Assembly (NCBI GenBank): GCA_019745975.1
Contig: JAIESQ010000011.1
Coordinates: forward strand, 8,433-72,432
Origin: Pirellulales bacterium
Lineage (GTDB): Bacteria > Planctomycetota > Planctomycetia > Pirellulales > JAEUIK01
Length of the DNA stretch: 64,000 bases
Reading direction: 5' to 3'
Below the pieces are notes generated by a model. It saw nothing but the letters and a program-made list of their open reading frames with translations, searched no databases and was not told where the DNA came from. The position numbers and the translations under genes were made by a program. This document shows, one piece after another, positions 1 to 64,000 of the stretch. Within the stretch, counting starts at the first letter, position 1; each line of letters begins with the position of its first letter.

Positions 1-2
1 TC

Positions 3-689
3 ACGCCGGCGCTATTCAAGAAGTATCGCAGCGCCGCCGCGTTTGCCGCGTCGCCGCCGGGCGTGCTGGAGAAAGAGATTCAGAGCACCGGCTTTTTCAA
101 CGCCAAGGCCAAGAGTATTCGCGCATGCTGCCGGCAGCTCGCCGAAGATCATGGCGGGCAGGTTCCCCGGGAACTCGACACGCTCGTCAAACTCCCCGGT
201 GTAGGGCGCAAGACGGCCAACGTGGTGCTCGGCACGGCCTATGGCATCGCGTCGGGAGTGGTCGTCGACACGCACGTGGCCCGTTTGAGCTACCGCCTGG
301 GGCTGACGAAGCACAAAGACCCCGTCAAGATCGAGCAAGACTTGATGGCGCTGTTGCCGGCAACGGAGTGGGTCGACTTCAGCCACCGCCTGATTCATCA
401 CGGCCGACAGATTTGCATCGCGCGCAAGCCAAAGTGCGAAGTGTGCCCGCTGCTGGCCGAATGCCCGCAGCACGGCGTCGTTTTGACCGCTGGCGGAAAC
501 AAGCCGGGGCGCGCGAAGGGATCGCAGGCTGCCACGCGATCCAAGGCCGCAGCAACGAAGCCCCGCTCCGCCGCCGCGAAAGGTGCACTCGCCGCAGCCC
601 GCAACGGCGCGCCCAAGAAATCCGCCCAGTCGTCGGCAGCGAAAGCCAAAGTCAAGCCGAAACCCCAGACGAGGTCCGCGCGACCATGA
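3..689 (+). CDS. nth: Endonuclease III (5' truncated by window edge) with Lys/Ala-rich C-terminal tail
   Basis: HhH motif LPGVGRKTANV, VDTHV, 4Fe-4S motif CIARKPKCEVCPLLAEC. Confidence 0.95.
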   Translation, partial: TPALFKKYRSAAAFAASPPGVLEKEIQSTGFFNAKAKSIRACCRQLAEDHGGQVPRELDTLVKLPGVGRKTANVVLGTAYGIASGVVVDTHVARLSYRLGLTKHKDPVKIEQDLMALLPATEWVDFSHRLIHHGRQICIARKPKCEVCPLLAECPQHGVVLTAGGNKPGRAKGSQAATRSKAAATKPRSAAAKGALAAARNGAPKKSAQSSAAKAKVKPKPQTRSARP

Positions 690-1258
690 TCCTCTCCGGC
701 CACGAGATTCGCCGTCATCTCGGCACGAAGATCAAGATCGAGCCGTTCGACGAGGCGAACCTCAACCCCAACAGCTACAACCTCACGCTGCACAACGAGC
801 TGATGACCTACGAAGAGGTCGTGCTCGACATGCGCAAGGCCAACCGCGTGCGCCGGCTGGTGATCCCCGACGAGGGATTGGTCCTCAGCCCCAATCAGCT
901 TTATCTTGCCCGCACGGTCGAGCGGACGGAGACGCATGGGTTCGTGCCGATGATCGAGGGGCGCTCGTCGATCGGGCGGCTCGGGCTGTTCGTGCACATC
1001 ACGGCCGGCTTCGGCGACGTCGGCTTTTGCGGCTTCTGGACTCTGGAAATGTTCGCCGTGCAGCCGATCCGCATCTATCCCGGCGTGCCGATCTGCCAGG
1101 TGATCTACCACGAGATCTCGGGCGAAGTGACCGAGTACGCGAGCAAGTACCAGGACAACCGCGACATTCAGCCGAGCCTGTTGTTCCAGGAGCTCAACCC
1201 CGACGGCGAGAAGGACCCGCAACTGTCGCTGTTCGGCTTCGAGCGCTCGCATCGGTAG
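686..1258 (+). CDS. dcd: dCTP deaminase
   Basis: MILSGHEI start with ATGA overlap on the nth stop; NPNSYNLTL, EGRSSIGRLG, AGFGDVGFCG motifs. Confidence 0.92.
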   Translation: MILSGHEIRRHLGTKIKIEPFDEANLNPNSYNLTLHNELMTYEEVVLDMRKANRVRRLVIPDEGLVLSPNQLYLARTVERTETHGFVPMIEGRSSIGRLGLFVHITAGFGDVGFCGFWTLEMFAVQPIRIYPGVPICQVIYHEISGEVTEYASKYQDNRDIQPSLLFQELNPDGEKDPQLSLFGFERSHR

Positions 1259-1275
1259 CGAACGGGCAGTCCTCT

Positions 1276-1570
1276 GTTAGCCGCGGAGCTTGCTCCGCGC
1301 TACCAGGATCGATGCAGTGTCGCAACACGGCAGACCGAGGGGGATAGTCCCGCGTGCGAATCGGACGCAGATTGTGTGCCACTGCTTGCCGGTTGAACGC
1401 AGCGCGAAGCTCGCGCGACACGGCGCCGGCAAGCAGTGCTGCGCTGTCGCGAGGCCGCACCGTCGCGTGAATCGACACTGCTTGTTCGTCGTCGGACACC
1501 GAGCGCTCAACACTACGCGAAATCAGCCGACTTCCAAGCAGTGGCACACGGACGAGATGCCGCGGCTAAC
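1276..1570. repeat. Composite REP/REPIN-like cluster (family A termini enclosing a family B doublet)
   Basis: GTTAGCCGCGG (1276) / CCGCGGCTAAC (1560) enclose GTGTGCCACTGCTTG (1374) ... CAAGCAGTGGCACAC (1535); lies between convergent genes. Confidence 0.85.
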
Positions 1571-1585
1571 TAGCGGTTGCGTGAG

Positions 1586-2419
1586 TTACTTGTCGGCTTC
1601 AGCCGGCACCTCGGGCGGGCGAAACTCGAAGTTCCGGCTCTGGCTGAAGAATTCCAGCGGGTTCTCATAGACCACGCGGCGAATCTCCGCCTCGCTGTGC
1701 CCGCGGCGCCGCATCGCCAGGATAAAGTCGGGCACGGCAGTCGGCTTCGAAGGGCCCCAATCCCCCGCCGAGTTGACGAGCAGCCGCTCGGGGCCGTAGT
1801 GCTCGACCATGTCGACGGCCCGCTCGGGTGTGCATTTGGACACCGGGTACAACGTCATGCCGGCCCAGTAGCCGCGCTCGAGCACGTGGCGCACGGTGTG
1901 TTCTTCGACGTGATCGACCAGCACCCGACCGTGGTCCAAGTCGGCGAAGTCGTCGAGCATGTCAAGGATCATCCGCGTGCCCATGTACTTGTCTTCGAGG
2001 TGGGGCGTATGGATGAGGATTTGCTCGTCGAGGCGATCGGCCAGCTCGACCTGTTCCATGAAGATCGTCGACTCGTTGGGGGTGTTCTTGTTCAACCCAA
2101 TTTCGCCGATGCCCAGCACGCCCGGCTTGTCGAGGAACTCGGGGATGAGTTTGATGACCTCGCGCGAGAGGGAGACGTTTTCGGCTTCCTTGGCATTGAT
2201 GCAGATCCAGGTGAAGTGCTGCAGGTGGTACCAGGCGGCGCGCTTCGGCTCGAACTCGGTGAGCTGGCGGAAGTAGTCGCGGAAGCCTTCGGGGCTGCCG
2301 CGGTCGAAGCCAGCCCAGAAGGCGGGCTCGCTCATGCCGACGCAGCCCATCTTGGCCAGGGTCTCGTAGTCGTCGGTCACCCGCGAGACCATGTGAATGT
2401 GCGGATCGAAGTAGTACAT
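1586..2419 (-). CDS. TatD-family metal-dependent hydrolase (EboB-like)
   Basis: DPHIH, GIGEIGL, LIHTPH, VDH motifs. Confidence 0.85.
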   Translation of the reverse strand: MYYFDPHIHMVSRVTDDYETLAKMGCVGMSEPAFWAGFDRGSPEGFRDYFRQLTEFEPKRAAWYHLQHFTWICINAKEAENVSLSREVIKLIPEFLDKPGVLGIGEIGLNKNTPNESTIFMEQVELADRLDEQILIHTPHLEDKYMGTRMILDMLDDFADLDHGRVLVDHVEEHTVRHVLERGYWAGMTLYPVSKCTPERAVDMVEHYGPERLLVNSAGDWGPSKPTAVPDFILAMRRRGHSEAEIRRVVYENPLEFFSQSRNFEFRPPEVPAEADK

Positions 2420-2503
2420 AACAGGCCAGAGACTAGAGGTGACAGGCTAGAGGGCTCAATTGGGACGCGAAGTGGCCAGAGATCGCCACGACTTCGGTCG
2501 CGA

Positions 2504-2755
2504 TCATGCGAGATTGTTCTTCCAGTTGGGATCGTAAGGGCGCGAGAAGACCAGTTGCACGCGTTCAGCGCGGTCGCTGTCGTGGCTGGTGAGGACCGCG
2601 AAAGCTTCGCGAATCTGTTCGACGCGGGGGTCGCCAGCCAGCGAGCCCGGCGAACGATCGAGCCGGTCGAGCGTGGCGGCGATTTCCAGGATCTTGGCGC
2701 GGAGCGCCAGAAACTCGCGGTCGAACAGCTCAGGGCGCGTGGCCAGCGTGGGCAT
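2504..2755 (-). CDS. Small conserved hypothetical protein
   Basis: 83-aa helical ORF with GAGGAG RBS, upstream of the TatD-like gene on the same strand. Confidence 0.7.
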   Translation of the reverse strand: MPTLATRPELFDREFLALRAKILEIAATLDRLDRSPGSLAGDPRVEQIREAFAVLTSHDSDRAERVQLVFSRPYDPNWKNNLA

Positions 2756-2866
2756 AAGAGTCTCCTCGCGGCGGCACGGGGAACGGCTATTGGGCGTGCG
2801 GCGCCGGCAGTTTCAGTCTCGACCGCACGGCAGCAGAAATCAAGGCGGTGCCCTTGGTCGGCCGAT

Positions 2867-3760
2867 TCAGGGGACCATCGTCAGACCCATCACGGCGAAC
2901 ACCAGGCCCATGACGAGAAAGCCGACGTTCAAAACGAAACAGCCGCCCCCCAGCAGTATGCCGAGAAAGGCTTGCGTTTCGCCGGAGCGGTGCGGGTGCA
3001 GTTTGGCGGCGGCCAACGCGCGGCGGCCAACAACCACGGCGGCGGGGCCCAGGCCGATCGCCAGGCAGGGGATCAGCGAGCCGATGCCCAGGTAGAGCGC
3101 TGTCGAAGCGGCTTCGTCAGCCGGCGGCGCGAGCGGAGAACCTGCGCCGCGCGGCGTTTCCCAAGCCACCGGGGCGTCGAAGGGATTGTCGGAAGGAGCC
3201 GCCGCGGGGAGCGCGGCTTGCACCGCCAGGGCTTGCGCGCCAAGGTCACCGTAGTCGATTGTCGGCGGCGCTTCGCCGCGAAAGGCGGCGATCACGTGCG
3301 GCCTGGTCATGTAGTACCACATCAAGGCCGGGTAGGAGAACCAGACCAACGTGGCGAAGACGACCGTCGCCAGGAATGCAACGCCGAAAATGCGCTTGAA
3401 CTCGGCGTCGGGCATCGTCGCCGTGAACTGTTCCATGAATTCGCCCCGGTACAAGAGCATCATGACGATGTTGAGGACCGAGGCGAGCATCATGTAGACG
3501 GCAAATCCCAGCGCCAGCTTGCGCCCCCACTGCTTGAGCAGCAGCAAGCCGACGCCTGAGCCGATCTGGGCAAAAACCGCGGCGACGCCGATCGGCGTCA
3601 TGATCGTCTGATACCAGCCATAGACGCCGTCGAACTCGGGCTGCATTTGGTTGGCAAAGCCCAGTACCACAACCAACTGGATGGCCACGCCCAACAACGA
3701 GAACGCACCGAACACGAGATTCAAGGCGCCAAAGATGATCACCGATACGGGGCGCGGCAT
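2867..3760 (-). CDS. Hypothetical integral membrane protein (C-terminal DUF4190-like hairpin)
   Basis: About 6 hydrophobic helices; Pro/Ala linker with NPF; C-terminal ASTALYLGIGSL...AFLGILLG. Confidence 0.7.
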   Translation of the reverse strand: MPRPVSVIIFGALNLVFGAFSLLGVAIQLVVVLGFANQMQPEFDGVYGWYQTIMTPIGVAAVFAQIGSGVGLLLLKQWGRKLALGFAVYMMLASVLNIVMMLLYRGEFMEQFTATMPDAEFKRIFGVAFLATVVFATLVWFSYPALMWYYMTRPHVIAAFRGEAPPTIDYGDLGAQALAVQAALPAAAPSDNPFDAPVAWETPRGAGSPLAPPADEAASTALYLGIGSLIPCLAIGLGPAAVVVGRRALAAAKLHPHRSGETQAFLGILLGGGCFVLNVGFLVMGLVFAVMGLTMVP

Positions 3761-3972
3761 GGATGACTCGCGGCAAGTGCTGGCAGTTCATCTACGGCGC
3801 TGTGCGAGGTCGGGATTGACCGGGTTCGCCGATCCGCCCAGCGTTAGCGCGACGAGCGTAGTTTGTACCTGACGGCTCGTGCTGCGTCACGCCCAAGGCA
3901 ACGGGTTGCGCGTAGCGATCAAACCACACGAGTTGGCCGCGGGGACGAGCGATCTGCGTGGCCGTCGAGCCT

Positions 3973-4004
3973 TGCACTGCTGGGCAAGCCAGCAGTGGCA
4001 CCCA
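3973..4004. repeat. REP family B palindrome
   Basis: TGCACTGCTGGGCAAGCCAGCAGTGGCACCCA; exact reverse complement at 5822-5853. Confidence 0.9.
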
Positions 4005-4024
4005 GGCAGGTTCTAAAGCTGCAG

Positions 4025-5908
4025 CTAATCCCACCACCAGCGATCGCGATCGAGCGCGGCAGGCGCGGCTTGCTGGCGCGCGTTGTCGAGCCTTGCGCCG
4101 CCATCGGCCAGCGCGTCCTCGCTCAAGTGCGGCCAAGGATCGGCATGAATGCCGCCGCTGACGCCGGCCACGTAACGACGCGCGCCGGCCCGCTGGCTGG
4201 CGGCCACGGTTTCGACCGCGCGCGGCACCTCGGCCGATTCGGGGAGATAGCCGCCATCGATCCCGAACCAGGCGCGGTGCCAGCCGGCGCGCTCATCGAG
4301 CCGCTGCGAAGTCACCAGCGCTCCGACGAGTTCCAGCGCGAAGAGGTTCTCGAGCTCGGCATACACCGGATACCTGGCCGCCAACTCGGCGTAGTGCTCG
4401 TTGAAGTTGGCCGCGAAGCGCTGGTTCAATTCATCGGCGGCGCCGGTCGGCACGCGGCGCCCCGTGGCGTTGAGAAACTCGTTTTCGCCTTGCAATCGCA
4501 CGGCGATGCCGCGCAAGGCGAACGCTTCGCGGGCGCCATCGCTTTCGACCGCTTCGCAGGCGAGCGTGAACCACCAGCGCAGCACATCGAGGGCTGGCAC
4601 GGCGGATGCATCCTCGCGGGCGACAATCTCCAGGTAGCTCGGCACGCCGGCCACGCCCTGCTCGATTCCCATGCCGATCAGCTTCATGTGATAGTCGGCG
4701 GCGACGAGCGTGCGGGCCGCGGTCGTGCGGCCATCGATGCCGAAGACCTCGATCGTCTGCAGGCCGACCTTGCGGCGCAACTGTTCGAGCTGCTGCTTGC
4801 GCCCCGCCGGCTTGCCTTGGCCTGCGGCGCCGTCGAGATACGCCTTGGCGGCGGCTAGCCCTTCAGCGGATGGATTGATCGTGCAGCCGAGGATGTCGCG
4901 CGAGCGCTCCTGATTGTGACGCCAGAGGACGACGAGATCGTCGAGCCGCAGACAGGGTCGGCCGGTCGTTTCGCTCACGGCGCGACCTTCGGCGTCCGTG
5001 GTCCACCCGGCGGCTGGGCCGGCAATCACCAGATCGCGCGAATCCGGATAGAGGAGCACGTAGTCGATGCGCTCCAGCCCGGCCAGCGCGCGCTGGGTAT
5101 CGCTCGCGCCGCGCCCCAGCGCGTGCCCCAGTTGCAGCGCGCGTTCGAGACGCGGCAGCGACACCTTGCGCAGCTTCGACGCGCGACGAACGTCTTGCGG
5201 CCCCGCGACCACGGCCGCGTCGCGCCGCAGGGCGACGAGATCGGCGCGGGCAGGCGACTTAGTTGCCCGACGCAGCACTCCCTCGGCGTCGACGAACACG
5301 CCATTGCGATACGATTCGATGGCGCCTTGCCCGCCGACTTCTTCCCAGGTGGTCGGGGCGATGGTCGACGTAATTAGATCAATTAGGCTGGTGAAGTCGG
5401 CTTGCACGCCGCCCCCTTGCGCGCCGGGAGGCGCGGCGGGCGCCGCGCCTGGGGCCGCGAGTCCACCAGGAACACCGACCGGCGCGCCGAACGGCACTCG
5501 GGCGTTCTGGCCTGGGAAGGCGCCGATTTGCGCCAAAACCGTCGAGCGATCGAGGTCGTCGTCGAGCAGAGCGACCGTTTCGATTGCCGCATTGCGCGCG
5601 CCGGCGTGGGCTTGCGCGGCGGCCAATTGCGCGAAGCGGGCGTTGCGGTCCGCGGCTGGAGACTTTTCGATGAGCTGCCGCGCCAGGCCGAATTCGCCGG
5701 AAGCGAGGTACTCAGCGAACTTGTCGCCTGGCGCATCGGCCCGCGGCGTGTCATCGCCGGCAAGCGCCACCGCAGGCAACGCGAGCGCAAACAGAACGAG
5801 AAGCAGTTGCAAAATCTGGATTGGGTGCCACTGCTGGCTTGCCCAGCAGTGCAGCGCTCGATACAGCACTGCTAGACGAGCTAGCAGTGGCATACGACGC
5901 CGGTTCAT
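4025..5908 (-). CDS. DUF1598 domain secreted protein
   Basis: Signal peptide; ADFTSLIDLITSTIAPTTW, ADYHMKLIGMG and RWWF motifs typical of planctomycete DUF1598; start at ATG 5908 inferred. Confidence 0.8.
   Translation of the reverse strand: MNRRRMPLLARLAVLYRALHCWASQQWHPIQILQLLLVLFALALPAVALAGDDTPRADAPGDKFAEYLASGEFGLARQLIEKSPAADRNARFAQLAAAQAHAGARNAAIETVALLDDDLDRSTVLAQIGAFPGQNARVPFGAPVGVPGGLAAPGAAPAAPPGAQGGGVQADFTSLIDLITSTIAPTTWEEVGGQGAIESYRNGVFVDAEGVLRRATKSPARADLVALRRDAAVVAGPQDVRRASKLRKVSLPRLERALQLGHALGRGASDTQRALAGLERIDYVLLYPDSRDLVIAGPAAGWTTDAEGRAVSETTGRPCLRLDDLVVLWRHNQERSRDILGCTINPSAEGLAAAKAYLDGAAGQGKPAGRKQQLEQLRRKVGLQTIEVFGIDGRTTAARTLVAADYHMKLIGMGIEQGVAGVPSYLEIVAREDASAVPALDVLRWWFTLACEAVESDGAREAFALRGIAVRLQGENEFLNATGRRVPTGAADELNQRFAANFNEHYAELAARYPVYAELENLFALELVGALVTSQRLDERAGWHRAWFGIDGGYLPESAEVPRAVETVAASQRAGARRYVAGVSGGIHADPWPHLSEDALADGGARLDNARQQAAPAALDRDRWWWD
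5822..5895. repeat. REP family B doublet (REPIN-like) inside the 5' end of the DUF1598 gene
   Basis: GGGTGCCACTGCTGGCTTGCCCAGCAGTGC followed by GCACTGCTAGACGAGCTAGCAGTGGCATAC. Confidence 0.85.
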
Positions 5909-6230
5909 CGCCGGTTCTGAAACGGCCTCAAGCAATTGCGAGATCGCGATGCACCAGCGGCCCGATTGCGGCCGCGAGTTGGTCACCCGATTCGATCGCT
6001 GCGCGCAGCCGGCATCCGCTCGAGAGCGTGCCATGGGAGATCTCCTCGTTCCGGTGTTCCCTGGGCGCGGCTTATCAAAGTCAGCGATTCGGTCCGGCAT
6101 CGCGGAGGCCCGCTTCCGCGATGCCGGCACAGCAACCGACCTAAGGCCAACGCGCCCGTCGCTAATCGTCGCACTAGCGGCTAGGATGCGTCAAGCAAAT
6201 TGCCGGAAATCCGCCCGACGAGCGACCGTG

Positions 6231-6698
6231 ATGAGCCAGCCCCAACGCCGCTTTGACAAGGAATCGCTGTTACAATTCGCCAACGACCTGGCTTTTTTCA
6301 AGCTGATCGGGCTGCGGGTGGTCGACCTGGGGCCGGGGTACTCGAAGTGCGAGATCGACTTCCGCGCGGACCTTTGCCAGCCGGCGGGCATCCTGCACGG
6401 CGGGATTACCGCCACGCTGATCGACACCGGCATCGCCCATTCGCTGCTGATGACCGAGGCGTTCGAGCGCATCGGGGCCGAAGGGGGCTCGATGGTGTCG
6501 GTCGATCTGCGGATCAAGTTCTTCCGCCCCGTTTCCGAGGGGCATCTGATCTGCGAATCGACGATCCCGCGGCTCGGCCGGCAGATCGTGCACGGCGAGA
6601 GCGTGGTGACCAACGCGGCGGGCAAGGAAATCGCCCGCGGCGACTCGATCTACATGTTCGTGCCGCGGCAGCAGCTCGCGCGGTCGGCGGAGAAGTAA
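6231..6698 (+). CDS. PaaI-family thioesterase
   Basis: QPAGILHGGITATLID hot-dog motif, SVDLRIKFFRP. Confidence 0.9.
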   Translation: MSQPQRRFDKESLLQFANDLAFFKLIGLRVVDLGPGYSKCEIDFRADLCQPAGILHGGITATLIDTGIAHSLLMTEAFERIGAEGGSMVSVDLRIKFFRPVSEGHLICESTIPRLGRQIVHGESVVTNAAGKEIARGDSIYMFVPRQQLARSAEK

Positions 6699-6711
6699 TC
6701 GGCGTTTGCTG

Positions 6712-9012
6712 CTACGCCGGTTCCATGGCGGGCTCGGCGGCGGGCACATCGGCCGCCGCGGCTGGTTGCGTCACTTTCGGCGGCTTCACGAAGCAGACGA
6801 TCAGCGCCGGCAGCATCACCAGGTCGCCGGCGATCGCCATCGTATAGGCCGCGCACGACAGCCCGGCGAACAACCTGCTCGACGGCATGGCGCTGGTGAG
6901 CACGCTGCCGAATCCGACCAAGAGCACCAAGGTGGTGGTGAACACTGCCGAGCCAACTGCCAAAAAGCTGCGGCGGATGGCTGCCCGCACGTCGCCGTCG
7001 ATCACCAGCTCGCGGCGAAAGCGATTCAGAAAATGGATTGTGTCGTCGACAGCGATCCCCAGGCAGATGCTGAACACCATCACGCTGGTCATCTGCAGCG
7101 AGCGGCCAGTGACGACCAACAGCGTCGAAATGCCCACCAGCGGAAAGATGTTCGGCGGCACGCTGATCGCGGCCAGTCGCAGCGAACGAAAGCCCAGCGC
7201 GATCGAGCCGAAGATCGCCAGCGAAGCGCCGAGCAAGCTCGAATTGAGCGACTCGATCATTTGATAGACGTTGCGCGAACCGACGACCGCCGTGCCGGTG
7301 AGTGTGAATTTAAGGTCAGGGTAGCGCTTGCCAAGCGCGGCGAGCTGAGTTTCGATGCGGGCAAAGACGGGGCGATTCGTAGCGATGCCCGAGTCGGGGA
7401 GCCGGGCCACGACCAGGGCGCGGCGGATGTCTTCGCGGACGTAGCGATTGCGGACGTCGGCCGGCGCCAGTTGCAGCAGCGGCACCCGGAGGGCCAGGTC
7501 GCCTTCGGGGCCGGGGAGTGCCGCCAGTAGCCCCAATACCGAGAGCGGGTGGTGCACGCCCGGCTCGCTGCGCATGACATCCTCGGCAGCGCCCAGCGCA
7601 CCGAGCACCACGGGGCTGCCGAGCGTGAGTCGCTCGGGCCACTCGACGAGGACGAACGCTGAGAGAGTGCCGCCGAACGCCGTGTCGCAGCGGCGCAGCG
7701 CCACGTACGATTCGTCGTTGCGCGGGATCATTTCGAGCAGTCGGTTGTCGGGCTCGAGCCAGAACATCGAGGTCGCCAGCAACGCGGTGACCGCGATGCC
7801 ACCGATCGTCACCGGCCAGGCGTGATCGACGATCCAGTCGATGTAGCGCTGGAAGTAGGCGAAGTTGCGCGTGAAGAAGTCCTGCCCGTGCGCCGCGCGC
7901 ACGTGCTCGCCGAGCCAGGTGCTCGCCAACAGCGGAATCAGCGAGAGCACGGCGATCATGCTGAGCATCGAGCCGCCGGCGCAGGCCAGCCCGAAGCGGC
8001 GAATGATGTCGACTTCGGCCAGGGCCAACGAGCCGAAGCCGATCGCCGTGGTGCTCGACGTGAGCAAGAGCGCGATGGTCAAGTGCCGCACGGCCGCGCG
8101 GCTGGCATCTTGGCACGACATCCCTTCGGCCAGCCCGAGCCGGATGTCCATCATCAAGTGCATCGAATCGGCGAAGCCAACTACCATCACCAGCGTGGGG
8201 AGCATCGTGTTAATGACGTTGAGCTTTTCGCCGACGAGCCCCAGCGCTCCCATCGTCCAGAAGGCGCCGAGGATTGGCGCCGAGGCGACGATCAGCGCCG
8301 ACCAGACCTGGCGAAAGAGAAAATAGGCCATCAACAGCGCCAGTACAGCGCCAACAATAATGAACTTGCCCGTCTCGCGCGGCACCTGATTGAAGATCTG
8401 CACGCGAATGCCCGGCACGCCCGTCAACTCGACGCGCAAACCCGAGTCGCGGGCGACTTGCCGGGCGACGTCGTGCAGGCTGTCGACGACGGGTTCGATA
8501 TCGTGGATGGCCTCCAGGTCGCCATCGAGCCGCACGATCACCAGCGCCGTGCGCGCGTCGGGTGAAAGCACCTGGCCGCGCACCAAGGGGTGTGCCAGCG
8601 CGCGCTGGCGCGCCGTTGCGAAGCGCTCCGGCGGTGCGTCGGCCGGCGGCAGCAGCGACTCGGCGCCCCCTGGGCCGAAGGAGACGACGTCGCCCAAGCT
8701 GCGCACGCTGGAAACGCCAGGGATTTGTTTGGCGCCATCGACAAGCTGGCGGATAGCCCCTGCGCCGCGCGGGGTAAACAAATCGCCACCGTCAATCACC
8801 AGCAAGCAATCGTTGTCGTCCGACTCGAAGTCGTCGAGAAACTCGAGCAGTTGGGCGTAGTCGGCGTTGTCGGTCTTGAAGACGGAGCGCGGCACGTCGT
8901 CGAGCTCGAGCCGGAAGACGCCCACGATCGACAGCGCCGTGAGCACGACGACGAGCGCTGCCACCCAGCGGCGATGCGTGATGTACCAATTGGCGAAGGC
9001 CGCGGGGTGCAA
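6712..9012 (-). CDS. MMPL/RND-family lipid exporter
   Basis: Two 6-TM repeats; GFADSMH and GIAVDDTIHF motifs. Confidence 0.9.
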   Translation of the reverse strand: MHPAAFANWYITHRRWVAALVVVLTALSIVGVFRLELDDVPRSVFKTDNADYAQLLEFLDDFESDDNDCLLVIDGGDLFTPRGAGAIRQLVDGAKQIPGVSSVRSLGDVVSFGPGGAESLLPPADAPPERFATARQRALAHPLVRGQVLSPDARTALVIVRLDGDLEAIHDIEPVVDSLHDVARQVARDSGLRVELTGVPGIRVQIFNQVPRETGKFIIVGAVLALLMAYFLFRQVWSALIVASAPILGAFWTMGALGLVGEKLNVINTMLPTLVMVVGFADSMHLMMDIRLGLAEGMSCQDASRAAVRHLTIALLLTSSTTAIGFGSLALAEVDIIRRFGLACAGGSMLSMIAVLSLIPLLASTWLGEHVRAAHGQDFFTRNFAYFQRYIDWIVDHAWPVTIGGIAVTALLATSMFWLEPDNRLLEMIPRNDESYVALRRCDTAFGGTLSAFVLVEWPERLTLGSPVVLGALGAAEDVMRSEPGVHHPLSVLGLLAALPGPEGDLALRVPLLQLAPADVRNRYVREDIRRALVVARLPDSGIATNRPVFARIETQLAALGKRYPDLKFTLTGTAVVGSRNVYQMIESLNSSLLGASLAIFGSIALGFRSLRLAAISVPPNIFPLVGISTLLVVTGRSLQMTSVMVFSICLGIAVDDTIHFLNRFRRELVIDGDVRAAIRRSFLAVGSAVFTTTLVLLVGFGSVLTSAMPSSRLFAGLSCAAYTMAIAGDLVMLPALIVCFVKPPKVTQPAAAADVPAAEPAMEPA

Positions 9013-9166
9013 GGTTTGAAGTCTCGCTGGCAGGTAGCGCGGGTTTTCGGGCGGAGCAAAGGCGGGAAGGCGTGGCGCGCCTGGCGGGGCAGGTTCTGGC
9101 AGCCCTCGATTCTATCGATTTGCAAGTTTTCGACCACAGCGGCAGACCTGCAAAGTCTAAACACGA

Positions 9167-9447
9167 GGGGGACAGGTACGAATGGCATCAAGTTAGTACT
9201 AAGTCGATTCGCCACAGGGCTGAAGCAGTGCTGTAGCAGCACGCTTGCATCAGACCGCTGTCGCGATGATTCTCGGGTTTCGCGCGCGGACATGGTTCGA
9301 CGAATCTGCTATCGCAGCAATGCTTAACGAAACTGTGCACAGTATTTGCGCTTAACTTGATGCCATTCGGGACAGGTACATGTTTTCGGCCGACGTGAGT
9401 TGGCAAGGAATGACTTTGGCGAGCCGAAAAATGTACCAGTCCCCGAC
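9167..9447. repeat. Family C palindromic repeat (GGGGACAGGTACAT...ATGTACCAGTCCCC), interrupted by the MITE
   Basis: Near-identical uninterrupted copy at 40405-40485. Confidence 0.9.
9179..9369. mobile_element. 191-bp non-autonomous MITE, IS4-like ends
   Basis: Perfect 17-bp terminal IR CGAATGGCATCAAGTTA; 9-bp target duplication GGACAGGTA at 9170-9178 and 9370-9378; no transposase. Confidence 0.85.
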
Positions 9448-9586
9448 TTTGCAGTTCTGTTTTCGACCACAGCCCAGTAGTAGCCGCTTGCGGCCGTGGA
9501 TGTCACAATAGCCAGACCCGCACAAGCTGCCGGTGGTTTTGTCAGCCACAGCTTGCATTGAACCCACCAATCGGAGCTCGACCGCC

Positions 9587-10999
9587 GTGAGACTTCTTTC
9601 GCCTGCTTGCCAGAATCTGATCGCGTCTTGGTTGGTTGCTGCACTCGCGTTGCTCGTTGTCAGTCGCCCGGCGCTGGCTGCTCGGCCCGCGACCGTCGCG
9701 CCGGCCGACGCGCTAGCAGCCTACGTCGCCAAGGCCGACGACAGCTATCGCTGGGAGAAGCGGCAGGAGCGCGAACTGTCGGGGGTGAAGTTCGTCGAGC
9801 TGCGCCTCGTGTCGCAAACGTGGAAGGACATCGTCTGGAAGCATCAGCTTTGGATCGCGCGGCCCGCCGAAGTGGCCGATGCCTCGCAAGGGGTGCTGGT
9901 GATCTCGGGGGGCGGCTGGAACGACGAGCTCGACAAGCCGGTCGATCCAGCCAAGGCGTCTGAAGCCAAGTTGCCGGGCGAAGCGGCACTGTTAGCCCAA
10001 GTGGTGCGGCAGGTGAAGGCCCCGGTGGCACTGTTGTCGCACGTGCCCTTTCAGCCAGTGTTCGATGGGATGACCGAGGACGAAATCATCGCGTACACCT
10101 TCGAGCAGTATTTGAAAACGCGCGACCCTGAATGGCCGCTGTTGTTGCCGATGGTCAAAGCGGCGGTGCGGGCGATGGACGCCACGCAGGAATTCACCAA
10201 GAAGGAATGGCAGCTCGATGTCAAAAACTTCACGGTCACCGGCGCGTCAAAGCGCGGCTGGACCACCTGGTTGACCGGCGCGGTCGATCCGCGGGCGACT
10301 GCCATCGCGCCGATTGTGATCGACATGCTCAATGGCCCGGCGCAAATGAAGAACCAGATCGCCAGTTGGGGCAAGTATTCGGAGCAGATCGAGGACTACA
10401 CGCGCCGCGGCATTCAGCAACAGATGGACACGCCAGCGGGCCACGAGCTGAGCGCGATGGTCGATCCCTACAGCTATCGCCACAAGCTAGTGCAGCCGAA
10501 GCTGCTGGTGATGGGGACGAACGATCCGTACTGGTGCCTCGACGCCTGCAATTTCTATTGGGGCGATCTGAAAGGTGAGAAGCACCTGCTCTATGTACCG
10601 AACAAAGGGCACGGGGTCGACGATTTTGGGCGGCTGCTGGGGACGATTGGCGCCTTCCATCGTCAGGCCGCCGGCCAGTTCAAGCTTCCCGATTTGAAGT
10701 GGGACTACGATTCGAGCGACGAGAAGACCACGCTCACGATGACGTCGGACGTTTCGCCGCAGAAGGTCCAAGTTTGGCTGGCCACGGCGCCGACCAAAGA
10801 CTTCCGCGAATCGAAGTGGGTGTCGCAGGATGTGGCGGCCGCCGATGGCCGGTTCGTGCACGAGCTGACGGTCCCCAGCGTCGGCTATGCGGCGATCATT
10901 GGCGAGGCGGTTTATCGCGTCGATGGCCCGCCGTTCTACCTGTCGACGAACGTGCGGATCGTCGGCGGACCGAAATCGGACGAGGCGGGCGGGAAGTAG
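9587..10999 (+). CDS. PqaA-like (PhoPQ-activated pathogenicity-related) alpha/beta hydrolase
   Basis: SQTW, GASKRGWTTW, VDPYSY, GTNDPYW, PNKGH motifs; signal peptide; start uncertain (9533 or 9587). Confidence 0.88.
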   Translation: MRLLSPACQNLIASWLVAALALLVVSRPALAARPATVAPADALAAYVAKADDSYRWEKRQERELSGVKFVELRLVSQTWKDIVWKHQLWIARPAEVADASQGVLVISGGGWNDELDKPVDPAKASEAKLPGEAALLAQVVRQVKAPVALLSHVPFQPVFDGMTEDEIIAYTFEQYLKTRDPEWPLLLPMVKAAVRAMDATQEFTKKEWQLDVKNFTVTGASKRGWTTWLTGAVDPRATAIAPIVIDMLNGPAQMKNQIASWGKYSEQIEDYTRRGIQQQMDTPAGHELSAMVDPYSYRHKLVQPKLLVMGTNDPYWCLDACNFYWGDLKGEKHLLYVPNKGHGVDDFGRLLGTIGAFHRQAAGQFKLPDLKWDYDSSDEKTTLTMTSDVSPQKVQVWLATAPTKDFRESKWVSQDVAAADGRFVHELTVPSVGYAAIIGEAVYRVDGPPFYLSTNVRIVGGPKSDEAGGK

Positions 11000-11055
11000 A
11001 CTGGAATTGGACACGGCTTGTGCCAAGCGATCGATCATTCGCACCTGGAAACAAT

Positions 11056-11331
11056 ATGATCCAACGCGTTGACGCCATCTTTGAGAACGGGGTCTTTCGA
11101 CCCGAGCAGCCCGTGCACGTGCCCGACGGCCAGCGCGTGTCGTTAAGCATCGAGACGCCGGTTGACAGCGCGGACGATCTAAGCGACATCACCGATTTGC
11201 TGGATCACGACTTCATGGAGTTCTGCAAAACGCATGTCGCGCCGCCCGGCCTGAGCGAGGCGCGCGCGATTCTGAGCAAGTTCAAGGGCTCGCTTGCGGA
11301 TTTCATTTCCGAGGAGCGCAGCGAGCGATAA
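11056..11331 (+). CDS. Antitoxin, DUF104/AF2212-like
   Basis: VDAIFENGVFRP N-terminus; C-terminal SLADFISEER; directly upstream of a PIN gene. Confidence 0.85.
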   Translation: MIQRVDAIFENGVFRPEQPVHVPDGQRVSLSIETPVDSADDLSDITDLLDHDFMEFCKTHVAPPGLSEARAILSKFKGSLADFISEERSER

Positions 11332-11332
11332 G

Positions 11333-11788
11333 ATGGCTCGTTACTTTCTGGACTCTAGCGCGCTGGTCAAGCAATATCACGACGAGAGTGGTTCCAGAAA
11401 AGTGGCGCAGCTTTTCGCCGACCAGGGCAACCGGTTTCTTGTTTCGCGGTTGGCGCTAGTGGAAGTTCGTTCGAGTTTCGCGCGACTCGTTCGCGTGGGT
11501 GTTTTGACAACTGCAGATTTCGCGCGGCTTGCTGCTCAGTTGGAGAGTGATGTGTCTGCAAAGATCTTGGTTGTCGCGGCGCTAAGCAGCCAACGGCTTC
11601 GCGATGCGTCGGAGCTGCTCGGCACCCATGGTCTTACAAAGAGTTTACGCACGCTCGACGCCATCCATCTGGCCACTGCGCAATCGTTGCATCAACGGAC
11701 TCGTCTGGCCGCTTTCGTTGCAGCAGACAAGAAGCTACTTGCGGTCGCGGGCGATGCATGTGGCCTTGCAATCGTCGACGTGAGTTGA
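11333..11788 (+). CDS. vapC: VapC/PIN-domain toxin
   Basis: YFLDSSALVK, LRTLDAIHLATA, AADKKL PIN motifs. Confidence 0.9.
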   Translation: MARYFLDSSALVKQYHDESGSRKVAQLFADQGNRFLVSRLALVEVRSSFARLVRVGVLTTADFARLAAQLESDVSAKILVVAALSSQRLRDASELLGTHGLTKSLRTLDAIHLATAQSLHQRTRLAAFVAADKKLLAVAGDACGLAIVDVS

Positions 11789-11806
11789 GCGGAACGGAGA
11801 ACTGAC

Positions 11807-12520
11807 ATGGCGCACTGGCAAAACCGCAGCGAGCCCGCCTGGGAGGGCTTCGAGTTCAAGCAGCCTTATGCGAAGGGGCTCAAGCGGCTGCGCGAGGAAG
11901 TGCTCGCCAAGACCGATTTCGATCCGGCCACGCTCTGGCAATGGGGGACCATGCAAGCGATGGCGGTGATCGGCATCTTGAAGCGCTGTGAGCGCGAGTT
12001 CGGACAGCGTGGACAAGAGGTCGTGGCCCAATCGCTCTACGACGTCGGCCACGACGTGGGGCAACAAATACTCGCCGGCACCAGCAAGCCCGAAGGAATG
12101 ACGGCGACCGAGTTCGTCAGCTTCTACGCGACGGTGATCAACCGCATCGCCTACGCGTCGCTCGAAGCGCCGCGGATCGACGGCCCCGACCAGGCCAGCT
12201 TCGACATCCTTTGGTGCCCTCACCAGGATCACTATCAGGCGTTCGATTGCCGGGTGCAGCGGTATTTTGTCGAAGGGATGATCGCCGCGGCCCAGGAATA
12301 CGCGGCCGAGGCGGGCTTCGATGTGCGGTTCGACAGCACGATCCCGGCCGGCGCGCCGACGTGCCACTTCACGATGTGGCTGCGCCAGGAGCAGGAGGGC
12401 GCCGCCGACAAGTCCGGCACTGCGGATGAACGCACCGCCTGGCGGCAGATGACCGCGGCGATCGACGCCAAAGCGCTGGAGATCGCGGCCCGGGAGAAGC
12501 GCTCGGCACATTCGCTGTAG
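11807..12520 (+). CDS. Hypothetical protein, ATC-hydrolase/V4R-like fold
   Basis: WCPH...DC...TIPAGAPTCHF cysteine pattern; GGAG RBS. Confidence 0.55.
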   Translation: MAHWQNRSEPAWEGFEFKQPYAKGLKRLREEVLAKTDFDPATLWQWGTMQAMAVIGILKRCEREFGQRGQEVVAQSLYDVGHDVGQQILAGTSKPEGMTATEFVSFYATVINRIAYASLEAPRIDGPDQASFDILWCPHQDHYQAFDCRVQRYFVEGMIAAAQEYAAEAGFDVRFDSTIPAGAPTCHFTMWLRQEQEGAADKSGTADERTAWRQMTAAIDAKALEIAAREKRSAHSL

Positions 12521-12556
12521 ACCAAAGTTTTCCTGCGCCTGATTATGTGACCGTCG

Positions 12557-12633
12557 GTGTGCCACTGCTTCGCAGAAGCAGTGCAATCATGCCGCACGAG
12601 CACTGCTTGCCGCGAGGGCAAGCAGTGGCACAC
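12557..12633. repeat. REP family B doublet
   Basis: GTGTGCCACTGCTTCGCAGAAGCAGTG ... CACTGCTTGCCGCGAGGGCAAGCAGTGGCACAC between convergent genes. Confidence 0.9.
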
Positions 12634-12665
12634 GGACATACACCACCCGGGCAGGGTGCCGCGCG

Positions 12666-13532
12666 CTACGGCACGACCACCGCTTCGCCACCATCGACGG
12701 TCATGAGAGCGTCGACCCGCTGCGAGCTGGTGATGTCCGGTATCGTTTGCACGCTGGCATCCCCCATCAGCGCGTGCCAGCCGCTAGGGTGATTGCTGAA
12801 GGGGGGGCTGTTGGCGGCTCCCGAACCGGCAGTAGGTTCGTCGCGCGGCTCAAGCCAGTTGATTTGCGAGCCGGAGTATTCCATCACGGCGATGGTGTTC
12901 GACAGGCCATCGGTGACTTCGGGAAGCCTGCGCGCGTTGGCGCCAGGGAACATGCGGTCGGGGCCGACCGCCGCGACGTAGCTCGTGTGGTTGGTGAACT
13001 GGTCGGCATCGGTCGGGCAGGTGTACTCTTGCGGCATCTGGTCGGCGAGCGCCATGTTCGCGGGGCTATCCCACGGCTCGTCGAAGTCGTACTGATCGTA
13101 GACGTGCTGATAGCCGAGTTGCGGCAGAATGAGGACCCGCCAACTGTGCATCGGCTGGCCGTCTTCGTCGGGAATGTACGCCGGGGGAAAGCAATCATGC
13201 TGTGCTTGATAGGAATGCAAGGCCACGCCGATCTGTCTGAGGTTGTTCTGGCACTGCGCCTTGCGGCCGGCCTCGCGGGCTGCGTTGACAGCCGGCAATA
13301 GCAGCATCGCTAACGCGCCCATGCAGATGAGCAGGATCACAATAACTCCGCCCAGGATGAGGGCGATCATCAGGGCGCTGGACTTTGACGGGGCAGCGGC
13401 GACTGCCGCGCTGTGCGCGCCATGGACGGTGATCGGCTGCCCGCAACTGGCACACGCTCCGGTGCGCCCGATGAACTGGTCGGCGACGAGCGTCTGCGCA
13501 CCGCAATGCGGACAGATGAAATTGACCGGCAT
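12666..13532 (-). CDS. DUF1559 domain protein with N-terminal zinc ribbon
   Basis: CPHC...CASC, TM helix, LLPAVNAAREA...CQNNLRQIG, HSWRV, DGLSNT, HPSG...MGDASV. Confidence 0.9.
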   Translation of the reverse strand: MPVNFICPHCGAQTLVADQFIGRTGACASCGQPITVHGAHSAAVAAAPSKSSALMIALILGGVIVILLICMGALAMLLLPAVNAAREAGRKAQCQNNLRQIGVALHSYQAQHDCFPPAYIPDEDGQPMHSWRVLILPQLGYQHVYDQYDFDEPWDSPANMALADQMPQEYTCPTDADQFTNHTSYVAAVGPDRMFPGANARRLPEVTDGLSNTIAVMEYSGSQINWLEPRDEPTAGSGAANSPPFSNHPSGWHALMGDASVQTIPDITSSQRVDALMTVDGGEAVVVP

Positions 13533-13763
13533 GCTGCACCCCTCAGTGAAGAATGGTTGACCGCACCAGCGCCAAGCGCCGCCTCCGACGGCACGGTGGC
13601 CGCATCTTAGCGGATTGCCGGCGATTTGCGACTGGCTGGCGGATTCTCGCAATTGCCAGTCGCGAGCCATAGAAGCATGGCGTTTCGCGGCAACTTGACC
13701 ATAATTTAGCGAGGGCCGCCGGGCCGCGAATCCGCTCCTGCTCGCACAAGGAAGGAACGATCC

Positions 13764-16700
13764 TTGAGGATTACCCGATCTACGTTGCCGCTCTTGATGT
13801 TCTGCTTCGTTGCGCCGCTCAGGGTGCTGGCCGGCGCGCCCGGGCAGCTTGAGCTCAAGCCCGGCGATCACGTGGCGATCATCGGCAACACGCTGGCCGA
13901 GCGATTGCAGCACGATGGCTGGTTCGAGGCGCGTTTGCACGCCCGCTATCCGCAGCACCAGCTTTCGATCCGTAACCTGGGCTTCTCGGGGGACGAATTG
14001 AAGCTGCGGTTGCGCTCGCAGGATTTCGGCAGCCCCGACGACTGGCTCACGCGCGTGGCCGCCGATGTCGTGCTGGCGATGTTCGGCCATGGCGAGTCGT
14101 ATGCTGGCGAGGCAGGCCTGGCGGCGTTCAAGGCCGATCTGGCCGAGTTCATTACCCATACGCTGGGTCAGAAGTACAACGGACGTACCGCGCCGCGGCT
14201 AGCGATCATTGGCCCGCTGGCGTTCGAAAAGTTAGGCGACATCAACCTGCCCGACGGCGCGGCCGACAACGAGCGTCGGATTCTGTACACGGCCGCGATG
14301 GCCGAGGTGTGCCAGGCGCACAACGTTCCCTTTGTCGACTTATTTGCGCTCAGCCGCGCGGCGTACGAAGCTGAGCTGCGGCCGCTGACGATCAACGGCG
14401 TACATCTGACCGAGTACGGCAACCAGGTCATCTCGCGGGCGATCGCTAAGGAATTGTTTGGCGATCCCGAGGGCGCGGCGGCGGACGACGCCAAGCTTGA
14501 GCCGCTGCGGCAGGCAGTCGCCGACAAGAGCTTCGTCTGGTTCGAGCGCTACCGCACGGTCGACGGCTATTCGATCTATGGCGGTCGGGCCGACCTGAAG
14601 TTTGTCGCGGGGCAAACGAACCGCGTCGTTATGCAGCGTGAAATGGAAGTGCTCGACGCAATGACCGCCAATCGCGACGCGCGGATCTGGGCACTGGCGC
14701 GCGGCGAGAACCCGCCGCCAGTCGACGATTCGAACACGCCCGAGTTTATTCCCGTGGTCACGAACAAACCGGGCCGGCTCCCGGGGGGTAAGCACGAATT
14801 CCTCGATGGCGACGCGGCGATCGAGAAGATGACCGTGGCCGATGGGATGAAGGTCAACTTGTTCGCCTCGGAAAAGCAGTTCCCCGAATTGGTCAATCCC
14901 GTGCAGATGTCGTGGGACACCGCGGGCCGACTGTGGGTGGCCGTGTGGCCCACCTATCCGCACTGGAAGCCCAAGGAAGCGATGTGCGACAAGCTGCTGG
15001 TGCTGGAAGACAGCGACGGCGACGGCCGCGCCGATCGCTGCACGCACTTTGCCGACGATCTGAACTGCCCCACCGGATTCGAGTTCTACAACGGTGGCGT
15101 GTTGGTGGCCCAAGCGCCCTATCTAATGTTCTTGAAGGACACCGATGGCGACGGGCGGGCCGACTACCGCCAGCGGCTCGTGAGCAGCCTCGACTCGGCC
15201 GATACGCACCACGCGGCCAACAGCTTCGTGCTCGATCCCGGCGGCGCAGTCTACTTTCAGGAAGGGACGTTCCACCACACGCAGGTGGAAACTCCTTGGG
15301 GCCCGAATGTGCGGCTGGCCAACGCCGGCGTGTTCCGCTATGAGCCACGCGCGCAGAAGTTCGAGGTCTACGTCACCCACGGTTTCGCCAATCCTCACGG
15401 GCACGTCTTCGATCGTTGGGGGCAGGACATCGTGGTCGACGGCACAGGCTCGAACCCGTATCACGCGGCGCTCTTCTCGGGCCGGCTCGCATTTCCCGAA
15501 AAGCATCCTTCGCCGCCGCAGGTCTATCAACAGCGCACACGCCCTTGCCCCGGCATGGAGTACCTGAGCAGTCGGCACTTCCCCGACGCGATGCAAGGGC
15601 GATTGCTGGTCGGCAACGTGATCGGCTTCCAGGGGATATTGCAGTACGAAGTGTTCGACGAGGGCGCCAGCTTTGGGGCCAAGGAAGTCGAGCCGCTGTT
15701 GTCGTCGAGCGATCAGAACTTTCGTCCGTCGGATATCAAGATCGGGCCCGACGGCGCGATCTACTTTCTCGACTGGCACAACCCGATCATCGGCCACATG
15801 CAGCACAACTTGCGCGATCCCAGTCGCGATCGCGAGCATGGCCGCGTCTATCGAGTCACCTGCGAGGGGCGACCGCTGTCGCCGCCGACGATAATCGCCG
15901 GCGAGCCGATCCCCGCGCTGCTCGAATTGCTCAAATCGCGCGAGGAGCGCGTGCGCTACCGGGCCCGCATCGAGCTGGCATCGCGCGAGATCGGTCCCGT
16001 GCTGGCGGATGCCAACGCGTGGATTGCCGGGCTCGACCAGAGCGCTCCCGAACGCGAGCACCACCTGCTCGACGCACTGTGGCTGATGCAGTCGTTTAAC
16101 GTGGTGAATGTCGATCTGTTGAAGCGCGTACTGGCATCGCCTGACTTTCGCGCGCGGGCTGCGGCCACGCGCGTGCTCTGCTACCAGCGCGATCGCGTCT
16201 CCGACGCCTTGGAGATGCTTAAATCGCTGGCGGCCGACGCGCATCCCCGCGTGCGGCTCGAAGCGGTGCGCGCGGCCAGCTTCTTCCCGCTGGCCGAGGC
16301 GATCGAAGTGCCGCTCGTGGCATCGGAGCATCCCAGCGATCGCTTTCTGGCGTACGTGTCGGGCGAAACGATGAAGGCGTTGGCGCCGCACGTGCGCGAC
16401 GCCATCGCGGCCCGGCGACCGATTCGTTTTACAACGCCGGCCGGGGCACGCTACTTCCTGAAAAACGTCAGCAACGACGACCTGGTGAAGCTCGATCCCA
16501 CGCCGCAGGTATGGCGCGAAATGCTCTCGCGCGCGGGGATCCGCGACGAGGAGCGCCGCCGCGCCTTGCAGTCGCTGGCCGACGACCGGAAGGTAGCGCC
16601 ATCCGCGCTGCTACTGGAGATCATCGCTGATCTCGACGCCGCGCAGTCGCTGGCGGACGAAAGCGTGCTGTTCGACCTGGTGCGGCTCTTGACCGACCTG

Positions 16701-18731
16701 CCGGCCGGCGACCTGTCCGTGGCGCGCGATCGCATCGAGCAACTCACTACCGAGGGGAAGCGACCAGTCACGCGGCAACTGGCCTTCGTCGCGCTGGTGG
16801 CGGCCGATGGCGGCGCCGATCGCGTTTGGGAGAGCGCCTCGACCAAGGCGTCGGCCCTAACCGATCTGGTGAGTGCCGTCCCACTCATTCGCGATCCCAG
16901 TGGGCGAGCGGCGCTCTATCAGCGCCTGGAGTCGCTAGTAGCCGGTTTGCCACCGCAACTGGCCCCCAGTGCGACGACCGATCAGGAAATGCTCGGGCGA
17001 TTCGTGCGCGTGGACCTCCTCGGCCGGCAGCGCACCCTGACGCTCGCCGAGGTCGAAGTCTACAGCGAGGGGCGCAACGTCGCGCTCGATGGCCGCGCGT
17101 CGCAGAGCGACACCGCTCACGGTGGCGATGCAGCCCGCGGGATCGATGGCAATAGGTCAGGCGAGTATTCCGCAGGCGGGCAAACCCACACCAGCGAGAA
17201 CGCTCACAATCCCTGGTGGGAGGTCGATCTGGGGAGCGCACTGCCGATCGACAAGGTGGTGGTTTTCAATCGCACCGATGACAGTTTGGGCACGCGGCTC
17301 GAAGGTTTCGTGCTCAAGGTTCTCGACGCCGATCGCAAGACGATTTTCGAGAGCGGCAAGCTGTCGGCGCCGACGCCGCAGACTGAGATCGCCGTCGGCG
17401 GCACGTCGGTCGAGCGCACGATTCGCCGCGGCGCGATGTTGGCGCTGGCCAGCATTCGCGGTCAGGAAGGGCCGGCTTTCCGGGCGATCGCTCCACGTTT
17501 GACCGACGAGCGCGATCGTCCGGCGGCGCTGGCGGCGCTGCTGCGCATTCCGCCGCAGCATTGGCCGAAGGATGACGCGCCCGCCCTGGCCGATCAGGTT
17601 TTGGCGTATCTCGGCAGCTTGCCGGTCGAAGCCCGCACGAGCCCGGCGGCACTCGACGCCGTGCAGGTCGGCGACCAGTTGGCGGCACTGTTGCCTACGG
17701 ATCAGGCTGCGTCGCTGCGGCGCAAGCTGGGTGAGCTCGGCGTGCGGGTGCTGCGGTTGGGTACGGTCACCGATCAGATGCGCTACGATCAGGAGCAGCT
17801 CGTGGTCGCCGCCGGCCGGCCGATCGAGATTCTGCTGGAAAACACCGACCTGATGCCGCACAACCTGGTGATCGCGCAGCCCGGCTCGATGGAAGAGATC
17901 GGCAATCTGGCCGAGGCAGCGGCGACCGATCCTGGCGCGGTGGCCCGCAATTACGTGCCGTCCTCGGACAAGATCCTGCTGGCGAGCCGGCTGCTGCGCC
18001 CGCGCGAGTCGCAGCGGCTGCGCTGGACCGCGCCGACCGAGCCGGGCGTTTATCCCTATGTTTGCACCTATCCCGGGCATTGGCGGCGGATGTTCGGCAG
18101 CCTGTACGTGGTTGAGAATCTCGACGACTACCTGGCGGCCCCGGAGAAATACGTAGCCGAACATCGGTTGGCGCCGCGCGACGAACTGCTGAAGTTCAAC
18201 CGCCCGCGCACTGTGTGGACCGTCGACGATCTTTCGGAGTCGATCGCGCACCTGGCCGAGCGCTCGTTCGCGGGGGGCAAACGGATGTTCGAGGTCGCCA
18301 GTTGCGTGGCTTGCCACAAGCTCAATGGCAGCGGGCAGGAATTTGGCCCCGATCTGGCGAAGCTCGATGCCAAGTTGACGCCAGCCGATATTCTCCGCGC
18401 CGTGATCGAACCATCGCACAAGATCGACGACAAGTACACGATGTACACGTTTGAGCTCGACTCGGGCCAAACGCTCACCGCCATGATCGTAAAAGAAACC
18501 GCCGGCACGCTCGAGGTGATCGAGAATCCGCTGGCCAAAGTGCAACCAGTGGTCTTGAACAAGCAAGAAATCGTTGCCCGCGAGAAGTCGGCCGCCTCGA
18601 TCATGCCCAAGGGATTGCTCGACAAACTGACGCACGAAGAGATTCTCGACTTGTTGAGCTACGTGATCGCGCGCGGCGCTGCCGAACATACGGTGTTCCA
18701 GGGTGGCGGGCACGACCACGGCGGACACTAG
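13764..18731 (+). CDS. PVC-type multidomain heme-binding protein (SGNH-like, beta-propeller dehydrogenase-like, HEAT, F-type lectin-like, cupredoxin, cytochrome c)
   Basis: DSDGDGRAD repeats, MPHN...CTYPGHWRRM copper site, CVACH heme c, SIMPKGL. Confidence 0.9.
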   Translation: MRITRSTLPLLMFCFVAPLRVLAGAPGQLELKPGDHVAIIGNTLAERLQHDGWFEARLHARYPQHQLSIRNLGFSGDELKLRLRSQDFGSPDDWLTRVAADVVLAMFGHGESYAGEAGLAAFKADLAEFITHTLGQKYNGRTAPRLAIIGPLAFEKLGDINLPDGAADNERRILYTAAMAEVCQAHNVPFVDLFALSRAAYEAELRPLTINGVHLTEYGNQVISRAIAKELFGDPEGAAADDAKLEPLRQAVADKSFVWFERYRTVDGYSIYGGRADLKFVAGQTNRVVMQREMEVLDAMTANRDARIWALARGENPPPVDDSNTPEFIPVVTNKPGRLPGGKHEFLDGDAAIEKMTVADGMKVNLFASEKQFPELVNPVQMSWDTAGRLWVAVWPTYPHWKPKEAMCDKLLVLEDSDGDGRADRCTHFADDLNCPTGFEFYNGGVLVAQAPYLMFLKDTDGDGRADYRQRLVSSLDSADTHHAANSFVLDPGGAVYFQEGTFHHTQVETPWGPNVRLANAGVFRYEPRAQKFEVYVTHGFANPHGHVFDRWGQDIVVDGTGSNPYHAALFSGRLAFPEKHPSPPQVYQQRTRPCPGMEYLSSRHFPDAMQGRLLVGNVIGFQGILQYEVFDEGASFGAKEVEPLLSSSDQNFRPSDIKIGPDGAIYFLDWHNPIIGHMQHNLRDPSRDREHGRVYRVTCEGRPLSPPTIIAGEPIPALLELLKSREERVRYRARIELASREIGPVLADANAWIAGLDQSAPEREHHLLDALWLMQSFNVVNVDLLKRVLASPDFRARAAATRVLCYQRDRVSDALEMLKSLAADAHPRVRLEAVRAASFFPLAEAIEVPLVASEHPSDRFLAYVSGETMKALAPHVRDAIAARRPIRFTTPAGARYFLKNVSNDDLVKLDPTPQVWREMLSRAGIRDEERRRALQSLADDRKVAPSALLLEIIADLDAAQSLADESVLFDLVRLLTDLPAGDLSVARDRIEQLTTEGKRPVTRQLAFVALVAADGGADRVWESASTKASALTDLVSAVPLIRDPSGRAALYQRLESLVAGLPPQLAPSATTDQEMLGRFVRVDLLGRQRTLTLAEVEVYSEGRNVALDGRASQSDTAHGGDAARGIDGNRSGEYSAGGQTHTSENAHNPWWEVDLGSALPIDKVVVFNRTDDSLGTRLEGFVLKVLDADRKTIFESGKLSAPTPQTEIAVGGTSVERTIRRGAMLALASIRGQEGPAFRAIAPRLTDERDRPAALAALLRIPPQHWPKDDAPALADQVLAYLGSLPVEARTSPAALDAVQVGDQLAALLPTDQAASLRRKLGELGVRVLRLGTVTDQMRYDQEQLVVAAGRPIEILLENTDLMPHNLVIAQPGSMEEIGNLAEAAATDPGAVARNYVPSSDKILLASRLLRPRESQRLRWTAPTEPGVYPYVCTYPGHWRRMFGSLYVVENLDDYLAAPEKYVAEHRLAPRDELLKFNRPRTVWTVDDLSESIAHLAERSFAGGKRMFEVASCVACHKLNGSGQEFGPDLAKLDAKLTPADILRAVIEPSHKIDDKYTMYTFELDSGQTLTAMIVKETAGTLEVIENPLAKVQPVVLNKQEIVAREKSAASIMPKGLLDKLTHEEILDLLSYVIARGAAEHTVFQGGGHDHGGH

Positions 18732-18752
18732 TCCCCCGCGCGAGGAACATGG

Positions 18753-21700
18753 ATGCGACTGCCAGCTCAACGCCATTGGCTTTTGATGCTGTGCGCGGTT
18801 GGGCTACCGGTCCTGAGATCGGCGATCGCCGTTGCCGATGAACCGCGACCGCCTGCGTTTTCGGCGGCCGATCTGGAGTTCTTCGAGACCAAGGTGCGTC
18901 CGCTCTTGGTCGCGCGCTGCCACGAATGCCACTCTGGCGACAAGCCGAAGGGAGGGCTGCGGCTCGACGCGCGCGCGGCGGTGTTGGCCGGCGGCGATAC
19001 CGGCCCGGCCGCGATTGCTGGCAAACCCGACGAGAGTCTGCTGGTCGACGCCGTGCGTTACGGCGACACCTACCAGATGCCCCCCAAAAGTCAGTTGCCG
19101 GCCGAGGAGGTTGCGGTGCTGGCCGATTGGGTGGCGCGCGGGGTGCCTTGGCCCGACGAAGCGGCGCCGCCGGCAGCCGCGAAGCCGTCGAGCGACTTCA
19201 ACCTCGCCGAGCGCGCCAAGCACTGGTCGTTCCAGCGGCTGACTGATCCAGAGCCGCCAGCAGTGCGCGACGCATCGTGGCCGCGTGGGGCCATCGATCG
19301 GTTTATTCTAGCGCGGCTGGAAGCGGCCGGACTTGCGCCTGCGCCGCAGGCCGATCGCGCGGCGCTCTTGCGACGCGTGACGTTTGATCTCGTGGGGTTG
19401 CCGCCCACGCCCGAGGAACTGGTCGCGTTTCTCGCGGATACTTCGCCTGACGCGTACGAGCGCGCGGTCGATCGTTTGCTGGCCGCTCCGCAATACGGCG
19501 AGCGTTGGGCGCGCCATTGGCTCGACCTGATGCGCTATGCCGAAACACACGGCCACGAGTTCGATTTCGATATTCCAAACGCTTGGCGCTATCGCGACTA
19601 TGTGATTCGCGCCTGCAACGACGATCTGCCCTTCGACCAATTCGTCGTGGAACACATCGCTGGCGACTTACTCGAGCAGCCGCGCGCCAATGCCGCCGAC
19701 CGGACGAACGAGTCGATCCTGGCCACGGCCTGGTGGTTCTTGGGCGAGGCGGTGCATTCGCCGGTCGACGTGCGGCAGGACGAGGCCGACCGCATGGCCA
19801 ATCAGATCGACGTGCTCGGCAAAGCGTTCGTCGGCCTGACGATCGCCTGCGCGCGGTGCCACGATCACAAGTTCGACCCCATTAGCAGCCGCGACTATTA
19901 CGCATTGGCCGGCTACCTGCAAAGCTCGCGGTATCAGCAGGCGTATATTGATTTGGCGGATGCGGCGGTGCCTTTGGTGGAGTTCGACTCACTCAGCCGC
20001 GCGAACAAGATCGTCGAGCAGCTTTTGGCCGCCGGCGTACCACCAGCGCCGGCCGGCGCCGACGTCGTCGCGCCCGAGCCATCGCAATCGGCTACTCGCG
20101 ACGGAGACGTGCTCGTGGCCGAGTTCGCCGACGGGGATTACGGCGGCTGGTCGGTTACTGGCCCAGCGTTCGGCACGCGCGCCTTGCGCCCGGCCGACGT
20201 GTCGCCCGGCGAGGAGACCGATCCGCGCAAGTTGCGCAAGGTTGGCTCGAGCCTGGCTCACAGCGGCGCGCTAGCAGGCAAGCTACGCGGCGCGCTCCGC
20301 TCGCCGACGTTCGAGATTACGCGCAGCAAGCTTCTCTATCGCGTGGCCGGCACTTCGGGCAAGGTACGGCTCGTGCTCGACGGATTGCAGCTCATTCGGG
20401 CGCCGATCTACGGTGGTCTGGAGTTTGCGCCGGGAGGCCCCGAGCTCCAGTGGCACGTACAGGATGTCAGCAAATGGATCGGGCATCGGGCCTACATCGA
20501 ATTGGTCGACGATGGAGATGGCTGGTTGGCGCTCGATCGCGTGGTGCTCAGCGATCACGACGCACCTGGTGACCCAGGCGGAGCGCACTACCTGGCGACG
20601 GACCTGGCGGCTTGCCGCGCTGCCGAGCGTGACAACGCGTTGCTTGCACAATTCACGTCCGCCCCCGGCGATGCCGTCGCGACACAAGGCTCGGCGCCGA
20701 TTGAATTGATTGAGCGTTTGACGGCCGAATTGACTGCGCTGGTCGACGCGCGGCGACAACTTGAAGCGGCGATCGGTGCGCCCCGTTTGGCGCCGGCGAT
20801 CCTCGACGGCACCGCCGAGAACGAGCGGCTGATGATCCGCGGCAGCCCAAGGACCCTCGGTCCCGAAGTGCCGCGTCGCTGGCTTGAAGCGCTCGGCGGC
20901 CGCGATACTCCACCTGAGCAAATCGGCAGCGGTCGGCTCGAACTCGCGCGGCAGATCGTCGACACGAGCCGCAACCCACTCTTGCCGCGCGTACTGGTCA
21001 ATCGGCTCTGGCATCATCATTTTGGCGCGGGGCTGGTGCGCACGCCCGACGATTTTGGTGTAATGGGGCAAGCGCCGACCCATCCGGAGTTGCTCGATTA
21101 CTTGGCACGCCGCTTTGTCGATTCGGGTTGGAGCATCAAGGCCATGCAGCGCGAGATCGTGCTGTCGAGCACCTATCGCATGGCCAGCGATCCTCGCCCC
21201 GAAGCCGACACCGCCGATCCCGAGAACCGACTGTGGCATCGCCGGGCGATCCGCCGGCTCGAAGCCGAGTGTGTGCGCGACGCGATGTTGGCGATTTCCG
21301 GGCGGCTTGATCCCACGCTCTACGGACCGAGCGTGGCGCCGCATTTGACTGAGTTTATGATTGGCCGCGGCCGGCCGAGCGAATCAGGTCCGCTCGATGG
21401 CGCTGGGCGGCGCAGCATTTACCTCAATGTGCGACGCAATTTTCTTTCGCCGCTGTTGATGGCGTTCGATTACCCCACGCCATTCACGACCATCGGCCGG
21501 CGGAGCGTGTCGAACGTGCCAGCGCAGGCCTTGGCGATGATAAACAATCCGCTGGTCGCGGGCGAGGCGGCCCGTTGGGCCGAGCTTGTGCTCGCGCTAC
21601 CCGATGTCTCGGACGAGGAGCGTGTCGAGCGCATGTTCGCGGCGGCATTTTGTCGCCCGCCGAATGCAACGGAACTCGCGACCGCGCGGCAGTTCTTGGA

Positions 21701-21821
21701 GTCGCAGCGGAGCGGCGCCCGCGAATCGAGTGAAGGTAAGCCGGCGCAGCCCGAGTTGGCCGCCTGGACGGGGCTAGCGCACGCGCTCTGGAACGTGAAG
21801 GAGTTCGTGTTCGTGCCGTGA
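18753..21821 (+). CDS. Planctomycete cytochrome c / DUF1549 / DUF1553 protein
   Basis: FFETKVRP...CHECH, HWSF, YGERWARHWLD, CARCHDHKFDP, THPELLDYLA, VPAQAL. Confidence 0.95.
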   Translation: MRLPAQRHWLLMLCAVGLPVLRSAIAVADEPRPPAFSAADLEFFETKVRPLLVARCHECHSGDKPKGGLRLDARAAVLAGGDTGPAAIAGKPDESLLVDAVRYGDTYQMPPKSQLPAEEVAVLADWVARGVPWPDEAAPPAAAKPSSDFNLAERAKHWSFQRLTDPEPPAVRDASWPRGAIDRFILARLEAAGLAPAPQADRAALLRRVTFDLVGLPPTPEELVAFLADTSPDAYERAVDRLLAAPQYGERWARHWLDLMRYAETHGHEFDFDIPNAWRYRDYVIRACNDDLPFDQFVVEHIAGDLLEQPRANAADRTNESILATAWWFLGEAVHSPVDVRQDEADRMANQIDVLGKAFVGLTIACARCHDHKFDPISSRDYYALAGYLQSSRYQQAYIDLADAAVPLVEFDSLSRANKIVEQLLAAGVPPAPAGADVVAPEPSQSATRDGDVLVAEFADGDYGGWSVTGPAFGTRALRPADVSPGEETDPRKLRKVGSSLAHSGALAGKLRGALRSPTFEITRSKLLYRVAGTSGKVRLVLDGLQLIRAPIYGGLEFAPGGPELQWHVQDVSKWIGHRAYIELVDDGDGWLALDRVVLSDHDAPGDPGGAHYLATDLAACRAAERDNALLAQFTSAPGDAVATQGSAPIELIERLTAELTALVDARRQLEAAIGAPRLAPAILDGTAENERLMIRGSPRTLGPEVPRRWLEALGGRDTPPEQIGSGRLELARQIVDTSRNPLLPRVLVNRLWHHHFGAGLVRTPDDFGVMGQAPTHPELLDYLARRFVDSGWSIKAMQREIVLSSTYRMASDPRPEADTADPENRLWHRRAIRRLEAECVRDAMLAISGRLDPTLYGPSVAPHLTEFMIGRGRPSESGPLDGAGRRSIYLNVRRNFLSPLLMAFDYPTPFTTIGRRSVSNVPAQALAMINNPLVAGEAARWAELVLALPDVSDEERVERMFAAAFCRPPNATELATARQFLESQRSGARESSEGKPAQPELAAWTGLAHALWNVKEFVFVP

Positions 21822-21887
21822 GGTGAAACTGTATATGCACTGGAGCCTTCTCCAGGCGTAGAATATCCTCTTTCGAGGGTCGACACG

Positions 21888-22133
21888 ATGAACACAGATT
21901 TCGAACAACTGTTTCAGGCGGCCATGCATTTGCCTGAAGTACAGCGAGTGGAACTTGCCGATTTGTTGTACGAGAGCCTGGATGTCGCTGCGGACCCCGA
22001 TGTTGCTGAAGCGTGGCGGCGAGAAGTTATACGACGCCTCGCGGCATTCGACGACACTCGGGATGGTACTACGCGATGGGAAGAGATTGAGGAGAGGCTG
22101 ACGAGGCGACTTCATGGTCCGCATGCCGATTGA
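21888..22133 (+). CDS. Addiction-module antitoxin
   Basis: L..QRVELADLLYESL...AW.REV.RR pattern; overlaps a ParE-like gene. Confidence 0.85.
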   Translation: MNTDFEQLFQAAMHLPEVQRVELADLLYESLDVAADPDVAEAWRREVIRRLAAFDDTRDGTTRWEEIEERLTRRLHGPHAD

Positions 22134-22413
22134 GTTCATCGCGGATGCCGAACACGATGTCGACGACGCATTCAACTGGTATTTCGCGCGTAGCACTGAG
22201 GCAGCCTCCAGGTTTCTGGTCGCGCTCAGGAATTCCATCGAACTCATCGCCGCTGGGCCTGAACACTGGCCGCTCTACGCCGAAACGACGAGGAGCTGTC
22301 CTCTTCGCAAGTTTCCCTATCGAGTGGTCTTTGTTGTCATGTCGGATCGAGTACGCGTAGTCGCGGTAACGCACGAGCGTCGCAAGCCGGGATATTGGAA
22401 CAAAAGGTCGTAA
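22114..22413 (+). CDS. RelE/ParE-family toxin
   Basis: AFNWY, RFL, FPYRVVF, VAVTHERRKPGYW. Confidence 0.9.
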   Translation: MVRMPIEFIADAEHDVDDAFNWYFARSTEAASRFLVALRNSIELIAAGPEHWPLYAETTRSCPLRKFPYRVVFVVMSDRVRVVAVTHERRKPGYWNKRS

Positions 22414-22419
22414 TCGTCG

Positions 22420-23868
22420 ATGCACTGTGGCCGCTTCCAAAACCCGCCGCTGACTCGCCGCGACGTGCTGCGTCAGGCCGCCAATGGCTTTGGCGCGACG
22501 GCGCTGGCGGCACTATTGGCCGACGATCGGGCGTTCGGTGCAACCGACGCGGCGCGCCAGGTGAGCCAGTCGGTTCGCGGCGGTCCGTATGAGCCGCGCC
22601 CGCCGCACTATCGGCCGCGCGCCACCAGCGTGATCTTTCTGTTCATGGATGGCGGTCCGTCGCAGGTCGACACGTTCGACCCCAAGCCGCGGCTGGCCCG
22701 CGAGCACGGCCAGCCGATTCAGGCCAAGGTGCAGCCGACGCAGTTCGACAATGTCGGTACGGTGTTGGCTTGCCCTTGGGAGTTTCGCCAGTACGGCGCC
22801 AGCGGCATCCCCGTGAGCGACTTGTTTCCGCACACCGCTCGGCACGTCGACGACATGGCGGTCATCCGCTCGATGGTGTCGAACTTCTCCGAGCACACGT
22901 TCGCCAATTACTTCTTGCACACGGGCTCCGGTCAGCAAGGCCGCCCCAGTATGGGTTCGTGGGCGACGTATGGGTTGGGAAGCGAGTGCCGCGACTTGCC
23001 GGGCTTTGTCGTGTTGACCAGCGGGATGATTCCGCCGGGGGGGCTCGATTGTTTCGGCAGCGGGTTTTTGCCGGTGGCGTTTCAGGGGTCGCTCTTTCAG
23101 CGGGGGCCGACACCCGTGGCCGATCTGGCGCCCGGTGAACAAGCGCCGGCGAACGAGGCGGCCCAGCGCGACCTGGTGCGGGCCTTCGATCGGCAGCTCG
23201 CCGAGCGCCGCGGAGCCGACGACCCCTTGGAAGCGGCGATCGCCAACTTTGAGCTGGCGTGCCGGATGCAGACCGCCGTTCCGGAGCTCGCCGACCTGTC
23301 GAGCGAAACTTCGGCGACGCACCAGCTTTACGGGATCGACGAGCCGGCGACCGAGGTCTTCGGCCGACAATGCTTGCTGGCGCGCCGACTCGTGGAACGA
23401 GGCGTACGGTTCATCGAGCTGTTGCCGCAGAACCTGGGCTTCGACCGCTGGGATCAGCACAGCAACCTGCGCGAAGGTCACGCCAAGAACGCGCTGGCAA
23501 CCGACAGGCCGATCGCCGGGCTCTTGGCCGATCTCAAGCAGCGGGGGTTGCTCGAGAGCACGCTCGTGGTGTGGGGCGGAGAATTCGGCCGCACTCCCAT
23601 GGCGCAAGGTGTCGATGGGCGGGACCACAACCCTTATGGCTTCAGCATGTGGTTAGCCGGCGGGGGTATCCGCGGCGGCACGATTCACGGCGCCACCGAT
23701 GACTACGGGTATCACGTGGTCGAAAACAAAGTCGAGATTCACGACCTGCACGCCACGATGCTGCACCTCTTGGGGCTCGACCACAAGCGACTGACCGTGC
23801 GCTTTGGCGGCCGCGATATGCGCCTGACCGACGTGCACGGCGAAGTGCTCAAACGGTTAGTGGCCTAG
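22420..23868 (+). CDS. DUF1501 domain protein (Tat signal)
   Basis: TRRDVL, GGPSQVDTFDPKP, WDQH, GEFGRTP, GRDH. Confidence 0.95.
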   Translation: MHCGRFQNPPLTRRDVLRQAANGFGATALAALLADDRAFGATDAARQVSQSVRGGPYEPRPPHYRPRATSVIFLFMDGGPSQVDTFDPKPRLAREHGQPIQAKVQPTQFDNVGTVLACPWEFRQYGASGIPVSDLFPHTARHVDDMAVIRSMVSNFSEHTFANYFLHTGSGQQGRPSMGSWATYGLGSECRDLPGFVVLTSGMIPPGGLDCFGSGFLPVAFQGSLFQRGPTPVADLAPGEQAPANEAAQRDLVRAFDRQLAERRGADDPLEAAIANFELACRMQTAVPELADLSSETSATHQLYGIDEPATEVFGRQCLLARRLVERGVRFIELLPQNLGFDRWDQHSNLREGHAKNALATDRPIAGLLADLKQRGLLESTLVVWGGEFGRTPMAQGVDGRDHNPYGFSMWLAGGGIRGGTIHGATDDYGYHVVENKVEIHDLHATMLHLLGLDHKRLTVRFGGRDMRLTDVHGEVLKRLVA

Positions 23869-23940
23869 CGCCGGGGCCGGCGATGACACTCCGCATGCCC
23901 GCGGCAAGCGTTAGCATGGCATCCAGGCGCCTGCCTGATG

Positions 23941-25557
23941 TCAAACGGATACGGGCTGTGCCGGCGCCAGTTGTGCCTTCTGAGTGAACTTGATGGGCTC
24001 TGGGCGGCGGAGGATGGCTCCCAAGCGCTGTTCGAGCACGGTATCGCTCTCGTTGGCGATGAGATTCTTGAGGAGTTTCACCAAGCGCCACGGTCGTACG
24101 AGGTACGACAGACCGAAGAACGACGCCATGCCGACGACGCGCCACCATCTGAGCTCGCGGCCGCTCATGTTGCGGCAATAGTCGGTCGCGGAAAACATGT
24201 CCATGAACGCGACCAGCGAGCGGAAGTACTTGTCGTCCAGCTCGCCGATCCGCCCCTCGGCTCGGAGCTGATCGAATAGCGAACTGCCTGGGTACGGCGA
24301 GAATAGGAAGAACGCCGCATCGTGCACCCCGAGGAATGCCAACTTCCAGGCGAACAGCACGCTCTTGACCATGTCGCGGCGCGTATCGTCGGGGAAGCCG
24401 ACAACCATGTTCACTTTCACGCGCACTCCGGCTGCCAGCGCTGAGCGGATCGACTTGGTTAGGCGTCCCAAGTCGACCTGCTTCTTAATGCGCTTGAGAG
24501 TTTCGGGCGATCCACTCTCGGGAGCATAAGTGATGTTGCGGCAGCCGGTGCGATAGAGCGCCCGACTGACTTCGTCGTCGATTACTTCGCTCCGCGTGCC
24601 GGTGGGCAACTGCCAAGTGAAGTTCAATCCGCGGCGCTCAATCTCGCTACAGAATTCCAGAATCCAGCTCTTCTTGAGAATGAACGTCAGATCGTAGAAA
24701 TCGATGTTCCGCGCCCCGTACTTCGCCATGTACAGCTCAATCTCATCCAGCACGTCGGACGGCGAGCGTGCCATCCACAGGTTGCCGTACATCACCGGGT
24801 TCGAGCAGAACGTGCACTTGTAGGGGCAGCCACGCGTCGCCAGGATGCCCATGCTGCGACCGCGAAACACGCCGTGAGCATTGCGGGTGGAAAGATAGAC
24901 CTCCATGTTGAAGTAGTGCCAGGCCGGGAAGGGCAAGTCGTCGACGGCCCGAATGCGCTTCCGAGAGCAGGTCTGGACGATGCGACCGCGCTCGAGAAAC
25001 GCCAGACCGGCGACTTGCCGTAGTCGGTCTGGGTCGTCGAGGCTATTGACTAATTCGAGCAGCGTCTCCTCGCCTTCGCCGAGCACGCAGTAATCGAGTT
25101 CCGGGCAATCGCGCAGGCAAAACTCGGGCAGGGCCGTGACGTGCTCGCCACCAACAACGATCACCGTTCGGGGAAACCGCGCGCGAATGGCGCGCATCAG
25201 GGTCCGCAGCCAAGGCCAGTCCTGCGTGAACATGCAGGAGACACCGATGAGGTCGGTGTGGCGGTCAATCTGGTCAACAGTCTCTTCGATCGTCAGCCCG
25301 TGAAACAGGTAGCCGTCTTCTTCAATGTGCTGGTCAACCCCTTCGGCGATCGCATCGATCACCTGCACTTTGGTGCCATTCTCCTCGAGGACGGCCGCCA
25401 AATAGGCCAGCCCCAGCGGGGGGGTAAGTGCCTCGGTCCACGAATTGGTGGAACTTACTTGCGCCGGCCGAATTAACGTCACGAGCTTGACGCTTGCGCT
25501 ACGTGGCGCTGGCAGATCAACTATCGACAGTACCTCGGAGTGTTCCACCAGCGACAT
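23941..25557 (-). CDS. B12-binding radical SAM protein
   Basis: PPLGLAYLAA, GGEH, GEGE, TRGCPYKCTFC. Confidence 0.92.
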   Translation of the reverse strand: MSLVEHSEVLSIVDLPAPRSASVKLVTLIRPAQVSSTNSWTEALTPPLGLAYLAAVLEENGTKVQVIDAIAEGVDQHIEEDGYLFHGLTIEETVDQIDRHTDLIGVSCMFTQDWPWLRTLMRAIRARFPRTVIVVGGEHVTALPEFCLRDCPELDYCVLGEGEETLLELVNSLDDPDRLRQVAGLAFLERGRIVQTCSRKRIRAVDDLPFPAWHYFNMEVYLSTRNAHGVFRGRSMGILATRGCPYKCTFCSNPVMYGNLWMARSPSDVLDEIELYMAKYGARNIDFYDLTFILKKSWILEFCSEIERRGLNFTWQLPTGTRSEVIDDEVSRALYRTGCRNITYAPESGSPETLKRIKKQVDLGRLTKSIRSALAAGVRVKVNMVVGFPDDTRRDMVKSVLFAWKLAFLGVHDAAFFLFSPYPGSSLFDQLRAEGRIGELDDKYFRSLVAFMDMFSATDYCRNMSGRELRWWRVVGMASFFGLSYLVRPWRLVKLLKNLIANESDTVLEQRLGAILRRPEPIKFTQKAQLAPAQPVSV

Positions 25558-25892
25558 CGGGCATTTCCGGGCGGATCAGGAAGTAGGCTGCGCTGCCAGG
25601 CAGTGAACGAATGCCGTTGCCCTGAACCAGGAGGCGCGCAGTGTAACCACGTTATCCAGCTTTTCCGCAGTCTATCCAGTCAAAAAAAGCGGTGTCAAGG
25701 AATTTCCGCCACCCGTCCATCTTTTTACCAGAAAACAACTTAACGCGCGGCGAACGCTTGCTCTAGCCGTCAAAGTCGCAAGCTCCAGGATCGGTAAGCG
25801 TGCCCTTCGAACCGGGTGAATGGGCCCCCTTAGGGCCTGCACCGGGCATGGTATATTCGAGGTTTCCCAAACATCGACGGGGGGAGACGGGC

Positions 25893-26678
25893 GTGCCGGC
25901 CGCACCTGTCATCGACGTAACCGACCTGACCAAACGCTTTGGCGACTTGCTGGCCGTCGACCGGGTATCGTTCGCGCTGGCGCCGGGCGAAATTCTTGGG
26001 CTGTTGGGGGCCAACGGAGCGGGCAAGACGACGACGCTGCAGCTTGTTCTGGGGCTAACCGCTCCGACCAGCGGGCGCATCCGCGTGCTGGGGATGGATA
26101 TCGAGAAAAAGCGCCGCGCGGTGCTGCAGCGCGTGAATTTCTCCAGCGCCTATATTTCGCTCCCCACAAACCTCACAGCCTGGGAAAACCTGCTGGTTTT
26201 TTCGCGGCTCTATGGCCTGCGAAGGGCGCGTGCCAAGATCTTGGGGTTATTGGAGCGATTTGAGATCCCGCACGTGCTCAATCGGGTGGTCGGCAGCCTG
26301 TCTTCGGGACAAATCACGCGGCTCAATCTGTGCAAGGCACTTCTGAACGACCCCGAGGTGCTGTTTCTCGACGAGCCAACGGCGAGCCTCGACCCGGATA
26401 TCGCCGAGAAAGTCCGCTGCACGCTGCTCGATATCCAGCACGAGCGGCATCTGAGCATCATCTGGACGTCGCACAACATGCAGGAAATCACCAATCTTTG
26501 CGACCGCGTGATCTTTCTGGCGCGCGGACGCGTGGTGCTCGAAGGGGGTCCCCAGGAGATTCTCGATCGCACGCGGGCCGACTCGCTCGACGAAGTGTTC
26601 ATCAGCGTGGCCCGCAGCGGCAACCTGCACTTGCCGGCAGTCGAGGCCACGGCCCCGGCGTCGGCCGGCATCCCCTGA
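25893..26678 (+). CDS. ABC transporter ATP-binding protein
   Basis: GANGAGKTT, LSSGQ, LFLDEPT; GTG start after GGAG. Confidence 0.92.
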   Translation: MPAAPVIDVTDLTKRFGDLLAVDRVSFALAPGEILGLLGANGAGKTTTLQLVLGLTAPTSGRIRVLGMDIEKKRRAVLQRVNFSSAYISLPTNLTAWENLLVFSRLYGLRRARAKILGLLERFEIPHVLNRVVGSLSSGQITRLNLCKALLNDPEVLFLDEPTASLDPDIAEKVRCTLLDIQHERHLSIIWTSHNMQEITNLCDRVIFLARGRVVLEGGPQEILDRTRADSLDEVFISVARSGNLHLPAVEATAPASAGIP

Positions 26679-26699
26679 CGTCACGCGAGAGTTACTCCC

Positions 26700-27485
26700 A
26701 TGTGGCTGCGAGTTTCGGCACTGGTGCTTCGGTATCTATTCTTGTATCGCCGGAGCTTGGCGCGGGCCGGCGAGATTGTTTTCTGGCCGGTGATGGAGCT
26801 CCTGGTGTGGGGGTTTCTAACGACCTATCTCGACGAGCTCTCCCCGAAAAAGCCTATGGTTTATCTGCTCGGCGGGTTGATTTTCTGGGATGTGCTTTAT
26901 CGCTCGCAGCAAGCTATCACGCTGGCGGTGACCGAGGAGATCTGGGTCAAGAATCTGCTCAATATCTTTTTGGCGCCGGTCAGCATCTTTGAACTGATGC
27001 TCGCCACGTGCATCATGGGGATCATCAAGTCCCTGCTGACCGGCGTGCTGTTGAGTGTGTTGGCCCTGCTGTTTTACACCTTCAATATCCTCGACGTTGG
27101 GCTGGCGCTGGTCCCCTTCCTGATTTGCCTGCTCCTATTCGGGTGGGCGATGGGGATGTGCACGATGGCGCTCGTGCTGCGGTTCGGCCAGGCGGCCGAG
27201 GCGCTGGTGTGGGGTGTCCCCTTCTTGATTCAGCCGATTTCGGCGGTGTTTTACCCCGTGGCTGTACTGCCCCCGTGGCTGCAGGTGATCGCGAAGCTGC
27301 TCCCCTCGACTTATGTATTCGAGGGCATGCGGACCGCACTCGATACCGGCGAGGTGAGCCTGTCGCTGCTGGGGTTGGCACTCTTGTTGAACTTGATCTA
27401 TCTCGTGGGCGCGGCAGCCTACTTCGGTTGGATGTTTGCCCGCGTCCGCGAAAAGGGCGGGCTGACGCGGCTGGGAATGGAGTAA
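26700..27485 (+). CDS. ABC-2 type transporter permease
   Basis: 6 TM helices; SAVFYPV.VLPPWLQ motif. Confidence 0.9.
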   Translation: MWLRVSALVLRYLFLYRRSLARAGEIVFWPVMELLVWGFLTTYLDELSPKKPMVYLLGGLIFWDVLYRSQQAITLAVTEEIWVKNLLNIFLAPVSIFELMLATCIMGIIKSLLTGVLLSVLALLFYTFNILDVGLALVPFLICLLLFGWAMGMCTMALVLRFGQAAEALVWGVPFLIQPISAVFYPVAVLPPWLQVIAKLLPSTYVFEGMRTALDTGEVSLSLLGLALLLNLIYLVGAAAYFGWMFARVREKGGLTRLGME

Positions 27486-27573
27486 GCTGGGCCGAAGCAC
27501 GTGGTCCCGCAGCGGAGTCTTCGCGAACGGACAACCGGTTCGGGGGATTGGGCCCGATGGGTAGCGCGCCGCT

Positions 27574-28896
27574 CTAAGCCGAGGGCGGAATCTCTCGCCC
27601 GTGCGGGTCGCGCCCGGGTTCGGCAAGTTCTTCGGCAAGCTGCTCTTGCAGCCTCGGCCCCAGATAGTGCTCCAGTCGTTCGGCCGGCTCGTGAAGGTGA
27701 TCCAAGGGGAGCGCGAAGTGCTCTCCTAGGTACGATTCCCAAAGGCGATGCCCGCGCACCAGCATTTGCGCAAGACGGCGGCCGCGCTCGGTGAGCGTCA
27801 GCCCAGTATCGCCGCGGAATGCGACGTCGCCGCGCCACCACAACTGGGCGAGAGCCAACCGGCCGGCGATGGGGCCGCCAGCCAGGCGAGCCAGGTGCCC
27901 GGCGCGAGCGGGCGCGGTTAATGCCGTGGTGCGTGGTGCCGACCGCGCGAGTTCTTCGGCGCGAAACAAGCGGGCGACAACGTCTTCGCCGACAATTCGC
28001 AGGCCCAGTTGCCAGGTGTGCCAAAGCTTGCTTAACAATCCGTACCGCGGAGCGAAGCAAACCGCGACCGCAAACTGTCCGCCTGCCACGACAGCCATCA
28101 TCCCGGCGGCGCTGGTGTTCCAGCGCACGGCGCCCCAGCATCCGACGATGGCCGAAATCGCGCCGACGCAGGCCGCCGCAACCACCATCCTGAGTAGCCG
28201 ATCGGTCAGCAATTGGGCCGTGGCGGCGGGCACAATCAACATCGCGATCACCAGAATGGAGCCCACCGCCTCGAACGAAGCAACGGTCACGGTCGCCACC
28301 ATGCCCATGAACAAATAATGGACCATCCTTGGGCGAAAGCCGAGCGCCGCGGCCAGAGCCGGGTCGAAGCTCGTCAGCTTAAGCTCCTTCCAGAAGACCG
28401 CCAGAAAGACGAGCGTCGCAAGGAGCACCGGAGCCAGCGTCAACAACACCCGCGGCACGTACCAGCGGGCGACGGCAACGACATCGAGCGCCGCGGTATC
28501 GATCAAACCGTACAGCACGCAATCGGCATCGATGTGGACGTTGCGGGCATAGCGAGAAACGAGCACAACCCCCAAGGCAAACAGCGATGTGAAGACGACC
28601 CCCATGCTGGCGTCTTCAGGCACGTTGCCGTAGCGCGTCAGACTATCGGTTAACAGCGACGTGAGAATCGCGGCGGCCCAGGCGCCAGCCAGCATCGTGA
28701 GCACCCCGAGCGAACCCGAGAGCAGATAGCCAACCACGATTCCAGGCAGGACGGCGTGGCTAATGGCATCGCCCAATAGACTCAGGCGGCGCAGCACCAA
28801 GTGACAGCCGAGGACCGCGCAGGCCACGTTCGTGACAATGCCAACGGCCATCGACCAGAGCGTTGCTTCGGAGAGATGGACGCCGAGTACGTTCAT
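27574..28896 (-). CDS. Mn/Zn/Fe ABC permease (TroD/MntD-like) fused to a DtxR-type metal-binding/dimerisation domain
   Basis: GDAISHAVLPG; C-terminal LTERG...HRLWESYL...HEPAERLEH...DPHGREIP. Confidence 0.9.
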   Translation of the reverse strand: MNVLGVHLSEATLWSMAVGIVTNVACAVLGCHLVLRRLSLLGDAISHAVLPGIVVGYLLSGSLGVLTMLAGAWAAAILTSLLTDSLTRYGNVPEDASMGVVFTSLFALGVVLVSRYARNVHIDADCVLYGLIDTAALDVVAVARWYVPRVLLTLAPVLLATLVFLAVFWKELKLTSFDPALAAALGFRPRMVHYLFMGMVATVTVASFEAVGSILVIAMLIVPAATAQLLTDRLLRMVVAAACVGAISAIVGCWGAVRWNTSAAGMMAVVAGGQFAVAVCFAPRYGLLSKLWHTWQLGLRIVGEDVVARLFRAEELARSAPRTTALTAPARAGHLARLAGGPIAGRLALAQLWWRGDVAFRGDTGLTLTERGRRLAQMLVRGHRLWESYLGEHFALPLDHLHEPAERLEHYLGPRLQEQLAEELAEPGRDPHGREIPPSA

Positions 28897-30188
28897 GGCG
28901 ATGTTCCCGCAGTCATGCCAGAGCGCGGGTTATCGGGCCAGGCTCCCTCGCGGCGCAGCTTGAGTTCGATCGTTTCCAAGAGCTCTCGCGGGAGGTCGGC
29001 CACGGCGGCCGAATAATCGAGATCAAAGCGCGATACCATCAATTCGGGGTAATCGCGCAGTGCCTGACGGCAGATTCGCTGGGCACGGACCGCGGCGAGC
29101 GCTTGGCTCGCGCCGCGCTCGGTCCAAGCGCCGGCACGATCGAGTAAGCCTGCCCGCTGCCCGGCGCGTACGTCGCGCCGGGCCTTGGCAATCGGCATCG
29201 CCTCACTAACAGCTAGAGCGCCGGCGGTGATGACTTGGGCGCCTGGCAGGAGCCCTTGGGTTTTGGCGAGATCGGACGCCTCGTACAGCGCGATCAACAG
29301 GCGCTGTTTGGCGAGTTGCCGCCGTTGCAGCGTTAGCGCGATCCAGCGCGCGACGGCTCCGCGACGCGGCCCCGCGAGCGCCGAGATCAAGAACAGCGCG
29401 GCCCCGACGAGCACGATGAGCGGGCCGGCCGGAAGCCCCGCCACCTGCGCACTAATCAGCGTGCCGATGGCGCCGGTCAGCAGGCCGAACAGCATGGCCA
29501 CCACCAGCAGCCGGTCGAGCCGCGACGTCCAGAATCTCGCGGCTGCCCCCGGCAGGATCAATAGCGCGGCCGTGAGCACGACGCCCACCGCCGGCAAGCT
29601 GATCACCACGCTCACGGCGATGAGCCCCAGCAACAACAGGTCGAGGCTCAGCGTGGGCCAGCCTTGCACGTGTGCGAAGGCCGAGTCGAAGGCCACGAGC
29701 TTGAGTTCTTTGAACAGGATCAGCACGGCGGCGGCGCAGAGCGCGGCCACGGCCGCGATGAAGACGACATCGGCGGCGATCATGCCGGCCGTCTTGCCGA
29801 ACAAATAGGCATCGAGGCCCGCCTTGCTCCCCTCGGTCGTCTCGTTTTGGATGTACCGCAACAACACGACGCCCGCGCCGAAGGCGACGCTCAGCACGAT
29901 GCCAATCGCCGCATCTTCCTTGACGCGCGTAGCGCGGCGCAATAACGCGATGACGATGACCCCGAGCACGCCAGTGGCGAGAGCGCCGGCTTGCATCGCG
30001 GGCAAACTGCGCCGGCCGACCAGCAGAAAGGCCAGACACAAGCCTGGCAAGGCGGCATGCGCCAAGGCGTCTCCCAACAACGAACGCCGTCGCAATACGG
30101 CGAAACTACCCACCAGACCGCCAGCCATGCCGAGCAGGCTCGCGCCTGCCAAGACCACGAGCGTGTTGTAGGCGGGCCAGGCGAACAT
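28893..30188 (-). CDS. Mn/Zn/Fe ABC permease (TroC/MntC-like) with degenerate DtxR-like C-terminal extension
   Basis: GDALAHAALPG, KEDAAIGIVLS; soluble tail WTERGASQALAAVRAQR. Confidence 0.88.
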   Translation of the reverse strand: MFAWPAYNTLVVLAGASLLGMAGGLVGSFAVLRRRSLLGDALAHAALPGLCLAFLLVGRRSLPAMQAGALATGVLGVIVIALLRRATRVKEDAAIGIVLSVAFGAGVVLLRYIQNETTEGSKAGLDAYLFGKTAGMIAADVVFIAAVAALCAAAVLILFKELKLVAFDSAFAHVQGWPTLSLDLLLLGLIAVSVVISLPAVGVVLTAALLILPGAAARFWTSRLDRLLVVAMLFGLLTGAIGTLISAQVAGLPAGPLIVLVGAALFLISALAGPRRGAVARWIALTLQRRQLAKQRLLIALYEASDLAKTQGLLPGAQVITAGALAVSEAMPIAKARRDVRAGQRAGLLDRAGAWTERGASQALAAVRAQRICRQALRDYPELMVSRFDLDYSAAVADLPRELLETIELKLRREGAWPDNPRSGMTAGTSP

Positions 30189-30190
30189 CG

Positions 30191-31027
30191 TCAGCGGCTC
30201 CGCTGCTGTTTTTGCAACGCCTCGGCCGCATCGTCAAGTACCGACAAGCGGCCGCCGTAGGTTTGCTGCAAGTTCTTCGTGGTAAAGACGTCGGCCGTGG
30301 GGCCGGCGGCCACCACTCCCATGTTCAAGAGCACGACGTAATCAAAGTACTTCGGCACGGTGCGCAGATCGTGATGCACGACGAGCACCGCTTTGTGCTG
30401 GCGGCGCAGCTCAGCCAACAGGTCGAAGACCACGCGTTCGGTCGCGGCGTCGACTCCCGCCATGGGCTCGTCCATGAAGTAGATGTCGGCCTGCTGGGCC
30501 AGCGCGCGGGCGAGAAAGACGCGCTGTTGTTGCCCGCCGGAAAGCTGGCCGATTTGCCGCGACGCATAGTCGGCCATGCCGACGTGTGCCAGGCATTCAC
30601 GGGCCGTGTCGCGCTCCCGGCGACCTGGGCGGCGCAGCCAACCCAAGCGGCCGTAGGTGCCCATCAGCACGACATCGAGCACCGTGACGGGAAAATCCCA
30701 ATCGACGCTTTCACGCTGCGGTACATAGCCGATGCGGCGGCGCACCGCGGCAACCTCCTGGCCAAAGATCTGCACGCGACCGCTCGCCAACGGCACCAGC
30801 CCCAGAATGGCCTTGATGAGCGTGCTCTTGCCGGCGCCGTTGGGACCAACAATGCCGACGAGGCGCGGCTCGTCAAGCACCAGGTCGACGTCCCACAACA
30901 CCGGCCGGCGATGATAGGCCACGGTGACATCATGGACGTCGACGACGGGCGGCGCCGCGCGCGCGGTGGTCGCTTCGGCCGGCGCGGTTTCATCAGCGTT
31001 TCGGTCATGCTCGGGTTGCCGCAGCAT
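30191..31027 (-). CDS. Metal ABC transporter ATP-binding protein (TroB/MntB-like)
   Basis: [35 protein letters not shown]. Confidence 0.93.
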
Positions 31028-31112
31028 AATTCACTCTGGCGGCAGCGCGCCGCGCTAGGGGCAAACGCCAGATCGACAAGCCCGCCCGTTCGCATCAGCG
31101 CCGGGCACGGCC

Positions 31113-32141
31113 CTACTTGAGTGCGTTGACGATGGTGTCGACGTTGTGCCGCACCATTCCAAGGTAGCTCGCGGCATCGGTGCCGGCCGCGCCGGGCGCG
31201 TCTGAAAACAATTCGCCGCCGATCCGCACCGCCTGACCGCGGGCGTCCGCCCCTTCGACCAGCGCGCGCACGTTTCGCTCATTGACGCTGGCCTCGACAA
31301 ACACGGCTTTTACTTTTCTCGCCACCAGAAAGTCGACGAGTTGATTGATCTCGCGGACACCCGCCTCGCTCTCGGTGCTGATGCCTTGAATCGCCCGCAC
31401 CTCGAGGCCGTAGGCCCGGCCAAAGTAATGAAACGCATCGTGCGCCGTGACGAGGATACGCGCGTTGGGGGGCAAGGTCTCGACGCGAGATCGGCACCAG
31501 GCATCGAGCGCGTCGAATTGGGCTGCATAGGCCGTCGCCCTTTGGCGGTAGTCTTCAGCGTGCGGAGGGTCGAAACGAGCGAGCGCCTCGGCCAGTGGCA
31601 TTACCGTTTCGCGCCACAACGCCACGTCGAACCAGACGTGTGGATCGACGGCGCCGCCGCTTGCCCGCAGCAGGCGATCGGGCGCAATGACCTCCGCCAC
31701 GCCAATCGTGGGTTTGCGGCATGCCATCCGCTCAAAGAGGTCAGCCAGCTTGCCTTCCAGATGCAAGCCGGAAAAGACGACCATATCGGCATTGGTTAGC
31801 GCGTCGACATCACCGGGCGATGCCTTGTACAAGTGCGGGTCGATGCCAGGACCCATCAGTTGCACAACTTTGACGTGAGCGCCGCCGACCGCACGGACTA
31901 GGTCCGCCACCATGCCCGTGGTGCAGACCACGCGAATCGGCCCGCGACCAGAATAAACTGCGGTTGGCCCCTGAAGCGCTGGTGTCTGAGAGCCGACATC
32001 GCAACCCGACACTGTCGCCAGGGCCAGGGCGAGTGGGAAAAACCAACACCAAGGGTGAGCTTTACGACAGTCCACGCGAATGTTTGAAGGTCCGGAAGCA
32101 GGGTTTTGATTGCTCAAAATTCTACGTCGATTCCCAAGCAA
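31113..32141 (-). CDS. Metal ABC transporter substrate-binding lipoprotein (TroA/MntA-like)
   Basis: Lipobox VSGC, DPHLY, DPHVW, HDAF, SD metal ligands; start uncertain. Confidence 0.92.
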   Translation of the reverse strand: MLGNRRRILSNQNPASGPSNIRVDCRKAHPWCWFFPLALALATVSGCDVGSQTPALQGPTAVYSGRGPIRVVCTTGMVADLVRAVGGAHVKVVQLMGPGIDPHLYKASPGDVDALTNADMVVFSGLHLEGKLADLFERMACRKPTIGVAEVIAPDRLLRASGGAVDPHVWFDVALWRETVMPLAEALARFDPPHAEDYRQRATAYAAQFDALDAWCRSRVETLPPNARILVTAHDAFHYFGRAYGLEVRAIQGISTESEAGVREINQLVDFLVARKVKAVFVEASVNERNVRALVEGADARGQAVRIGGELFSDAPGAAGTDAASYLGMVRHNVDTIVNALK

Positions 32142-32700
32142 TCGTCAATGGCGGGCCGATTGGTCGGCGTAGACCAGCGAACCGTGGCGGCCAGACGATT
32201 GGCAGCGCGCCACGACGCATGCCCAAGCCGCTGCGCCACGACCGGCCGTCGCGCGGCGAACGTCTCATGATCCTTCGATCGCTGCGAACGCCAGGCGCGC
32301 GCCGGGCGCAGGTAGCTGGCGGTGATCCCGTTCTGCAGTGGTTACCCGAGCCGTGGCCGATTCCAAGCAAGAACATCGCGAATAGCCCAAGCGTAGGCTC
32401 ACGCCGGCCGTCGAACTGGGGTTTCGCCGACTCTCGACACTACACCCCTCGCCAGCGGGGGTTTTCTGTCTTTACTGTGAATATTTTCTTTACAGCGGTC
32501 GGGGCTTCATTTATCGTTGCAGCCGACGAGACCACCCCAGACGCCAATTGGCCGTTTGGGTTCGTTGCAGGTGCCGGCTTCCGGTGCTTGCGCTTACGCC
32601 TTTCGCGAGCGACTGGCAACGCGGCGAGAGTACAGTGGGCATGGGGGAGCTGTAGTCAAAACCGCTTTCCGCCTGTTGATCGGCAACAAAGGAGTCGCTC

Positions 32701-33819
32701 GTGATGTTCAAACCAGTTCGTGTTCTACTACTGACGCGTTTCTATGCGCGCGTCGTGGCCGCCTGCCTGGCAGGCGCGGTCGCACTTTCGACCAGCCAGG
32801 TTGGCGCGGTCGGGCTTACTTTCACGCTCAACCAAAGTCAGAGCAACCTCTCGCTCGACATCAAGAATGCACAGTTGTTCGGGCTCAATTTGAGCCTGTC
32901 GGAGCAAGCGACCGGCAGCTTGAAATCGAGCTACACCGGCACGATCGCTACCGATATCAACGGCAGCAGCATCGATTTTCCGGGGGGTAGCGCGGCTGAC
33001 GCGAGCATCTTGACGAGTGGTATTTTCAAGCTGCCCGTCAACATGCTGCCGGGTGTCGGCGGCACAGGTGCTGCGGCCCCGGCCGATTACGGGTTCAAGC
33101 TCTCGGCTCCGATCGGCACGAGTATTCCGCCGATCGACTTGACGTTTCTGAACATTCCGGGAGTGACGACACTCAACCTCGGCACGTTTAACTCAATTGA
33201 CCTGAATACGTCGTTGCGAAATGTAATTCTCGACGTCACCTCGAACACGCCGATTCCCCGCACCGGGGTGCCATCGCTAACCACCTTCGACGCCTCGCAG
33301 ACGTCGATTGTCATGTCGGGCAATGCCGACGTGAGCCTGGCAGCCGTGCTGACCGCCGGAGACTTTCTGTCGTACTCCGTCAATGGGCTCGCCCTGTCGA
33401 GCTTGGCGAGCTTGATCAACGCCCAGGTTCCTGGATTGCTCAGCGTCAATTACAACCCGTTGGCGATCTTTGGACCCTACAACATCAGCGTTGGGCTGGG
33501 TACGAGCGTTCCCATCAGCGGGCTGGCGGTGCCTAACGAGGACGTCACCAAGCTGGGCTCGCTACAAGTGGTGGGCACACAATACCGCTTGACTATGCCG
33601 ATCAGTTTCAATGCGATCCCCGATTTCAGCTCGCTGGGGGCAGCTTCTGCGGCGCTAAGCTTCTTGCTCCCCTTGCACCTTGGCTTTAGCGGTCAGCTTG
33701 TGGGCGTGGCGCCGAAGATCGCCGTGCCCGAGCCGGGGAGCGTCGTGCTACTGGTGATTGGCCTGGTGAGCTTGGCGCTGGTGGGTATCAATCGCCGCCG
33801 CGCCGGGCGTGCCACGTAA
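32701..33819 (+). CDS. PEP-CTERM sorting-domain surface protein
   Basis: Signal peptide; C-terminal VPEPGS-TM-RRR. Confidence 0.9.
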   Translation: MMFKPVRVLLLTRFYARVVAACLAGAVALSTSQVGAVGLTFTLNQSQSNLSLDIKNAQLFGLNLSLSEQATGSLKSSYTGTIATDINGSSIDFPGGSAADASILTSGIFKLPVNMLPGVGGTGAAAPADYGFKLSAPIGTSIPPIDLTFLNIPGVTTLNLGTFNSIDLNTSLRNVILDVTSNTPIPRTGVPSLTTFDASQTSIVMSGNADVSLAAVLTAGDFLSYSVNGLALSSLASLINAQVPGLLSVNYNPLAIFGPYNISVGLGTSVPISGLAVPNEDVTKLGSLQVVGTQYRLTMPISFNAIPDFSSLGAASAALSFLLPLHLGFSGQLVGVAPKIAVPEPGSVVLLVIGLVSLALVGINRRRAGRAT

Positions 33820-33921
33820 GCCTGCGTCGTACGGCGAAACGAACCTTGTATTTCGGGCCGTCGGATCATTCGATCCGGCGGCCCATTTTCGTTGAGAATC
33901 ATGGTTCGCGAGCCAGCCGCC

Positions 33922-35220
33922 TCAAATCACGCGGCAGATGAAGCACTTCAGGTATTCGGTCTCCAGGCAGGTGACCGCCACGGGATGGTCGGGCGCGGCG
34001 CCGCGCTGCTCGAGGATCTGCAGATCGCGCCCGGTCTGCTGAGCCACGCCCACGAGCATGTACATAAAATCCTCGCGCGACACGGCGCCCGAACAACTGC
34101 AGGTCAGCAAGATGCCGCCCGGTTCCAGCAGATTGACCGCCTGACGATTGAGCCGATGGTAGGCGCGCAGGGCGTCGTCGAGCGTGGCGCGATTGCGGGC
34201 AAATTTGGGGGGATCGAGCACGATCGCGCCAAATTTCTCGCGGGCAATCACCAGTTCGTCGAGGGCCTCGAAGCCGTCGCGCTCGACGAAGCGAATTCCT
34301 GGCTCGGCGTTGAGCTGCGCGTTGGCGCGGGCCAAGGCGATCGCGCGAGGACTAGCGTCGATGGCCAACACCTCTGAGGCACCACCCCAGCGACGCGCGT
34401 TCAGGCTAAAACCCCCGCTATAACAAAACAGGTCGAGCACGCGGGCGCCCGCCGTATAGGCGGCCAGGGCGCGGCGGTTCTCGCGCTGATCGAGATAGAA
34501 GCCGGTCTTCTGCCCGACCGCCAGATCGACCCCGTAACGGAGCCCGTGCTCGGTGATGAAGACCGGCCCACCGGGGTCATTCCCCCAGGCCAGGCCGTCG
34601 ATCAACTCGAGGCCCTCGGCCTGGCTGACTCCTTTCTCGGTGCGAAGAAAAATCCCGCGCGATTGCAGCAACTCGACCAGTAGCGGCACCAGGTTCGGCA
34701 GCCGCGCCCGCATTGCCAGGCTGGTGACCTGAATGGAGAGATAATCGGCGTAGCGATCGACAATCAAGCCGCTGAGGCCGTCGGCCTCGCTAAAGACGAG
34801 CCGTGCGCCGCCGGCAGGGTCGTCGAAACCTAGCGTTCGTCGCAGGGCGATGGCGTTTTCCAGACGACTTCGCCAAAACTGGTCATCGAGAGGCTCCGGC
34901 CGCCAACTGTACAGGCGCACGCGAATGCGGCTGCGCGAGTTATAAACCCCACGCGCGATGAATTTGCCGGTATCGGAGAGCAGATCGACGACGTCGCCAT
35001 CGAGGGGTTGCCCCTCGACAGCAGCGATCGCTGTTTCGAGCACCCACGGGTGGCGGCCAAAAAAAGGGCGTGACTTCCTTGGCTTGAGCCGCACCAGGCC
35101 GGCCGACTGATCCGTGACCGTACGATCCCAGGCGATCGTTGCCTGGCGTGAAGCGGGTTCGGAGACGGCCGTAGCCGCTGGTAATCGCTCATCGACGTCG
35201 CCGTCGCGCGGATTTGTCAT
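33922..35220 (-). CDS. rlmI: RlmI-family 23S rRNA methyltransferase
   Basis: HPWV PUA domain, SEADGLSGLIVDRY, GQKTGFYLDQR, LDPPKF, TCSCS. Confidence 0.85.
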   Translation of the reverse strand: MTNPRDGDVDERLPAATAVSEPASRQATIAWDRTVTDQSAGLVRLKPRKSRPFFGRHPWVLETAIAAVEGQPLDGDVVDLLSDTGKFIARGVYNSRSRIRVRLYSWRPEPLDDQFWRSRLENAIALRRTLGFDDPAGGARLVFSEADGLSGLIVDRYADYLSIQVTSLAMRARLPNLVPLLVELLQSRGIFLRTEKGVSQAEGLELIDGLAWGNDPGGPVFITEHGLRYGVDLAVGQKTGFYLDQRENRRALAAYTAGARVLDLFCYSGGFSLNARRWGGASEVLAIDASPRAIALARANAQLNAEPGIRFVERDGFEALDELVIAREKFGAIVLDPPKFARNRATLDDALRAYHRLNRQAVNLLEPGGILLTCSCSGAVSREDFMYMLVGVAQQTGRDLQILEQRGAAPDHPVAVTCLETEYLKCFICRVI

Positions 35221-35326
35221 AATCCTGTTGATAGTTCATCACACGACGACTGAAAAGGGTGTCGTGGTCGCCGTGAGTCACAATCACAGCGCGAATTCTC
35301 AAAGTCGCAAAGCTGGGAATCCGCCT

Positions 35327-36346
35327 TTACCGCGCGGCTGATTCGCCGGCGGCCGCCCGCCGCAACCGATCGTGGACCGCCTGCCAGGCGGGCAGGTCGG
35401 GGGGGGCATCGGCGACGATGCTGGTCGCGCCGGCCTCTTCCAGGTCGTGCAAAGTGGCATACAAAAGCGAGGCATACTCGACCGGATCATCCGGCATCAT
35501 AATCGTCCGCACGTTTGGCCTGTTGATGCTGGCAGCGGACCCCAAGGCAAGCCAGCCCACGAGCGGCTCAGTCTCGCATTTTCGTTCGACGAACTCGTGC
35601 GACTGTCCTTGGCAGAGCGTCAGTGGCACGCTGGGGGCGTAGTGGCGCTGGTGTTGTCCTGGCGACCGCGCGACCTCGCCATCGCGGAGCCGCGGGCCGA
35701 GCAGTACCGGCTCGCCTAAGAGCGCCTCGATTTCGCAAAGTGGTACTAACCCGGGCCGCAACAGCATCGGGCTTTCTTGCGACAGATCAAGCACGGTCGA
35801 TTCGAGGCCACCGGTGGTTGGTCCCGCGTCGAGCACCATTTCGATGCGACCGGCAAGCTGTTTGAGCACGTGCTGGGCCGTCGTCGGCGAAAGCCGCTGA
35901 GAGCGATTCGCGCTGGGGGCCGCAATTGGGGCCCGCACCGCGCGCACGAGCGCTAAGGCCACCTCATGACTCGGCACGCGTACCGCGACCGTTGATCCGC
36001 CCGCGGTAACCGCGTCGGGAACGACATCGCGGCGCGGCAGAACGAGTGTCAGCGGGCCTGGCCAGAAGCGCTGGGCGAGCTGTTGCGCGGCTGCCGGCCA
36101 TTCGGCCACGAGCTCGCGCGCCATGGCGATATCGGCGACGTGCACGATGATGGGGTTGGTCGCCGGCCGCCCCTTCGCGGCAAAAATACGCGCGACGGCC
36201 CCGCGATCCAGGGCCAAGCCACCGAGTCCATAGACCGTCTCGGTCGCAAAGGCGACGAGGCCCCCACGGCGGAGCACGGCGGCTGCCCTTGTGATTGCTG
36301 CTTCGTCGGGGGCGTCAGGGCCCACGCTGACCAACTCAGTGTGCAT
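35327..36346 (-). CDS. sua5: L-threonylcarbamoyladenylate synthase Sua5/TsaC
   Basis: TETVYGL, KGRP..NP, WPGPLT, APSAN, SPG...HYAP. Confidence 0.93.
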   Translation of the reverse strand: MHTELVSVGPDAPDEAAITRAAAVLRRGGLVAFATETVYGLGGLALDRGAVARIFAAKGRPATNPIIVHVADIAMARELVAEWPAAAQQLAQRFWPGPLTLVLPRRDVVPDAVTAGGSTVAVRVPSHEVALALVRAVRAPIAAPSANRSQRLSPTTAQHVLKQLAGRIEMVLDAGPTTGGLESTVLDLSQESPMLLRPGLVPLCEIEALLGEPVLLGPRLRDGEVARSPGQHQRHYAPSVPLTLCQGQSHEFVERKCETEPLVGWLALGSAASINRPNVRTIMMPDDPVEYASLLYATLHDLEEAGATSIVADAPPDLPAWQAVHDRLRRAAAGESAAR

Positions 36347-36722
36347 GGTGCGACTTTGTGAGCGTCGGTTCAGCCCGATTTGAAGGTCCAAGGATGGCGT
36401 CCGCAGCGGCAGGGCGACCAGGCAGGCAAAACAAAAAACGGAGATTGCACGTCGCGACGAACCCTCTGCCCGAATCCACAGCGACGACTGCCTAACAACC
36501 TTGCAAGCAATGCCGTTGGGACCATATGAAGGCCGCTGAAGTGAAAGCTCTAAGTCATTAAAGATTTGATAGTTAGGCGACCGGCGAGTAGCCCGGTTTC
36601 CGGGCCAGGCCGGCAGGCGGTCGATCGGGGCATGGAAGTTGCCAAAGTCACCCGGCGACGGGTTCAACGCCGACCGAGGAGCGGTCGAGTTGCACCCACC
36701 AAAACCACCGAGTGACAACGCG

Positions 36723-37652
36723 ATGGCCATCAGATCGATCGTGACCCGTTGCGGCGTAATCGCCGGCATCTCATTGGTGTTGTTCGTCGCGGCTAAGTCA
36801 AGTGTCGGCCAGTCGGTCCCTCGGGCCGCGTCGGCGAGAGTGTCGGCGACCAAGGCACGTGGCGCAACGTGGCAGATCCGCGAGACCGTGAATTTCCGCG
36901 TTTGCTCCGCCGGTGACCGCGAGTCAGCCGAACGGCTGGCTGCCCGCTGCGAGGAGCTGCGGGAGCATCTTTCCGGCGTCTGGCTCAACAAGCGGCCGGT
37001 CGCGGCCTGGAAGGTGCGATGCCAGATTGTCGTCCATGCTACGGACCGCCAGTACGAACGTGCCGTGGGCCGCGGAGCGGAGTCGACCGTCGGATCGGCA
37101 CTGATCGAAACCGAAGCCAGCAAGATCGTCACGCGCAAGATCGACCTGCGGCCGGATCGCGGCACCGAGACGCAGACGGCGCTGGCCCACGAGCTGACGC
37201 ATATCATCATCGCCGATCGGATCGATCGCAGCCAACTGCCTCCCTGGGCCGACGAAGGGATCGCCGTGTTGGCCGATTGCCCGGCCAAACAAGCAGCTCA
37301 CTTCGACGACCTGCGCCGCGGACTTGACGGCGACGCCGCATTTCGCATCGGCGAGCTGTTCACCTTGAGCCACTATCCGGCGCCTGAGCGGATGGGGGTT
37401 TTCTACGGACAAAGCGCCTCGCTGGCCAGTTTTCTGGTAGCGCGAGGAACGCCCTGCGAATTCGTGCGGTTTCTTGAGCTCGCCGCCGTCGAAGGTTATG
37501 ACTCCGCGCTGAGCAGCGTCTATAGCATCGGCGACGTCGGTCAACTCGAGCGGCTTTGGAGGAAGAGCCTTAAAGGTCGCGATGCCAACTTTGCGAGGCA
37601 GTTGCCGGGCAAGCTCTGGGAGTTGGCCTTGGCCGATCAGGCCGCAAACTGA
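36723..37652 (+). CDS. Secreted peptidase MA-like (gluzincin) protein
   Basis: Signal peptide; HELTH and PWADEGIA; FYGQS. Confidence 0.75.
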   Translation: MAIRSIVTRCGVIAGISLVLFVAAKSSVGQSVPRAASARVSATKARGATWQIRETVNFRVCSAGDRESAERLAARCEELREHLSGVWLNKRPVAAWKVRCQIVVHATDRQYERAVGRGAESTVGSALIETEASKIVTRKIDLRPDRGTETQTALAHELTHIIIADRIDRSQLPPWADEGIAVLADCPAKQAAHFDDLRRGLDGDAAFRIGELFTLSHYPAPERMGVFYGQSASLASFLVARGTPCEFVRFLELAAVEGYDSALSSVYSIGDVGQLERLWRKSLKGRDANFARQLPGKLWELALADQAAN

Positions 37653-37795
37653 GCAACTACAGGATCCTCGGCTGAGCCAGAAAAAAAGCATCGGGCCGAG
37701 CGCTTCCGCACTGCGAAGCACCCGGCCCGACGAGACGGTGTTTACGCGAGCTCGTGGTCGGTCGCGAGCCATCTCGCGCTTACCGAGCGGCGAAG

Positions 37796-38302
37796 TTATT
37801 CGCCCATGCCGCGAATCTTGCGACCCGCCTGAAACGAGAACCGCTCCCGCGCCATGCCGCGGCTGCTGCTGCGGTAGCCGCCGCTGTAGGCACTACCGCC
37901 TTCGTAGGAGTAGCTGCGGTAGCTGCGCCGCGGCGCCGCGGCGACGCCTCCTTCGGTCGTACTGGGCGTCGGCTTCTTTGTCGGCTTCTTGGCGGTTTGC
38001 GGCTTCTTGGCCGATTTGGGCTTCTTCGCGACTTCGGGCTTCGTGGTGGTGGTGCCGGCGTCGGCCGTGGCGGCCTCGCACGGCGTGGTTGTCGTCACGG
38101 TTTGCTCGGCGACGACGACCGGCGCGACAGCGCGCGGAGCGTACGAATAGCTGCGGTACGAGCGGCGTCCGCCATACAGGTCGAAACCGCCGCGAACCTT
38201 GGACGCGGCGTCGCGCATCTGCGCTTGCGCGCAATCCGCGGCCAACGTCGAAACGACGGCCATCATGGCCACGAACAGGGATGACTTGATTGCAAGTCGC
38301 AT
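37796..38302 (-). CDS. Small secreted low-complexity protein with RRSYRSYSY repeats
   Basis: Signal peptide ending AQA; GGAG RBS; motif present twice. Confidence 0.7.
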   Translation of the reverse strand: MRLAIKSSLFVAMMAVVSTLAADCAQAQMRDAASKVRGGFDLYGGRRSYRSYSYAPRAVAPVVVAEQTVTTTTPCEAATADAGTTTTKPEVAKKPKSAKKPQTAKKPTKKPTPSTTEGGVAAAPRRSYRSYSYEGGSAYSGGYRSSSRGMARERFSFQAGRKIRGMGE

Positions 38303-38776
38303 GGTATGTCTCCGCCTAACGAGTTGGAGAATTTGAATTACGGTCCCTCGTTCTGATCGGAACCATCTGTAACTTAGGACGCGAGTTAGGTGGTCTCTCG
38401 AACGAACGGCGCGCGCGACCGACCGACGCGCTCGGCACGGCCGAGCCCAAAAACTGAAACCTAGCTTCGGTACGATCGGCGTCGAGGGCAGCCCAGGCAG
38501 CATCGAATCGCGCGATTGTAGCGCGTGCACCTCCCAAAAAGCGCGATCAGGATGTGGTGCGAAGTGGCTGGCGCGCCCTGCGGCTACCAGCGAGCTCACA
38601 AGCTGCGGATCGGTTTCGCCCCCCGGCGCGATCCACCTGAATTATAGGAGTGGCGACAGGTACTTGGCGACGAAATCTCGATTAAAACTCAGTAAGCAAG
38701 CCGCGGCCGCGAGAGCAAGCGGCGTGCCGATTGCCGGTGGTCCGAAGTGTGGCCGCCCGCGAAGCTGCCGCGTGCG

Positions 38777-40285
38777 TCAAGCCAGCAGCTCGTGTCGCAC
38801 GCGCCCTTCGCCACCGATCGCGACCGGGCGCCCCAAGCGGTCGGCGATCGTGGCCTCGGGGTCGATCCCCAGCAAGTGGTACATCGTCGCCAGCAAGTCC
38901 TTGGGCGAAAGGGGGGTATCGACGACCGAGCCGGCGATGCGATCGGTTCGCCCCACGACTTTGCCGCGCGCGATGCCGGCGCCCGCGGCGATCGACGAAT
39001 AGGCCTGGGCCCAGTGGCCGCGGCCTCCACCGGCGGCGTCGCGTTCGAGCTTGGGGGTGCGGCCATGTTCGGTCGTGCAGACGATGAGCGTATCGTCGAG
39101 CATGCCGCGATCTTCCAGGTCCAAGATGAGCGAACTGAACGCCCGGTCGAACCCGGGGCACAGTTGCTCGCGCATCAGTTCGTAGTGGTAGTAATGCGTG
39201 TCCCAGGCACTGTTGACCAGTTGGAATTCGTCCCACAACACGGTGACAAATTGCGCGCCGGCCTCGAGCAACCGCCGGGCCACAAGCGTCGACTGCCCGA
39301 AGAGCGTGTGGCCATACTTGGCCCGCAGTGGTTCCGGTTCGCGCTCGATGTCGAGCGCGTCGCGCAAGGTGCTGGTCGTCAGGTAAGAATAGGCCTGCGT
39401 GCGGAAATGATCGAAGGAGCGCGAGGCTTTCTTGTCGTCGAGCGCGCGGCGCGCGGCGTCGAATTGTTCGACCAGGGCCCGGCGGCGATTCAAACGGTCG
39501 AGCGTTAGTCCACCAGGCAGGCTGGCATCGGCGGCCAAGGTGAAGCGATAGCCGGGCGCCAGCGGGCCATAAGGATCGCGGCAGGTGATCGTGTCGGGGC
39601 CGAACGTGTACGTCGAAGTGCGGGTGCCTTCGCCGCGGAAGTCGGTCCAGAGCGGGTCATAGGCCGTGCCCAGCCAGGCGCCGTACGGCCCCGCGTTGTC
39701 GCCCGCCGCATAAGCGCGGCGCGAGCTGAGCCGCCAGGGGAGCGCTACATTACGGGCAATCGGCGCGGCGGGCTCGCCTCGTTGATCGGCCAGGTAGTCG
39801 ACGACCGAACCAATGAAGGGCCAATGTCGTGGATCGCGCGGGCTCATCTGCAACGGCACGTCGATTGTGGGGATCGACGTCAGCGTGAAAGCCGACGCGT
39901 GCAGCGGATACGGATGGGTCATCGATCGCACGATGGTGGTGCGATCGATCACCTGGGCCGTGAGCGGGAGCAACTCGCCGATCTGCACGCCCGGCACGTT
40001 GGTCGGGATCGCTCCCAGTTCGCCACGCACCTCGGCCGGCGCGTCGGGCTTGGGATCGAACGTTTCGAGTTGGCTGGCGGCGCCGTAGAGATACAGGAAG
40101 ATGCAGCGCTTGGCTTTGCCAAAGGTGCCGGCGCCTGTTGCGGGTGCGGCAGCCGCCGCCGCGGGGAGCGCCGAGGCCAGCGCGCCAGCGCCCAGGCCCA
40201 ACAACCCGAGACTGCCCGCCTGGAGCACGTCGCGGCGCGTGAGCCCGTCGCAGAGCCGGCGGCGATTGCCCAAAATGCGCAGCAT
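38777..40285 (-). CDS. DUF1501 domain protein (Tat signal)
   Basis: CDGLTRRDVL, SQLETFDPKP, WDTH, EHGRTP, GRGHW. Confidence 0.93.
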   Translation of the reverse strand: MLRILGNRRRLCDGLTRRDVLQAGSLGLLGLGAGALASALPAAAAAAPATGAGTFGKAKRCIFLYLYGAASQLETFDPKPDAPAEVRGELGAIPTNVPGVQIGELLPLTAQVIDRTTIVRSMTHPYPLHASAFTLTSIPTIDVPLQMSPRDPRHWPFIGSVVDYLADQRGEPAAPIARNVALPWRLSSRRAYAAGDNAGPYGAWLGTAYDPLWTDFRGEGTRTSTYTFGPDTITCRDPYGPLAPGYRFTLAADASLPGGLTLDRLNRRRALVEQFDAARRALDDKKASRSFDHFRTQAYSYLTTSTLRDALDIEREPEPLRAKYGHTLFGQSTLVARRLLEAGAQFVTVLWDEFQLVNSAWDTHYYHYELMREQLCPGFDRAFSSLILDLEDRGMLDDTLIVCTTEHGRTPKLERDAAGGGRGHWAQAYSSIAAGAGIARGKVVGRTDRIAGSVVDTPLSPKDLLATMYHLLGIDPEATIADRLGRPVAIGGEGRVRHELLA

Positions 40286-40404
40286 GGAGCCCTCGCGGAG
40301 CGGGTGCACTTACCGGCATTAGCGTACCAACCTCGCCGCCGGCGAGGCAAGAAATCCCGCGGCAGGCGCGGCAGGCTCAGGAGAACCGCGAAGTAAGAGT
40401 ACCA

Positions 40405-40485
40405 GGGGGACAGGTACATGTTTTCGGCCGACGTGAGTTGGCAAGGTCTGACCTGGGTGAGCCGAAAAATGTACCAGTCCCCGAC
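40405..40485. repeat. Family C palindromic repeat, intact copy
   Basis: GGGGGACAGGTACATGTTTTCGGCCGACGTGAGTTGGCAAGG...GAGCCGAAAAATGTACCAGTCCCCGAC. Confidence 0.9.
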
Positions 40486-40572
40486 GATGCATCGGGCGAA
40501 TGAGCCGTTCGCCCGCTAGACTGAACTGAGCAGGTAGCTTGCTTCAGGGTACTTCCACGCGGGGCTACAGCG

Positions 40573-41946
40573 TTGACGCCCGACGACATCAACACGGGCG
40601 CTCGCACGGTCGCCCATCTGGCGGCCTACTTCGCTGAGCGCAAAGAGATCGCTCGCGAGATGCTGGCCACATTGCGGGCCAGTGAGCGGGGTTTTTTCAC
40701 CCCGAGCGAAGATGAAGCAGTGCGACGGCTGCTGGTCAGCTACACGCTGGCGCGCAACGCGCTCTTGGATCTGGTGCTTTCGCTGCGCACCGCGACCGAC
40801 GTGCCGGCCGAGCTGCGGCCGGGGGCGTTCCTGGTTGGCTATGCGGCGGCGGTGCTGCTGGTCGACGGGGCGCGATTCTTGCGAGATGCCGTGCATCGCC
40901 GGCCAATCGTGCGCCGTAAATTGAACGAAGCGGAGCCGCACTTCGGCATTCCCGCCGGCACGTACGAAGCCGTGCAGAAATCGCTCACCAGCCCCAAGCA
41001 TGCCTGGCATCTGTATCACGCTCGGCAGTTCTTCACCGACTATGAAGCGGACTTGCGCACGGCCGCGGCCGGCGACCCCGCGCTAACCGCCTGCCTGCAG
41101 GTGATCGAGTCCCAGCAACAAACGCTTGACGTGGCGCCGATGCGCTATGCCCGAGCGCGGCTGCGCGTGCGCGTGGGGCGCGGCGTGCGGCGGCTGCGCG
41201 ACGATCTGCTGGGTCAGGCTATTTATGGCGTGCAGAAGCTGGCGTCGTGCCTGGTGTCCGATGTGTCGACGCGTCCGGGGCATCGGCCCGGTTTGCCCAC
41301 CGCCGTGGCAGCCCAACTGCGCGATCTGGCCCGGCCGGGCGACGTGTTCGTCACCCGCAAGGAGCACGCGGCCACGAACTACTTTCTGCCTGGCTTCTGG
41401 CCGCATGCGGCGCTCTACCTGGGCGACGCGCCGGCGCTGGCGGGCTTGGGAATAGACGCCCACGAACATGTGGTGCCGCGCTGGTCGCAACTCCTCGCGC
41501 CACCGGGCGCCGAACCAAGTCGCGTGCTCGAGGCGTTGAAGGACGGTGTGCGGATTCGTTCGGTTGAGTCACCGCTGGGCTCCGACGCGGTGACGTTGCT
41601 GCGCCCGCGATTGGAGCGCGAGGCCATCGCGGCGGCACTGGCCCGCGGGCTGTTCCACGAGGGAAAGCCGTACGACTTCGACTTCGATTTCAGCCGCAGC
41701 GACCGGCTGGTGTGTACCGAAGTGGTCTATCGCTCGTACGAAGGGATCGGCGACGTGCGGTTCGAGCTGACGCGCCGCGCGGGGCGCTGGACGCTGTCGG
41801 CCGAAGACCTGCTGGCCATGGCCCTGGAGCGGCGGCACTTCGAGCCGGTGGCGGTCTATGCGCCGCGGCATGCGGATGAGCTGGCGACGGGCCCCGCGGC
41901 GGACGACGCATTACGGGCAACGTGCGCGAGCCGCGAGGGAAGTTGA
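40573..41946 (+). CDS. Permuted NlpC/P60 (YiiX/YebB-like) papain-like protein
   Basis: PGD...PGFWPHAALY (His first) and YDFDF...LVCTEVV (Cys last). Confidence 0.8.
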   Translation: MTPDDINTGARTVAHLAAYFAERKEIAREMLATLRASERGFFTPSEDEAVRRLLVSYTLARNALLDLVLSLRTATDVPAELRPGAFLVGYAAAVLLVDGARFLRDAVHRRPIVRRKLNEAEPHFGIPAGTYEAVQKSLTSPKHAWHLYHARQFFTDYEADLRTAAAGDPALTACLQVIESQQQTLDVAPMRYARARLRVRVGRGVRRLRDDLLGQAIYGVQKLASCLVSDVSTRPGHRPGLPTAVAAQLRDLARPGDVFVTRKEHAATNYFLPGFWPHAALYLGDAPALAGLGIDAHEHVVPRWSQLLAPPGAEPSRVLEALKDGVRIRSVESPLGSDAVTLLRPRLEREAIAAALARGLFHEGKPYDFDFDFSRSDRLVCTEVVYRSYEGIGDVRFELTRRAGRWTLSAEDLLAMALERRHFEPVAVYAPRHADELATGPAADDALRATCASREGS

Positions 41947-41958
41947 TCGCCGCGCAAG

Positions 41959-41988
41959 GTAGCGCGCGGGATAAATCCCGCGGCTAAC
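41959..41988. repeat. REP family A palindrome
   Basis: GTAGCGCGCGGGATAAATCCCGCGGCTAAC between convergent genes. Confidence 0.8.
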
Positions 41989-42020
41989 AGGGCGTATCCG
42001 CCGTTTGTGAGTTCAAGCCC

Positions 42021-43298
42021 TCAGCCGCCGTTGCGCTGCGCGGCGGCGAGCTGTTCGCCTTCGAGAAAATGCTCGACGCCGTCGGCCTTGGCGATCACGG
42101 TCACGCCCCCCTCGCTGATCGTGAAGCCGCGGGCGCGGTCGAGGTCGGGGTCGTAGCCGATTTCGATCCCCGGCGGAATGTGCACTCCCTTGTCGATGAT
42201 CGCCCGGCGAATCTTGGCGTGCCGGCCGATGTCGACACTGTCGAACAGGATCGACTCCTCGACGCGGGCGTAGCTGTTGATCCGCGCATTGGCGCCGACG
42301 ATCGAGCGGTTCACGCGCCCGCCCGAGACGATCGAACCCTGGCAAACGATGCTATCGAGTGCCTGACCGCGACGGCCATTGGACCCCTCCTCGGCGAAGA
42401 CGAACTTCGGCGGCGGGTAATTGGGGTGATAGGTCCGCAGCGGCCAGCGTTCGTCGTAGATGTTCAGTTGCGGATCGACCTGCACCAGGTCGAGGTTGGC
42501 CTCGTAGTAGGCGTCGAGCGTGCCGACGTCGCGCCAATAAGCATCGGCCTTGCGGTTTTCGTCGCGGAAGGGGAACGCGTAAACGCGGTGCGTGTCGATG
42601 ATCGAGGGGACGATGTCGCGGCCGAAATCGTGCGAGCTGTTGGCACGCGTGGCGTCGAGGCACAACTGCTCGAACAAGAACCGCGCCGTCACCACGTAAA
42701 TGCCCATCGAGGCCAGACAGAAATCGGGCTCTCCAGGAATCTCCTTGGGCTTGGCGGGCTTTTCTTCAAAGCCCTGCAGCCGGAAGTTGCGATCGACTTC
42801 CATCACGCCGAACTGGAAGGCGGCCTCGTCGGTTTTGACGCGCAGCGCGCCGACCGTCATGTCGGCACCCGCTTCCTTGTGCCATTTGACCATGTCGCCG
42901 TAGTTCATCTTGTAGATATGGTCGCCGGCGAGGATCACCAGGTATTCGGCGCGTTCCTTTTCGATGGTGTAGATGTTCTGGTACACGGCGTCGGCCGTGC
43001 CGCGGTACCAATGCTCGTCGATGCGCTGCTGGGGCGGCACGACGTCGATAAACTCCCCCAGCTCGCGGCAAAACAGGTTGCGCCAGCCAAGGTTGATGTG
43101 CCGGTCAAGGCTCATCGCCTTGTACTGCGTCAGACAGAGAATCTTGCGGATGCCGCTGTTGATGCAGTTTGAGAGGGCAAAGTCGACGATGCGGTAGGCG
43201 CCGCCAAAGGGAACCGCCGGCTTGGCACGATCGCGCGTCAGTGGCTCCAACCGCGATCCCTTGCCTCCGGCCAACACCACCGCCAACGAATCTTGCAT
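42021..43298 (-). CDS. glgC: Glucose-1-phosphate adenylyltransferase
   Basis: LAGGKGSRL, RAKPAVPFGG, GTADAV, GDHIYKM, ASMGIY, YWRDVGT. Confidence 0.97.
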   Translation of the reverse strand: MQDSLAVVLAGGKGSRLEPLTRDRAKPAVPFGGAYRIVDFALSNCINSGIRKILCLTQYKAMSLDRHINLGWRNLFCRELGEFIDVVPPQQRIDEHWYRGTADAVYQNIYTIEKERAEYLVILAGDHIYKMNYGDMVKWHKEAGADMTVGALRVKTDEAAFQFGVMEVDRNFRLQGFEEKPAKPKEIPGEPDFCLASMGIYVVTARFLFEQLCLDATRANSSHDFGRDIVPSIIDTHRVYAFPFRDENRKADAYWRDVGTLDAYYEANLDLVQVDPQLNIYDERWPLRTYHPNYPPPKFVFAEEGSNGRRGQALDSIVCQGSIVSGGRVNRSIVGANARINSYARVEESILFDSVDIGRHAKIRRAIIDKGVHIPPGIEIGYDPDLDRARGFTISEGGVTVIAKADGVEHFLEGEQLAAAQRNGG

Positions 43299-43392
43299 CG
43301 AACGATCTCCGAGTTGCTGCGACCAGCATGCCCTCAGTGAAAGAAGAGCGCATTTTACCCGTCTTTCGCCAAATGCGCAACGGGAACTAAAG

Positions 43393-45345
43393 CTAAGCGT
43401 CGCAGCGCTGGAGGCCGGCGGCACTGGCCGGAGCCTGATCAAGCCAGCGTCGCTGCCAGGCCTCGAACATCACGAGCGCCCACAGTCGATGGCTGTGTTC
43501 GGCCAAGCCCGACTGATGTTCGTCCCAAATCTTGCGGACGATCTCGGGGCGGAAATAACCCCGAGCGGCCGCCGTGGCACCCAATAAGAAATCGGCTGCC
43601 AAGTCGCGCAACTCGTGCCGAAACCAGTGGTCCAAGGGGACTCCGAATCCCATTTTCGGGCGGCTAAGCACTGCGGGAGGAAGCAGATGGCCGAATGTCT
43701 CCCGCAAGACCCGTTTTCTGCGGAAAAACCGATATTTAAGTGCGATTGGCATGCTGGCCGCCAGCTCGACGACGCGATAGTCGAGGATTGGCGCGCGGCA
43801 CTCCAGCCCATGCGCCATCGACGCCAAATCGACCTTGGTCATCAAGTCGCAGGGGAGGTACGTGACCAGGTCGGTCAGGCTGGCGGCGGTTACCGCGTCG
43901 CGCGCGGCCAGCGTGCGCCAGGTGTCGCGGATGAAGTCGCCAGGATCGTCGTCGGGCAATGTAGTCAGAAACTCGTCGGTGTAGAGTTCCGCGCGCAGCG
44001 GCTCGGGGAAGATGCCGACCCAGTCGATGAAGCGATCGGCGGGCGGGCGGGCGAGGCCGGCGGTGAACCTCCGCAGACGCCGCGATAACGACCGCTGCCG
44101 ACCATCGGCCGGTAAGCGCTGCCACAAACGGTTCGTGGCCACGGCCCGCAGCGGCGGGATGCGGTCGAAGGTGTCGGACAACGCCACGGCATCGTAGCGG
44201 TTGTAGCCGGCGAACAGCTCGTCGCCGCCGTCGCCGGTGAGCGCCACGGTGACGTGTTCGCGCGAGAGCTTCGACACGTACCAGGTGGGAATCGCCGACG
44301 CATCGGCAAACGGCTCGTCGTACAGCCAGGCGAGCTGGTCAAGGATGGCGACCGCGTCGGGCTCGACGCGGAATTCGTGATGCTCGGTCCCCAGGTGTGC
44401 GGCGACCTGGCGGGCGAACGAGGTTTCGTCGTACGCCGCGACGGGAAAGCCGATCGAGAAGGTTTTGACCGGCTCGTGCCCTAGTTTCTTCATCAAAGCG
44501 ACGACGATCGACGAATCGATTCCACCCGAGAGGAACGCTCCCAAGGGGACGTCGGACTGCAAACGCAGCTCGACTGCCGAGGTGAGCAGTTCGGCGAGTT
44601 GGCGGCGATACTCACTGGCGGGGCGCGGTTGTTCGACGGCGAACTGGGGTCGCCAGTAGCGCTCGACCTGCAATCTTCCGTCGCGCCAAATAGCAAAATG
44701 CCCCGGCGGCAGCTTGTGGATGCCGCGGTAAATCGTGTGCGGATGCGGCACGTACTGATAGGCCAGGTAGCTATCGAGCGCATGCGGGTTCAGTTCGCGT
44801 GGCACGCCCGGCACGGCCAGCAGGCTTTTGAGCTCGCTGGCAAAGAGCAACCGCTGGTGCTCGGCGCGATAGACGAGCGGCTTCTTGCCTAGTCGATCAC
44901 GGGCCAAGAGCAAGGTGCCCTGGCGCGCGTCCCAGATGGCCAATGCGAACATGCCGTTAAGGTGACCGAGGAACTCGGGGCCCTCGTCCTCGTAGAGGTG
45001 CACGAGCACTTCGGTGTCGCTGTGCGTGCGAAAGGTGTGGCCGGCTGCTTCGAGCCGCTGCCGCAGTGCGCGGAAGTTGTAGATCTCTCCGTTGAAGGTG
45101 ACCCAGACCGTGTCGTCTTCGTTCGACAGTGGCTGCTGGCCGCTGGCCACGTCGATAATCGACAGCCGGCGATGCCCTAGCGCGACGTGCACTCCATGGG
45201 CAGCAACCGGCCGGGCGACGTGCGAACTATAGAATCCGCGGCCGTCGGGCCCACGATGGGCCAAGAGATCGGTCATCTGTTCGAGCGTCGCTTGCTCAAT
45301 GGGCGGAGCGTCCGCGGTCCAGATTGCGCCGGCGATTCCGCACAT
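43393..45345 (-). CDS. asnB: Asparagine synthase (glutamine-hydrolysing) family amidotransferase
   Basis: MCGIAG, HRRLSIID, NGEIYN, LSGGIDSS, GDGGDELFAGY. Confidence 0.93.
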   Translation of the reverse strand: MCGIAGAIWTADAPPIEQATLEQMTDLLAHRGPDGRGFYSSHVARPVAAHGVHVALGHRRLSIIDVASGQQPLSNEDDTVWVTFNGEIYNFRALRQRLEAAGHTFRTHSDTEVLVHLYEDEGPEFLGHLNGMFALAIWDARQGTLLLARDRLGKKPLVYRAEHQRLLFASELKSLLAVPGVPRELNPHALDSYLAYQYVPHPHTIYRGIHKLPPGHFAIWRDGRLQVERYWRPQFAVEQPRPASEYRRQLAELLTSAVELRLQSDVPLGAFLSGGIDSSIVVALMKKLGHEPVKTFSIGFPVAAYDETSFARQVAAHLGTEHHEFRVEPDAVAILDQLAWLYDEPFADASAIPTWYVSKLSREHVTVALTGDGGDELFAGYNRYDAVALSDTFDRIPPLRAVATNRLWQRLPADGRQRSLSRRLRRFTAGLARPPADRFIDWVGIFPEPLRAELYTDEFLTTLPDDDPGDFIRDTWRTLAARDAVTAASLTDLVTYLPCDLMTKVDLASMAHGLECRAPILDYRVVELAASMPIALKYRFFRRKRVLRETFGHLLPPAVLSRPKMGFGVPLDHWFRHELRDLAADFLLGATAAARGYFRPEIVRKIWDEHQSGLAEHSHRLWALVMFEAWQRRWLDQAPASAAGLQRCDA

Positions 45346-45473
45346 CGATCTTGCCGCTCGAAGTTGGTGAAACAGGACTGGTGGCCAAGGCCAGACGCGC
45401 TTTACGCATCGCAACCAACTGGGTCACTCTGCTCGGGTCTTCGAATCGATCGGAGTATTGGTGGCAGGTATTG

Positions 45474-45755
45474 GCCGCGCAGCGGCCGCTGCGTTTAGCC
45501 GTGGGTGCTAACCCACGGACTCGTTGCGTTCGATACCAACCAAGCCGCGCAGCGGCGACATCGTCGTCGTCCTGCTCCACGGAACAGTGCCATCACTCCA
45601 GTGTCGTCACGTCTGCACGTGCCTGATGCAACGTGTGAATGCGTTCATAAGACCGTGCTCCCCAATTGTATGTCGCCGCTGCGCGGCTACCGATCTTTTT
45701 GATACGTTTCCCGTGGGCTGGCGCCCACGGCTAAGCGCCGCCGCCGCTGCGCGGC
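45474..45755. repeat. Large symmetric REPIN/MITE-like element
   Basis: GCCGCGCAGCGGC - TAGCCGTGGG..CCCACGG - AGCCGCGCAGCGGCGACAT mirrored by ATGTCGCCGCTGCGCGGCT - CCGTGGG..CCCACGGCTA - GCCGCTGCGCGGC. Confidence 0.85.
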
Positions 45756-45845
45756 GAAGTCGAGAGGCACTTGCGGCAGCCGCGGGCTCAAATACTTCCC
45801 TCTCCCCTTGTGGCTTGTGCGAGAGGGGTCGGGGGTGAGGGTTAC

Positions 45846-46712
45846 TTACGGCAGCCGCGGGGCCCTGCGGGTGATCGCGATCACGTCATCGAGCAAATGG
45901 CCGTTGGTGGCCACCCCTTCGCGGCCATGGATCGTCGGCTCGCCCAGCCAGTTGGTGAAGGTGCCGCCGGCTTCCTCGAGGATCGGCTGCAAGGCGGCGG
46001 CGTCCCAGACGTTCATCGCCGGGTCGACCATGACTTCGGCACGGCCCGTTGCCACGAGCAGGTAGCCGTAGCAATCGCCCCAAGTACGCGAAATGCGAGT
46101 GGCGGCGTCGAGCGCTTCGTATGCTTCGCCGCGGCCGAACTTGTCGAAATCCTTAACGGCGGTCGTCAAGAACAAGGCCTGGCTCATCTGCCGGCAATCG
46201 GACACGTGGGCCCGCTTTGGCGACTCCTGCCCACGCACGGCCCAGGCCCCTTGCCCTCGGACAGCGTAGACATGTTCATCGAGCCCCGGCAGCAGCACGA
46301 CGCCGATGACGCTGCGGCCTGCGTGCTCGACGCCGATCATCGTGCCATAGAACGGCACTCCATGCACAAACGACTTGGTGCCGTCGATCGGGTCCAATAT
46401 CCAGCGGAAGCCCGAGGTGCCGTCGACCGAGTCGAATTCCTCGCCGAGGACGGCGTCGTCGGGAAAGCTGGCGGCGATGCGGCGGCGCAAGTGCTGCTCG
46501 GCCTCGCGGTCGGCCACGGTGACCGGGGAAGCGTCGGCCTTCAGCTCGACCTGGTAGTTGTCTTGCCGGAAGTAACGCAGGGTGATGGCGGCGGCTTCCT
46601 GGCCGGCCGATAAGACGAGGTCGAGTCGCTGGGCCAGATCGGCGGCTGAGGGCTCGCTTGAAGTAGTTGCCGCGGGCGTGGCGGATGCCGATGTACTGGG
46701 TGGTTTGGTCAT
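45846..46712 (-). CDS. hisN: Histidinol-phosphatase (inositol monophosphatase family)
   Basis: SPVTVADREAE, GEE, WILDPIDGTKSF, WGDCYGY, WDAAAL. Confidence 0.85.
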   Translation of the reverse strand: MTKPPSTSASATPAATTSSEPSAADLAQRLDLVLSAGQEAAAITLRYFRQDNYQVELKADASPVTVADREAEQHLRRRIAASFPDDAVLGEEFDSVDGTSGFRWILDPIDGTKSFVHGVPFYGTMIGVEHAGRSVIGVVLLPGLDEHVYAVRGQGAWAVRGQESPKRAHVSDCRQMSQALFLTTAVKDFDKFGRGEAYEALDAATRISRTWGDCYGYLLVATGRAEVMVDPAMNVWDAAALQPILEEAGGTFTNWLGEPTIHGREGVATNGHLLDDVIAITRRAPRLP

Positions 46713-46752
46713 GCGTTGCAAGGTAGCGGGCGGAGCGGGAATTTCCAAGGAG

Positions 46753-47574
46753 CTACGTGCGCTTCGGAAGGCGCGTATCCCGCATGCGCCTTGCCTCGTA
46801 GAACAGCACCGCCGCGGTGGCTGACACATTCAAGCTGTCTGCCGCGCCGTGCATTGGCAGCCGGATCGCCTGCACGTCGGGCGCGAGCCAATCGGCCGTC
46901 AGACCGGTCGCTTCGCTCCCCAGCACAATCGCCGTGGGGCGCATAAAATCGGCCTGGTGATACAGCAACTCGGCGTCGGGACGCGCGCCGTAGATCGTCA
47001 AGCCCTGCGCGCGCAGCCAGGCGAGCGTTTCGGCGCCCGTGGCCGCGGCGATCGGCACGGTAAACAGCGTACCCAGGCTGGTGCGGATGGTGTTGGGGTT
47101 GAACAGATCGGTTCCGCCGTTGGCGACAATCACCGCCGAGACTCCCGCGCCGTCGGCGCTACGCAACACGGCGCCGACGTTGCCGGGTTTCTCAATGCCG
47201 ACGAGCACCGCCACGAGCGGATCGGCCGGCAATTTCAAAGCGCTCAGCGGCTGCTCGCGCATACGGGCGATGGCGACGATGCCTTCGTGCCGGGCGCCGA
47301 ACGCGACCTTGGCGAAGATGTCGCGATCGACCTGCCAGAGGGGCACATCGGCGGCTTCGAGCCGGGCGGACAGCGCCCGCGCTAAGTCGTCGGCCAGCAG
47401 TTCTTCGCAGACGAAGGCTTCGAGAAACTCGGCGCCGCCGGCAAGCGCACGGCTGATCTCGCGGACACCATCGATCGTGTAGCGGCCTTGCTCAGCTCGG
47501 TCGCGCGCATGGTGCAGCCGGACGGCTTGCTTGACGCGCTCGTTCTGCCGGCTGGTGATGCGACGATCGGGCAT
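46753..47574 (-). CDS. TrmH/SpoU-family RNA methyltransferase
   Basis: EKPGNVGAVLRSAD, GSEATGL, DSLNVS. Confidence 0.92.
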   Translation of the reverse strand: MPDRRITSRQNERVKQAVRLHHARDRAEQGRYTIDGVREISRALAGGAEFLEAFVCEELLADDLARALSARLEAADVPLWQVDRDIFAKVAFGARHEGIVAIARMREQPLSALKLPADPLVAVLVGIEKPGNVGAVLRSADGAGVSAVIVANGGTDLFNPNTIRTSLGTLFTVPIAAATGAETLAWLRAQGLTIYGARPDAELLYHQADFMRPTAIVLGSEATGLTADWLAPDVQAIRLPMHGAADSLNVSATAAVLFYEARRMRDTRLPKRT

Positions 47575-47595
47575 GGGTACTTGGAAAACACAATT

Positions 47596-47626
47596 GTTAG
47601 CCGCGGAGCTTGCTCCGCGCGCTAGC
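47596..47626. repeat. REP family A palindrome
   Basis: GTTAGCCGCGGAGCTTGCTCCGCGCGCTAGC; inverted copy at 48600-48630. Confidence 0.9.
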
Positions 47627-47636
47627 GAGTGCGGCG

Positions 47637-48578
47637 CTACTTCCCCGTCCAGCGCACGCAGACGCCGCTGGGGAGCGTCTCGCCGGTCGCGGCCTTGATC
47701 TCCATGTCGATGGTCTGCGTCGGCCGCCAGCCCGTGGCTTGCTCGAACCACGCAGCGAGTTGTTCGCAGGTTACGCCCGTCGTGTGACAAGTTAGTAGCA
47801 TGAACGCCCGCTCGGGGTCGAGCAACTGCCGGCAGGCGGCCAGCAATTCTGGCAGGTCGCGCTGGAATCGCCAATCGTTTAATACACTACGGGGCCCTTT
47901 GATGCCGTGCCCGTAGCTCGGTGGATCGAGCACGATGCCCTCGTAGCGACGCCTGCGGCGCAGCTCGCGCCGCACGAACGTCCGGGCGTCGTCGACGAGC
48001 CAGCGGATCGGTGCTGACGACAAACCGGAGAGCTCGGAATTGCGCCGCGCCCATTGGACAACGGGCCGCGCGGCGTCGACTTGCGCGACTTCGGCGCCTG
48101 CCGCGGCGGCAGACAAGGTACTGGCCCCCGAGTAAGCGAAGAGATTGAGCACGCGCGGCGGATCGAGGTTTCTCGTGTAGTGATCGGCGGCAAGTCGCGC
48201 GACCTGCTGGTCAATCCACTGCCAGTTGTCGGCCTGCTCGGGAAACAGACCCACCTGCCCCGAGTCGGTCAGGCGCAGTTCAAACGTCAACTGGCCGATA
48301 GTGACGTTCCAGGTTACCGGTCCGGCGACTGGCGAACCGTCGCCGCGCACCCAACGGCCAGACGACGACTCCGACTGGCGCTGATAGACAAAGTCGGCAC
48401 GACTCGACAAGCCAGCAGTGGCGCCGGTTGAATGCGTCGCTCGCCCCCGAGGATCGGTGAACATCGCCGGCCGGTCGACGACGTACTTGCCGAAGCGTTC
48501 CCGCTTGCGACCGCCGCCGACGTCGACAAGCTCATAATCACCAGGCAACTCGGCGATGGCGGCAGTTCCAATTCGCAA
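47637..48578 (-). CDS. Class I SAM-dependent methyltransferase (RlmI/RlmK-like)
   Basis: YELVD.G.G.K.ERFG, GLFPEQ, VLNLFAYSG, LDPPSYG. Confidence 0.88.
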   Translation of the reverse strand: MRIGTAAIAELPGDYELVDVGGGRKRERFGKYVVDRPAMFTDPRGRATHSTGATAGLSSRADFVYQRQSESSSGRWVRGDGSPVAGPVTWNVTIGQLTFELRLTDSGQVGLFPEQADNWQWIDQQVARLAADHYTRNLDPPRVLNLFAYSGASTLSAAAAGAEVAQVDAARPVVQWARRNSELSGLSSAPIRWLVDDARTFVRRELRRRRRYEGIVLDPPSYGHGIKGPRSVLNDWRFQRDLPELLAACRQLLDPERAFMLLTCHTTGVTCEQLAAWFEQATGWRPTQTIDMEIKAATGETLPSGVCVRWTGK

Positions 48579-48599
48579 AGTGTGTACAACGTCGAGCGA

Positions 48600-48630
48600 G
48601 CTAGCGCGCGGAGCAAGCTCCGCGGCTTAC
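48600..48630. repeat. REP family A palindrome (inverted)
   Basis: GCTAGCGCGCGGAGCAAGCTCCGCGGCTTAC. Confidence 0.9.
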
Positions 48631-48643
48631 GATGCCAAGTTCG

Positions 48644-49447
48644 TCACGACTTCGCAGGCTCTTTCGACCGCAGCGCCACGTGCACCCGTGCCACGGCGTG
48701 CATGTAGCCGGGCAGGGCGTAGTCGACTGCCGCCCGCCGGATATGTGCGAGCGACTCCTTGGCGCGGCCAGCCGCTTCGTGCCAGAGCCCCAGATACAAC
48801 TGGGCGTAGAAGAGCCGCTTGCGCAGCTCGCTATCGGTGGGGTTGCCAGCCCGGGCGGACGCGAGCACTTTGTCGGGCGTGGCGCGGCCCGCGAATAACT
48901 CGTAGACCTCGTGCATGGGGATGCGCGGATCGGCGCCGACCTCGAGCAGCGTTTCGCGTGCTTTTTCAACGCCATCTTGCCGGGCGACGCAGAGATAGCG
49001 CCAGGTGACGTTCTCGACGTCGGCCGAATCGACGGTTTGGTACGCTTCGAACTGCTTCGCGCCGGCATCGAACTGGCCGGCGTAATAGCAAGCGATGCCG
49101 CGCTGCCAATGCCCTGGCCCGCGGCGCGGCTCGAGCTTGATCGCTTCGTCGAAATCAGCGAGCGCCTCGGCGATGTGCCCCAACTGCAGGTGGGCGTTGC
49201 CGCGGCGATCGAGGGCGGCGGCCCGGGCGGCGCTGTTGTCGTTCACGGCAGGCATCGCCAGCCGCGCATCGCACTCGGCAACTTCGGCTTCGAGCTCGGC
49301 GGTCTCGGCTTTGTCGGCCGCCGCGACCACTTCGGGCGCGAGCTTCGCGCTGGCGTCATCGGCGTGGGCGTGATTGGCGATCACTGCAACGCCGGTCAAC
49401 AACAGGCCAATCGTCAGCGGAGTTTTCCGTCGAATTGGGGAAAGCAT
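48644..49447 (-). CDS. Secreted TPR protein (NlpI-like)
   Basis: Signal peptide; RG...A.ADFD TPR, WQRGI..YY, FYAQLYLGL. Confidence 0.8.
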   Translation of the reverse strand: MLSPIRRKTPLTIGLLLTGVAVIANHAHADDASAKLAPEVVAAADKAETAELEAEVAECDARLAMPAVNDNSAARAAALDRRGNAHLQLGHIAEALADFDEAIKLEPRRGPGHWQRGIACYYAGQFDAGAKQFEAYQTVDSADVENVTWRYLCVARQDGVEKARETLLEVGADPRIPMHEVYELFAGRATPDKVLASARAGNPTDSELRKRLFYAQLYLGLWHEAAGRAKESLAHIRRAAVDYALPGYMHAVARVHVALRSKEPAKS

Positions 49448-49749
49448 GGGAACCGCGATTTCTTTTGAACCTCAAGAACAATCCGCGCGCCAGTGACCGT
49501 CACGATACTCGCACGCCGAGACCCACGGAAGGTCGCGGCGGAGCGGAGCTTGGCGGCGTCACTGCTCGCGACTTTCCGGTGGGCTTGGAAAATGTCGCGT
49601 TGCTTGTGTCGCGCCGCGCGAGGGTCTATTCTCGCAGACGCAAATCCTGATCCCCAACCCCTGACCCCTGTGATTCCTGGCTTGGACCTGCAAGCAGTCC
49701 AAGCAGACCCGCAAGGGGGGAGGGGAACCAGAACTCCGGAGCCCCTGCC

Positions 49750-50769
49750 ATGTCCGATCACAGTTGTTCGACGCTGTGGATTTTCGCCCTCGTTGGATTG
49801 GCTCTCGGGGGGCCGCTGGCCGCGGCACTACGGGCCGAGGATCCGCCCAAGCCGATCCGGGTCGGCATGATCGGGCTCGACACCTCGCACGTGATCGCCT
49901 TCACCAAGACGTTGAACCGCGACAACGCCGGAACCGACATGGCGGGCATCACCGTGGTGGCGGCCTACCCCGGTGGCAGCCCCGACGTGGCGTCGAGCCG
50001 CGACCGCGTCGAGGGCTTCACCAAGGAGATGCGCGAGATGGGGGTCGAGATCGTCGATTCGATCGAAGCCCTGCTGCCGAAGGTCGACGCCGTGATGCTC
50101 GAGAGCGTGGACGGCCGCCCGCACTTGAAGCAGGCCGAGCCGGTGCTGCGCGCCGGCAAGCCGCTGTTCATCGACAAGCCCTTGGCCGGCTCGCTGGCTG
50201 ACGCGATCGAAATCTTCCGCCTGGCCGAGCAGTACAAGTGCCCGGCCTTTTCGTCGAGCTCGTTGCGGTTCAGCCCTGGCATTATCAGCATGAAGGACGA
50301 CGAGCGCTTGGGAGGCGTCGTCGGCTGCATGGTCTACAGCCCTTGTTCGCTCGAGGAGCATCATCCTGACTTGTTCTGGTACGGCGTACACGGCGTGGAG
50401 ATGCTGTACACGATCATGGGGACCGGCTGCCGCGAGGTGACGCGCGTCCACACCGACGGCTGCGACGTGGCGACGGGCGTGTGGAGCGACGGCCGCGTGG
50501 CGACGTACCGCGGCATTCGCGATGGCAAGACGGAGTACGGCGCGGTGGTGTTCGGCAAGAAGGGGATCGCGCCGAGCGGGTCGTATGCCGGCTACGAGCC
50601 GCTGGTGGTCGAAGTCGCGCGGTTCTTCCGCACTTTGAAGCCGCCGGTGAGCGCGGCCGAAACGATCGAGATGTTCGCCTTCATGGAAGCGGCCGACGAG
50701 AGCAAGCGCCAAGGTGGCAAGCCGGTGACGATCGAGAGCGTGATGGCGAAGGCAAAGGGGGGGAAGTAG
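49750..50769 (+). CDS. Gfo/Idh/MocA oxidoreductase
   Basis: IGLDTSH, ESVDGRPH, FIDKP, WYGVH. Confidence 0.9.
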   Translation: MSDHSCSTLWIFALVGLALGGPLAAALRAEDPPKPIRVGMIGLDTSHVIAFTKTLNRDNAGTDMAGITVVAAYPGGSPDVASSRDRVEGFTKEMREMGVEIVDSIEALLPKVDAVMLESVDGRPHLKQAEPVLRAGKPLFIDKPLAGSLADAIEIFRLAEQYKCPAFSSSSLRFSPGIISMKDDERLGGVVGCMVYSPCSLEEHHPDLFWYGVHGVEMLYTIMGTGCREVTRVHTDGCDVATGVWSDGRVATYRGIRDGKTEYGAVVFGKKGIAPSGSYAGYEPLVVEVARFFRTLKPPVSAAETIEMFAFMEAADESKRQGGKPVTIESVMAKAKGGK

Positions 50770-50963
50770 GGTTTTCTCAGGCGCGAGCGCGCTACGCATT
50801 TCGAGCCATACACCGCAATACACAGCGGCTCGGGTCGACTCAGCGTAAGAAGTCGCCTTGGTCCGATTGCCCTGATCGGTCGGCAGTTTAAGATACGTAA
50901 TGGGCGCAATCGGCCGACGCTACTTGCTCGCGGGCACCCCCTGTCACGCATTGGTTCGATACG

Positions 50964-53108
50964 TTGGTAGACCAGTTGTCTGCAGCTCGACGATGGACCG
51001 ATAGCCGCTGGCTTGCGAAAGTCGCCGCGGCCTTGGCAACCGTGCTGGTCGTCGGGGTTCTGGCTGTGGTTTATGGCCTGCTCCGAGGCTTTTCTCCCCT
51101 GGACGTTCTCGTCTGGAATCCTTCGTCCGGTCGAGACATGGTCATCGTGATGACGGTCATCCTGTCGGCGCCGTTGTGGTTTTTTGCTCCGGGCGAAGGA
51201 CGAAAGTCGTGTTCCATCGGGAATACGCTCCGCTGGATTTTGGTTTTGGCCGCGGTCAATTCGACTGCGCTGATTGCGATCCGCCTCGTCAAGCAACCGC
51301 TCGTAAATCCGTTCATTACCGCTAGTCGAGATACGCTGGTAGTCTCGGACTGGATGTGGTGGATCGTGCCCGCGAGTCAGGTTTGCGGTTTGCTGCTGCT
51401 GGCGCTCTACACGCTGGGAGTCGGCCGAATCTTCACGGGGATCGCGGTTGGACGCGCGCTGTTATTTATCGTTCTGCTGGCGACGTGCTTCGACGTCGTT
51501 CCCTTGATCGCGAACGGCAAGCTCGAGGGGGTTGCCGAATTGTTGCTGATATTCGGCTTGGTTGCTGCCGGCTTGCGTAGCCGGTGGTTGCTGTCGCGTT
51601 TCGAAACTCGGCCGAAGCCATGGCTGGTGGCGATCGCACTGGCGATCTTGATCGGTTTGCCAGCCGGCTACTGGGCGGTTCAGGTGCTTGGTCGTACGAC
51701 ACCCTCGCCAGTTGCTGCACGTCCGAACATCCTGCTGATCACGCTCGATACGGTTCGCAAGCAGAACCTGAGCTTGTATGGGTATTCGAGGCAAACCACG
51801 CCGCAGCTCGAGCGGTTCGCCAAGCGCGGAGTTGTCTACACGAATGCCATCGCGCCATCGTCGTGGACCTTGCCGACGCATGCGAGCATCTTTACCAGCT
51901 TGTTGCCGCTGGAGCACGGCGCCGAACAGGTCGGGCTGGGACTGCAACCGCATGCGCGGACGCTGGCCGAATCGCTGCGGGAGAGCGGTTACGCGACTGC
52001 GGGATTTGTCGCTAACGACATGTGCGGCAAGCACACCGGTCTTGCGCAAGGATTCCAATACTATGATGAACTGAAGCCGTGGTGGTGCGGCTCCATCGTC
52101 ACGGCTGCAACGGCGCAGTTCCTCGGAGGGGTGCCACGCCGAACGGCCGCGGACATCAATCGCTCGTTCCTGAAATGGCTTGACCGCCAACGAGGCCAAC
52201 CGTTCTTTGCGTTTCTCAACTATTACGATGCGCACGGCATATACGAGGTTCCCGATCCCAGCTTTGACCGGTTTTCGACGGCAACACGCCGTGAGCGCCG
52301 CAAGCTAAAAACGAAATGGTCGATCGCGGACGTGCCGTTCCGACCGGACGATCCCAGCGAGCGGCAATACGCCATCGACAGCTACGACGGCGCCATCGCG
52401 TATCTCGATGACCAGCTAGGTCGATTGTTCGACGCCCTGCAGCGCCAAGGCCTGTTGGACAACACGATCGTTGTCGTTACCAACGATCACGGCGAACACT
52501 TCGGCGAAAATGGGAAATGGGAACACAGCGACAGCTTGTATCGACAATTGATTGACGCGCCGCTAATTATCGTTTATCCGCCGAAGATCGCGGCAGACGC
52601 GGTAGTCGAGCAGCCCGTCACGCTGACGCAGATTCCGGCGACGCTCGTTGAGCTGGTGGGCCTGGAAAAAGAGACCGCCTTTCGCGGTGCATCGCTCCCG
52701 ACGGCAGCGCCGCTTGCCGGCGGCGCGGTGGCAACCGTCCAACTCGACTTGATCTTTTCGGAGACCTGCCCGAACCAGGAGGACCGATCTGAAGACCGGC
52801 TGTGTTCCATTGTCGCCAATGGCTGGCATTACATTCGTCGCTGCAGCGATGGCGACGAAGAGCTCTACGACTATCGAGCAGATCCTCTCGAGTCGCACAA
52901 CCTGGCCGACGAGCCAAGGTTTCAAGACAACCTGACGTCGCTGCGCGGACTGCTGCTGCAAAACTATCCGGGGCGAGGGTCCGACCCGACGACCTCCGCG
53001 CAGGTGGTGGCGCCACGACAACACGTACCTGCATGGGTTGCTTGCCGCTGTGGGTGCTGCCGGCCACCAGGGGCGCTGGGGCTGTTTCTCTATCGGCTCG
53101 GCCCGTAG
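50964..53108 (+). CDS. Membrane-anchored sulfatase/alkaline-phosphatase superfamily protein
   Basis: About 7 N-terminal TM helices; PNILLITLDT, WTLPTHAS, DHGE, H.DSLY; start uncertain. Confidence 0.82.
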   Translation: MVDQLSAARRWTDSRWLAKVAAALATVLVVGVLAVVYGLLRGFSPLDVLVWNPSSGRDMVIVMTVILSAPLWFFAPGEGRKSCSIGNTLRWILVLAAVNSTALIAIRLVKQPLVNPFITASRDTLVVSDWMWWIVPASQVCGLLLLALYTLGVGRIFTGIAVGRALLFIVLLATCFDVVPLIANGKLEGVAELLLIFGLVAAGLRSRWLLSRFETRPKPWLVAIALAILIGLPAGYWAVQVLGRTTPSPVAARPNILLITLDTVRKQNLSLYGYSRQTTPQLERFAKRGVVYTNAIAPSSWTLPTHASIFTSLLPLEHGAEQVGLGLQPHARTLAESLRESGYATAGFVANDMCGKHTGLAQGFQYYDELKPWWCGSIVTAATAQFLGGVPRRTAADINRSFLKWLDRQRGQPFFAFLNYYDAHGIYEVPDPSFDRFSTATRRERRKLKTKWSIADVPFRPDDPSERQYAIDSYDGAIAYLDDQLGRLFDALQRQGLLDNTIVVVTNDHGEHFGENGKWEHSDSLYRQLIDAPLIIVYPPKIAADAVVEQPVTLTQIPATLVELVGLEKETAFRGASLPTAAPLAGGAVATVQLDLIFSETCPNQEDRSEDRLCSIVANGWHYIRRCSDGDEELYDYRADPLESHNLADEPRFQDNLTSLRGLLLQNYPGRGSDPTTSAQVVAPRQHVPAWVACRCGCCRPPGALGLFLYRLGP

Positions 53109-53125
53109 CTGGAAGGAGCAATTAC

Positions 53126-53365
53126 ATGACGTATCCGTTTCCACCGGACGTGCAGCAACTCGTGCGCGAGCAAATGGCGCTGGGGAGTTTCTCGTCCGAA
53201 GACGAGTTGTTGCGCGCGGCGCTCCACGCTTTGGAAGAGCAGCGTCAAGCGATCGTGTACGACGATCCGGAGACGTTGGCAGGCATTCGTCGTGGTCTGG
53301 AAGAAATGAAAGCGGGGCTGGGTCGACCGTTCGAGGAATTCGACGCCGAGTTCCACGCCAAGTGA
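53126..53365 (+). CDS. ParD-like ribbon-helix-helix antitoxin (orphan)
   Basis: G.F.SEDELLRAAL..L...IRRGL.EM.AG.G pattern; AAGGAG RBS. Confidence 0.7.
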   Translation: MTYPFPPDVQQLVREQMALGSFSSEDELLRAALHALEEQRQAIVYDDPETLAGIRRGLEEMKAGLGRPFEEFDAEFHAK

Positions 53366-53377
53366 TTCATCGCGCGA

Positions 53378-53496
53378 GCTAGCGCGCGAAGCAAATTCGA
53401 CTCGACTGAGCTCGCCGAAGTCCACGGCTAACAAGAGTATTTCTCGCGCTCAGCCAGCTACTTCGCAATCTTTGCGTTCTTCGCGTGCTCTGCGGT
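53378..53496. repeat. Interrupted family A REP followed by 9-bp tandem repeat
   Basis: GCTAGCGCGCG...CCACGGCTAAC; then CTTCGCAAT CTTTGCGTT CTTCGCGTG CTCTGCGGT (53461-53496). Confidence 0.65.
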
Positions 53497-53507
53497 GAAT
53501 CCTCTTT

Positions 53508-54938
53508 CTACAGCCGGTAGTACACGTCCATCACCTGCTTGAGCATGTCGTGGACGATCGAGCGGTCGGGGATCGCGGCCGCCATGCCGTAGATCGGGGC
53601 CATGCCCCCTTCGATGTTCGGCGTGTCGCGCACGAAGGCCACTGCTTCGCCCAGGTCTTGGACAAATCGCTCGGCCACGCCCGGCTGAGTTTGCCGCAAC
53701 GTGGGGCTGACGTGGATGCCGGCCGGATGCTGCAAGCCGGTCAGGGCCCAGCCGCGGGCCGACATCTGATCGAGCACCTGGTACATGTCGAGCGACGCCG
53801 AACCGATCGCGAAGGGCCCCAGCGAGTTGCCCAAGAGGTGCAGCTCGGGGATGCCGGCGATGCCTTGCTTCATCGCGTCGACGGCCGCCAGAATGCGGCG
53901 CGTCGCTTCGAGGTAGCCTTGCTCGCCGATCGAGACCAGGGCCGCCCAGCAGGCCGCGCTCAAGCCGCCAGGGCGGCTGCCGGAGAAGGTCGGCGAATAG
54001 TACAAGCCGCCAGGCCAGTCCGACGTGGTGAAGTACTGGAAGTGCCGCAGCTCCTGGCCGCGGTACAGCACGACTGAGGTGCCCTTGGGGGCGTAACCGT
54101 ACTTGTGGGTGTCGCAAGACATCGAAGTGACACCCGGCACGCGGAAGTCGAACGGCGGCACGTCGCGCCCCAGCTTTTCGGCCCAGGGCAAGAAGTACCC
54201 ACCCAGGCAGCCGTCGATGTGCAGCAAGAGCCCGTGCTGTTGGGCCAATTCGCCGAGCTGGTCGATGGGGTCGATCGTGCCGTAGGGGAAGTTCACGGCC
54301 GAACCGACCAGCGCGATTGTGTTGGGGCCGATCGCGTCGGCCACGGCATTCACATCGACGCGCAGCGCGTCGTCGAGCGGCACGATCTTGAGTCCCATGC
54401 GGAAGTACTGCGCCGCTTTGTGGAACGCCGCGTGCGCCGAGATGGGTACCACGATCTCACCATCGCGGATGCCACGCTTGGCCTCGGCCCAGTCGCGGGC
54501 CGTCTTCATCGCCAACAAAATGCTCTCTGACCCGCCCGAGGTGACCGAGCCACAGATGCCCTCGGGCGTGCCGAAGGGCGCGGTGGTGCGATCGGCCCCC
54601 AGCATGTTGGCCGTCATGGCGACGATCTCGGCCTCGAACTTAGCGGCGCTGGGCCAAAGATCGGAGTGCAACTGATTGGCCTGCGATTGCAGGGCGTAGG
54701 CTTCGGTGACGAACTTCACGTGTTCGTCATCGCCGTGATAGACCGAGCCGGAGGCGTAACCCTGCTTCCAGCGTCCCTCTTCGATGGCGCGCAGCTCGGC
54801 CAGCTCGGCGAGCACTTCGGCGCGCGGGCGACCGGCCGCGGGCAGCTTGCGATTGGCCGGGAAGCGCTCGCGGTACGGGTGCATCATCTGATCGATGGGG
54901 GCCAACAGGCCCAGCTCTTCTTCAACTTCGTGCGACAC
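53508..54938 (-). CDS. Sphingosine-1-phosphate lyase-like PLP-dependent aldolase (group II decarboxylase fold)
   Basis: SGSVYHG, TSGGSESI, HIDGCLGG, SCDTHKYGYAPKG, W.GGLY.SPT..GSRPG. Confidence 0.85.
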   Translation of the reverse strand: MSHEVEEELGLLAPIDQMMHPYRERFPANRKLPAAGRPRAEVLAELAELRAIEEGRWKQGYASGSVYHGDDEHVKFVTEAYALQSQANQLHSDLWPSAAKFEAEIVAMTANMLGADRTTAPFGTPEGICGSVTSGGSESILLAMKTARDWAEAKRGIRDGEIVVPISAHAAFHKAAQYFRMGLKIVPLDDALRVDVNAVADAIGPNTIALVGSAVNFPYGTIDPIDQLGELAQQHGLLLHIDGCLGGYFLPWAEKLGRDVPPFDFRVPGVTSMSCDTHKYGYAPKGTSVVLYRGQELRHFQYFTTSDWPGGLYYSPTFSGSRPGGLSAACWAALVSIGEQGYLEATRRILAAVDAMKQGIAGIPELHLLGNSLGPFAIGSASLDMYQVLDQMSARGWALTGLQHPAGIHVSPTLRQTQPGVAERFVQDLGEAVAFVRDTPNIEGGMAPIYGMAAAIPDRSIVHDMLKQVMDVYYRL

Positions 54939-54984
54939 GTGAGGTTCCTCGTCGTGGTCTGGATGCGATGTATTTGGTGGAATT

Positions 54985-56583
54985 CTAGCGATGGCCGTCG
55001 ACTGGCCTGTTGTTCATCTGACGGAACAGTTTGCGGTTGGCGCGGTAGGCCGCCAGAAAGTTCCGGTAGGACTGCTCGTAAATTGCGCGATTCGTGGCAC
55101 TTGGCAGGTAGGTGTTGGCAAACTCCACGCGGCGCGGGATCTCTTCGACCGGCAGTTTCTCGAGTGCCACCAGGGCCGCCAGCGCCGCGCCGCGGGCGAT
55201 GGCGACCTGCGGATCGGCTACTTGGCGGATCGGGCAGTCGAATACGTCGGCCAGTATCTGGCACCACACCGGGCTGCGCGCGCCACCACCGATGAAGTTC
55301 AGCGAGGCGAACCGTCGGCCGCAAAACGCTTGCACGCTATCGCGCAACCAACGCAGATTGTAGGCCACGCCTTCGAAGATCGCACGCGCAGCCTGGGCGC
55401 GCCCCGTGGGAAGCGACTGATTCAGAAATCCGCCGCGCAGGGCGCTGTCGCCTGAAGGGGGTCCGCCACCGTTCAGCCAAGGAAGGAACAACAGCCCTTC
55501 GCTGCCGGCGGGCACCGTGGCGGCCAGGCGCTCGAGCCGCTCGAAGGCGTCGGCCGGCCGCTGGCCGATTGCGATATCGTCTTCGGGGTAGAGCCAATTG
55601 TCGAGAAACACTTCGACGCACTTGCCCGCAGGGCCGAGCTCGGCCATCACCATGTTGCGCCCTGGCAAGGCCGAGGGCATGGTCGCCAGGTAACGCGACA
55701 GATCGGTCTTGCGGAATGGCACAAAGCAGGTCAGCCAGCTCGACGTGCCCACGCAGACGTGCGCGTCGAAGTCGTCGACCGTGCCGGCGCCGAGCGCGGC
55801 CGCCTGGCTATCCCCCAGGCTGGCGACCACTTTGACTTGCGGGCTCAGTCCCCAGGCGGTGGCCACCTCGGACAGAAGTGTGCCGACCGTAGCGCCAGCC
55901 GGCACGAGATCGGGTAGCTTCTCGCGCGGGATGCCCGACCAGGCCAACAGCCGCGGCGCGTAATCGATGTTGGGATTGTGACGGTTGTTCGTCAGCAGAT
56001 ACGGATAGATCGAAGCATGCGAAGCGGCAAAGCGGCCTGTGAGTCGCAGGTTGAGATAGTCGGCCGGCTCGAGGAACTTATGCGTCTGGAGATAGATGTC
56101 GGGCCGCTCGTGCTTGAGGAAAAGCATGTGGGCCAGCGCGTCGGCACCCGAGTGTGTCGGAGCGCCACCGGTGTACCACATCCAGCCCAGCAGTCGCGTC
56201 AGTCCGTAGTCTTGAATCTTGATCAGCCCCCGAGTGATGTCTCGCGTGTAGGGGGCGCCGCGGCGATCGGTCCAGTGAACGGCGCGCGACAGGGCCCGAC
56301 CATCCGCGGCGACTGGCACGGTGACCGACCACTGGCCCGTACAAGCGATGGCGACGACCCGGTCGAGCGGCACCGGGCGCGGGTCGAGAATCTGTCGCGC
56401 GAGCCGATCGAAGCTGCCCCACCACGCGTCGGGATCTTGCTCGGCGCCACCGTCGGGCAGATAGTGCGTGGCAATGCGAGCGGAGGCGTGCGCCACGACC
56501 CGGCCCGAGTCGGCCACGAGGGCGACCTTGGGGCCACCGCTCCCCAGGTCGATCACCAAAACGTACGAGCTTTCGCGCGTCAT
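54985..56583 (-). CDS. FGGY-family carbohydrate kinase (xylulokinase-like)
   Basis: IDLGSGG.K, W.D.R, GDSQAA, GTSSW, LPWLNG, EGVA, GGGA.S. Confidence 0.9.
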   Translation of the reverse strand: MTRESSYVLVIDLGSGGPKVALVADSGRVVAHASARIATHYLPDGGAEQDPDAWWGSFDRLARQILDPRPVPLDRVVAIACTGQWSVTVPVAADGRALSRAVHWTDRRGAPYTRDITRGLIKIQDYGLTRLLGWMWYTGGAPTHSGADALAHMLFLKHERPDIYLQTHKFLEPADYLNLRLTGRFAASHASIYPYLLTNNRHNPNIDYAPRLLAWSGIPREKLPDLVPAGATVGTLLSEVATAWGLSPQVKVVASLGDSQAAALGAGTVDDFDAHVCVGTSSWLTCFVPFRKTDLSRYLATMPSALPGRNMVMAELGPAGKCVEVFLDNWLYPEDDIAIGQRPADAFERLERLAATVPAGSEGLLFLPWLNGGGPPSGDSALRGGFLNQSLPTGRAQAARAIFEGVAYNLRWLRDSVQAFCGRRFASLNFIGGGARSPVWCQILADVFDCPIRQVADPQVAIARGAALAALVALEKLPVEEIPRRVEFANTYLPSATNRAIYEQSYRNFLAAYRANRKLFRQMNNRPVDGHR

Positions 56584-56721
56584 GCACCGGAGCGTAGTTC
56601 CGCTGGGCAGAGTCGGCAACCCGACAGTCGGCCGCTGGCTGGAATAACTTGCCGCTTGTCAGGTTGGCACCGCGCGCGAGAATAACGGCGGCGCGCGTGG
56701 CATTGGGGTCAGGAAATCTTG

Positions 56722-57426
56722 ATGGGCGAAGCTCCCAAAGCGGTGGTGCTGGTAAGCGGTGGCCTCGATTCGGCTACGGCGCTGGCAATCGCGCAGGCCG
56801 AGGGTTTCGCGACCTACGCGATCACGTTTCGCTACGGGCAGCGGCACGCCATCGAGGTGGCGGCCGCCCGGCGTGTCGCCGAGCGGCAAGGCGCGGCTGG
56901 GCACGCAGTGGTCGATATCGACTTACGGCAATTTGGCGGTTCGGCCCTGACCGCCGACCTGGCGGTGCCCAAGGGACGCGACGCCGCGAGCATGGCCGAG
57001 GGAATCCCGATCACCTATGTGCCGGCGCGGAATACCATCTTTCTTTCCTTCGCGCTGGCCTGGGCCGAAGTGCTGGGGTCGACTGACGTTTTTCTGGGGG
57101 TCAACGCGATCGACTACAGCGGCTACCCCGATTGCCGACCCGAGTACCTGGCCGCCTATGAGCGGATGGCGAACCTTGCCACGCGGGCGGGGGTGGAACA
57201 AGGTGCGCGGCTCAAGATTCACGCGCCGCTAGTGTCGCTCACGAAAGCCGCGATCATTCGCCGCGGCGTCGAATTGGGCGTCGACTACTCGTTAACGACC
57301 AGTTGCTACGACCCCGCGCCAGAGAGCGGCGCGGCGTGCGGCCAGTGCGACTCGTGCCAACTGCGATTGCGCGGCTTTGCCGAGGCCGGCCTCGTCGATC
57401 CGGCGCGTTACATCTCAGGCGCTTGA
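56722..57426 (+). CDS. queC: 7-cyano-7-deazaguanine synthase
   Basis: SGGLDS, YGQRH, TYVPARN, YPDCR, CY...CGQCDSC. Confidence 0.96.
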
Positions 57427-57451
57427 TGCACCTGTGTGTCGGGCAGCTCCC

Positions 57452-57549
57452 TGTGCGCCCCAACTTCCTCGGGGTTCGATCCTCGAACTCATCGAGGACC
57501 AAGCCGCTCGGCACGCTGCTCGTTGTGCGCCCCAACTTCCTCGGGGTTC
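57452..57549. repeat. Two identical 26-bp direct repeats, 46-bp spacer
   Basis: TGTGCGCCCCAACTTCCTCGGGGTTC at 57452 and 57524. Confidence 0.85.
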
Positions 57550-57553
57550 AATA

Positions 57554-57877
57554 TCAAAACACGTCGAGAATGAAGTGGTGGCCCGAATGGAAGCGGCGCC
57601 GTTGCGGGTAGTAGTTCTGCCAGGCCTTGTTGTAGACCGGCACGCGCATCTCGGGCGGATAGCGGTAGTACAAGCTCTCCGCGCTGCGATAGTAGTCGGG
57701 GCCCCAGAAGTTCTGCGGATAGTAGATGTATGGATAGTGGTAGAAGCGTTCCCAATCGGTGCTGTTGTACGAGTGGCCCCACTGGCGACCGTAGGCCTGT
57801 TGGGCCGCGGCATCGCTGGGCGCCAGGGCCATCGCGCCTAGCGCACAAGCGATCGCGAGAACGGTCCGGCGAAGCAT
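57554..57877 (-). CDS. Small secreted Tyr-rich protein
   Basis: Signal peptide ending AAA; GGGGAG RBS; YHYPYIYYPQNF, HHFILDVF C-terminus. Confidence 0.8.
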   Translation of the reverse strand: MLRRTVLAIACALGAMALAPSDAAAQQAYGRQWGHSYNSTDWERFYHYPYIYYPQNFWGPDYYRSAESLYYRYPPEMRVPVYNKAWQNYYPQRRRFHSGHHFILDVF

Positions 57878-58328
57878 GTGAGTTCTCCCCTCTCGGCGGG
57901 TCAATCGGCGTGGCCAACGGGCGGGTCGCGGCGAGTAGCAGGGCGCTCACTGCCGCCGCGTGGTATGGGTCGGTACCCTATGAATCGACCGGCACAGCGG
58001 GAATATCCGCTACGTTTGGCAGGGCCGGCAGATTTTGCCCAAACGCCGAAGACCTCCAGGCGGACAGCTATTCTGAAAGGTCCGGGAATTTGCGTCCCGA
58101 CCGTCCCGGACGCGAGTTCCTCGATGCTAAGTCATTTCTGGGTTAAGTGTTGCGTCGGGACGCAGGCCGCAAAGGCCCGCGTCCCGCTTGCGTCCCGAAG
58201 GGCGTTTTGCGTCCCGGGTAAGTAGTGGGAGCTGCGGCTCGGGCCGCGTACAGGTCACCCGCCAACAGGATCGCGAGATCGCAAACCGCCAGCACCCCGA
58301 TCCGCGTTGGGTCCGAAAGGCTGCGACT

Positions 58329-59390
58329 TCAAGGAGTCGTGGCGTCGTTCGGATTAACGACCTTGAACTCCGAGCTATCGACTCCCTTACGCTCCGCTCG
58401 CGTGATCAGATACCTGAGCGCCGTGGCGTCGATCGTTTCGGGCAAGAAGCGCACGCTGCCATCACAAAACAGAGCGCATGCGCCCCCCGGATGAAAACTG
58501 AAAATCTCGTCGTTGGGTCCGCAATTGTTCGTGGTCCAGGGACAATCCGCCGGCCCATTGTTTGGCGTGCTGTTGTTGTTGATCACGCTCTTGAGGTTTC
58601 CGGTGGCAGCATTGGGAGGTCCCGAGACCCCGTTGCCGTTATCCGGCTCCGCCCAGCGGTTAATGGCTCGATTTCCGCTGGGAGTTGGTTCGTCGGCGCT
58701 GTTACCCGCCGCGATCACGGGATCAGGGTAGCCGGAAATGGTGTGCGGCTCCTCCGTTTCGTAGTTGCGTCCCGAGTCCTCCGAGATCGCGATCGTGTGA
58801 CTCGTGCCATCCACAATGTCCGCCATACGGACGCCAACGTAACCGGTTGGCGAGCTCGACTTCACCCGCAGACAAAGTGCGCCGTCGGCCCGGGTGGGGC
58901 GGTTTCTGATCCTCGTCGTCGGGTCGATATCGGTATAGACAGTGGGCATGTAGTCGGTCGAGCCATAGCCTTGAGGATCGGGGGAATACAGGCCATTGCT
59001 AGGGCAGAGGAACGCGGGAATTCTTGTGCGTGCCGCGAGCTGATTAGCCGGAAAGCGTTTGTCGTTGTACGCATATTGCAGGTTCATCATTTGAGCGACC
59101 TGACCCTGCTCCAGGAACCGCAGGATTTGCGTAAAAGTCGAATGGAGATCGAAGGTGGTCGTCTTCGTCTTCCAGTCGGTTCCCTCGCCGCCCGTGGGGA
59201 AGGTGCCATAAACCGACTCGTGGTTGTGGAGCCCCAGGCCCAGTTGTTTCAGGTTGTTCATGCACTGGGTCTTGCGGCCGGCCTCGCGGGCGGCTTGCAC
59301 GGCCGGCAATAACAGGGCAATCAGCACTCCGATGATCGCGATCACCACCAGCAGTTCAACCAGAGTAAAGCCACGATTTGACTTGGCCAT
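58329..59390 (-). CDS. Prepilin-type N-methylation / DUF1559 protein
   Basis: RG|[34 protein letters not shown]...DGSV; GAGGAG RBS. Confidence 0.95.
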
Positions 59391-59736
59391 TGTCACACTC
59401 CTCATGAGTAGGTCCCCCACATCCTGAGCGAAGTTCCGCAGCTACCCGGCACGCGAGCAGCCACGCCGGGCGAATGTCGGAAGAAGGACTCGCGCGGCGA
59501 GGGCTGATTTCGTGCTAGCTAGCCCCGAGAGAAAAGCTAGCTATTTACATGAAGATCAGATGGGGCTCGTGTTCAGATCGAGTGACAATTGGGGGAAGAT
59601 TGCAGTGAGACCTGGGCTGGCGCGAGGCGGTGAAGCGCCAAGAACACATAGCGGACCCTGACCCCCGGCGCGAGTCCACGACTGGGCCCGACGCGCGACG
59701 ACGATAGGCTGCGACGTGGGGGACAGAAGTAGCGGC

Positions 59737-60285
59737 ATGCGAATCGGACTGCGTCGCCATTTTCCCATCGACGAGCGCCCGAGCGGCTGGAGGACCGCGG
59801 CCGAACTGGTCGCCTGGCGTGACAGTTACGATCAGGCCGGGGCGATCGTTGGTGCAGCCGATTTGGGCTCCGGCGGCTGGCAAGCATGTCTGTCGAGCGA
59901 CTTGCCGCGCACCTTGATCACGGCCCAAACCGTGTTCTCCGGGCCGATCGAGGCGACGCCGCTGCTGCGCGAGGCCCAGTTCACCCCCTTCGGCACCGGC
60001 GGGCTCCGGTTGCCGGTCTGGGCATGGCAGTTAGTGCTGCGCGGAGCTTGGATGACCGGGCATCGCTCGCAGCGGGCGTGCCGCGACAATTTTCGCGAGC
60101 GGGTGCTGACGGTTGTCGAGCGGCTATGCGGGCAAGAGGTCGACACCCTGGTCGTCTCGCACGCCGGCATGATGGCCTACTTGAGCGCGGAGCTGCGCCG
60201 CCGAGGGTTTGTGGGCCCGAGGTTGCGGATCGCCCGACACGCGACTGTGTATGCGTATGAGAACAGGCCAGAAGGTAGAGGTTAG
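59737..60285 (+). CDS. Histidine phosphatase family protein
   Basis: N-terminal RRH, SSDLPR, LRE, VVSHAG. Confidence 0.7.
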   Translation: MRIGLRRHFPIDERPSGWRTAAELVAWRDSYDQAGAIVGAADLGSGGWQACLSSDLPRTLITAQTVFSGPIEATPLLREAQFTPFGTGGLRLPVWAWQLVLRGAWMTGHRSQRACRDNFRERVLTVVERLCGQEVDTLVVSHAGMMAYLSAELRRRGFVGPRLRIARHATVYAYENRPEGRG

Positions 60286-60410
60286 AGGCCAGAGGCTAGA
60301 TGACGCCGGGGGCGGTCTCCGGTGGGCATCCGTCACATCGCCGAATGGGCGCCGTGCAGGGAGGCCGGCCAGTTTTGACCGTGGCGATACCTCAAAGCTA
60401 AGATAACCGC

Positions 60411-60677
60411 ATGAGCACCATCGACGACTCGCAAAGCGCCTTTCATCGGGGGACCGCGCCCCTATTCGCGCTGCTTTCGGCCGAGCAGACGCGGCAGCTC
60501 GCCGAGTTGCAGGGTGACCCCGCGTTGGCCGATCGTCTGGCGGAGTTGGCCGAAAAAGCCACCGAAGGGGAGCTGTCCGAAACCGATCGCGCCGAGTACG
60601 AAGCCTATATCGAGGCCAATAATCTGCTCACGGTGCTGCAAGCTGAGGCGAGATTTCGCCTGACGCAAGGCGGATAA
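60411..60677 (+). CDS. Small acidic helical protein, putative partner/antitoxin of the HNH nuclease
   Basis: 88 aa; RL.EL.EK..EG.LS..DRAEY...LQAEAR; TAATG overlap with the next gene. Confidence 0.75.
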   Translation: MSTIDDSQSAFHRGTAPLFALLSAEQTRQLAELQGDPALADRLAELAEKATEGELSETDRAEYEAYIEANNLLTVLQAEARFRLTQGG

Positions 60678-61081
60678 TGTCGCTCGACCGGGCCACCCGC
60701 CGCCAGGTGCGCCAGCGAGCAGCGGATCAGTGCGAGTATTGTCAGCGACGGCAGAGCGATTCGCTGCTCATTCCTTTGCAAGTCGAACACGTTTTGCCGC
60801 GCAAGCACGGCGGTGGCGATGAAATCGACAATCTGGCCTTGGCGTGCGCGGAGTGCAACTTGCACAAGGGAAGCGACCTGTCAGGGATCGATCCCGAATC
60901 AAGTGAGGTCACTCGCCTGTTCGATCCGCGACAAGACAACTGGAACGAGCATTTCAATTGGCACGGCTTGAGAATCGTGGGGTTGACGGCGATCGGTCGC
61001 ACGACAGTTCGCGTCTTGCAGATGAACGCGACGGCACGACTCAAGGTTCGCTTGGTGACGCGCCGCTCAAAACCGGATTAG
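60677..61081 (+). CDS. HNH endonuclease
   Basis: CEYC...VEHV.P...GG.D..DNLALAC.ECNLHK; LF.PR...W.EHF; GRTT. Confidence 0.92.
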   Translation: MSLDRATRRQVRQRAADQCEYCQRRQSDSLLIPLQVEHVLPRKHGGGDEIDNLALACAECNLHKGSDLSGIDPESSEVTRLFDPRQDNWNEHFNWHGLRIVGLTAIGRTTVRVLQMNATARLKVRLVTRRSKPD

Positions 61082-64000
61082 CTTCGGCACCGAGTCGGTC
61101 GCGTGGCTGGTTGGGCCCGCGGCGCGATGGCGGCGGCCTCCGTCCCAGCGATCATCCTCGGCTTCGCCAGGTCACCGACGAAGTAGTAGATCACCGGGAA
61201 CAGAAACAGTTCCATCAGAGCGCTGGCGATCACGCCGCCGATGACCACGGCCGCCAGCGGACGCTGCACTTCGGCTCCCACGCCCGTGCTGATCGCCATG
61301 GGCGAGAAGCCGACGACGGCCACCAGCGTGGTCATGATGACGGTGCGCAGCCGGACCATGGCAACTGACGGCACCGCTTCCTTCGTGGTGCGGCCCGCGG
61401 CCTGCTCCTGCCGGAATGCGGTCACAAAAACCATCTTGTTGAGCACCGACACGCCCGAGAGGGTGATGAACCCGACGGCGGCGGAGATCGAGAACGGCAT
61501 CCCTTGTGTCCAGAGGGTGAAGATGCCGCCGGCCCAGGCGAACGGCACGCTGAGGAACAGACAAATCGTGTCGACGGCGTTGCGATACGACAGAAAGAGC
61601 AGCGCCACGATCAACCCCAGAGCGATCGGCACGACGACGCCCAAGCGCACTTTGGCGCGCTGCAGGTTTTCGAACTGGCCGCCCCATTCAAGGCGGAACT
61701 TATCCGCGGGCAATTTGATTTGAGCGGCGATCTTCTGCTGCGCCTCGGCGACGAAGCTCCCCACGTCGCGGCCGCGGACATTGCACTGCACAATGATCCG
61801 GCGCTGCATCGTTTCGCGCGAGATCAGGCGCGGGCCTTCGACGACGTTGATCGTCGCCAAGCGCGAGAGGGGAATCCGCTCGCCGCTGGGCGTCGCCACC
61901 ATGATCGAGCCGATCGACTGCGGGTCGCGGCGATACTCCTCGGGCAGGCGAATCGCCAGCGGGAAACGCAACTGCCCTTCGATGATCGTGCCCAGTGGCT
62001 TGGTGCCGACCGATTCGACCAGATCAAGCACGCGCTGCCGGGGAACACCGTAGCGGGCGACCGCGTCGGGATCGATGCGCACCTGCAGGATCGGCTGACC
62101 GGCGATCTTCTCGGTTTGCAGATCGGCGCAGCCGGGAACGGTGCGGAGCAGCTTTTCGAGCTCGGCGGCCTTGGTGAGCATGTCGTCGAATTCGTGAGCG
62201 AAGAGCTTGAGCGCGATATCGCTGCGCACGCCCGAGACCATCTCGTTTAAGCGCTGCTCGATCGGCTGCGTAAACCAGATGATCTGGCCGGGGATGCCGA
62301 TCAGCTCTTTTTCCATCAGCCCGACGAGCTCGGTCTGGGTCTTGGCTTTCTTCCAAGTGCTGCGGGGCGTGAGCATCACGAAATGGTCGGTGAGCTCGAC
62401 ACCGGCGGCGTCGGTGGGCACTTCGGGCGAGCCGGTGCGACTCCAGGTGTCGCGGACTTCGTCGGGGAACTTTTCGCGGATGATCCGTTCCATAATCGTG
62501 TTCAGGCGAATCGATTCGTCGAGGTCGGTCCCCGGCATGCGGGCGCTGCCGACGACGATGGCCCCTTCGCTCAAGCGCGGCACGAACTCCGAACCGGTGT
62601 GCGCGAACAGCCAGCCGGCGTAGCCGACAAAGGCCAGGCTGGCGGCCACGACCGCATAGCGCTGCTTGAGGCAGAACCGCAGCGCTGGTCCGTAGAGCCA
62701 CTGCGCGGCGCGCACCAACCGCGGGTCGCGCTCTTCCAACTGCTTGGGCAGAAACAGGCTCGCCAGCACCGGGATGAGCGTTAGCGCTGCCAGCAGCGAA
62801 CCGACCAAGAGCAGAATGACCGTGAGCGCCATCGGCCGGAACATCTTGCCTTCGATCCCTTGCAGCGAGAGGATCGGCAAGTAAACGATCATGATGATGA
62901 TCTGCCCGAACATGGCGGGCTGGCGGACCTCGATGGCGGCGTTGCGCACCACGTCGAGCCGCGGCAGCGCGTGGCCCTGACCGTCGCCGGCGTGCGCGCC
63001 GTGGGCCCCTTGGCTGCCGTGCGCAATATGCCGGACGATGTTCTCCATGACGATCACCGAGCTGTCGACGACGATGCCGAAGTCGATCGCCCCCAGGCTC
63101 AACAGCGAACCGGCGATGGCCAACTGCCACATGCCGGAAAAGGCCATCATCATCGACAGCGGAATGGCCGCCGCCACGATCAAGCCCGCGCGCAAATTGC
63201 CCAAGAAGATGTAGACGATGATGATCACCAGGATGGCGCCGTCGAGCAGATTGCTGCGCACCGTCTGGATCACCTGGTCGACCAGCTCAGTGCGGTTATA
63301 GACAGTCTTGACGGCGACGTGTTCGGGGAGCGTTTTCTTGACGTCGGTGAGTTTGTCGTTGAGCCGCTTGGTGAACGTGTAGCTGTTTTCTCCCATCCGC
63401 ATGAAGCCGAGGCCGAGGACGGCTTCGCCCTGCCCCTGGGCGGTGACGATGCCGCGGCGAATCTCGTGGCCGATTGAGACGTCGGCGACGTCGCGCACAT
63501 AGATCGGCACCCCGTCGTGGGCGGCGATGACGATGGTTTCGATCTCGCGCGTGTTCACCGTGCGGCCAATGCCGTGCACCAGCAGCATATCGCCGGTGTC
63601 GTTGCGATTGATGTTGCCGCCGCCGACGTTGAGGTTGTTGGCCTCGACGGCCTCGACCACCTCCTCGAACGTCACGTCGTGACGGATCATCCGCGTGGGG
63701 TCGAGGCGAATCTGATACTGCTTTTCGTAGCCCCCCCAGGAGTTGACTTCGGCGGTGCCATCGACGGGACGCAGCGCCGGCTTGATCGTCCAGTCGTGCA
63801 AGGTGCGCAGCTCGGTGAGCGCTTCGTCGCTTTGATCGTCGTCGCGCCGCGTGACCAGGTAGTGCAGTACCTCGCCCAAGCCGGTCGACACAGGGCCCAT
63901 TTCGGGCTTGTCGATCCCCTCGGGCAGCTTGAGGGCGTTGAGCCGCTCGTTGATCAACTGCCGGGCAAAGTAGATGTCGGTGCCGTCTTTGAAGGTGAGC
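61078..64000 (-). CDS. czcA: CzcA/CusA heavy-metal efflux RND permease (5' end outside window)
   Basis: GAIDFGIVVD, EGKMFRPMA, GAEVQRPLA, WGGQFEN. Confidence 0.93.
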   Translation of the reverse strand, partial: LTFKDGTDIYFARQLINERLNALKLPEGIDKPEMGPVSTGLGEVLHYLVTRRDDDQSDEALTELRTLHDWTIKPALRPVDGTAEVNSWGGYEKQYQIRLDPTRMIRHDVTFEEVVEAVEANNLNVGGGNINRNDTGDMLLVHGIGRTVNTREIETIVIAAHDGVPIYVRDVADVSIGHEIRRGIVTAQGQGEAVLGLGFMRMGENSYTFTKRLNDKLTDVKKTLPEHVAVKTVYNRTELVDQVIQTVRSNLLDGAILVIIIVYIFLGNLRAGLIVAAAIPLSMMMAFSGMWQLAIAGSLLSLGAIDFGIVVDSSVIVMENIVRHIAHGSQGAHGAHAGDGQGHALPRLDVVRNAAIEVRQPAMFGQIIIMIVYLPILSLQGIEGKMFRPMALTVILLLVGSLLAALTLIPVLASLFLPKQLEERDPRLVRAAQWLYGPALRFCLKQRYAVVAASLAFVGYAGWLFAHTGSEFVPRLSEGAIVVGSARMPGTDLDESIRLNTIMERIIREKFPDEVRDTWSRTGSPEVPTDAAGVELTDHFVMLTPRSTWKKAKTQTELVGLMEKELIGIPGQIIWFTQPIEQRLNEMVSGVRSDIALKLFAHEFDDMLTKAAELEKLLRTVPGCADLQTEKIAGQPILQVRIDPDAVARYGVPRQRVLDLVESVGTKPLGTIIEGQLRFPLAIRLPEEYRRDPQSIGSIMVATPSGERIPLSRLATINVVEGPRLISRETMQRRIIVQCNVRGRDVGSFVAEAQQKIAAQIKLPADKFRLEWGGQFENLQRAKVRLGVVVPIALGLIVALLFLSYRNAVDTICLFLSVPFAWAGGIFTLWTQGMPFSISAAVGFITLSGVSVLNKMVFVTAFRQEQAAGRTTKEAVPSVAMVRLRTVIMTTLVAVVGFSPMAISTGVGAEVQRPLAAVVIGGVIASALMELFLFPVIYYFVGDLAKPRMIAGTEAAAIAPRAQPATRPTRCRS

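Follow-up and report, generated by a model that had tools for sequence, protein, structure and literature searches.

The intergenic region between two divergent genes of this organism, one encoding an MMPL-family transporter (6712..9012, minus strand) and the other a PhoPQ-activated pathogenicity-related (PqaA-type) protein (9533..10999, plus strand), holds pairs of direct and inverted repeats enclosed one within another, raising the question of how many mobile elements they represent and how one came to lie inside another. The window, i.e., the whole stretch of 64,000 nucleotides that was analysed, lies on contig C193 of the organism's draft genome (G000; 6.98 Mb, 204 contigs, 63% G+C), in which repeats may be collapsed, and two other species of the genus (G001 and G002) were used as sister genomes. 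The naming of the flanking genes as MMPL and pqaA in the original prediction agrees with Pfam matches to PF03176 (88.4 bits) and PF10142 (384.1 bits), respectively. The coordinates of the PqaA-type gene run from the first possible start, and conservation in the sister species starts near 9588. The repeats form a composite of 333 bases, inserted 113 bases from the start of the MMPL gene and about 115 bases from the conserved start region of the PqaA-type gene. Upstream of the MMPL gene, a 701-residue open reading frame (ORF) with a DUF1598 domain (Pfam, 87.7 bits) occupies 4025-6130 on the minus strand. No Rfam family was detected between 9000 and 9600 at E values up to 1, and a scan of 8950-9650 for sigma-70 promoters and terminators returned 0 sites, where the sigma-70 consensus may not fit planctomycete promoters.

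Four repeat pairs, all of them contained in the original prediction, define the locus: a perfect inverted repeat at 9179-9195 and 9353-9369, a direct repeat around it of 11 bases (GGGACAGGTAC, 9169-9179 and 9369-9379), an outer inverted repeat at 9143-9157 and 9445-9459 with 14 of 15 bases complementary, and a perfect 15-base direct repeat at 9126-9140 and 9459-9473. They had been assigned to three nested layers. The nesting of an element in a palindromic repeat, here referred to as family C, is borne out, yet the third layer is not, the outer repeat being the family C terminus; the structure is very probably one of two nested miniature transposons. Read from the left, it begins with one copy of the 15-bp family C target duplication (9126..9140), followed by the left part of family C (9141..9179, plus strand), which comprises the terminal inverted repeat at 9143-9157 and an arm ending in GGGACAGGTAC, bases 9169-9179 of which double as the left copy of the duplication made by the inner element. 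This inner element, a MITE of 189 bp whose ends are those of an IS4-family IS, occupies 9180..9368 (plus strand) and is bounded by perfect 16-bp inverted ends (9180-9195 and 9353-9368). To its right lie the second copy of its 11-bp duplication within family C (9369..9379), the uninterrupted form of which is found at 40408-40418, the right part of family C including the right terminal inverted repeat at 9445-9458 (9380..9458, plus strand), and the right copy of the 15-bp duplication (9459..9473). Both family C parts were delimited from these repeats, an alignment of 33 copies and counts of the arms.

A BLAST search with the 191 bases enclosed by the predicted 17-bp ends against the G000 genome recovered the further copies that had been anticipated, yielding 10 full-length copies, each on a contig of its own. 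All 191 bases are the same in eight of them (100% identity), a ninth agrees across the inner 189, and the tenth carries a single mismatch; with 9 of 10 copies identical over 189 bases, the repeats of the inner element cannot be chance. The copies also correct its boundaries, for which 17-bp ends and a 9-bp target duplication had been proposed. The outermost left base is T, not C, in the copies on C173 and C201, the outermost right base also differs on C201, and 11 identical bases flank the 189-base core on both sides in 10 of 10 copies. Therefore, the element spans 9180-9368, with 16-bp ends and an 11-bp duplication, and the earlier figures arose from one base common by chance to target and end. 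The duplication reads GGGACAGGTAC in two copies (C114 and C193) and GGGACTGTCCC in two others, while GGGACACGTAC, GGGACAGGTCC and GGGACAGGGAC, all three family C-borne, and GGGACAGTCCC, GGGACGGAGAT and CCCCCTCTGGT each occur in one copy. The element is a MITE: its ends are identical to those of an IS, it is too short for a transposase, and its 10 copies have 11-bp duplications. In a set of 41 genomes from the order, counting G000, matches were confined to G000, apart from one weak 63-base match in G002. Its predicted fold (-74.9 kcal/mol; ViennaRNA with RNA parameters and no shuffle control) was not taken as evidence. The MITE copies are identical, whereas family C copies differ from one another by 5-15%, showing that the MITE insertions are younger than family C.

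Public sequencing runs give a limited view of the occupied site. Thirteen runs are listed, none recorded as RNA. In four of them, compared as contigs, no junction skipping the MITE or the whole composite was found, a comparison uninformative on rare empty alleles. A single contig of run X1, which may be the source sample itself, spans 8700-9208 without difference, so the occupied state is present in that run. Summed over the public runs, sequencing depth is higher on the MITE and family C than on their flanks, which fits repeats and is no measure of copy number.

The inner element had been judged non-autonomous and compatible with the IS4 family, and a full-length IS with identical ends bears this out. 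On contig C116, a further pair of perfect 16-base ends, the same as those of the MITE, lies 1717 bp apart (6346-8062; locus L001) and encloses a transposase gene, now split. The 421-residue ORF of this IS matches the Pfam domain DDE_Tnp_1 (PF01609, 81.5 bits, cut-off 23) and the NCBIfam model “IS4 family transposase” (NF033592, IS4_1, 175.7 bits, cut-off 115). Its translation contains a Y-(2)-R-(3)-E-(6)-K spacing in the stretch YRLRWTIETCFGHLK, invariant in 10 aligned relatives, the most distant of which shares 66% identity with the first sequence; PMC2266710 gives this spacing as the defining signature of the IS4 family. As judged from its translation, the IS belongs to the IS4 family. Its end reads GAATGGCATCAAGTTA, with AATR at bases 2-5 and WTW at bases 14-16, and the putative placement in the IS4 subgroup is based on end signature, size and duplication. 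Transposase relatives, as seen in the best 120 matches in the protein database, are single ORFs of 448-452 residues. In the C116 copy, the gene is broken after about residue 19, with the first 20 or so residues encoded at L001 2113-2051 and the remainder from 1861. The interrupter is a second MITE of 195 bp (L001 1863-2057) with inverted ends of about 23 bp and a 9-bp duplication; subtraction of these 204 bases from 1717 leaves an IS of 1513 bp. The IS itself is flanked by 7 matching bases of 11.

The second MITE is unrelated to the 189-bp MITE and has three identical copies in G000, each with a different 9-bp duplication, at C116:7662-7856 (the L001 copy), C52 (about 4183-4377) and C201 (about 114024-114218). 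The C116 locus is in fact a true three-level nest of family C, IS and second MITE. A search for a partner of the second MITE returned a diverged end fragment on C85 with no adjacent transposase, the three ORFs there having no Pfam match. The sole full-length IS in the 204-contig draft carries the split gene. Another stretch, C62:1-77 (L120), is identical to IS positions 40-116 and then diverges at a contig edge; a second IS copy exists there, truncated, rearranged or unassembled. The 189-bp MITE and the IS have 18 and 22 terminal bases in common at their two ends; beyond these the similarity is weak (64 and 68 identical columns of 95), and the MITE is therefore not a simple deletion of the C116 copy.

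To place these insertions in a wider set, one genome per species was scanned, giving 113 stretches that encode relatives of the transposase. Eighty of them were retained, nearly all from Planctomycetota MAGs, among them Pirellulaceae, Planctomycetaceae, Thermoguttaceae and Phycisphaerales. Element ends, placed by the conserved terminal motif, could be set on both sides in 55 of the 80 loci and delimit elements of 1405-1534 bp. Among these 55, 35 are flanked by perfect 11-bp duplications, one by a 10-bp duplication and 19 by none, three of the 19 differing at just 1-2 of 11 bases. The reconstructed targets converge on a palindromic consensus, G-G-G-n-C-n-G-n-C-C-C. Counted on 34 unique reconstructed sites, which for MAGs include related sites within one genome, G is found at position 1 in 23, position 2 in 24 and position 3 in 18, C at position 5 in 27, G at position 7 in 30, and C at positions 9, 10 and 11 in 19, 25 and 28, respectively. 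The flanks are rich in A on the left (21, 26 and 15 of 34 at positions -4, -3 and -2) and in T on the right (15, 21, 18 and 16 of 34 at positions +2 to +5). At least 4 of the 6 triplet positions are matched in 24 of the 34 sites, versus 8% expected from base composition. The 10 MITE targets of G000 itself carry G in 9, 9 and 9 copies at positions 1-3, C in 10 at position 5, G in 8 at position 7 and C in 8 at position 11; one copy, on C201, sits in a target outside the consensus. G000 contains 56 instances of the perfect palindrome GGGAC[A/T]GTCCC (112 counting both strands), where about 9 are expected from base composition, and 3 of the 56 carry the MITE.

In several of the MAGs, all IS copies lie at one position of a palindromic repeat specific to that genome. 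Such single positions are seen for L080, L081, L089, L090, L094 and L095, all from one Phycisphaerales chromosome, and for L060 and L071. In place of a duplication, some of these copies have halves in reverse complement on their two sides, which an inversion between two copies would be expected to produce. At L021, in a Planctomycetales MAG, the target continues on the right flank of the IS with …CCCCGACTTTGCAGT, resembling the right end of family C, which suggests from this one flank that family C-like elements may occur outside the genus.

Within G000, the same habit centres on family C, the repeat for which a preference had been proposed. Five of the 10 MITE copies (C114, C156, C170, C181 and C193) share with the IS a single insertion point, identical to the base, in one particular family C arm, and all six have the same orientation. 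After removal of the MITEs in silico, the minimal motif GGGAC.G...C is present at 1142 sites on both strands of the genome, of which 75 are followed by a family C-type stretch. Five of the nine motif-matching MITE insertions fall in that context (p = 1.2e-4 under uniform use), showing that the preference for family C exceeds what the minimal motif provides and upholding the proposed targeting.

Two other accounts of the same pattern dispense with targeting. One takes the family C–MITE composite as the mobile unit, the five copies descending from a single nest. It would explain why C114 and C193 carry the same 11-bp duplication and why the composites on C156 and C114 are 97-98% alike to the present one over about 295 bases. 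However, GGGACAGGTAC, GGGACACGTAC, GGGACAGGTCC and GGGACAGGGAC differ between loci and match within each locus, and strong divergence of the family C parts on C170 and C181 goes together with 100% identity of their MITEs, as fits independent insertion into diverged family C copies. The full-length IS, moreover, occupies the same family C position, and in other genomes relatives behave likewise towards different repeats. Taken together, these observations make a mobile composite very unlikely.

The other account attributes the association to survival, not choice, with insertion at random and persistence in harmless repeats. Intergenic repeats are plausibly neutral landing places and 5 of the 10 MITE copies do lie outside family C, yet survival hardly accounts for an exact base position and orientation kept in 6 of 6 family C cases, for 9 of 10 targets that begin with the same five bases, or for the same consensus in the 34 sites from other genomes; the identity of the MITE copies also leaves little time for selection. 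Selective persistence is highly improbable as the source of the pattern, and target choice by the transposase remains our preferred reading. The earlier notion that such elements serve one another as safe landing sites would be a further rationale; what the insertions show is a choice of target directed by sequence.

How far that choice reaches beyond the target bases is a separate matter. All seven asymmetric targets carry the element in one orientation, and the five family C-borne MITEs and the IS all use the same one of two nearly identical arms. The transposase might accordingly read some asymmetric feature, be it an extruded family C hairpin, the direction of replication or a subterminal site differing between the two ends, an idea we consider rather doubtful. 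If it were right, and taken with the variable 8-15-bp duplications of family C and its missing transposase, the genus would harbour a small ecosystem of mutually dependent miniature elements, following rules unlike those of textbook IS4 elements.

The receiving element, family C, was characterised from 33 copies of at least 60 bases, aligned with 60-base flanks. Its conserved unit reaches from CAGGAGAACTGCAAAGTC to the complementary sequence and so exceeds the 81-base copy at 40405. In length, family C measures about 115-125 bp; it is a long hairpin with 18-bp inverted ends on most copies and carries no gene. The left arm is present in 22 of the 33 copies, the right arm in 23 and both arms in 21, and these 21 pairs are 100-119 bp apart; in 4 of the 33, a MITE or IS end stands at the expected place of the left arm. 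These counts and the fixed spacing identify the outer inverted repeat as the normal family C terminus, and no case was found of it being independent of the family C core. The second copy in the window (40405..40485, plus strand), which alignment and arm counts show to have both outer arms missing or degenerate, had been cited as the empty site of a middle layer; it is indeed free of the MITE, yet as an atypical, arm-less copy it does not represent the intact element.

A separate outer element, made up of the CAGACCTGCAAAGTC-type inverted repeat and the 15-bp duplication, which would have received family C and then the MITE, can draw on this arm-less copy as a sign that the core can occur alone and on a right arm unrecognisable in 10 of 33 copies, yet it is largely refuted and extremely improbable because the arms adjoin the core directly with a constant spacing (21 pairs), the left arm is present in 22 of the 29 copies whose left side is free of a MITE or IS, no arm pair was found to enclose anything other than a family C core, and no duplication lies between arms and core. 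The nest is thus best described as family C with a MITE in its left arm, and the 15-bp repeat, once assigned to the outer layer together with the inverted repeat, is the target duplication made by family C. In G001 and G002, compared as had been suggested for this locus, the orthologous intergenic regions are empty: they lack the whole composite, the window minus 9141-9473 aligns colinearly to both, and the 15-base sequence is present there once, in diverged form. Hence, two sister species preserve the site with one copy of what became duplicated.

Other family C copies behave similarly. Direct repeats 8-15 bases long, whose start lies about 8 bases beyond the arm core, flank 6 of 27 anchor pairs (two loci being counted twice), versus 1.5% of 702 mismatched flank pairs used as control. 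At the present locus, the 15-bp repeat overlaps the consensus ends by 1-4 bases more than the repeats of other copies do. For the family C copy on C185, the G002 site is empty with one copy of the 11-base repeat; the element on C200 is also absent in G001, where the alignment is poor. G002 also has family C, with about 30 matches, as does G001 in a more diverged form. With terminal inverted repeats, target duplications and empty sites in relatives, family C is a MITE-like mobile element with target duplications of variable length, 8-15 bp. A long element with family C ends that could act as its autonomous partner was not found in G000, where four long-range arm pairs have no terminal structure. 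An identity as a REP/REPIN moved by a RAYT was rejected, as duplications are present and no Y1_Tnp gene adjoins the element; G000 has 15 matches to the Y1 (IS200/RAYT-type) domain PF01797, 14 of them above cut-off, and none adjoins family C by coordinates. In G001, the region orthologous to window positions 9013-9590 (L014, on contig C73) carries an unrelated palindromic insertion of about 170 bases, slightly upstream of the family C spot in G000, showing that the same intergenic region was hit independently in that species.

These findings suggest the following history. Family C would first have inserted into the MMPL/PqaA-type intergenic region, duplicating 15 bp of target. Much later, the 189-bp MITE would have entered the left arm of that copy, duplicating 11 bp (GGGACAGGTAC). 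It was probably moved in trans, by a cut-and-paste reaction, by the DDE transposase of the matching IS, given that MITE and IS have identical ends, duplication length and target position. The transposase would make staggered cuts of 11 bp and prefer G-G-G-n-C-n-G-n-C-C-C with A-rich and T-rich flanks, presumably recognising sequence rather than hairpin shape. The family C arm offers a good match to this target in about 38 copies, and this match would explain why half of the MITE copies and the IS lie at one family C spot. As a whole, the explanation by two elements, with an IS4-type MITE inside family C, is in our view very likely correct. The data show its anatomy, copy numbers, duplications, empty sites, transposase family and target consensus, and what is known of the IS4 family leads us to infer the mobilisation in trans, the cut-and-paste chemistry and the recognition of sequence rather than hairpin shape.

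In a phylum that has received little study, the findings put names to two undescribed families of miniature transposons and to the element that probably drives them. They also mean that mobile DNA, not regulatory motifs, accounts for the repeats in this divergent promoter region and in about 40 further intergenic sites. The identical MITE copies mark a very recent burst and would be useful for strain typing. The literature consulted on planctomycete MITEs and REP-targeting IS contained no description of the IS or MITE families, and both MITE families appear to be undescribed so far.

IS231A is said, in work by Hallet from 1991 and 1994, to favour the terminal inverted repeat of another transposon, Tn4430. 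That preference would be the same kind of nesting as the MITE in family C. Among the closest known systems is the IS4 subgroup of De Palmenaer, Siguier and Mahillon (2008), for which Table 1 of PMC2266710 lists sizes of 1400-1650 bp and duplications of 10-13 bp; the present IS, at 1513 bp, with AATR/WTW ends, an 11-bp duplication and the Y-2-R-3-E-6-K spacing, resembles its members, and its relatives have a single ORF of about 450 residues. According to that paper, copies of some subgroup members lie at one position of a palindromic repeat, and it makes no mention of a planctomycete member (0 occurrences of “planctomyc” or “rhodopirellula”). IS231A of the Bacillus cereus group, likewise an IS4-family element, duplicates 11 bp of a target in which five bases separate a G triplet from a C triplet (PMC2577343, Table 1), as seen in this clade, so that the IS231A-type rule would hold for an IS4-subgroup clade across Planctomycetota. 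Nevertheless, IS231 belongs to another subgroup, its ends beginning with CAT (PMC2266710, Table 1) and those described here with GAATG. Non-autonomous derivatives of IS231A, the MIC231 cassettes, are moved in trans by the IS transposase, as reported in PMC6199540; they carry passenger genes and measure 0.7-3 kb, whereas the present MITE is empty and 189 bp long.

A second parallel is provided by REP-targeting IS such as ISRm22, an IS4-family element of Sinorhizobium meliloti described by Tobes and Pareja (2006). According to PMC1525189, all or most copies of such IS lie at a fixed point of a palindromic intergenic repeat with a palindromic consensus, and some have imperfect duplications ascribed to recombination between copies, both as in the elements described here. 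In contrast, ISRm22 makes 6-bp duplications, belongs to subgroup IS4Sa and targets REPs (PMC1525189), while the target here is a MITE with duplications of its own, and just 5 of 10 MITE copies sit in the repeat. General understanding of IS4 elements is left unchanged by these findings. In being short and gene-less, with IS-derived ends, a target duplication and near-identical intergenic copies, the elements resemble other bacterial MITEs, nested ones included, and differ from them in nothing essential. Collectively, the IS and the two MITE families add new members to well-known kinds of ordinary selfish DNA.

Follow-up and report, generated by a model that had tools for sequence, protein, structure and literature searches.

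Two kinases of the FGGY family, fuculokinase and rhamnulokinase, phosphorylate C1 beside a C2 functional group, after which a class II aldolase cuts the C2-C3 bond and leaves a phosphorylated fragment and an aldehyde. The nine characterized FGGY functions given in PMC3245297 all concern soluble sugars or polyols, and none a lipid. In eukaryotic LCB degradation, a kinase (SPHK1/2, Lcb4/5) acts first and a lyase (SGPL1, Dpl1) second; the sphingosine kinases of this route belong to the DAGK family (PMC6148460). The same review states that sphingolipids are made by eukaryotes and some bacteria, and it raises the question of what S1P lyases do in bacteria without sphingolipids. The S1P lyases of the intracellular pathogens Legionella and Burkholderia, which themselves have no sphingolipid synthesis, are read there as host-directed virulence factors. 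StSPL, the soluble enzyme of Symbiobacterium thermophilum (PDB 3MAD, 3MAF, 3MAU), degrades S1P both in vitro and in vivo, according to the abstract of PMC3148216. Its substrate tunnel is long and hydrophobic, with Tyr482 as the substrate-entry residue (PMC6148460).

Here we describe a kinase-lyase gene pair in a Pirellulales bacterium, located in a window (the whole stretch of DNA that was analyzed) of 64,000 nucleotides (GCA_019745975.1 JAIESQ010000011.1:8433-72432). The proposed reaction order is that of the eukaryotic route, and the lyases are homologous; however, the window kinase has an FGGY fold without DAGK_cat, and the two window enzymes are both soluble and encoded as an operon. With the FGGY kinase-aldolase routes, the pair would share the logic of phosphorylating C1 and cutting C2-C3, but C2 would bear an amine and not a keto group, the cleavage would be PLP-dependent, and phosphoethanolamine would be formed in place of DHAP. 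The Legionella and Burkholderia enzymes belong to the same family as the window lyase but are more distant; unlike theirs, its clade occurs in free-living bacteria from the environment, with the linked kinase as its defining feature. We propose, with a probability of about 60%, that kinase and lyase together make up a “phosphorylate, then cleave” module acting on 2-amino-1,3-diols, of which sphingoid bases are the likeliest.

Organization of the locus

The features of the locus are listed in Table 1. The original prediction described two co-oriented genes 46 bp apart, and both ORFs were indeed found, on the minus strand. An alternative start of the kinase, a TTG at 56619, is also open and would give a protein of 544 aa. 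Inside the spacer, a Shine-Dalgarno-like GAGGA lies 7 nt ahead of the GTG of the lyase. Because a sequence scan found no terminator-like site on the minus strand between the two genes (all three terminator-like matches are on the plus strand), we infer that kinase and lyase are co-transcribed. No sigma-70-like match in the divergent intergenic region faces the operon; the sole one (56656-56683) is on the plus strand and points toward queC. Since the flanking genes are divergent on one side and convergent on the other, the pair is a self-contained two-gene unit.

Table 1 Features of the kinase-lyase locus, in window coordinates.
Feature	Position	Strand	Description
Sulfatase gene	50964-53108	+	Convergent flank of the kinase-lyase pair
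S1P-lyase-type PLP enzyme	53508-54938	-	GTG start, 476 aa; downstream of the kinase
Intergenic spacer, 46 nt	54939-54984	-	Between kinase stop codon (from 54985) and lyase start (54938)
FGGY-family kinase	54985-56583	-	ATG at 56583, 532 aa; operon gene 1
Divergent intergenic region, kinase/queC	56584-56718		Operon promoter presumed here
queC	56719-57426	+	Divergent flank of the kinase-lyase pair

Identity of the lyase

The four SPL-type motifs named in the original prediction (HIDGCLGG, DTHKYG, GGLY.SPT and GSRPG) are all present in the translation of the lyase. A phmmer search against the PDB matched it to StSPL (3mad) with E 1e-179 over query residues 11-475, to the human (4q6r, E 5.1e-114) and yeast (3mc6, E 1.2e-107) enzymes, and to the S1P lyases of Burkholderia (E 5.9e-125) and Legionella (E 6.6e-55). 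The human, yeast, Burkholderia, Legionella and Aspergillus-type entries outrank every decarboxylase. StSPL is a full-length homolog, at ~60-65% identity counted on the alignment, although the N-terminus of the window lyase is ~39 residues shorter. Like StSPL, the lyase is predicted to be soluble, with no N-terminal membrane anchor.

PLP, substrate-phosphate and substrate-entry residues are common to the two enzymes, and all 14 residues in the S1P-lyase residue table of PMC6148460 are kept in the window lyase. The Schiff-base/PLP set (StSPL K311, D274, H201, C276, G168, T169, H310 and S353) corresponds to K279, D242, H169, C244, G136, S137, H278 and S321; the phosphate pocket (StSPL Y105, N126, H129, A103 and K317) to Y67, N88, H91, S65 and K285; and the substrate-entry Tyr482 to Y450. 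Across 88 orthologs, 11 of the 14 residues are invariant, among them the entry tyrosine and, except for T or S at StSPL position 169, the whole Schiff-base/PLP set. The three that vary (A/S/T at 103, H/Q at 129 and T/S at 169) stay within the range of characterized S1P lyases.

Could the PLP enzyme instead be an MfnA- or GAD-like amino-acid decarboxylase, with the kinase unrelated to it? Its Pfam domain is Pyridoxal_deC, its top NCBIfam match is MfnA, and in six sediment loci the kinase, from a related clade, is followed by a true MfnA gene. Yet it scores 192.6 bits against the MfnA model (TIGR03812), under the cut-off of 299.4, compared with 466.3 bits for a true MfnA taken from one of our loci (L129), and S1P lyases in the PDB match it some 100-160 orders of magnitude better than MfnA does (1e-179 versus 7e-21). 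The retained phosphate-binding residues (Y105, N126, H129 and K317 in StSPL numbering) also argue against a decarboxylase, as do the fusions of lyase relatives to an aldehyde-converting enzyme described below, which suit the product of a lyase and not an amine. We regard a decarboxylase as highly improbable; judged by these scores and residues, the PLP enzyme is a member of the S1P-lyase family (EC 4.1.2.27).

Identity of the kinase and its pocket

The kinase carries the Pfam domains FGGY_N (138 bits) and FGGY_C (83.3 bits), with no DAGK_cat (PF00781) found in the Pfam search, and is likewise soluble, without a membrane anchor. Its nearest characterized FGGY relative by sequence is XylB, and the nearest solved one, E. 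coli xylulose kinase 2itm, matches with only E 9.8e-44. The scores against the XylB (TIGR01312) and GlpK (TIGR01311) models, 239.9 and 94.9 bits, are under the respective cut-offs of 380.25 and 590.35, and away from this locus the genome encodes both a true XylB (572 bits) and a true GlpK (715.5 bits). Computationally, a xylulose-specific kinase, which would have undermined the original prediction, is not what these scores describe.

The genome's own XylB served as reference for the pocket comparison, and E. coli GlpK numbering was placed on the genome's own GlpK by residue type and known motifs. Four of the five FGGY specificity positions given in PMC3245297 were mapped, the Tyr135 equivalent not being reliably alignable. 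At these positions the kinase has W85, S86, D258 and W283, so that the subfamily reads W, S, D, W where GlpK reads R, E, D, F and XylB reads M, H, D, I. Where GlpK has the polar R83 and E84, which bind distal hydroxyls, the kinase has Trp and Ser, and a second Trp stands at the position of F270. W85 and D258 are present in all 74 kinase orthologs, D12 in 73 of them and an extra, clade-specific Asp148 in 71; the subfamily retains both the catalytic and the ATPase Asp. By its model scores and pocket, the kinase is a distinct FGGY subfamily, neither the genome's xylulokinase nor its glycerol kinase. Public entries label its members “xylulokinase” or “FGGY-family carbohydrate kinase”; among the entries listed there are at least 120 clusters of the subfamily, many of them named xylulokinase. 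That label is probably wrong, whichever substrate class applies.

Conservation of the pairing

Conservation of the neighborhood across bacteria, which the original prediction had proposed as a check, was evident in two independently seeded collections. Among 80 lyase-seeded genome loci, a kinase ortholog was the same-strand neighbor in 68 and missing from nine, with three not assessable (68/77 assessable loci). The kinase is upstream in 66 of these paired loci and downstream in two, the orthologs are 39-87% identical to the window kinase, and the median gap between the kinase and lyase matches in the lyase-seeded loci is 83 bp. Kinase-seeded metagenome loci (n = 29, kinase at least 43% identical) contained an StSPL-type lyase in 20 cases and lacked it in four, five being not assessable (20/24), and in a Desulfobacteria sample of stand-alone lyase loci the kinase was found in 8/8. 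Judged by record titles, the phyla and groups represented are Planctomycetota, Hydrogenedentota, Myxococcales, Spirochaetota, Actinomycetota, Desulfobacterota and Chloroflexota; overall, the pair is kept in at least seven bacterial phyla.

When all ORFs of the 80 genome loci were clustered, only the lyase and the kinase were common, with no third widely shared gene, and the remaining neighbors varied between loci. Identity to the window kinase rises and falls with identity to the window lyase (Spearman 0.90, n = 68), and in the kinase tree those members that are linked to a lyase branch at the base of the subfamily. Beside more distant Planctomycetota homologs of the lyase (32-45% identical to it), an FGGY kinase was found in 0 of 18 loci, and for this reason the kinase link appears specific to the clade of the window lyase and not a matter of general synteny; nor was a DAGK-type kinase present among the 30 flanking proteins scanned near those homologs. 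The adjacency of kinase and lyase is far beyond chance.

These observations bear on a further reading, in which the FGGY enzyme is a sugar kinase that does not feed the lyase, whose substrate would come from a DAGK-type kinase or be taken up ready-made. The genome does have one DAGK-type lipid kinase (DAGK_cat), on another contig, which could be its real sphingoid-base kinase; the family was detected in 13 of 14 control genomes. Five kinase-less Anaerolineales genomes have no kinase ortholog genome-wide (best identity 30-33%), and therefore the lyase can work without the kinase. Moreover, a derived kinase clade with the same pocket signature has lost the lyase partner. Against this stand the same-strand, short-gap adjacency across seven phyla amid otherwise changing neighbors, the parallel divergence of the two proteins, and the absence of the kinase from the distant lyase homologs of the same phylum. 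Taken with these, an unconnected kinase seems improbable to us.

Gene fusions and a probable aldehyde product

Fusions of the lyase to other proteins bear on its product. Thirteen protein clusters of ~1037 aa join an aldehyde:ferredoxin oxidoreductase (AOR) to the lyase, and in one locus (L047) an AOR gene adjoins it. Because relatives of the lyase are fused to AOR, these proteins argue that its product would be an aldehyde, released by the lyase. In one genome carrying an AOR-lyase fusion gene (G478), no kinase was found within 10 kb upstream, and the contig ends 125 bp downstream. Two other clusters fuse an MFS transporter to the lyase; among solved structures, the transporter part is closest to MFSD2A lysolipid symporters (E 2.6e-17) and then to melibiose permease (1e-10), an order that leans toward a lipid. 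GPH-family transporter fusions exist. Two kinase-lyase fusions, P0139 and P0141, were not counted as Rosetta-stone evidence, as they are probably frameshift artefacts: in P0139, an Arg/Gly/Pro-rich stretch stands in place of the C-terminal part of the lyase and is followed by the kinase, resembling frameshift read-through.

Lipid or soluble substrate

The same kinase-then-lyase logic could act on a soluble amino-polyol or amino-alcohol, such as serinol, a 2-amino-2-deoxy-alditol or a short 2-amino-1,3-diol, yielding phosphoethanolamine and a short aldehyde, much as the fuculose and rhamnulose kinase-aldolase routes work but with an amine in the substrate. Both enzymes are soluble and anchor-free, and the characterized FGGY functions cited above are all directed at soluble sugars or polyols. 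In 12 Anaerolineae loci the lyase has a GntR/UTRA (HutC-type) regulator at its flank, and in locus L078 it comes after an MFS gene. Such regulators, and GPH-type transporters like those of the fusions, are typical of soluble-sugar or amino-sugar catabolism, and the best-known substrates of AOR enzymes are short and aromatic aldehydes. In one Desulfobacteria genome, paralogs of the kinase lie among MttB-type methyltransferases, a GMC oxidoreductase and an MFS transporter, a setting that resembles amine catabolism.

Other evidence points away from a soluble substrate. The lyase is close to StSPL, which cleaves S1P and has a hydrophobic tunnel (PMC6148460), and the entry tyrosine is invariant in the 88 orthologs; in the kinase, the hydroxyl-binding arginine and glutamate of GlpK have given way to Trp and Ser, and its F270 to Trp. 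The flanks, too, are enriched in genes of the acyl-CoA ligase type and not in sugar-catabolic ones. When the 121 ORFs closest to the pair on either side were sorted by Pfam family, the commonest was an acyl-CoA-ligase-type AMP-binding enzyme (8/121), no family having more than eight members; the same flanks included two acyl-CoA dehydrogenases and one aldehyde dehydrogenase, and none of the 25 flank families listed was a sugar isomerase, aldolase or sugar-transporter family.

The distribution of neutral ceramidase touches both readings. The window's own genome encodes a full-length enzyme (PF04734, 524.7 bits, plus the C-terminal domain), and the family was detected in 0 of 14 control genomes. 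Our ceramidase search covered 50 of the 80 lyase-seeded genomes. Among Planctomycetota-titled genomes bearing the pair or the lyase, 15 of 31 had a ceramidase; of 301 genomes sampled evenly across the phylum, 11 did. In Planctomycetota the enzyme tracks what is essentially a single lineage. Most pair-bearing phyla gave no clear match, a point in favor of a soluble substrate: among the 50 genomes searched, none was found at E 1e-30 in pair-bearing Hydrogenedentota, Actinomycetota or Chloroflexota, and the pair genomes of Myxococcales and Desulfatibacillaceae gave only partial matches near that value. A tblastn search with the genome's ceramidase found no match adjacent to the pair in 196 loci. 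Co-occurrence in Spirochaetes (five of five pair genomes) was rejected as evidence, since 80 of 121 sampled Leptospiria have a ceramidase anyway. The link between ceramidase and the pair is weak. On balance, the evidence on whether the substrate is a sphingoid base or an amino-sugar-alcohol leans toward the lipid, and we hold a soluble substrate to be unlikely, if the most serious competitor.

Discussion

The claim that the FGGY enzyme supplies the substrate of the lyase, made in the original prediction, found computational support: the kinase falls outside the xylulokinase model, the PLP enzyme groups with S1P lyases and not with decarboxylases, and the pairing is conserved. Together the two enzymes probably provide a “phosphorylate, then split” route, hitherto undescribed, by which amino-alcohols resembling sphingosine are broken down. 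In the module that we favor, in which the kinase's substrate, its lipid nature and the fate of the products are read from sequence, the FGGY kinase would use ATP to phosphorylate the C1 hydroxyl of a 2-amino-1,3-diol head group. The StSPL-type lyase would then bind the 1-phosphate, form an external aldimine on the C2 amine and split the C2-C3 bond by retro-aldol cleavage, giving phosphoethanolamine and an aldehyde, which unlinked enzymes may oxidize and then activate to an acyl-CoA. The likeliest substrates would be sphinganine, sphingosine and phytosphingosine, which the neutral ceramidase of the genome would free from ceramides obtained by scavenging. The kinase would thereby fill the role of a sphingosine kinase without kinship to sphingosine kinases.

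A bolder and more tentative proposal, to which we give somewhat less than even odds, is that the sphingoid-base kinase so far missing in bacteria is this FGGY subfamily and that, with the lyase (and ceramidase in some lineages), it would complete a sphingolipid-scavenging pathway in free-living members of at least seven phyla, one that arose apart from the eukaryotic DAGK-type kinase. A full-text search, which extended to papers other than those available by subscription only, found no report in which an FGGY kinase is connected with an S1P lyase or with the phosphorylation of sphingoid bases in bacteria.

A kinase fixed beside the lyase in many phyla offers a direct experimental handle on the role of bacterial S1P lyases. 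Should a soluble amino-polyol be the substrate, the pair would amount to a novel catabolic route and would extend the scope of reactions of S1P-lyase-type enzymes. If the sphingoid-base-kinase reading is true, it would supply a native function for StSPL-type lyases, and the public xylulokinase names of these proteins would be wrong. A sphingoid substrate would be the first lipid substrate of the FGGY family, would imply a second origin of sphingosine-kinase activity, within a kinase family unrelated to the canonical one, and would make the pair a genetic marker for environmental sphingolipid turnover.

The predicted kinase–lyase operon

The window pair comprises an FGGY-family kinase gene followed by a gene for a PLP enzyme of the sphingosine-1-phosphate (S1P) lyase type. 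Open reading frames and translations confirmed the coordinates, the 46-bp spacing and the four lyase motifs of the original prediction, to which we add the minus-strand orientation and the kinase-first order. A GAGGA site lies 7 nt ahead of the lyase GTG, and a sequence scan of the minus strand found no terminator-like site in the 46-nt spacer. Since queC on one side is divergent and the sulfatase gene on the other is convergent, we regard the pair as a two-gene operon.

The sulfatase is unusually long, and the approximately 250 residues ahead of its sulfatase domain match no Pfam family. The window also contains DUF1559/H-X9-DG genes, in keeping with a Pirellulales-like member of Planctomycetota, and a small stand-alone HNH endonuclease ORF, which directly adjoins a CusA/CzcA-type RND transporter gene at the latter's 3' end and whose HNH domain resembles IscB/Cas9d-type nucleases far under their cut-offs (47.8 vs 175 bits).

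Features of the window and of fetched loci (L, fetched locus; G000, own genome; G478, Desulfobacteria genome; C, contig)
Feature	Location	Strand	Remarks
FGGY kinase	window 54985-56583	-	532 aa; ATG start; first gene of pair
S1P-lyase-type PLP enzyme	window 53508-54938	-	476 aa; GTG start; second gene
Sulfatase	window 50964-53108	+	714 aa
HNH endonuclease	window 60677-61081	+	134 aa
AOR–lyase fusion (L201/L216)	G478:C27:32580-35690		lyase and aldehyde-oxidiser on a single polypeptide
MFS gene	L078:4750-5970		directly before lyase, behind GntR gene
Kinase–lyase locus, Ardenticatenaceae	L076:2566-4202		genes 1.8 kb apart
Sediment-type kinase loci (L124-L179)	e.g. L127:2462-3862, L166:5647-7506		HemL-like aminotransferase gene divergent
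Cluster with kinase paralogs (L218)	G478:C6:46500-64500		holds two more kinase-subfamily paralogs
Ceramidase locus (L222)	G000:C183:15500-33500
Neutral ceramidase	L222:8148-10289		713 aa
Endonuclease/exonuclease/phosphatase-family gene	L222:2630-3628		~4.5 kb from ceramidase

The lyase and its product

Domain models described the lyase only loosely: Pfam gave the generic Pyridoxal_deC domain alone, and the best NCBIfam model, MfnA, scored 192.6 bits, under its 299.4 cut-off. Among solved structures, it matched the S1P lyase of Symbiobacterium thermophilum (StSPL) over residues 11-475 (E 1e-179), followed by the S1P lyases of Burkholderia (5.9e-125), human (5.1e-114), yeast (1.2e-107) and Legionella (6.6e-55), while the best decarboxylase reached only 7e-21. 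For five characterised S1P lyases, a review (PMC6148460) lists 14 residues that bind PLP, bind the substrate phosphate or serve substrate entry. The window lyase carries all 14, and 11 are invariant across an alignment of 88 orthologs; the variable positions (103 A/S/T, 129 H/Q and 169 T/S) span the same range as in the characterised enzymes. Judged by sequence, the enzyme is thus unambiguously a true S1P-lyase family member, as originally proposed. Like StSPL, which degraded S1P in vitro and in vivo according to PMC3148216, it lacks the eukaryotic membrane anchor.

A search for longer lyase relatives returned 22 proteins. In thirteen clusters of ~1037 aa (P0124-P0136, one with 88 sequences), the lyase is joined to an N-terminal aldehyde:ferredoxin oxidoreductase (AOR) of the tungsten type; those that are named carry Desulfobacterales or Deltaproteobacteria labels. 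One genome has an intact gene of this kind, 84% identical over positions 1-1037. At another locus (L047), an AOR gene adjoins the lyase. These associations are good evidence that the released product is an aldehyde, and therefore that the clade consists of lyases rather than decarboxylases. In two further clusters (P0142, P0143), a GPH-family/MFS_2 transporter is fused to the lyase; its best solved relatives are the MFSD2A lysolipid symporters (E 2.6e-17, a partial match), followed by melibiose permease (1e-10). This likeness hints at, but does not prove, an amphipathic substrate. A separate MFS gene precedes the lyase at L078 (table). Two clusters that combine a lyase with a kinase domain probably reflect frameshift errors and were not accepted as true fusions.

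A putative FGGY specificity group

Public sources name these kinases ‘xylulokinase’ or ‘FGGY-family carbohydrate kinase’. XylB is the best curated model (239.9 bits, well below the 380.25 cut-off), and E. coli xylulose kinase is the closest solved structure, at only E 9.8e-44. On other contigs, the organism's own genome encodes a true XylB (572 bits) as well as a true GlpK (715.5 bits), and the pocket residues differ. According to PMC3245297, five positions determine FGGY specificity (R83, E84, Y135, D245 and F270 in GlpK numbering). When 74 lyase-linked kinases were aligned with GlpK and XylB from this genome, four of these positions, all but Y135, could be mapped. GlpK carries R, E, D, F and XylB M, H, D, I; the lyase-linked kinases have W85 (74/74), S86 (63/74), D258 (74/74) and W283 (65/74). 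The presumed correspondence of the genome's GlpK to the E. coli numbering was set by residue type and known motifs. An extra acidic, clade-specific residue, D148 (71/74), could bind a substrate ammonium group. We regard the kinase subfamily as a putative new specificity group among FGGY enzymes.

Conservation of the pairing

A lyase-seeded search of one-genome-per-species contigs yielded 382 relatives, and the best 80 loci were kept. A same-strand kinase ortholog (39-87% identity) accompanied the lyase at 68 of these 80, 66 times upstream and twice downstream; nine loci had no kinase, and three had too little upstream DNA. The median distance between kinase and lyase matches was 83 bp, with 62 of the 66 upstream cases within 300 bp, and the pair-bearing loci carried labels from seven groups (Planctomycetota, Hydrogenedentota, Myxococcales, Spirochaetota, Actinomycetota, Desulfobacterota and Chloroflexota). 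The closer a lyase was to that of the window, the closer was its kinase to the window kinase (identities, Spearman 0.90, n=68), as predicted for genes co-inherited or co-transferred as a unit, with shared ancestry also contributing. An independent, kinase-seeded search of metagenome contigs gave 79 loci. Where the kinase was at least 43% identical (n=29), an StSPL-type lyase adjoined it in 20, five were cut off and four had none, two of these having <300 bp on the other side. In a Desulfobacteria sample, the kinase stood beside the lyase at all eight fetched stand-alone loci. We put the probability that the two genes are functionally coupled at roughly 0.85-0.9.

At the Ardenticatenaceae locus, what looks like an inserted cassette of two opposite-strand genes, DUF4411 and HTH/Peptidase_M78 (IrrE-like), separates kinase and lyase.

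Limits of the pairing and kinase phylogeny

An even sampling of Planctomycetota (301 genomes) revealed a lyase-family gene in 17 others, with no more than 32-45% identity. An FGGY kinase was absent from all 18 of these loci, which restricts the link to the StSPL-like clade. Neighbours at these distant loci (L085-L102) include DUF819 membrane proteins, TetR regulators, phosphatidylserine decarboxylase and Ser/Thr protein kinases, some with an FGE-sulfatase domain, and several of the lyase-family genes lie within long open frames (up to 1743 aa), suggesting N-terminal extensions. Among the nine kinase-less loci of the best 80, seven (L044-L049, L074) have Anaerolineae-type labels and an upstream GntR/UTRA regulator instead; the others are L069 and L078. 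Five kinase-less genomes (four regulator-type and that of L069) had no kinase ortholog anywhere, the best FGGY match being 30-33% identical.

Kinases 37-42% identical, 49 sequences in all and from sediment metagenomes, formed a clade of their own, with no StSPL-type lyase beside them. At 34 loci they adjoin a HemL-like class-III aminotransferase and at 27 an acyl-CoA-ligase-type gene, while at six the kinase precedes a true MfnA. This clade, probably archaeal to judge by neighbouring Ras-type GTPase and TYW2 genes, has the same pocket signature as the lyase-linked kinases. In a FastTree phylogeny of complete ORFs of 500-600 aa, rooted on GlpK, all 127 subfamily kinases grouped together (support 0.925), a long branch separating them from XylB. 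Lyase-linked kinases form basal grades with the sediment clade nested inside (support 0.996), so that, on the assumed root, the lyase link looks ancestral.

The L218 cluster additionally contains two MttB-family methyltransferases, a saccharopine-dehydrogenase-like gene, an FAD-linked oxidase, a GMC oxidoreductase fragment and an MFS transporter, a setting that looks like amine catabolism.

Lipid or soluble substrate

We give a sphingoid long-chain base roughly even odds of being the substrate. In its favour, StSPL has a hydrophobic tunnel (PMC6148460) whose entry tyrosine is conserved in the orthologs, and Trp replaces polar GlpK pocket residues in the kinase. Among the 121 nearest flanks, the commonest family is of the AMP-binding acyl-CoA-ligase type (8/121), with two acyl-CoA dehydrogenases and one aldehyde dehydrogenase, and sugar isomerase, aldolase and sugar-transporter families are absent among the 25 flank families listed. 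Against a lipid stand the GntR/UTRA regulators and MFS transporters at Chloroflexota loci, which are typical of soluble-substrate operons. The FGGY kinases listed in PMC3245297 include none known for a lipid substrate, and the own genome also has a DAGK-type kinase.

Neutral ceramidase bears on both sides. The own genome encodes a full-length enzyme, scoring 524.7 bits for the N-terminal and 106.2 bits for the C-terminal domain, of a family matched in 0/14 control genomes. It is present in 15 of 31 lyase-bearing genomes labelled Planctomycetota; the 301-genome sample of the phylum has it in 11, and five of those 11 also carry a lyase-family gene. However, it tracks essentially one Pirellulales lineage and lies next to the pair in none of 196 fetched loci. 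At E 1e-30, it was not found in pair-bearing genomes labelled Hydrogenedentota, Actinomycetota or Chloroflexota, and those of Myxococcales and Desulfatibacillaceae gave only partial matches near that threshold. All five pair-bearing spirochaetes have ceramidase, but so do 80 of 121 sampled Leptospiria, and its presence there is therefore uninformative.

Around the own genome's ceramidase lie a sulfatase gene, two porin-like outer-membrane protein genes and the endonuclease/exonuclease/phosphatase-family gene, whose superfamily includes bacterial sphingomyelinases.

Relation to known pathways

FGGY-kinase and aldolase sugar routes, and amino-alcohol-kinase and PLP-enzyme pairs, follow a logic parallel to that of the kinase–lyase pair. 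Our full-text search, covering literature outside subscription, found no paper tying FGGY kinases to S1P lyases or to bacterial sphingoid-base phosphorylation. Eukaryotes degrade long-chain bases in the same order of reactions as proposed here, with a lyase of the same family. Sphingosine kinases are DAGK-family enzymes (PMC6148460), to which the window kinase is unrelated. As far as computation allows, the original interpretation that the kinase feeds the lyase is supported, and the pair would follow a familiar pathway scheme with a kinase that is not homologous to the usual one.
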